NCBI GenBank assembly: GCA_039679545.1
Contig: JBDKUT010000075.1
Coordinates: forward strand, 1-10,100
Direction of reading: 5' to 3'
Source of the DNA: Thermotogota bacterium
GTDB taxonomy: Bacteria; Bipolaricaulota; Bipolaricaulia; UBA7950; UBA9294
Length of the DNA: 10,100 bases
Shown: positions 1 through 10,100 of the stretch, one piece after another
Position numbering within the stretch: the first letter of the stretch is position 1
Layout: each line of letters starts with the position of its first letter
Program-made: the position numbers and the translations under genes
Notes under the pieces: generated by a model
What the model was told of the DNA's origin: nothing
Databases searched by the model: none
Seen by the model: only the letters and a program-made list of their open reading frames with translations

Positions 1-549
1 GAAGATACGGCCGACGACGAGGCTGAAGCGATCTTCCAGACAAACAGCATGGGCGTGTTGCGCGTCTGCTGCGCTGTGCTCCCGATCATGCGAGAGCAGG
101 GGACGGGGAGGATCGTCGTCGTCTCATCGATCGCCGGGCGGGTCGCCGTGCCGTTCCAGGGGCTCTACAGTGCGACGAAGTTCGCGGTCGAGGGGCTGTG
201 CGAAGCTCTTCGAATGGAGGTCAAGCGGTTCGGCATTCACGTGACCCTGGTCGAGCCCGGAGACTTTCACACGGGATTCACAGATCGGCGACTTCGCGTC
301 CGCGCCTCGAGGGAGAACGGAGCGTACAGCGAGGCGTGTCGGAGAGCCCTTGAGATTGCGGAGTCCGACGAACGCCGAGCGTCCACCCCGGAGGGTGTGG
401 CTCGTCTTGTCTCGCGAATTCTGTCCCGGCGAGCGCCGCGCCTTCGCTACACCGTCGGCCCCGCCCTTCAGAGGGTCGCCGTACGACTGAAAAGCGTCTT
501 ACCATCCCAAGTGTTTGAATGGGCTCTCGGACTCTACTACCGCGCCTAG
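1..549 (+). CDS. Classical short-chain dehydrogenase/reductase (SDR), 5'-truncated; candidate 3-ketodihydrosphingosine reductase
   Basis: Frame is open from base 1 (EDTADDEAEAIFQTNSMG...), so the ATG at 49 is internal. SDR catalytic elements: helix Asn (FQTN), GRIVVVSS (Ser), YSATK (YxxxK), then VTLVEPG. The TGxxxGIG cofactor motif lies outside the window. Stop TAG 547-549. Substrate is inferred from context only. Confidence 0.92.
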   Translation, partial: EDTADDEAEAIFQTNSMGVLRVCCAVLPIMREQGTGRIVVVSSIAGRVAVPFQGLYSATKFAVEGLCEALRMEVKRFGIHVTLVEPGDFHTGFTDRRLRVRASRENGAYSEACRRALEIAESDERRASTPEGVARLVSRILSRRAPRLRYTVGPALQRVAVRLKSVLPSQVFEWALGLYYRA

Positions 550-589
550 CGGTTGGCGCCACTGCCCAGCGAGCCCCGAGGAGGGCGAA

Positions 590-1813
590 GTGACCGACCT
601 GTTCGAGAAGTGTCGCGCGTTTTTCACCGATCCCGCCTACGCCGAGGCCCTCGGCTATCCGGCGAGTCCCCAGCGTGCCAAGGATCTTGGCGTCTACGCG
701 TTCTTCATTCCACTTGATCAGACCGAAGGAACGGAAGTCACGATTGCCGGGAAGAGGCTCGTCATGCTCGGGTCGAACAACTACCTGGGGCTGACCATGC
801 ACCCCGACGTCCGCCGCGCCGCGCAGGAGGCCGTTCGGTCGTTCGGAACAAGCTGCACGGGCTCCCGCTTTCTGAACGGGACTCTTGCTCTGCACGGAGA
901 ACTGGAGCAGCGGCTCGCGGCCTACGTCGGAAAGGAGAAAGCTCTCGTTTTCACGACGGGATACCAAGCGAACCTCGGCGCGCTGTCCTCACTCGTCGGG
1001 CACGGAGACATCGTGATCTGCGACAAAGAAGATCATGCCAGCATTGTCGACGGATGCCGGCTTTCGCTCGGGAGGATGGTCCGCTTCCGTCACAACGATT
1101 TCGCGGACCTTGATCGCGTTCTCGGGAAGTGTCCGAACGGTGCCGGTCGGCTCGTCGTCGTCGATGGTGTGTTCAGCATGGGGGGTGACATTGCGCTTCT
1201 CCCGGATCTCGTGCGTGTTTGTCGGACTCACGGAGCGCGGTTGATGGTCGACGATGCGCACGGGATCGGTGTTGTCGGAAGAGGGCGGGGAACCTCGGCG
1301 CACTACGGGGTCACGCAGGCGGTGGATCTCATCGTGGGAACGTTCAGCAAGTCGCTCGCCTCGATCGGAGGATTCGTCGCGGGGGACGAGTCGACGATCC
1401 ACTGGATTCAGCACGCGGCGCGCTCGCTGATGTTCAGCGCCAGTCTCCCCGCACCCAACGTCGCGGCTGCTCTGGCGGCGCTTGACGTGATGGAGCGTGA
1501 GCCGGAACGAATCGATCGGGTGAACCGAATCGCCGATCGAATGCGAGACGCCTACCGCGATCTCGGGTTCGACGTCGGCGAGAGTCAAACGCCTATCGTC
1601 CCCATCTTCGTAGGTGACTCCCTCAGAGCGATGCAGGTATGGCGGTCCCTGTTCGACGCCGGCATCTACGTGAATGTGGCGATTCCGCCGGCAGTCCCTC
1701 CGGGCAAGGCCCTGTTGCGGACGAGCTACATGGCCACGCACACCGACGAGCAAATGGAGCGCGTTCTCAACGCTTTCGCGTCGGTCGGGAAGATCCACGG
1801 GCTGATTCCGTAG
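590..1813 (+). CDS. spt: PLP-dependent alpha-oxoamine synthase, serine palmitoyltransferase-like (407 aa)
   Basis: GTG at 590 preceded by GAGGAGG (578-584); the track start at 515 overlaps the SDR and is unlikely. Motifs: GSNNYLGL, GTSCTGSRFLNGT, DHASIVDG, DGVFSM, VDDAHG, GTFSKS (PLP lysine), FSASLP, LLRTSYMATH. GSRFLNGT and GTFSKS match bacterial SPTs as I recall them better than BioF (TFGKA/TLSKA) or Kbl (SVRFICGT, TLGKA). Family is near-certain; serine/acyl specificity is inferred. Confidence 0.8.
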   Translation: MTDLFEKCRAFFTDPAYAEALGYPASPQRAKDLGVYAFFIPLDQTEGTEVTIAGKRLVMLGSNNYLGLTMHPDVRRAAQEAVRSFGTSCTGSRFLNGTLALHGELEQRLAAYVGKEKALVFTTGYQANLGALSSLVGHGDIVICDKEDHASIVDGCRLSLGRMVRFRHNDFADLDRVLGKCPNGAGRLVVVDGVFSMGGDIALLPDLVRVCRTHGARLMVDDAHGIGVVGRGRGTSAHYGVTQAVDLIVGTFSKSLASIGGFVAGDESTIHWIQHAARSLMFSASLPAPNVAAALAALDVMEREPERIDRVNRIADRMRDAYRDLGFDVGESQTPIVPIFVGDSLRAMQVWRSLFDAGIYVNVAIPPAVPPGKALLRTSYMATHTDEQMERVLNAFASVGKIHGLIP

Positions 1814-1827
1814 CGGTTCGCGACGGA
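1807..1827. terminator. Small hairpin at the convergent spt / prsW-like junction
   Basis: TCCGT-A-GCG gtt CGC-G-ACGGA spans the spt stop and the 15-nt gap before the opposing stop. One mismatch and no U-tract, so weak. Confidence 0.25.
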
Positions 1828-1828
1828 T

Positions 1829-2563
1829 CTAGTTCTCGGACGGCGGTCTTGGGGCGATTGTCGGCGGCATCTGTCCCCGTCGCAGACGTCGTGCCGTGTA
1901 GAGGACCCATCCAACCGAGCCGACGAGAACGACGCACGCAACCGCGGGAAAGACGACGCTCCCGGCCTTGGGGGTTGACTCCTCGGCCGCGAGGGCCGTC
2001 GCGATCAGCGAGAAGTCGTAGACTCCGTGAAGGAGGACGGCGGCGCACAGACCCCACAACGCGGGGCCACGCCTTGCTGGTGCTGTACAGGCGAGGGCGG
2101 CGCTGTAGCCGAGAATCGCACCGGTGGCCGCGTTCATGGGGACCGCGGTGACGGCCCGGAGGGTGGCGGTCGCCCATCCTCCCTGGACCACGTAGAGGGC
2201 GTTTTCCAGGGCTCCGAATCCCAACGCGGCGGTGATCCCGTAGATGAAGCCGTCCGTTTCGTCTCGAAAGCTGGTCCGCCGCGCGCTGTACCCGCGAATG
2301 ACGAGAAACTTGAGGAATTCCTCCGGAACGGCCGTGACTGCGAAGGCGGCGATCCCCGCAGCGAGCCAAGGAGAATGGAACGACATCCAGGAGGCGAGAA
2401 GCACGACGGCCATGGCTGGGAGTGCTGCGGCAAGGCCGAGCAGGAACGTGCCGATGAGGATGTTCAGCGATTTGCGCCGTGCCTCGCGGCGGACGAAACA
2501 CCCCACCAAGACTAGAATCGGGAAGGCCGTCAGCGTGCTGGCGAGAAGCAGCCTTCCCCTCAC
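1829..2563 (-). CDS. PrsW-family glutamic-type intramembrane protease (244 aa)
   Basis: GTG start with GGAGG 5 nt upstream. Multiple hydrophobic helices. Motifs PEEFLKF (EExxK), DGFIYG...LGFGALEN (FxxxE), LLHGVYD (HxxxD). The usual third-motif His reads Asn (AVPMNAA). Confidence 0.9.
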   Translation of the reverse strand: MRGRLLLASTLTAFPILVLVGCFVRREARRKSLNILIGTFLLGLAAALPAMAVVLLASWMSFHSPWLAAGIAAFAVTAVPEEFLKFLVIRGYSARRTSFRDETDGFIYGITAALGFGALENALYVVQGGWATATLRAVTAVPMNAATGAILGYSAALACTAPARRGPALWGLCAAVLLHGVYDFSLIATALAAEESTPKAGSVVFPAVACVVLVGSVGWVLYTARRLRRGQMPPTIAPRPPSEN

Positions 2564-2640
2564 CCATTCCTCCCTCCGCCCGCGGGCGTAAGCGGTTCAC
2601 CGCAAGCGGTCGATGTTGCCGCCGTTCTATCCGAACGCAG

Positions 2641-3627
2641 CTATGTTACATCATCCGGGAGGTAGATAGCGAACTTGCACCAAGGATCGCCGTTCAACAC
2701 CGTCTCGATGACCTCAGCTCGCAAGGGCTTTCCGAAGATCACGTCGTACGGCTTCTTGTGAAACGCGGCGCTGCAGTTGCAGAACGTCGCAGGGACTTGC
2801 GTCTCTCCGTTGCGTAGCGACTCGCGTGCCCACGGGCAGTGGCAGTAGAGGTAGGCTTTTTTCTTGGGATCCGCTTCCGCGAGGAACTCGACGGCCATGT
2901 ACGGGATCTTCGCCTCGTAGATCACGTTGCCGATGCGAAGGCCCTGTCGGATCTCCGGGTGAGCCTGCACAAAGGCGATGACCTCGTTCGTAATTGGCTG
3001 GTTAAAGTAGAGGCCCTTCTTGTCGCGGATCTTCTCAAGCTCCGCGATGAACGCGTCACCCTTCTGCGCGAGATAGGCGTCGATTCCTCCAGCAGCTTCG
3101 TAGTTGCTCTTCTCCCCGGCGAACCCCTCGTCGGGCAGGTCGCGCAGTCCGGTTCCGAGGATCTCGGCGCACCGCTTGGGTCCGACACGCTTCTCCAACC
3201 GCTCGACAGCGACGCGCATGGCGCGATGCTTCTCGGTGTTTGGGGTGCCCAGGGGAGGTAAGGCGATCCCGCGGAAGATCCGATCCCGCTCGTCGGTCCC
3301 GAGTTCGCCGGAAAGCTTCGTGAACAGATTTCCAAGGGCTTCGTGACCGTCGATGTACTCGAGGGCCGTGGCGAAGACCTGGTAGTTGCCGGCGAATCGC
3401 CCGCCTCGCGCGATGGTCAAGTACGTCTCCCACGTGTTGGCGTCCTCTTCGATGAGGACCGCCGAGAACGCGTTGACGTCCTTCCTCGTAGCGGACGAAA
3501 GATCGTGTGGAGGCTTTCGCGTCCGGAGGAACGTCTCGAAGCGTTCCACGACCGCGATGGACTCCTCCATTTGCTTCTCGGTGAGCTTGCGTTCGAGCAG
3601 GTAACGGCGGAACCCCTCCCGATCCAT
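2641..3627 (-). CDS. Cys-rich DUF6144/V4R-like protein with a helical N-terminal extension (328 aa)
   Basis: ATG at 3627 (MDREGFRRYL) with AAGGAGG at 3640-3634; the track start at 3774 overlaps the divergent gene. C-terminal YCHCP...TFCNCS...IFGKPLRAEVIETVLNGDPWCKFAI is the pattern I associate with DUF6144/V4R-like domains. Confidence 0.75.
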   Translation of the reverse strand: MDREGFRRYLLERKLTEKQMEESIAVVERFETFLRTRKPPHDLSSATRKDVNAFSAVLIEEDANTWETYLTIARGGRFAGNYQVFATALEYIDGHEALGNLFTKLSGELGTDERDRIFRGIALPPLGTPNTEKHRAMRVAVERLEKRVGPKRCAEILGTGLRDLPDEGFAGEKSNYEAAGGIDAYLAQKGDAFIAELEKIRDKKGLYFNQPITNEVIAFVQAHPEIRQGLRIGNVIYEAKIPYMAVEFLAEADPKKKAYLYCHCPWARESLRNGETQVPATFCNCSAAFHKKPYDVIFGKPLRAEVIETVLNGDPWCKFAIYLPDDVT

Positions 3628-3697
3628 CTGTGCCCTCCTTCGACATGCCGGGGCGAGTTTTTTGTGGAGCACTACGCGTCCGTTCATATACCTTCGT

Positions 3698-3716
3698 GGT
3701 GCAGCGTCTCTGCACC
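3698..3716. promoter_or_regulatory. Perfect 7-bp inverted repeat (GGTGCAG-N5-CTGCACC) in the divergent intergenic region; candidate operator
   Basis: Read directly: GGTGCAG 3698-3704, spacer CGTCT, CTGCACC 3710-3716, between start codons at 3627 (-) and 3764 (+). Function inferred. Confidence 0.4.
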
Positions 3717-3750
3717 GTTGCGGAGCGGCGACGCCGGACGCCTCGTTCGG

Positions 3751-3756
3751 TAGAAT
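3751..3756 (+). promoter_or_regulatory. -10 element TAGAAT positioned for a leaderless transcript
   Basis: TAGAAT (5/6 match to TATAAT) ends 7 nt before the ATG at 3764. No Shine-Dalgarno sequence in between (CCTATTC) and no clear -35. Confidence 0.65.
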
Positions 3757-3763
3757 CCTATTC

Positions 3764-4486
3764 ATGTGCCGCATGCTCGTTGCTCCGCTCGGACTGCCAG
3801 GTCACGCTGTCCTCGAGCCGTTTCGGGCGATGGCCCGCGGGGAGAACCTCGCAAGGAGGCACGGCAACACATGGAACCATCCCCACGGTTGGGGAATCGT
3901 CTACCAGGATGACGGCCGGCTTCGCTGCTATCGAAGCGCGCGCCCGTGCTGGGATGACCCAGACTTCGACGCGTTCAAGAAGGCCCGTGTCTTTCTGCTT
4001 CACGCGCGGCGCAAGACAAACGGCGACGTTTCGAGTGAAAACTCGCACCCGTTCTCCCTTGAAGTCGACGGAAGGACGTGGTTCTTCTGTCACAACGGAA
4101 CGGTTCACGATCCGCTTCCACCTCTTCACGAACGTGCTGGCGCGGATTCAACCGATTCGTACCGGCTCTTCTGCAAGCTTGCCGCGGAAGGACTCGGTGG
4201 AAATCCCGGCGCCGCGCTTCGCTCGGTCTACGGACAACTTCGCGACTTCACGTCGCTGAACACGTTCCTCTTCGAGGAACAAGAGTTGTGGGCGGTCTGT
4301 CGGTGGACAAAGGACGAGGCGTACTACACTCTCCATCTTGCGGAGTCGGAGGCCGGCCCGCTCGTCTCATCGGAGCCGCTCGACGGAGTCGACGTGGCGT
4401 GGACTGCCTTAACCAACGGGTCCGTGTTGCGAATCGATCGACGAACCGGCGCGATCGGCCGGCAGGCCCTTTCGGGGTCTTCCTAG
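3764..4486 (+). CDS. Stand-alone class II glutamine amidotransferase (Ntn hydrolase; YafJ/EgtC/Dug3-like) (240 aa)
   Basis: Begins M-C-R-M, giving the N-terminal nucleophile Cys after Met removal, which fixes the start at 3764. Motifs HPHGWG, LLHARR, ENSHPF, FCHNGTV, STDS, LVSSEPL. Confidence 0.92.
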   Translation: MCRMLVAPLGLPGHAVLEPFRAMARGENLARRHGNTWNHPHGWGIVYQDDGRLRCYRSARPCWDDPDFDAFKKARVFLLHARRKTNGDVSSENSHPFSLEVDGRTWFFCHNGTVHDPLPPLHERAGADSTDSYRLFCKLAAEGLGGNPGAALRSVYGQLRDFTSLNTFLFEEQELWAVCRWTKDEAYYTLHLAESEAGPLVSSEPLDGVDVAWTALTNGSVLRIDRRTGAIGRQALSGSS

Positions 4487-4493
4487 GAGGAAT

Positions 4494-5270
4494 GTGGCGC
4501 GCAAGGAACAGGACGAGCCGGCCCTTCCCTACGTGCCCCGAACCTACCGGCGCGACGAATCGGCGCCCTTCGTCCTTTGGACGTCTCCGTGTGAGACGGG
4601 CGAGCACCGCGCATGCCTTCGCTCGTGGGCCTTCGACGCAATGTCCTTCCTATCCGAGGCCCTTGGATTCCGGCCGTCCCGGCGTCTCCACGTCGTCTCG
4701 TTTCGAACGAACGAGGAGGCGCGACTCTCTCTGGGGCGGGAGGTTCCATCGGCGATGGCCCTCGCACCGTACGCGGGAGAGGCTGACTGCTTGGTGGTCG
4801 TTCAGTCGGCGAGCGTTGATTCACGGAACGCTGACCCTGACCGCATGAGAGGAATCCTCGTGCACGAGATGGCCCACCAACTCATCGCAGAGCGGACTGG
4901 GTCGACGAAGCTGTTGGGGGATGGAAATCGATGTGTGAACGTTTCGACGTGGCTGAATGAAGGACTTGCGGAGCTGCTCCGGTTTCAGTTCCTGCACGAC
5001 GCAGCGAGGATCGAGGGCGCTCTCGGCGAGTTCGAGAGGGCGCGAGACATCCTGACCTGGCGGGACGTCGATGGGCTTCTGGATGATCTCGACGCCGACC
5101 GTCGCGCCGAGGCGTTCGTTCGGGCAACCGGGGCCGTGGCGTGGCTCGCTCGCGAAGCCGGAGTCGTAATGCTGTTCGATCGGCTCGCTGTCGTGGATCA
5201 CGCGGTGGCTCCTAACAGCGGCTGTGCGGTGCCGGCTCTCCGACCTGTCCTTCGTCGTCTCTCCGCGTAG
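4494..5270 (+). CDS. Putative gluzincin (clan MA-like) zinc metallopeptidase, probably cytoplasmic (258 aa)
   Basis: LVHEMAHQ (HExxH) followed by WLNEGLAE (third zinc ligand motif). AGGAGG at 4485-4490 overlaps the upstream stop, suggesting translational coupling. No signal peptide seen. Exact start uncertain because the SD spacing is only 3 nt. Confidence 0.75.
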   Translation: MARKEQDEPALPYVPRTYRRDESAPFVLWTSPCETGEHRACLRSWAFDAMSFLSEALGFRPSRRLHVVSFRTNEEARLSLGREVPSAMALAPYAGEADCLVVVQSASVDSRNADPDRMRGILVHEMAHQLIAERTGSTKLLGDGNRCVNVSTWLNEGLAELLRFQFLHDAARIEGALGEFERARDILTWRDVDGLLDDLDADRRAEAFVRATGAVAWLAREAGVVMLFDRLAVVDHAVAPNSGCAVPALRPVLRRLSA

Positions 5271-5304
5271 CTTCCTTGGGCTGTGCAGTGGCCGCCGGCG
5301 GAGG

Positions 5305-5310
5305 TACGCT
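5305..5310 (+). promoter_or_regulatory. Possible -10 element (TACGCT) upstream of the EamA gene
   Basis: TAnnnT hexamer 39 nt before the ATG in a 79-nt intergenic gap, preceded by GG like the TAGAAT at 3751. No convincing -35. Confidence 0.25.
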
Positions 5311-5349
5311 TCTCCAGAACAACCACGATGGGGAACAGAAAGGAGCGGG

Positions 5350-5775
5350 ATGGGTCCGCAGTGGTTCGCTCTCCTGACAGCGGCGGCGTGGGGCATCGGC
5401 GGGTACTTCGAGAAGAAAGGGCTGGCCATCGGAGGCGTGCCCCCGCAGATCGGCATTGTCGTTCGTACGGGGATCGCCTTTCTCCTTCTCGCGGCAGTCA
5501 GCGCGCCACAGTGGCGAACCCTGACGACCGCAAGCCCGAAGTCCCTTCTGTACATTGCCATTGGTGGGGGCGTCCTGGCAGGAGCTGTCGGGATGCTGTG
5601 CTTCTACGTTGCCCTTCGGAACGGATCGCTCGCTCAGGTCATGCCGATCGCCTTTACGTCGCCCCTGTTCGGCGTTCTGCTCGGGATGATCCTTGGCGGC
5701 GAACCCGTTACGGCGCGCGCGATCGGGGGCATGGCGCTCACGGTCGGAGGCATCGCGCTTCTCTCGGTTCGCTAG
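5350..5775 (+). CDS. Single-domain EamA/DMT-family small membrane transporter (141 aa)
   Basis: ATG at 5350 after AAAGGAG. About five hydrophobic helices. ALLTAAAWG, FYVALRNG...VMPIAFTSPLF and GEPVT...IGG are typical EamA motifs. Confidence 0.9.
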   Translation: MGPQWFALLTAAAWGIGGYFEKKGLAIGGVPPQIGIVVRTGIAFLLLAAVSAPQWRTLTTASPKSLLYIAIGGGVLAGAVGMLCFYVALRNGSLAQVMPIAFTSPLFGVLLGMILGGEPVTARAIGGMALTVGGIALLSVR

Positions 5776-5805
5776 ACCTCGTCAAGCGGCAGGTCTCTCG
5801 ACGGC

Positions 5806-5839
5806 AAACACACGGGGCCCCGTGGGGAGCCCCGCGTGT
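5806..5839 (-). terminator. Intrinsic terminator-like hairpin between the convergent EamA and surface-protein genes
   Basis: Arms 5808-5818 (ACACACGGGGC) and 5829-5839 (GCCCCGCGTGT). On the minus-strand RNA the single mismatch becomes a G-U pair and the stem ends in a short UUU. May act bidirectionally. Confidence 0.65.
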
Positions 5840-5867
5840 GCACAGGCTACCGTACGTTCCGGCTCGG

Positions 5868-8800
5868 CTATCGATTCACGAACACGATGCCTTTTGCGGA
5901 GTCGGTGTTGCTCGGGTCGAAGGTGTTCGTCCCGTCCGTTGCCGCAAGGACGTAGATGTAGGCGCCGTTCGCAAGCGCATTGCCATCCTCGTTCACCCCG
6001 GTCCAGATGACTTCCGAGACATTCGCTTCGGTCTTTGCCCACACCGGGTGCCCGGCGAGGTCGTAGATTTCGACGGAGAACGTCGTCGCAATGCCCGAAC
6101 CGTCGTACGCGAAAGCGACTTCGTCGTTGAACGGGTTCGGCCCGGCGTAGAACGACGTGACTTCAAGCTCGCCCGATACGATGACCACCGTGGCCGAACT
6201 CGTATCGGTCGGATCCGTCGGGTCGACGTACGTTGCGGTGATCTCCTCGCCGACGGCTCCGTCGAGCACGATCGGATCCGTGACGAACATGTGGCTCTGG
6301 CTTCCGTACGTCGTGAGGTCGTAGGTGGCGCCGCCAATTGTGACCGCGCCGGACAGAGAGACATCCTGCGTGTGTGAGAGGTCGGTTATCCTCACACGAA
6401 GTGGATCTCCCTGCACGTACGAGTCGACGACGTTGCCCTGGGTGTCGATGAATTCGGTGCATGAGGCCTCGGTCGCCGTGCCGTTGCCACCGATCGAGAC
6501 CTTGATTGAGAGGACGGCCGAGTCGGAGTGGTTCGACGGATCCTGGTAGAAGGCGACGATCGTGTCGCCGGGCAAAACGCCGAGGGTTGGCACACACGTG
6601 TAGACGTCAACGAGGTCGACGCAGATGACGGATATGAAGACTCCGCTTGCCACGTTCGTCTCGAGCAGGTCAAGGGCCGCCCAACGTCCGCTGCGCGGGT
6701 TGAGGACGTAGATCCTCGGCGCGCCGTCGTTCGTGTCGCCCGCGTACGGATTCGGCGAGTTGTTGAAGATGTTCGTGTCGCCGAGCAGCGCGTTGACCGG
6801 GTGCAAGTTGACCCGGTCCGGAGTGCAGTCGAACGCGTTCAGCGGCAGCGGGCCGAACGGGATGTTCTGACCTTCGTCCCAGAAGCCGTCGATTCGCTCG
6901 CGACGGTACAGGTCCTCGTCCTGGTCGTCATCGATGACCTCGAGGAAGACGCAGTCCGAGTTCACGTAGTCCTCGACCTCGTTGCCGTTCCGATCGAGGA
7001 AATGCATCCTCGTCGTCGACCCGTCGTAGACCTGGGTATCGGCGATGGACATCAGATCGTACGAGACGTCGTTCGAGACACGGACTTTGTCGATTCGCGG
7101 GCCCGAGTACGCCGTGTACGTGCTCTCGTCGCCGAGCCCGAACATCCCTTGGTTGTTGTCCACGTAGTCCACGTCGTTGTAGCGAACATAGACGTCGTCC
7201 TCGTTGTACGCTTCGAGTTTCCAGTTGTCGAGGACGAGTTGATAGCCGCCGAGAAGGCCGGCGAGACCGACGCCGAGGGCATCCCACACGGGAAGGAGTT
7301 CCATTCCCGCGTTCGAGAAGAAGATGGACGAGTTCGACGACGTCTCATCGAGGGCCCAGAACTCCCCGTCGTCCTCGTCGTGCGGATTGCAGATGTGGAC
7401 AACGATCTGCTCAGGGCAGCACGCCTCGACGTTGGCGTTCTCGTCGATGACTTGAACGTAGACCGCGTCGCGACCGAGCCAGTACTCGCTCTTCTCCATG
7501 CGGGTCGCGTCAGTGAAGTTCGTTTGCGAAGTCTTGGCCTTCGAGCCGATGTACGCCACGGCCAGCTTGAAGTCATCTTCGTCGTTCGGGTCGAGGTAGT
7601 AGGCAACGAGCGTGTCGTTCCCATTCAGGCTGTTGAATCCGAGGTCGGCGAGGATCGAGTTGAGCTTGAGCTCGAAAATTCCCGTGTCCACGCCCGTTTC
7701 GCGAGCGTAGAACGAAATGGCCGTCACGCCGTTCGCACTCACCGTGTCGAACAGCGATCCGTGGTCCTCAAGGTCGAACACCCCAAGCTTCGGGTAGTGA
7801 ATGTAGTAGCGACCGTCTTTCGCTCCAGTCGTTCCGTAGTCGTTTTTCTCCGCGTTGTAGATGTTGAACCAGCGGATCGGCCGGTTGGTGTCGTCCACAG
7901 CCGGCGGCACGGGCGTTGCCGGCAGCGCCGGGTCTTGCGGGGTCAGGTAGTTGCCAGCGATGCCTCCCGTGCGCTTGAGCATGCAAAAGTTCGTCGCGTT
8001 GTTGCCGGTTTGCTTCTCGTCATCGTCGGGTGAGTTGGCCGGGTTCCACGACCCGGGGTTCACGATGATGAACACCGGCACGTACTCGACGCGGTTGCAG
8101 TTTAGGTTCTCATCGGCGTCGACGACGCGGATCGTTGCGGCCTCGTTTCCGTCCTTGTAGATGACGGTGTCGCCCCGCGAGCTCGTGGAGTCCCATGCGA
8201 TCGTTGCCTCCGTGTCGATGATCTTCATCATCGCGACCGCGACGTCGGTTTCCTCGTTTGGGTCCTGAACCATGCCGATCAGCGTATCCATGTTCTCGAA
8301 CCGGCCGATCAGCCACTCGGTTGGGGAGGTGGTGCGGTTCGAGTTCAGCTCGGACGGGAGAGCCCACTTCCAGGAATCCAGAGCGATGAGCCCTGTCTCG
8401 AACCCCGTTGAGTTGCCGGGGAGGTTGCCGACCCAGTAGAGTACGTCGCCGTCCGCGTTGTTTCCGCCCTTCGTCTCGTTGTGAACGTCCAGGAACGAGT
8501 AGTTGCCCCACTGGAACGACGTGCCCATGGTGGCGGAGGTCTTCGCGGCGAGGGGAGCGGCCCCTGCGGGTACGTCAACGACGTGCGTCCCCTTCCACAG
8601 CTCGCTCGCCCCGAAGCTCTCCCTGGTGCCGATCTGGAACGGGTGACTGCTCACGAAGACGCTCGTGTTGGCGCCGGTCTCCTCCAGGTAGTCCCCGTCG
8701 AGCCATCCCGGATTCCCGGGGTAGTGTCCCTTGTACGGAACGTAGCCGTCCTCGTCGTACCTCTTGCCGGCCGGGCTCCCCGTCTCGTTGACGTAGCTTA

Positions 8801-9053
8801 TCCACATGATGTAGGCGCCTGTCTTTGGGTCCATCAGCTTGACGTCGGTCCAGAACTTGTCTCGGACGTCGCAGTCGATGTTCTCGTCCGGATCGTAGAC
8901 GCAGATCCAGACCTCCGCTCCTTCCTGAACGTTCGTGACGCGGGTTCCGCCGTCTTGATCGGACGAGAAGTACATCTCGGCCGTGCTCGCGGCGAGCGGA
9001 AGAACCGCCAAGGTCACGACAACCCAAGCCAGCACTAACCCTCTACGCACCAT
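5868..9053 (-). CDS. Large secreted acidic repeat protein (1061 aa), S-layer/surface-protein-like, with C-terminal FlgD-Ig/T9SS-CTD-like domain
   Basis: ATG at 9053 after GAAGGAAGGGG. Sec-type signal peptide MVRRGLVLAWVVVTLAVLPLAASTA. Asp/Asn/Thr-rich with recurring V.D.D.N, L.ET...sgvF and Y.DP....D motifs. The last ~100 aa read GPNPFN...VEIYDLAGHPV...WTGVNEDGNALANGAYIY...KGIVFVNR. Confidence 0.85.
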   Translation of the reverse strand: MVRRGLVLAWVVVTLAVLPLAASTAEMYFSSDQDGGTRVTNVQEGAEVWICVYDPDENIDCDVRDKFWTDVKLMDPKTGAYIMWISYVNETGSPAGKRYDEDGYVPYKGHYPGNPGWLDGDYLEETGANTSVFVSSHPFQIGTRESFGASELWKGTHVVDVPAGAAPLAAKTSATMGTSFQWGNYSFLDVHNETKGGNNADGDVLYWVGNLPGNSTGFETGLIALDSWKWALPSELNSNRTTSPTEWLIGRFENMDTLIGMVQDPNEETDVAVAMMKIIDTEATIAWDSTSSRGDTVIYKDGNEAATIRVVDADENLNCNRVEYVPVFIIVNPGSWNPANSPDDDEKQTGNNATNFCMLKRTGGIAGNYLTPQDPALPATPVPPAVDDTNRPIRWFNIYNAEKNDYGTTGAKDGRYYIHYPKLGVFDLEDHGSLFDTVSANGVTAISFYARETGVDTGIFELKLNSILADLGFNSLNGNDTLVAYYLDPNDEDDFKLAVAYIGSKAKTSQTNFTDATRMEKSEYWLGRDAVYVQVIDENANVEACCPEQIVVHICNPHDEDDGEFWALDETSSNSSIFFSNAGMELLPVWDALGVGLAGLLGGYQLVLDNWKLEAYNEDDVYVRYNDVDYVDNNQGMFGLGDESTYTAYSGPRIDKVRVSNDVSYDLMSIADTQVYDGSTTRMHFLDRNGNEVEDYVNSDCVFLEVIDDDQDEDLYRRERIDGFWDEGQNIPFGPLPLNAFDCTPDRVNLHPVNALLGDTNIFNNSPNPYAGDTNDGAPRIYVLNPRSGRWAALDLLETNVASGVFISVICVDLVDVYTCVPTLGVLPGDTIVAFYQDPSNHSDSAVLSIKVSIGGNGTATEASCTEFIDTQGNVVDSYVQGDPLRVRITDLSHTQDVSLSGAVTIGGATYDLTTYGSQSHMFVTDPIVLDGAVGEEITATYVDPTDPTDTSSATVVIVSGELEVTSFYAGPNPFNDEVAFAYDGSGIATTFSVEIYDLAGHPVWAKTEANVSEVIWTGVNEDGNALANGAYIYVLAATDGTNTFDPSNTDSAKGIVFVNR
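6180..8980 (-). repeat. About five degenerate protein-level repeats (probably Ig-like beta-sandwiches) in the surface protein
   Basis: Approximate units: R1 8980-8215 (VYDPDEN / LEETGANTSVF / VQDPNEETD), R2 8210-7550 (VVDADEN / RETGVDTGIF / YLDPNDEDD), R3 7535-7040 (VIDENAN / LDETSSNSSIF / VRYND), R4 7020-6490 (VIDDDQD / LLETNVASGVF / YQDPSNHSD), R5 6465-6180 (ITDLSH / YVDPTDPTD). Not evident as DNA repeats. Confidence 0.7.
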
Positions 9054-9126
9054 GGCTTGCCCCTTCCTTCTCACGCAGACGTACCTCGACGCGGAATCCC
9101 CTTGCGCCGAACGTTGGACTGTCACC

Positions 9127-9155
9127 AAGGTAGGCTCCGCAAACGACGGTGTCAA
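9127..9155 (-). promoter_or_regulatory. Sigma70-type promoter of the surface-protein gene: TTGACA-N17-TACCTT
   Basis: Minus strand: consensus -35 TTGACA (9155-9150), exactly 17 nt, -10 TACCTT (9132-9127). Predicted start near 9120, about 67 nt before the ATG. Confidence 0.7.
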
Positions 9156-9249
9156 GTCATCTTGCACGCTACGAACGCGACGCCCGTCCTGAGGAATCCG
9201 CGTGGAGCCGGGCTTGAGCGAAAGCACCGTAGAGAAATGCGGGAGACGC

Positions 9250-10098
9250 CTAGCGCGGAGGGCTGAAACGGATGACGACGATGTCTCCGTCTTGGATCTT
9301 GTAATCGCGCCCCTCGAGGCGGCGCTTGCCAGCTTTGGCCGCCGCGGCCTCGGATCCACACTCGATCAGATCTTCGTACGCGATGACTTCCATGCGGATG
9401 AACCCACGCTCCATGTCGGTGTGGATCTTCCCCGCCGCGGCGGGGGCTTTGTCGCCGCGCCGGCACGTCCACACGTGGACCTCCTTCTCGCCCGCCGTGA
9501 AGAAGTCCACGAGTCCAAGCTTGCGATAAGCGGCGCGGATCAGCCGGTCGATCGACAACTCGGCGACGCCGAGCTCGGCAAGGAAGGGGCCTCGGTCTTC
9601 CGGCGGGAGTTCACTGATGTCGGCCTCTTCGCGCCCACAGATGGAAATGACTTCGCTTCCCTCCGCTGACGCCCGCTCGCGGAGGGCGGCTGCGCCGGGT
9701 CCGTCTGCGTCTCGCGGGAAGAGGAGGTTGGCCACGTAGAGAACGGGCTTTTGTGACATGAGGTTGCAGTCCGCGACGCTTGCCTGCTCGACCTCGGTCA
9801 GCCCCTGGTTTCGCGCGGGGATGCCCGCGTGAAGGTCTCGGAGCACCTTCTCGCAGTCTTCGGATTCGCGAACCGCAAACTTGTCTCCGATTCGGACCCG
9901 CTTGACGAGTCGTGCGATCTTCCGCTCGACGGTCTGCGCGTCGGCCACCATCAGCTCGAGGTCGACCGTCTCGACGTCGTGGAGCGGACTCGGCGGGTGT
10001 TCAGGAGCCGCGAAGCAACGGACGACGTGGATCAGAGCGTCCGCCTCCTTGATGTGGGTGAGAAGGCGCGACCCGCGTCCTCCTTCCGCGGTCGATCC
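9250..10098 (-). CDS. ychF: Redox-regulated ATPase YchF (Obg family), 5'-truncated
   Basis: Frame is open to the window edge: GSTAEGGRGSRLLTHIKEADALIHVVRCF...VDLELMVAD, then KPVLYVAN and the TGS-like C-terminus FFTAGEKEVHVWT...APAAAGKIHTDMERGFIRMEV...RLEGRDYKIQDGD. Confidence 0.95.
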   Translation of the reverse strand, partial: GSTAEGGRGSRLLTHIKEADALIHVVRCFAAPEHPPSPLHDVETVDLELMVADAQTVERKIARLVKRVRIGDKFAVRESEDCEKVLRDLHAGIPARNQGLTEVEQASVADCNLMSQKPVLYVANLLFPRDADGPGAAALRERASAEGSEVISICGREEADISELPPEDRGPFLAELGVAELSIDRLIRAAYRKLGLVDFFTAGEKEVHVWTCRRGDKAPAAAGKIHTDMERGFIRMEVIAYEDLIECGSEAAAAKAGKRRLEGRDYKIQDGDIVVIRFSPPR

Positions 10099-10100
10099 TT

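What the first reader, a model, noticed from the sequence alone, without database searches (positions are those of the whole stretch)
1..1813. SDR plus SPT-like gene pair: candidate sphingolipid pathway in an unexpected lineage
Seen: the two genes are co-directional, 40 nt apart, with a strong SD and no terminator between. Established: SPT makes 3-ketodihydrosphingosine, which eukaryotes reduce with the SDR KDSR/Tsc10, whereas the described Caulobacter route acylates first (bCerS) and then reduces (CerR). The segment YSATKFAVEGLCEALRMEVK resembles KDSR as I recall it, though it is shared with other 17beta-HSD-like SDRs. Inference: a reduce-first sphinganine pathway, or a related aminolipid pathway, in a taxon not known for sphingolipids.
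Basis: partly seen in the sequence, partly recalled or inferred. Interest (0 to 1): 0.7.

Follow-up and report, generated by a model that had tools for sequence, protein, structure and literature searches.

The report
Sphingolipid starter gene pair in Bipolaricaulota
An uncultured Bipolaricaulota bacterium carries two neighbouring genes that likely make sphinganine, the backbone of sphingolipids, using a Bacteroides-like reductase in place of the usual bacterial ceramide reductase, which suggests ceramide-type membrane lipids in a group where no such lipid has been measured.

Summary
In detail: a 5'-cut SDR (1-549; the contig starts here), a 40-nt gap with GAGGAGG, then a 407-aa synthase (590-1813). 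The genome is Bipolaricaulota. The synthase falls in the serine palmitoyltransferase (SPT) clade, away from BioF and Kbl, and keeps 18 of 21 checked S. multivorum SPT active-site residues. The SDR's best model is bacterial KdsR (Bacteroides BT_0972 family), not eukaryotic KDSR. Both score under NCBIfam cut-offs. In 61 genomes, 22 carry the KdsR-like SDR, all directly upstream of SPT; two same-genus relatives lack both genes with the flanks joined. In other phyla a CerR-type extended SDR fills this slot; this genome has no gene of that clade but has a bCerS-like acyltransferase elsewhere. Best reading: SPT, then KdsR-like reduction to sphinganine, then acylation to dihydroceramide (0.6; a sphingoid base by either order about 0.8). 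Reduce-first in bacteria is already described for Bacteroides, where KdsR is not clustered with SPT. The operon link, the apparent CerR replacement and the phylum are not in the papers I could search. Nothing was assayed. This scan noted the same pair before on other DNA (another Bipolaricaulota genome, Clostridia, Mollicutes, a spirochaete).

The parts
1..549 (+). Classical SDR, KdsR-like (predicted 3-ketosphinganine reductase); the 5' third is cut off by the contig start
   Evidence: Best NCBIfam model NF049977 KdsR, 194 bits on profile positions 90-267, next best 143; full-length orthologs score 271-336 against a cut-off of 400
166..180 (+). SDR catalytic YxxxK (YSATK)
   Evidence: Read; Y and K invariant in alignments A1 and A2
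578..584 (+). Shine-Dalgarno-like GAGGAGG, 5 nt before the GTG, inside the 40-nt gap 550-589
   Evidence: similar GGAG elements in most relatives
590..1813 (+). SPT-clade alpha-oxoamine synthase, 407 aa (predicted serine palmitoyltransferase)
   Evidence: Best NCBIfam model SerpalmtaseCFB 502 bits, cut-off 640; bioF 379, Kbl 297-377; best PDB hit S. multivorum SPT 397 bits; tree
1337..1354 (+). GTFSKS PLP-binding motif with Lys254 (codon 1349-1351)
   Evidence: PMC10196870 calls GTFSKS the SPT-characteristic motif

Best explanation
The two genes form a conserved cassette that likely makes sphinganine: the synthase is predicted to condense serine with a fatty acyl-CoA (or acyl-ACP) to 3-ketosphinganine, the SDR is predicted to reduce it with NADPH, and a bCerS-like acyltransferase encoded elsewhere (G000:C153) would then N-acylate it to dihydroceramide. 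Shown here: gene anatomy, family placement, conserved linkage, joint gain or loss, presence of a bCerS-like gene and no CerR-clade gene found. Inferred: substrates, cofactor, the reduce-first order and the final lipid.
For: (1) Synthase: inside the SPT clade (SH-aLRT 99) with four references that pass NCBIfam SPT cut-offs, away from E. coli BioF and Kbl. It keeps 18 of 21 residues that PMC10196870 names for S. multivorum SPT, including N52, S81, H138, D210, H213, K244, M271. Among its 80 closest named loci, 42 have a CerR-type extended SDR and 41 a bCerS-type GNAT beside it. (2) SDR: KdsR is the best model. A metagenome search with its alignment pulled true KdsR members: 10 of 39 scanned pass the cut-off. 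A tree that holds it with KdsR, apart from generic relatives, is 36.6 lnL better than the free search and not rejected (p-AU 0.92). (3) Linkage: 22 of 61 genomes have the SDR, all 22 adjacent to SPT; G002 and G004 lack both with the flanks joined; 29 of 80 metagenome SDR loci have an SPT-model match beside them, in several gene orders. (4) Slot exchange: an extended SDR in G049 and G058 and a Tsc10-like SDR in one Anaerolineales genome take the same place. (5) bCerS-like gene in G000 (322 bits) and in 23 of 25 SPT genomes, one of them as a contig-end fragment; none of G000's three extended SDRs falls in the CerR-type clade. (6) For reduce-first: BT_0972 reduces free 3-ketosphinganine (PMC9278070); orthologs begin with the Rossmann motif and have no room for a signal peptide; both genomes of genus g10 keep the pair with no bCerS found.
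Against: No enzyme or lipid was measured. Both proteins are under their NCBIfam cut-offs (502/640; 271-336/400). The AU test against grouping with Kbl/BioF is only borderline (p=0.046). In the free SDR tree the window's group is not sister to KdsR, and generic oxidoreductases lie nearer on weak branches; identity to KdsR is only 42-43%. The bCerS-like gene also occurs in 20 of 36 genomes without this SPT, including one single-contig genome (G047), so it may have another job. bCerS and CerR were not compared with the Caulobacter proteins themselves. G000 is 93.55% complete, so a CerR could be unassembled. SDRs of only 21-27% identity share this kind of activity (PMC11211663), so sequence is a weak guide to the exact substrate.
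Confidence: 0.6

Rival explanations
1. Same lipid, other order: the bCerS-like enzyme acylates 3-ketosphinganine first, as proposed for Caulobacter, and the SDR reduces the keto-ceramide as a cytoplasmic stand-in for CerR.
For: The SDR takes the operon slot held by CerR-type genes elsewhere; bCerS acylates the keto base in Caulobacter (PMC11087976); a bCerS-like gene is present.
Against: The closest characterised enzyme acts on the free base (PMC9278070); genus g10 keeps the pair with no bCerS found; the SDR is tied to SPT, not to bCerS.
Confidence: 0.2
2. The pair makes a related amino-alcohol lipid from another amino acid (alanine, glycine or cysteate) or another acyl donor, or stops at a free long-chain base that is not turned into ceramide.
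For: SPTs accept alanine and glycine (PMC10196870 abstract); 3 of 21 checked positions differ (Y27F, A79T, F114Y); the bCerS-like gene does not track the pair.
Against: Cysteate acyltransferase scores 249 bits against 397 for SPT; the positions matching CFAT Ala82 and Lys280 (PMC13692747) are, by my reading of the motifs, Ser92 and Ala284 here, as in SPT; the serine-contacting residues are kept.
Confidence: 0.15
3. A BioF- or Kbl-type housekeeping enzyme next to an unrelated SDR.
For: BioF and Kbl models also score high (297-379 bits); the AU test is borderline.
Against: G000 has a separate Kbl-like gene, in two pieces at contig ends, whose ortholog passes the BioF/Kbl-subfamily and Kbl cut-offs; GSRFLNG and GTFSKS match SPTs, not BioF or Kbl; the SDR link holds in 22 of 22 genomes.
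Confidence: 0.03

Closest known systems
Bacteroides thetaiotaomicron Spt (BT_0870) plus 3-ketosphinganine reductase BT_0972 (NCBIfam NF049977 KdsR; PMC9278070)
   Same: Bacteroidota-type SPT and a classical SDR of the KdsR subfamily as best models; same predicted two steps.
   Different: Here the genes are adjacent and gained or lost together; BT_0972 does not cluster with SPT, and Bacteroides also has CerR homologues (PMC10191378). Scores are under both cut-offs; 42-43% identity to over-cut-off KdsR.
Sphingobacterium multivorum SPT (PDB 3A2B, 8GUH; PMC10196870)
   Same: Best PDB match (397 bits); 18 of 21 named active-site and pocket residues identical; GTFSKS motif.
   Different: Y27F, A79T, F114Y; a 14-residue insert near the N-terminus found in the Bipolaricaulota group (seen in the alignments, not studied).
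Caulobacter-type Spt, bCerS, CerR route (Stankeviciute et al. 2022, not held; seen through PMC11087976 and PMC11334938)
   Same: SPT-clade synthase and a bCerS-type GNAT; close relatives of the synthase sit in extended-SDR, SPT, GNAT operons.
   Different: No CerR-clade gene found; a classical SDR without signal peptide holds the reductase slot; the GNAT is unlinked; no ACP beside the pair.
Eukaryotic KDSR/Tsc10 (PDB 8JAT)
   Same: Same predicted reaction and the SDR fold.
   Different: Not a close relative: absent from the listed PDB hits. A different SDR beside SPT in L052 does hit it.
Capnine route, CFAT plus 3-ketocapnine reductase (PMC11211663, PMC13692747)
   Same: Alpha-oxoamine synthase followed by an SDR keto-reduction.
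   Different: Lower score (249 against 397 bits) and SPT-type residues at two CFAT pocket positions.

Membership tests
Bacterial serine palmitoyltransferase | Falls in the clade of known SPTs, apart from BioF and Kbl | tested here: met
   SH-aLRT 99, 64-row tree; AU p=0.046 against the alternative. HemA was not in the tree.
Bacterial serine palmitoyltransferase | PLP and serine contacts and GTFSKS motif of S. multivorum SPT | tested here: met
   18 of 21 named residues identical
NCBIfam SPT equivalogs (NF047600, NF047599, NF047603) | Curated score cut-off | tested here: not met
   502/640, 422/500, 350/670; an SPT inside a Nitrospirota extended-SDR, SPT, GNAT operon also misses (598/640)
Bacterial serine palmitoyltransferase | Forms 3-ketosphinganine from serine and acyl-CoA | not testable with these tools
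   Needs an assay
KdsR equivalog NF049977 (BT_0972) | Curated cut-off 400 bits | tested here: not met
   Fragment 194; six full-length orthologs 271-336; 0 of 61 genomes over the cut-off
KdsR subfamily (BT_0972-like) | One clade with true KdsR, apart from generic relatives | tested here: inconclusive
   Not sister in the free tree; the constrained clade has higher likelihood and is not rejected, p-AU 0.92
KdsR subfamily (BT_0972-like) | Classical SDR with GxxxGxG and the S, Y, K triad | tested here: met
   the Rossmann part is read from orthologs because the window's copy is cut
KdsR subfamily (BT_0972-like) | NADPH-dependent reduction of 3-ketosphinganine | not testable with these tools
   Needs an assay
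Caulobacter-type Spt/bCerS/CerR pathway | bCerS-family GNAT in the genome | tested here: met
   G000:C153:30290-31465, 322 bits; homologues in the Roseomonas and Sphingomonas SPT clusters score 319 and 316 on the same model; not compared with the Caulobacter protein itself
Caulobacter-type Spt/bCerS/CerR pathway | CerR-clade reductase in the genome | tested here: not met
   Three G000 extended SDRs fall outside the 19-row SPT-linked clade (SH-aLRT 97); the nearest passes the HpnA cut-off; genome 93.55% complete
Eukaryote-type KDSR/Tsc10 | Closest solved relative is Tsc10 | tested here: not met
BioF / Kbl | Clade, motifs and cut-offs | tested here: not met
Cysteate fatty-acyltransferase (CFAT) | Pocket residues Ala82 and Lys280, and nearness to CFAT | tested here: not met
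   Ser92 and Ala284 by motif reading; 249 against 397 bits; no CFAT sequence was in the tree

The most novel reading that the evidence does not exclude
An SPT-KdsR operon is a widespread, CerR-free, reduce-first bacterial route to dihydroceramide, and in Bipolaricaulota (outer-membrane genes but no LpxC, plus hopanoid genes in this genome) glycosylated ceramides are envelope lipids that help stand in for LPS. The reductase slot beside SPT has been filled by at least three unrelated reductase types.
Probability: 0.3. Interest if true: 0.7.

Novelty: new variant of a known kind. Interest (0 to 1): 0.48.

Why it matters
Whether bacterial KdsR works in sphingolipid synthesis in vivo, and whether bacteria reduce before or after acylation, is stated as open (PMC11087976), because BT_0972 looks essential and is not clustered with SPT. 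A KdsR-like gene that is co-inherited with SPT in genomes without a CerR-clade gene gives context evidence and a three-gene set that can be tested in E. coli. It also means surveys that demand Spt, bCerS and CerR miss producers. It points to a deep-branching phylum without LPS as a source of environmental ceramides: diglycosyl-ceramides correlated with Acetothermia in Oman fluids but were attributed to other taxa (PMC10667739).

Tried and rejected
Upstream context in this genome: none, the contig starts at base 1; the 5' part of the SDR was not found on another contig. The HpnA-like epimerase (G000:C21) as CerR: rejected; it passes the HpnA cut-off, lies outside the CerR-type clade, similar weak hits occur in most relatives with or without SPT, and G000 has a squalene-hopene cyclase. 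The HpnB-like glycosyltransferase (G000:C15) as the ceramide head-group enzyme: not supported; close orthologs in 12 SPT genomes and 10 non-SPT genomes. KdsR replacing CerR across Chloroflexota: not supported as a rule. The KdsR model matched 10 of 32 genomes without a neighbouring extended SDR and 0 of 18 with one (50 of the 74 non-Bipolaricaulota loci were given, and large genomes had only 40 candidates scored). Of the eight of these hits placed in the tree, six fell among generic oxidoreductases, one (G078) on a long branch and one (G061) with the window's group. PDB search with the bCerS-like protein: nothing. The Prevotella F0039 record gave no over-cut-off KdsR. The 50%-cluster search added tandem double SDRs but no new context. 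The 117-row tree did not finish; one search used 64 rows. The paper that defined bCerS and CerR is not held, and the Black Sea supplement that lists 38 phyla could not be read, so Bipolaricaulota may already be listed there as Spt-like carriers. A search tying the label 'dATP pyrophosphohydrolase' to bCerS found 0 papers; that link is my recall. No structure or complex was predicted.

Full report
Observation. The window is the whole of contig G000:C75, so nothing upstream can be read. It holds a 5'-open SDR at 1-549, a 40-nt gap with GAGGAGG at 578-584, and a 407-aa synthase at 590-1813. That exact protein is on record. No terminator-like site was found in 1-2700, but shuffles give only 1.8. 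A prsW-family gene ends head-on 15 nt after the synthase.

Lineage. The closest named relatives of both proteins are labelled Bipolaricaulota or Acetothermia, as is a 91%-identical same-genus ortholog. Three close loci carry Thermotogae labels from their depositors. The genome is 2.35 Mb, 93.55% complete. It has Omp85 and an LptF/G gene but no LpxC; LpxC was found in 1 of 61 genomes (G041). This agrees with the LPS-free, possibly simple diderm envelope described for this phylum (PMC6092417, passages).

The synthase. NCBIfam ranks the Bacteroidota SPT model first (502 bits, cut-off 640), above bioF (379) and Kbl (297-377). The best PDB match is S. multivorum SPT (397 bits); cysteate acyltransferase scores 249 and Kbl 238. 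In a 64-row tree (64 of 117 collected rows; near-duplicates dropped for time) it lies in a clade of SH-aLRT 99 with four references that pass SPT cut-offs, away from E. coli BioF and Kbl. Forcing it with BioF and Kbl costs 44 lnL, p-AU 0.046, which is borderline. Mapped on the 8GUH alignment, 18 of 21 residues named in PMC10196870 (passages) are identical: N52, Y54, G80, S81, F83, L84, H138, S185, D210, A212, H213, T241, S243, K244, M271, F272, S273, A274. Y27, A79 and F114 differ. The Bipolaricaulota SDR-linked group (99) sits with Chloroflexota sequences (91), apart from the SPTs of G049, G058 and G041, which hints at transfer; no direction was tested. Among the 80 closest named loci, 42 have an extended SDR and 41 a GNAT next to the synthase. 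Homologues of both sit in the Roseomonas and Sphingomonas clusters with ACP and an over-cut-off SPT, so I read them as CerR-type and bCerS-type. I could not compare them with the Caulobacter proteins.

The SDR. Its best model is NF049977 KdsR (194 bits on the fragment; 271-336 for six full-length orthologs; cut-off 400). Tsc10 is not among its listed PDB hits. Orthologs start with the Rossmann motif within a few residues of the start and have Ser/Thr/Ala-Arg after the second strand, which I read from general SDR knowledge as cytoplasmic and NADPH-preferring. A metagenome search with its alignment returned 80 loci; of 39 scanned, 10 pass the KdsR cut-off. The free tree does not make the window's group sister to KdsR. 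A tree that holds the window's orthologs, KdsR and the other metagenome relatives together, apart from generic oxidoreductases, scores 36.6 lnL higher and is not rejected (59 of 79 rows, the window's fragment left out). So it is KdsR-like; orthology to BT_0972 is not shown.

Linkage. Of 61 genomes (G000 included), 25 have the synthase at 54% identity or more. 22 have the KdsR-like SDR (243 bits or more, or the window's fragment), each directly upstream of it. Three genomes without SPT have a weaker, generic hit (222-224 bits). In the seven genera with mixed presence the two genes are present or missing together; G024 keeps only a C-terminal SPT remnant. In same-genus G002 and G004 the 2.6-kb cassette is absent and its flanks are joined, so this is not an assembly gap. 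Kin are not independent, so I give no p-value. Outside kin, 29 of 80 metagenome SDR loci have an SPT-model match beside them, in several orders; many contigs are short and two of the matches score low. None of the 10 over-cut-off KdsR loci shows one, as reported for BT_0972 (PMC9278070; opening sections and passages). The three SPT genomes without the SDR have an extended SDR in that slot (G049, G058) or the GNAT right behind (G041); the G049 and G058 proteins fall just outside the main CerR-type clade. One Anaerolineales locus has a Tsc10-like SDR there.

Rest of the pathway. G000 has a bCerS-like gene on C153 (322 bits), found in 42 of 61 genomes: 22 of 25 with SPT, one more as a fragment, and 20 of 36 without. 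Both genomes of genus g10 have the pair and no bCerS hit even with a profile (each 90% complete). No G000 extended SDR is in the CerR-type clade. Four AMP-binding ligases are present, and a long-chain acyl-CoA ligase-like gene follows SPT in G044, G053 and G056. No head-group enzyme could be tied to the pair.

Mechanism. Most likely SPT makes 3-ketosphinganine, the SDR reduces it to sphinganine, and the bCerS-like enzyme acylates it (0.6). Acylate-first with the SDR as a CerR stand-in is the main rival (0.2); another amino-lipid or a free base 0.15; BioF or Kbl 0.03. The orphan bCerS-like genes are unexplained; scavenging of sphingoid bases or a second job are both possible.

Known and new. 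Reduce-first is described for B. thetaiotaomicron, and both routes are drawn for Bacteroidota (PMC10191378, PMC10865984; passages). PMC11087976 (passages) says the in vivo role of BT_0972 is unclear. Spt-like genes were reported in 38 phyla, some without linked bCerS or CerR (PMC11334938, passages; preprint main text has no mention of this phylum; supplement unread). Searches pairing Bipolaricaulota with sphingolipid, or Acetothermia with serine palmitoyltransferase, found 0 papers; a wider search listed 15 of 215 papers, none with the phylum name. I ran no paper search aimed at SPT-KdsR operons as such; none appeared in the papers read. Diglycosyl-ceramides correlated with Acetothermia and Meiothermus in Oman fluids, though the authors assigned ceramides to other taxa and warn that taxa co-vary (PMC10667739, passages). 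Earlier notes of this scan report the same pair in another Bipolaricaulota genome, Clostridia, Mollicutes, a syntroph and a spirochaete; these are unchecked, but my metagenome count is in line with a wide spread.

Verdict. Real, conserved and well placed: known enzyme kinds in an arrangement (operon-coupled KdsR-like reductase, no CerR-clade gene) and a phylum that I did not find in print. New variant of a known kind; interest 0.48.

Noticed in passing
L052:2129-3001 (Anaerolineales genome): The SDR directly upstream of SPT is not KdsR-like; its best single-domain PDB hit is fungal Tsc10 (8JAT, 92 bits). A third reductase type in the same slot, closer to the eukaryotic enzyme.
   Followed up: partly
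G000:C153:30290-31465 and relatives: The bCerS-like GNAT is kept at 61-70% identity in many genomes that lack this SPT, including single-contig G047, usually next to an NAD-synthetase-like gene (neighbour named by my reading). Its substrate there is unexplained.
   Followed up: partly
G000:C64:16331-17281, C21:27500-28789, C15:8655-9854: Squalene-hopene cyclase domain, HpnA and HpnB (both over cut-off): this genome likely makes hopanoids as well.
   Followed up: partly
G000:C9:1503-4766: A 1088-aa frame with a full LptF/G domain followed by about 700 more residues that look like a periplasmic bridge and outer-membrane barrel (my reading), in a genome without LpxC.
   Followed up: no
G000:C114:11366-12430: A third, divergent alpha-oxoamine synthase (GTLSK motif, Tyr after the PLP-stacking His), under all NCBIfam cut-offs, with orthologs across the family; G019 has two.
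   Followed up: partly
window 5868-9080 (-): A roughly 1070-aa likely secreted protein with a C-terminal FlgD_ig / CHU_C / T9SS-like sorting domain.
   Followed up: no
window 2641-3651 (-): A 336-aa protein with no Pfam or NCBIfam hit and a Cys-rich C-terminus (YCHCPW, FCNCS), found near SPT in 7 of the 25 loci mapped.
   Followed up: no
window 1829-2563 (-), 3770-4486 (+), 4494-5270 (+), 5350-5775 (+), 9250-10098 (-): PrsW-family protease, class II glutamine amidotransferase, an unannotated ORF with an HExxH-like motif, a single-domain EamA protein and a partial YchF.
   Followed up: no
P0123, P0124 and others: About 20 of the best 150 relatives at 50% clustering are tandem double SDRs of 480-630 aa, both halves of this subfamily.
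   Followed up: partly
L180:5998-7212 (Priestia megaterium plasmid): An SPT-clade synthase (525 bits on the Bacteroidota model) on Bacillaceae plasmids, with no reductase or GNAT annotated beside it.
   Followed up: no
G041: The only genome of 61 with LpxC; larger (3.7 Mb, 5% contamination), with an SPT-GNAT pair unlike its kin. It may be an outlier lineage or a mixed bin.
   Followed up: no

What the first reader, a model, noticed from the sequence alone, without database searches (positions are those of the whole stretch)
5868..9053. S-layer-like Ig-repeat protein with archaeal-style 'V.D.D.N ... L.ETG..TG.F' repeats and a bacterial sorting-type C-terminus
Seen: signal peptide, about five degenerate repeats sharing three ordered motifs, strongly acidic composition, large variable insertions in repeats 1 and 2, and its own near-consensus promoter and terminator, consistent with a highly expressed monocistronic gene. 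From recall: the V.D.D.N / L.ETG.nTG.F repeat resembles the Ig-like repeats of thaumarchaeal (Nitrosopumilus-type) S-layer proteins. Inference: this may be a major envelope or S-layer subunit of an uncharacterised bacterial family, with the Asp-rich motifs binding cations.
Basis: partly seen in the sequence, partly recalled or inferred. Interest (0 to 1): 0.75.

Follow-up and report, generated by a model that had tools for sequence, protein, structure and literature searches.

The report
Archaeal-type S-layer candidate in Bipolaricaulota
A bacterium of the little-known phylum Bipolaricaulota encodes a large acidic protein whose five repeats are related to the surface-lattice (S-layer) protein of a marine archaeon and whose tail resembles a type IX secretion tag, so it is likely exported to the cell surface and may be the unidentified building block of the coat reported on one member of this phylum.

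Summary
The gene is real (minus strand, 9053-5868, 1061 aa) and belongs to a Ca. Bipolaricaulota family. It has a signal peptide, five Ig-like repeats and a T9SS type-A-like C-terminal domain (CTD). The Nitrosopumilus maritimus S-layer protein (NmSLP) is the top structural hit for repeats 1-2 and for repeats 3-4 (Z 12.3 each). A profile built only from archaeal S-layer repeats picks this gene and its paralogs out of 16,288 genome ORFs. No catalytic domain was found. The genome has an SprA-like pore and three PorV-like barrels; no PorU catalytic domain or GldK was found. Lattice formation and abundance are untested. The repeat also occurs in ordinary bacterial surface proteins, and the 6.25 nm lattice reported for strain J31 fits an NmSLP-style hexamer poorly. 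The promoter has a perfect -35 but a weak -10; the terminator hairpin has almost no U-tract. This scan found the family (e1-1506862) and the compact T9SS-like module before, on other DNA. Verdict: S-layer-like surface protein; lattice role about 50%.

The parts
9150..9155 (-). -35 hexamer TTGACA (perfect consensus)
   Evidence: kept in 3 of 3 orthologs examined (G140, G142, G144); not called by the scanner
9127..9132 (-). weak -10 hexamer TACCTT, 17 nt after the -35
   Evidence: 3 of 6 matches; TAnnnT in 3 of 3 orthologs
9060..9070 (-). purine-rich ribosome-binding site before ATG 9053
   Evidence: similar in the 3 orthologs
8982..9053 (-). signal peptide, residues 1 to about 24 (Sec, cleaved; inferred)
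   Evidence: (helix 2-17)
8208..8981 (-). repeat R1 (25-282), NmSLP-type Ig domain with a large variable insertion
   Evidence: (versus thaumarchaeal SLP unit D8: P93.7)
7542..8207 (-). repeat R2 (283-504), Ig domain with insertion
7038..7541 (-). repeat R3 (505-672), Ig domain with a conserved Asp/Glu/Trp-rich insertion and three conserved Cys
   Evidence: profile match to the archaeal units is weak for this repeat (best P4)
6489..7037 (-). repeat R4 (673-855), the most conserved repeat
   Evidence: 73 columns at least 95% conserved
6174..6476 (-). repeat R5 (860-960), minimal repeat without insertion; second motif degenerate
   Evidence: versus SLP unit D9: P88.8, E2.5e-6, 75 columns
5871..6173 (-). 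T9SS type-A-like C-terminal sorting domain (961-1061), ending FVNR
   Evidence: model aligns to the PorU CTD (Z 11.2, rmsd 3.2, 93 residues), mirolase CTD (Z 9.9, rmsd 1.8, 78) and PorZ CTD (Z 9.6, rmsd 2.8, 86)
5808..5839 (-). 14-bp GC-rich hairpin after the stop codon, weak U-tail; possible terminator shared with the convergent EamA gene
5868..9053 (-). whole gene, 1061 aa

Best explanation
This gene encodes a 113 kDa acidic protein made of five Ig-like repeats related to the Nitrosopumilus S-layer protein plus a type IX-like sorting tail, and it is likely exported across the outer membrane by the phylum's SprA-like pore, likely held there by a PorV-like barrel, and would pack side by side into a surface lattice (S-layer). 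Shown here: the architecture, the relationship of the repeats to NmSLP, the CTD fold, and the presence of SprA-like and PorV-like genes. Inferred step 1: Sec export by the signal peptide, with disulfides formed from ten conserved Cys. Inferred step 2: the CTD routes the protein through the SprA-like pore, as in Bacteroidota. Inferred step 3: because no PorU catalytic domain was found, the CTD probably stays on and binds a PorV-like barrel non-covalently, as PorU and PorZ do on PorV and PorQ (recalled). Inferred step 4, the weakest: the repeats and their conserved insertions make the lateral contacts, and the D.D.N and Y.D motifs bind Ca2+ or other cations. The two or three paralogs per genome would be alternative or co-assembling subunits.
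For: Structure: AlphaFold pLDDT 88.6, pTM 0.78, nearly all beta. Foldseek's top four hits are NmSLP entries (E 1e-22 to 5e-18; next 2.6e-11; TM-scores low, 0.14-0.18, so the domain arrangement differs). Against 48,161 chains the top VIA hit is 8c8k for residues 506-854 (Z 12.3, rmsd 6.7, 228 aligned, 19% identity) and again for a separate R1-R2 model (Z 12.3, rmsd 5.9, 223 aligned, 22%; next Z 8.0; Haloferax S-layer Z 6.0). Sequence: L071 is an NmSLP ortholog (2185 bits to 8c8k); its units match R1, R2 and R5 at P57-94 while reversed controls stay at P 2.2 or below. An HMM of 37 archaeal units hits this gene (E 4e-15), its paralog (6e-15) and a truncated third copy (0.007) among 16,288 ORFs; the next hit is E 4.9. 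Of 72 motif-bearing proteins of at least 400 aa, 18 have 4 or more units; 11 of these are archaeal and 3 rows (2 genes) are repeat-plus-CTD proteins of this kind. Composition resembles NmSLP (D 10.9%, K 1.7%, R 2.2%; PMC11153153, passages). Export: an SprA-like protein in 175 of 184 phylum genomes, whose profile hits SprA 6H3I at E 1.5e-9; three PorV/PorQ-like barrels in G000, each directly behind a CTD protein; 10 of 26 related loci have such a barrel directly behind the gene. Precedent: Tannerella TfsA/TfsB are T9SS-exported S-layer proteins (PMC12175726, passage), and strain J31 has an S-layer on its toga whose subunit is not named in the passages read (bioRxiv 2025.11.21.689855, section 6).
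Against: The repeat is not specific to S-layers: 54 of the 72 proteins carry only 1-3 units, many in large OmpA-, DUF11- or C25-containing proteins, and 4 array rows come from other bacteria. The archaeal loci were retrieved with a motif taken from this family, which favours a match; the structural hits do not have this bias. The J31 spacing is 6.25 nm: six subunits per cell would need a layer 24 nm thick, three would need 12 nm. Thermotoga togas are hexagonal arrays of beta-barrel trimers (9.8 nm; PMC10160955, passage), and G000 has an SLH protein followed by a barrel-like protein, so the J31 pattern could be porin. The family is found in 58 of 71 high-quality genomes and 0 of 9 of family f6, against 70 of 71 for the SprA-like gene. 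This copy has no barrel next to it, nor have 16 of 26 related loci. There is no clear N-to-C charge gradient as in NmSLP (net charge per residue -0.07 to -0.13). The SprA-like and PorV-like assignments are below curated cut-offs. GldK was not found, so what drives export is unknown.
Confidence: 0.5

Rival explanations
1. It is a surface-displayed scaffold or adhesin-like protein that is exported and anchored the same way but does not form a lattice; the NmSLP-type Ig domain is simply a common stalk module.
For: The repeat occurs in 1-3 copies in many bacterial adhesin-like proteins. The other CTD cargoes in G000 (S8 protease, PKD protein, and a protein with a vWA-like region read by eye) are ordinary surface proteins. 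One barrel per cargo suggests display rather than a self-supporting sheet. The family is patchy across the phylum. The 6.25 nm spacing fits poorly.
Against: The protein is nearly all repeat, the pattern of the archaeal S-layer proteins. No ligand-binding or adhesin domain was found. Conserved, well-predicted insertions and pTM 0.78 point to a compact rigid body rather than a flexible stalk.
Confidence: 0.3
2. It is a structural part of the toga or prostheca that sits on or under a porin array, as a minor lattice component, cap or periplasmic scaffold, while the visible hexagonal pattern is made by Omp-beta-type barrels.
For: Bipolaricaulota carry the Thermotoga-type Omp-alpha/Omp-beta pair (bioRxiv 2021.05.31.446380, passages; SLH gene and adjacent barrel-like gene in G000). 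The Thermotoga toga is a barrel-trimer array.
Against: J31's layer is described as an outermost proteinaceous S-layer with a spacing (6.25 nm) unlike Thermotoga's 9.8 nm. A CTD argues for export beyond the outer membrane.
Confidence: 0.14
3. It is a secreted metal-dependent enzyme or binding protein whose active site is formed by the invariant His/Asp/Glu/Trp/Arg residues of the R3-R4 insertions.
For: Many invariant polar residues lie in the insertions (for example H558, D561, D562, E564, W590, D609, N610, W611, E614), and identity across genera is high (50-60%) for a coat protein.
Against: No enzyme family or catalytic fold was found in Pfam, NCBIfam, PDB sequences or three fold searches. Invariant acidic residues are also what cation sites and lattice contacts would give.
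Confidence: 0.06

Closest known systems
NmSLP (Nmar_1547), S-layer protein of Nitrosopumilus maritimus (PDB 8C8K-8C8R; PMC11153153)
   Same: Signal peptide followed by tandem Ig-like domains with the same three ordered motifs and large insertions; best structural hit for both halves of the repeat array (Z 12.3); Asp-rich and Lys/Arg-poor; near-duplicate paralogs in the genome.
   Different: Five repeats instead of ten domains; a T9SS-like CTD replaces the last archaeal domain (no match to D10); bacterial diderm host; ten conserved Cys; no clear charge gradient; overall domain arrangement differs (TM 0.14-0.18); lattice not shown.
TfsA/TfsB, T9SS-exported S-layer proteins of Tannerella forsythia (PMC12175726)
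   Same: Large paralogous proteins with a C-terminal T9SS signal that build an S-layer on a diderm cell.
   Different: Their CTD is cleaved and they are attached through lipidation; here no PorU catalytic domain was found. Their sequences were not compared here.
PorU-PorV and PorZ-PorQ of the Porphyromonas gingivalis T9SS; SprA-PorV translocon of Flavobacterium johnsoniae (PDB 6ZA2, 5M11, 6H3I, 8GL6)
   Same: CTD fold (Z 8.3-11.2); CTD gene often directly followed by a PorV/PorQ-like barrel gene; SprA-like pore gene in the same genome.
   Different: The SprA-like protein is about 1330 aa against 2403; barrels and pore score below family cut-offs; GldK not found; the cargo body has no protease or propeller.

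Membership tests
NmSLP-type (thaumarchaeal) S-layer proteins | Tandem Ig-like domains of the NmSLP subtype | tested here: met
   structure; profiles
NmSLP-type (thaumarchaeal) S-layer proteins | Asp-rich, Lys/Arg-poor composition | tested here: met
   D 9.8%, K+R 5.6% against proteome D 5.8%, K+R 10.5%
NmSLP-type (thaumarchaeal) S-layer proteins | Negative charge rising from N- to C-terminus | tested here: not met
   net charge per residue by domain -0.09, -0.07, -0.13, -0.10, -0.13, -0.11: at most a slight trend
NmSLP-type (thaumarchaeal) S-layer proteins | Ten-domain architecture with the archaeal last domain | tested here: not met
   five repeats plus CTD; no profile match to D10
S-layer proteins (functional class) | Self-assembly into a 2D lattice covering the cell | not tested
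S-layer proteins (functional class) | Among the most abundant cell proteins | tested here: inconclusive
   codon index at the 76th percentile, weakly informative; conserved perfect -35 but weak -10
T9SS type A cargo | Signal peptide plus C-terminal beta-sandwich sorting domain | tested here: met
   CHU_C over cut-off, TIGR04183 at cut-off; fold match to PorU, PorZ, mirolase, NucA, RemA and FspA CTDs
T9SS type A cargo | SprA/Sov translocon and PorV shuttle in the genome | tested here: inconclusive
   remote relatives present but below curated cut-offs; Pfam PorV over cut-off in 0 of 184 genomes; the pore is about half the length of SprA
T9SS type A cargo | PorU sortase that cleaves the CTD and attaches the cargo | tested here: inconclusive
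   the PorU model hits only CTD/Ig regions; Peptidase_C25 not found but no control genome rang; genome 93.6% complete
T9SS type A cargo | GldKLMN/PorKLMN motor and ring | tested here: inconclusive
   GldK not found; GldM not found but no control rang; GldL and GldN not searched

The most novel reading that the evidence does not exclude
Bipolaricaulota build their toga S-layer from archaeal-type (Nitrosopumilus-like) Ig repeats fused to a type IX sorting tail, export it through a stripped-down SprA/PorV system without sortase or recognisable motor, and pin it to the outer membrane by the uncut tail: a bacterial S-layer that joins an archaeal lattice module to a Bacteroidota-type export route.
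Probability: 0.4. Interest if true: 0.8.

Novelty: new variant of a known kind. Interest (0 to 1): 0.62.

Why it matters
It names a specific, testable candidate for the S-layer seen on the first cultured member of a deep-branching phylum, and a likely main cargo for the compact T9SS-like module of that phylum. It also shows that the NmSLP Ig repeat, which has no model in the Pfam copy searched, spans archaea and many bacterial phyla. If the lattice role holds, archaeal and bacterial S-layers share a traceable building block, and the cation-sieve idea developed for ammonia-oxidising archaea becomes testable in a bacterium.

Tried and rejected
Sequence searches of the PDB with the protein, the full alignment and the R3-R5 alignment did not find NmSLP; only structure and profile-profile methods did. 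Complex prediction of an R1-R2 homodimer was not available (no verdict). The search against 50% representatives never ran. RNA: no RNA holder listed; three metatranscriptomes of the same study gave only short foreign pieces, one 177-nt contig resembling the gene; this is no evidence either way. Fused or longer forms: none among 7994 candidates of 1858-5000 aa, which is weak evidence. Hypervariability: about 100 apparently separate clusters in a distant lineage proved to be 97% identical in the median (99 compared), so no claim is made. Pfam PF28202 'SlaA-like', named by the Atlas at score 0.82 in 16% of one Nitrososphaerota cluster, is not in the local library. FlgD flagellar hook cap was rejected: the hit covers only the last 80 residues and is the usual cross-match of the CTD. 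Complement and alpha-2-macroglobulin fold hits were rejected as generic strings of Ig domains (identity 12% or less). Literature: 'Bipolaricaulota' with 'S-layer' gave 7 papers (two opened, neither names the subunit in the passages read); no paper held T9SS, SprA, PorV and Bipolaricaulota together (20 of 75 listed, ranked by number of terms); searches gave nothing on this protein. The library lacks most subscription journals, and the J31 preprint's supplements were not seen.
Full report
The gene. The finding is one open reading frame on the minus strand, 9053-5868, 1061 aa, between a YchF GTPase gene upstream and a convergent EamA gene. It has 538 relatives among 7993 candidates scored; 11 of the 12 listed hits with a taxon name are Ca. 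Bipolaricaulota and one is labelled 'archaeon'. The window is all of contig C75 of G000 (93.6% complete). G000 has a 49% identical paralog on C18 and a third copy cut off at the end of C131.

Anatomy. A signal peptide is followed by five repeats and a sixth, different domain. The repeats are too diverged for BLAST but match each other as profiles: R1-R4 P96, R4-R5 P93, R1-R2 P83, R3-R5 P82, R2-R4 P61; the other five pairs score P 13 or below. Each has three ordered motifs ([VI].[VI].D.D.N, L.ET[GSN]..[TS]G.F, D.[LI]...Y.D); R5 has lost the second. AlphaFold with 116 sequences gives pLDDT 88.6, pTM 0.78 and six beta-sandwiches. Ten Cys are 98-100% conserved. Insertions in R1 and R2 vary in length, while those in R3 and R4 are strongly conserved. 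The protein is acidic (pI 4.08), in the top 2% of 756 long predicted genes. The promoter and terminator claims are half right: a perfect, conserved -35 with a weak -10, and a conserved hairpin with almost no U-tract.

What the repeats are related to. No Pfam or NCBIfam model covers them, and sequence searches of the PDB miss. Structure does not miss. Foldseek ranks four N. maritimus S-layer entries first for the whole model and six first for a separate R1-R2 model. VIA-align against 48,161 chains ranks 8c8k first for R3-R4 (Z 12.3, rmsd 6.7, 228 aligned) and for R1-R2 (Z 12.3, rmsd 5.9, 223 aligned; next Z 8.0). A motif scan of public genomes stopped at 129 loci, many from Nitrososphaerota. 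One of them, L071, is an NmSLP ortholog and shows the same three motifs. Profiles of its units match R1 (P94), R5 (P89) and R2 (P57), R4 and R3 only weakly (P20, P4), and the CTD not at all; reversed controls stay at P 2.2 or below for the repeats. An HMM from 37 archaeal units singles out the three family copies among 16,288 ORFs of G000; one from 193 units outside this family does so at E 2e-39. The archaeal set was fetched with a motif from this family, so these two tests lean in favour; the fold searches do not.

The limit of that result. The repeat is a widespread module. Of 72 motif-bearing proteins of at least 400 aa, 54 have 1-3 units, many inside large bacterial OmpA, DUF11 or C25 proteins (14 proteins were scanned). 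Eighteen have 4 or more: 11 archaeal, 3 rows for 2 repeat-plus-CTD genes like this one (records labelled Fraserbacteria and Thermotogae), and 4 rows from other bacteria. Relatedness to NmSLP therefore raises the odds of an S-layer without proving one; the dense array is the more telling feature.

Export and anchoring. Residues 961-1061 are a type-A-like T9SS CTD. G000 has five complete CTD proteins and three PorV/PorQ-like barrels. Each barrel follows a CTD gene; one trio on C21 is S8 protease, barrel and a 1330-aa SprA-like protein. That protein is in 175 of 184 phylum genomes, and its profile hits SprA at E 1.5e-9 (16 sequences, 3 of 18 fetched loci dropped because the wrong frame was picked). 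All these hits are below curated cut-offs. PorU's catalytic part, GldK and GldM were not found, with weak or silent controls. Among related loci, 10 of 26 have a barrel directly behind the gene (own locus excluded, 3 dropped for short flanks). This copy has none; its clade's sister in G118 is the second gene of a paralog-barrel-paralog trio, and the truncated C131 copy best matches barrel-linked members, so the cognate barrel may be missing from the assembly. That is a guess.

Distribution. With a repeat-only profile the family is found in 89 of 130 genomes at least 85% complete and 58 of 71 high-quality genomes; some weak matches may be single repeats; family f6 has 0 of 9. Many hits lie at contig ends, so absence is soft, but the family is less universal than the pore.

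Literature. Strain J31 shows a hexagonal S-layer of 6.25 nm spacing on its toga; the subunit is not named in what I read (bioRxiv 10.1101/2025.11.21.689855: abstract, passages, sections 5 and 6; supplements not seen). I do not know whether J31 has this gene. Six subunits in such a cell would need 24 nm of thickness, three 12 nm, one 4 nm, so an NmSLP-style hexamer fits poorly if 6.25 nm is the lattice constant. Thermotoga togas are barrel-trimer arrays (PMC10160955, passages), and Bipolaricaulota have the matching Omp pair (10.1101/2021.05.31.446380, passages). Ran1 lacks LPS genes (PMC6092417, passages), which fits an anchor that is not LPS. NmSLP has ten Ig domains, is EGTA-sensitive and has a charge gradient (PMC11153153, passages); this protein has no clear gradient. 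Tannerella gives the precedent of a T9SS-exported S-layer (PMC12175726, passage). The non-covalent PorU-PorV and PorZ-PorQ anchoring is recalled.

Earlier notes. This scan already reported the family with its barrel as a coat candidate (e1-1506862) and the compact T9SS-like module at least seven times. The excerpts shown do not mention NmSLP.

Verdict. It works like an S-layer protein in build and composition and is a remote relative of NmSLP, but it is not a member of that family in architecture, and lattice formation and abundance are untested. S-layer subunit 0.5, non-lattice surface scaffold 0.3, accessory toga part 0.14, enzyme 0.06. New variant of a known kind; interest 0.62.

Noticed in passing
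window:1-1813 (+): An SDR whose best NCBIfam hit is 3-ketodihydrosphingosine reductase (194 bits, cut-off 400) lies directly before a PLP enzyme whose best hit is serine palmitoyltransferase (502 bits, cut-off 640): a possible sphingolipid pathway in a phylum reported to lack LPS.
   Followed up: no
L001:3741-9088 (G000:C18): The paralog follows an exosortase H-like gene, an XrtH-associated membrane protein and a CARDB/DUF11 protein with a C-terminal transmembrane tail: a second surface-anchoring system beside a CTD cargo.
   Followed up: partly
L037:6583-13563 (G000:C21): S8 protease with CTD, PorV-like barrel and half-size SprA-like protein in one operon; the SprA-like gene is in 175 of 184 phylum genomes.
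   Followed up: yes
L060:5767-7893, L079:1-3210, L160:1-2724, L082:1-4938: Dense arrays (5-7 units) of the same repeat in records labelled Clostridia, Bathyarchaeia, Chromatiaceae and Thermoanaerobaculia; no Pfam hit for the first three. Further S-layer candidates.
   Followed up: partly
L041:8370-12653 (G006:C1): In another family the gene appears as two consecutive ORFs: R1-R3 (568 aa) and a protein with extra Ig-like domains inserted before R4-R5-CTD (859 aa); similar pairs in G007 and G016. Suggests a modular or split form.
   Followed up: no
G000:C105:24201-30119: A 1659-codon frame with a vWA-like region (read by eye) and a CTD, followed by a PorV-like barrel, has GC3 0.66 against about 0.85 for the other cargo genes: possibly a recent acquisition.
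   Followed up: no
G000:C20:1589-3874 (L196): SLH-domain gene followed by a barrel-like protein ending in Trp: the Thermotoga-type Omp-alpha/Omp-beta pair.
   Followed up: partly
window:2641-3774 (-) and 4494-5270 (+): A 377-aa protein with a Cys-X-Cys/Cys-X-Cys-rich C-terminal part (weak ATC_hydrolase hit, E 0.007) and a 258-aa protein with an HEXXH motif and no confident family.
   Followed up: no

Follow-up and report, generated by a model that had tools for sequence, protein, structure and literature searches.

The window analyzed here, a stretch of 10,100 nucleotides, is the entire contig C75 of a draft genome of 2.35 Mb (163 contigs, 65% G+C, 93.6% complete, 3.6% contamination). It carries the gene of an exported all-beta protein, P0001, and part of ychF. 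No promoter-like or terminator-like site was found between 5700 and 9400. The features are as follows.

5868..9053, minus strand: gene of P0001, 1061 aa, with a signal peptide, an acidic Ig-like array and a T9SS-type C-terminal domain (CTD)
5868..6173, minus strand: type A-like CTD of PorU/PorZ architecture, residues 961-1061 plus stop
WTGVNEDGNALANG, minus strand: extra hairpin after strand 5 of the CTD, a PorU/PorZ-type trait
6129..6140, minus strand: PNPF motif (in GPNPF), part of the predicted interface with a PorV-like barrel
6051..6068, minus strand: IYDLAG motif, part of the same predicted interface
5952..6005, minus strand: WTG...G..LANGAYIY (W-x-G...LANG-x-YIY) motif, predicted barrel contacts
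5868..5894, minus strand: terminal strand KGIVFVNR plus stop, predicted barrel interface
6174..8981, minus strand: mature body of about five Ig-like domains, with four ET-x-x-N/D-T/S-x-x-F motifs and D-x-D-x-N motifs
8982..9053, minus strand: Sec-type signal peptide, residues 1-24, assigned by eye and from the family alignment
9060..9070, minus strand: Shine-Dalgarno-like GAAGGAAGGGG, 6 nt upstream of the ATG of P0001
9250..10098, minus strand: ychF, its 5' end beyond the contig; a taxonomic marker that lies outside the system

An earlier, sequence-only reading of this locus had proposed a T9SS-CTD/FlgD-Ig-like domain from the motifs PNPF, IYDLAG, W.G..LANG.YIY and a terminal K strand, all of which are present in 5868-6173, and profile scores and fold bear the assignment out. 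The CTD was scored with the TIGR04183, FlgD_ig and CHU_C models. The isolated 105-aa tail reached 27.0 bits on TIGR04183 (cut-off 23; 22.9 bits within the whole protein), 32.2 on PF13585 and 28.4 on PF13860 (both cut-offs 27), and stayed under the cut-off of 27 on PF18962 (23.8 bits); among NCBIfam models, the PorU and PorZ C-termini gave its lowest E-values. We infer that IYDLAG is the equivalent of the conserved glycine motif in the loop between beta3 and beta4. Typical type A CTDs of Bacteroidota have a K...K consensus in the terminal strand. The last strand here, K-G-x-V-F-I-N-R, departs from it, and the ends found in the P0001 family, for example GKGTVFINR, are unlike the GRLVIxR of protease-type CTDs. 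NCBI names several P0001 homologues 'T9SS type A sorting domain-containing protein'; the domain label thus already stands in databases, whereas the route does not.

In an AlphaFold2 model of P0001 built from 117 sequences (pLDDT 89.3, pTM 0.79), a seven-stranded Ig-like sandwich forms the extreme C-terminus of a protein whose signal peptide was recognized by inspection. The CTD model matches the CTDs of PorU (Z 11.2, rmsd 3.2, 93 aligned), mirolase (Z 9.9, rmsd 1.8, 78 aligned), PorZ (Z 9.5, rmsd 2.9, 87 aligned) and NucA (Z 9.1). Unrelated Ig folds follow closely in the structure ranking (Z at most 9.5), and fold alone leaves the identity of the CTD undecided because the Ig domains of glycosidases, at 9.4-9.5, reach Z 9.5. 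Position is informative: the CTD is terminal in 118 of the 120 homologues listed (one has it 14 residues before an atypical end and one has no CTD) and in 79/79 CTD matches of the loci fetched, some of which overlap.

The host belongs to Bipolaricaulota and is neither a member of Bacteroidota nor of the FCB group, as the sequence-only reading had suspected from the high GC, which the genome composition confirms, and strong Shine-Dalgarno use, and from a tentative association of this protein type with the phylum. Among the 120 matches listed for each protein, Bipolaricaulota account for seven of the nine YchF matches with an organism name, and these seven rank first, and for 10 of the 11 P0001 homologues with one, the eleventh being an 'archaeon'. 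An FCB contig with an ordinary T9SS, wrongly binned, is what an assembly of 163 contigs with 3.6% contamination might be suspected of containing, but this is refuted and keeps next to no probability in our view: the nearest named relatives of both ychF and P0001, which share the contig, are Bipolaricaulota, ychF is the conserved upstream neighbor of the P0001 gene within the genus with synteny kept in three same-genus genomes, and the P0001 family occurs in both single-contig genomes of the phylum (G004 and G005). An outer membrane in the phylum is supported by the presence of Omp85 in the host genome and by the one that cryo-EM revealed in strain J31, which has been cultured (10.1101/2025.11.21.689855).

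A local profile found five complete CTD genes in the host genome, and in each of them the CTD is the last domain: P0001, a full paralogue (C18), an S8 protease (C21), a PKD protein (C2) and a vWA protein (C105). The domain is therefore neither confined to one protein nor generally internal, and its sharing by unrelated exported proteins is as the sequence-only reading had anticipated. On contig C21, the S8 protease-CTD gene is followed by genes for a 282-aa PorV-like barrel, which overlaps the protease gene by GTGA, and for a 1329-aa SprA-like protein. A weak TIGR04189 match in the host genome was the entry to this operon. On existing models both products score far below threshold (large protein on the SprA model, 23.5 bits vs a cut-off of 200; barrel on the PorV/PorQ family model NF033709, 34.6 bits vs 90). 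Profiles of the two families nonetheless match their Flavobacterium johnsoniae counterparts, SprA with an E-value of 4.9e-7 and PorV, end to end, with 4e-7. The 1329-aa protein is thus a homologue of SprA, a relative rather than an equivalog.

The structure of the SprA-like protein was modeled on the last 1200 residues of a homologue from another genome of the phylum (G019), 26% identical to the host protein (pLDDT 88.7). The four best Foldseek matches of this model are SprA entries (E 7e-20 to 1e-12; TMq 0.41-0.49), ranked above propellers. A VIA structure search with the same model gave a list filled by propellers that did not reach the barrel. Counted from the secondary-structure list, about 37 long strands lie outside a beta-propeller at 481-754, and the SprA barrel is described as having 36 strands in the structural part of the F. 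johnsoniae study (PMC10994853); the chain is shorter, yet the modeled barrel is probably not narrower.

The SprA-like gene was found in 141 of the 149 phylum genomes at least 80% complete, mostly in single copy, and in 70 of the 71 high-quality ones; the 14 homologues with an organism name are all Bipolaricaulota and annotated 'hypothetical protein'. The order CTD gene, barrel gene, SprA-like gene, with the S8 protease-CTD as the fixed first gene, holds in 34 of 41 loci, two others ending after the barrel and five lacking the order; these loci were chosen to span families, so that kin among them are not independent while the pattern spans several families. All 47 PorV-like genes with room upstream directly follow a CTD gene, which answers to the suggestion in the sequence-only reading that membrane proteins co-occurring with the domain be looked for. 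In the 41 loci no additional membrane gene is conserved near the operon, and the other conserved genes near the sprA-like gene are only housekeeping ones, the next commonest being FtsH-like (14 loci). A profile of the N-terminal part of the SprA-like family collected 2595 representatives at E-values up to 0.001, and the 20 distant ones looked up belonged to clusters named Bacillota (1330 aa), Aerophobetes and Elusimicrobiaceae. Relatives of the core are also placed in Bacillota, Aerophobetes, Elusimicrobiota and Calditrichota, where they are known from SprA relatives. A literature search with most subscription journals outside its reach found no paper on T9SS parts or on this operon in Bipolaricaulota.

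The P0001 family has a barrel class of its own. By any match, CTD-only ones included, the family occurs in 105/149 genomes, with long matches mainly in the phylum families f1 and f3. In both single-contig genomes a third barrel class lies directly behind a P0001-family gene. This family-linked class matches 80/149 genomes, scores 75.5 bits over its length on NF033709 (cut-off 90), and has a P0001-family gene directly upstream in 22 of 24 loci with room (the 30 best barrel loci less six that end within 300 nt upstream). Seen from the cargo side, seven of 20 P0001-family loci have an adjoining barrel gene, four of these having been chosen for it, and the 13 without one include the P0001 orthologues behind ychF. 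The P0001 of the window is accordingly an orphan paralogue without a neighboring barrel gene. In the host genome, C147 and C56 each terminate in a 3' end of the family-linked barrel class, and C131, C153 and C155 each break off after the 5' end of a further P0001-family gene. The two barrel ends have 127 identical bases in common, so the cargo-barrel units are collapsed repeats in this assembly.

The CTD of the window and a family-linked barrel were predicted to form a complex with a score of 0.89, against 0.00 for the best of three controls, the barrel being a stand-in from another species of the same genus (G116). The mark applied to such scores, roughly valid for the alignments used, was reached by 116 of 157 solved pairs and 2 of 215 mismatched ones. 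At least 98% of contacts recur between runs, and partner pLDDT is at least 90. On the CTD side the predicted interface consists of PNP, YDLAG, LANG and the last strand, with the lowest-error contacts made by the LANG residues to the N-terminal segment of the barrel. The score may reflect likeness to solved SprA-PorV-CTD structures.

Several parts of the Bacteroidota system were not recovered. GldM (TIGR03517, PF12081), GldN (TIGR03523) and GldL_N (PF22827) gave nothing over cut-off in 149 genomes, nor did GldL by TIGR03513 in five. These searches do not establish that the motor is absent, because the five Calditrichota genomes that served as their positive control, and that encode a full-length SprA (816 bits), were blank too (GldM and GldN 0/5). 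Sub-threshold matches were seen for GldL (E 0.06-0.08) and GldM_1st (E 0.001). MotA/ExbB was found in 1/149 genomes (controls positive 9/14), and a PorU-type C25 peptidase (PF01364) in 5/149, the host, G004 and G005 not among them. LpxC was found in 0/5 genomes and not in the host genome, and flagellin in 0/5 (controls positive 4/14 in each case). A flagellar role, as in the FlgD hook cap, was rejected on the flagellin and MotA/ExbB counts.

The sequence-only reading had suggested that, were the host without a T9SS, the domain might serve an undescribed surface-targeting route. The host does not lack T9SS parts, having a SprA-like translocon gene and PorV-like barrels. A search for T9SS parts in the genome had been advised, and it recovered these relatives and no PorU-type C25 peptidase; an FCB organism with a complete T9SS is not what was found. 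The idea of a tag and anchor holds up, while the route proves to be a reduced relative of the T9SS rather than an unrelated pathway. Membership in the T9SS fails on the host, on the PorU sortase and on attachment to anionic LPS, yet the core resembles the translocon.

Our preferred reading, held with moderate confidence, is that the CTD is at once a tag for export and a lasting anchor, and that it works with a reduced SprA/PorV route whose genes occur across Bipolaricaulota. Sec would carry P0001 into the periplasm, where it would fold. The CTD would then enter the pore formed by the SprA-like barrel (1.3 kaa) and bind a PorV-like barrel docked at its side, and cargo and PorV-like barrel would exit together. 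Without a sortase and without LPS, the CTD would stay uncleaved and the barrel would keep the cargo on the surface. In the pairs that we take as the precedent for such retention, PorV holds PorU and PorQ holds PorZ. The P0001 family would rely on a barrel class of its own, the gene for which lies behind one paralogue, and the orphan copy of the window would share that barrel in trans. Release would proceed without a GldKLMN motor, perhaps through tight one-to-one binding and lattice assembly, which is the weakest step of the proposal. As far as the relevant sections of PMC11285876 go, the CTDs of PorU and PorZ, for which the extra hairpin is described, are not removed after secretion, and this hairpin does not itself determine cleavage. 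Motor-free release would run counter to the known mechanism, because in F. johnsoniae cargo stays stuck on the translocon once the motor is lost (PMC10994853).

The same tag and pore could instead draw energy from an inner-membrane module that has diverged beyond detection, with the CTD perhaps cleaved, for example by the S8 protease of the operon; the system would then be a full T9SS with replaced parts, the S8 protease standing in place of PorU. In favor of this are the established need for a motor in Bacteroidota and the CTD-bearing S8 protease that opens the operon in most loci. Even SprA and PorV fall far short of their cut-offs here, so that GldL, GldM and GldN could escape, as they may in the Calditrichota genomes that were blank despite a full-length SprA. 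Against these points stand the purely housekeeping character of the other genes conserved near the sprA-like gene, FtsH-like included, and the lack of a MotA/ExbB/TolQ-family gene in 148 of the 149 genomes. The provision of one barrel gene per cargo gene also suggests a retained carrier, as is argued for type B CTD shuttles in the part of PMC12618676 that deals with them. We consider such a hidden motor unlikely.

Still less probable to us is that the pair of CTD and barrel is an anchor only, perhaps at the periplasmic face or after some other export step, with the SprA-like protein doing something else. That protein falls short of SprA by about 1000 residues, its beta-propeller resembles those of two-component sensors, it is encoded without a preceding barrel gene in five of the 41 loci, and the predicted complex does not assign the side of the barrel that is bound; over the barrel, however, SprA is the best structural match, in most loci the gene shares a transcript with those of a barrel and a CTD cargo, and in the solved translocon, as its structural description has it, the CTD is bound to PorV inside SprA (PMC10994853). 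That the domain is an ordinary Ig domain of the FlgD type, which serves structure and plays no part in targeting, would fit the PF13860 score and the closeness of the glycosidase Ig domains to the CTD matches, but we rate it as very improbable in view of the terminal position in nearly all homologues and in every CTD match, the fusion to unrelated bodies (S8, PKD and vWA), the strict linkage to PorV-like genes and the flagellin result.

Set beside known systems, the preferred tag-and-anchor route is closest to the F. johnsoniae T9SS core (PDB 6H3I, 8GL6, 8GL8), with which, to judge from the portions of PMC10994853 that describe it, it shares a Sec signal, a terminal Ig-like CTD, a giant SprA-related barrel and a small PorV-related barrel, here the predicted partner of the CTD. 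With an inserted beta-propeller, the SprA-like protein comes to about 1330 aa, compared with about 2400 aa for F. johnsoniae SprA; the barrels are 250-300 aa and fall into several classes behind their own cargo genes, where F. johnsoniae has one shared PorV; and its GldL, GldM and GldN are undetected here, with the positive control blank. The P. gingivalis pairs PorU-PorV and PorZ-PorQ (PDB 6ZA2, 5M11) have the closest CTD fold, the same hairpin after strand 5 and CTDs that are kept, but, unlike components of their attachment complex, P0001 is no sortase or LPS-delivery protein, and the host has neither a PorU-type C25 peptidase nor LpxC. Pairs of type B CTD and PorP-SprF, in so far as PMC12618676 covers them in the sections concerned, resemble the present arrangement in having the carrier gene directly downstream of the cargo gene and in that a cargo without a neighboring carrier gene can use a carrier from another locus, as proposed for P0001; in contrast to them, the CTD here is type A-like in fold and the carrier is PorV/PorQ-like by its PorV/PorQ matches. 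With FlgD (PF13860), the W-x-G...G motif is common to both, here at the terminus of unrelated exported proteins, with flagellin in 0/5 genomes and a MotA-type stator in 1/149.

What the route carries in the case of P0001 may be a coat. Mature P0001 has a net charge of -104, and four Nitrosopumilus maritimus S-layer entries head its Foldseek list (E 3.8e-23 to 1.4e-17; next 5e-11), with low whole-chain TM-scores to the S-layer protein NmSLP (0.13-0.18). The VIA structure ranking also has 8c8k first (Z 12.5, rmsd 6.7, 228 aligned, 20% identity). In the atlas, where matches cover part of the protein and are uncalibrated, the nearest cluster is mostly Nitrososphaerota (0.95) and the nearest named family is the SlaA-like PF28202 (0.82, on 16% of its members). 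P0001 and NmSLP (PDB 8C8K/8C8M; PMC11153153, in its description of the array) are alike in an acidic tandem Ig-like array, and NmSLP is the top structural match; P0001 has about five body domains vs ten, is bacterial and ends in a CTD, and NmSLP was not found at the sequence level with the family profile or with residues 500-860. Codon usage of P0001 is unremarkable (rank 501/1442), on an index that is uninformative, EF-G ranking 862/1442. Full-length members of the P0001 family were not found in several families of the phylum, for example f6. Strain J31 has a hexagonal surface layer with a spacing of 6.25 nm, and the main text of the preprint, to the extent available, contains neither 'T9SS' nor 'secretion' (10.1101/2025.11.21.689855). 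The toga of Thermotoga is a hexagonal porin array of 9.8 nm in the descriptions at hand. In our judgement 6.25 nm looks small for a 113-kDa subunit, and for this reason, together with the Thermotoga precedent, the J31 lattice may consist of porins. On balance we see the case for P0001 as a coat or S-layer subunit as evenly poised.

A broader picture can be drawn, which we put forward as possible but doubtful: the S-layer of Bipolaricaulota would be an archaeal, Nitrosopumilus-type protein, exported folded by a motor-free SprA/PorV core and anchored by an uncleaved CTD in a dedicated outer-membrane barrel, and this core would be an older form of type IX secretion to which the motor and sortase of Bacteroidota were added later.

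Reviews up to 2026, in the passages on distribution, restrict the T9SS to Bacteroidota or the FCB group, and species without T9SS genes are stated, in the corresponding portion of PMC11285876, to be without CTD proteins. The SprA/PorV/CTD core, near-universal in a phylum that neighbors Thermotogota, extends the known range of the T9SS, and would account for the 'T9SS sorting domain' labels that occur by the thousand in genomes supposed to be without the system. The core also offers a small natural system for asking whether a motor is needed to free cargo from the translocon. For strain J31, the first cultured member of the phylum, P0001 provides a named candidate for the S-layer, together with a mechanism by which it may be anchored.

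The C-terminal end of the window protein (window 5868-5910), TDSAKGIVFVNR, is near-identical to that of a relative in a same-genus genome, G116, whose gene has a PorV-like barrel gene behind it (L115:1201-2562; C-terminal end TDSAKGLVFINR). Because these ends are nearly the same though the bodies of the two proteins are only about 60% alike, the sequences suggest that paralogues exchange the ends of their type IX-type C-terminal domains (CTDs).

Cargo and barrel genes also occur as cargo-barrel-cargo-barrel tandem arrays, at L051:12085-16206 and L052:3323-7508, which converge on an sprA-like gene and include small CTD proteins of about 350 aa. On contig C105 of the window's own genome, G000, the codon usage of a vWA-CTD gene (L004:5199-11120) is an outlier (rank 1433 of 1442), and the gene is accompanied by its own barrel gene, as if the two were an acquired two-gene cassette. 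The top of the same genome's codon-index list is occupied by the small contigs C61, C96, C139 and C4, which carry atypical genes or ones resembling phage genes, among them what we take to be tail-sheath-like genes; prophage and contamination are candidate readings for these contigs. C25 family peptidases are sporadic, occurring in 5 of 149 genomes of the phylum (loci L079 and L084-L088).

The window contig carries these other genes:
1-549, + strand, short-chain reductase, ahead of the acyltransferase
590-1813, + strand, class II PLP acyltransferase (motifs LGSNNYLGL and GTFSKSLAS)
1829-2563, PrsW-family protease (PF13367)
2641-3627, ATC_hydrolase-like protein (weak match)
3764-4486, class II glutamine amidotransferase
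4494-5270, HExxH protein with no Pfam match
5340-5775, small membrane protein, presumably EamA-like

The first two resemble the pair of a ketosphinganine reductase and a serine palmitoyltransferase, and may form a sphingolipid locus in a diderm that lacks LPS. No link to the CTD system was found for any of the five genes in 1829-5775.

The SprA-like protein of the phylum (L041:6925-10524) contains an inserted beta-propeller (model residues 481-754), which resembles the propellers of two-component sensors and of PorZ. Outside Bipolaricaulota, short SprA relatives of 1330-1812 aa (P0291, P0301 and P0340) are members of clusters labelled Bacillota, Aerophobetes and Elusimicrobiaceae, and Thermus thermophilus likewise has a weak match to the SprA model TIGR04189. 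Five Calditrichota genomes with full-length SprA (G149-G153; loci L140, L143, L145, L146 and L151) have no GldM or GldN matches. Type IX secretion cores with a divergent motor, or with none, may be common outside Bacteroidota.
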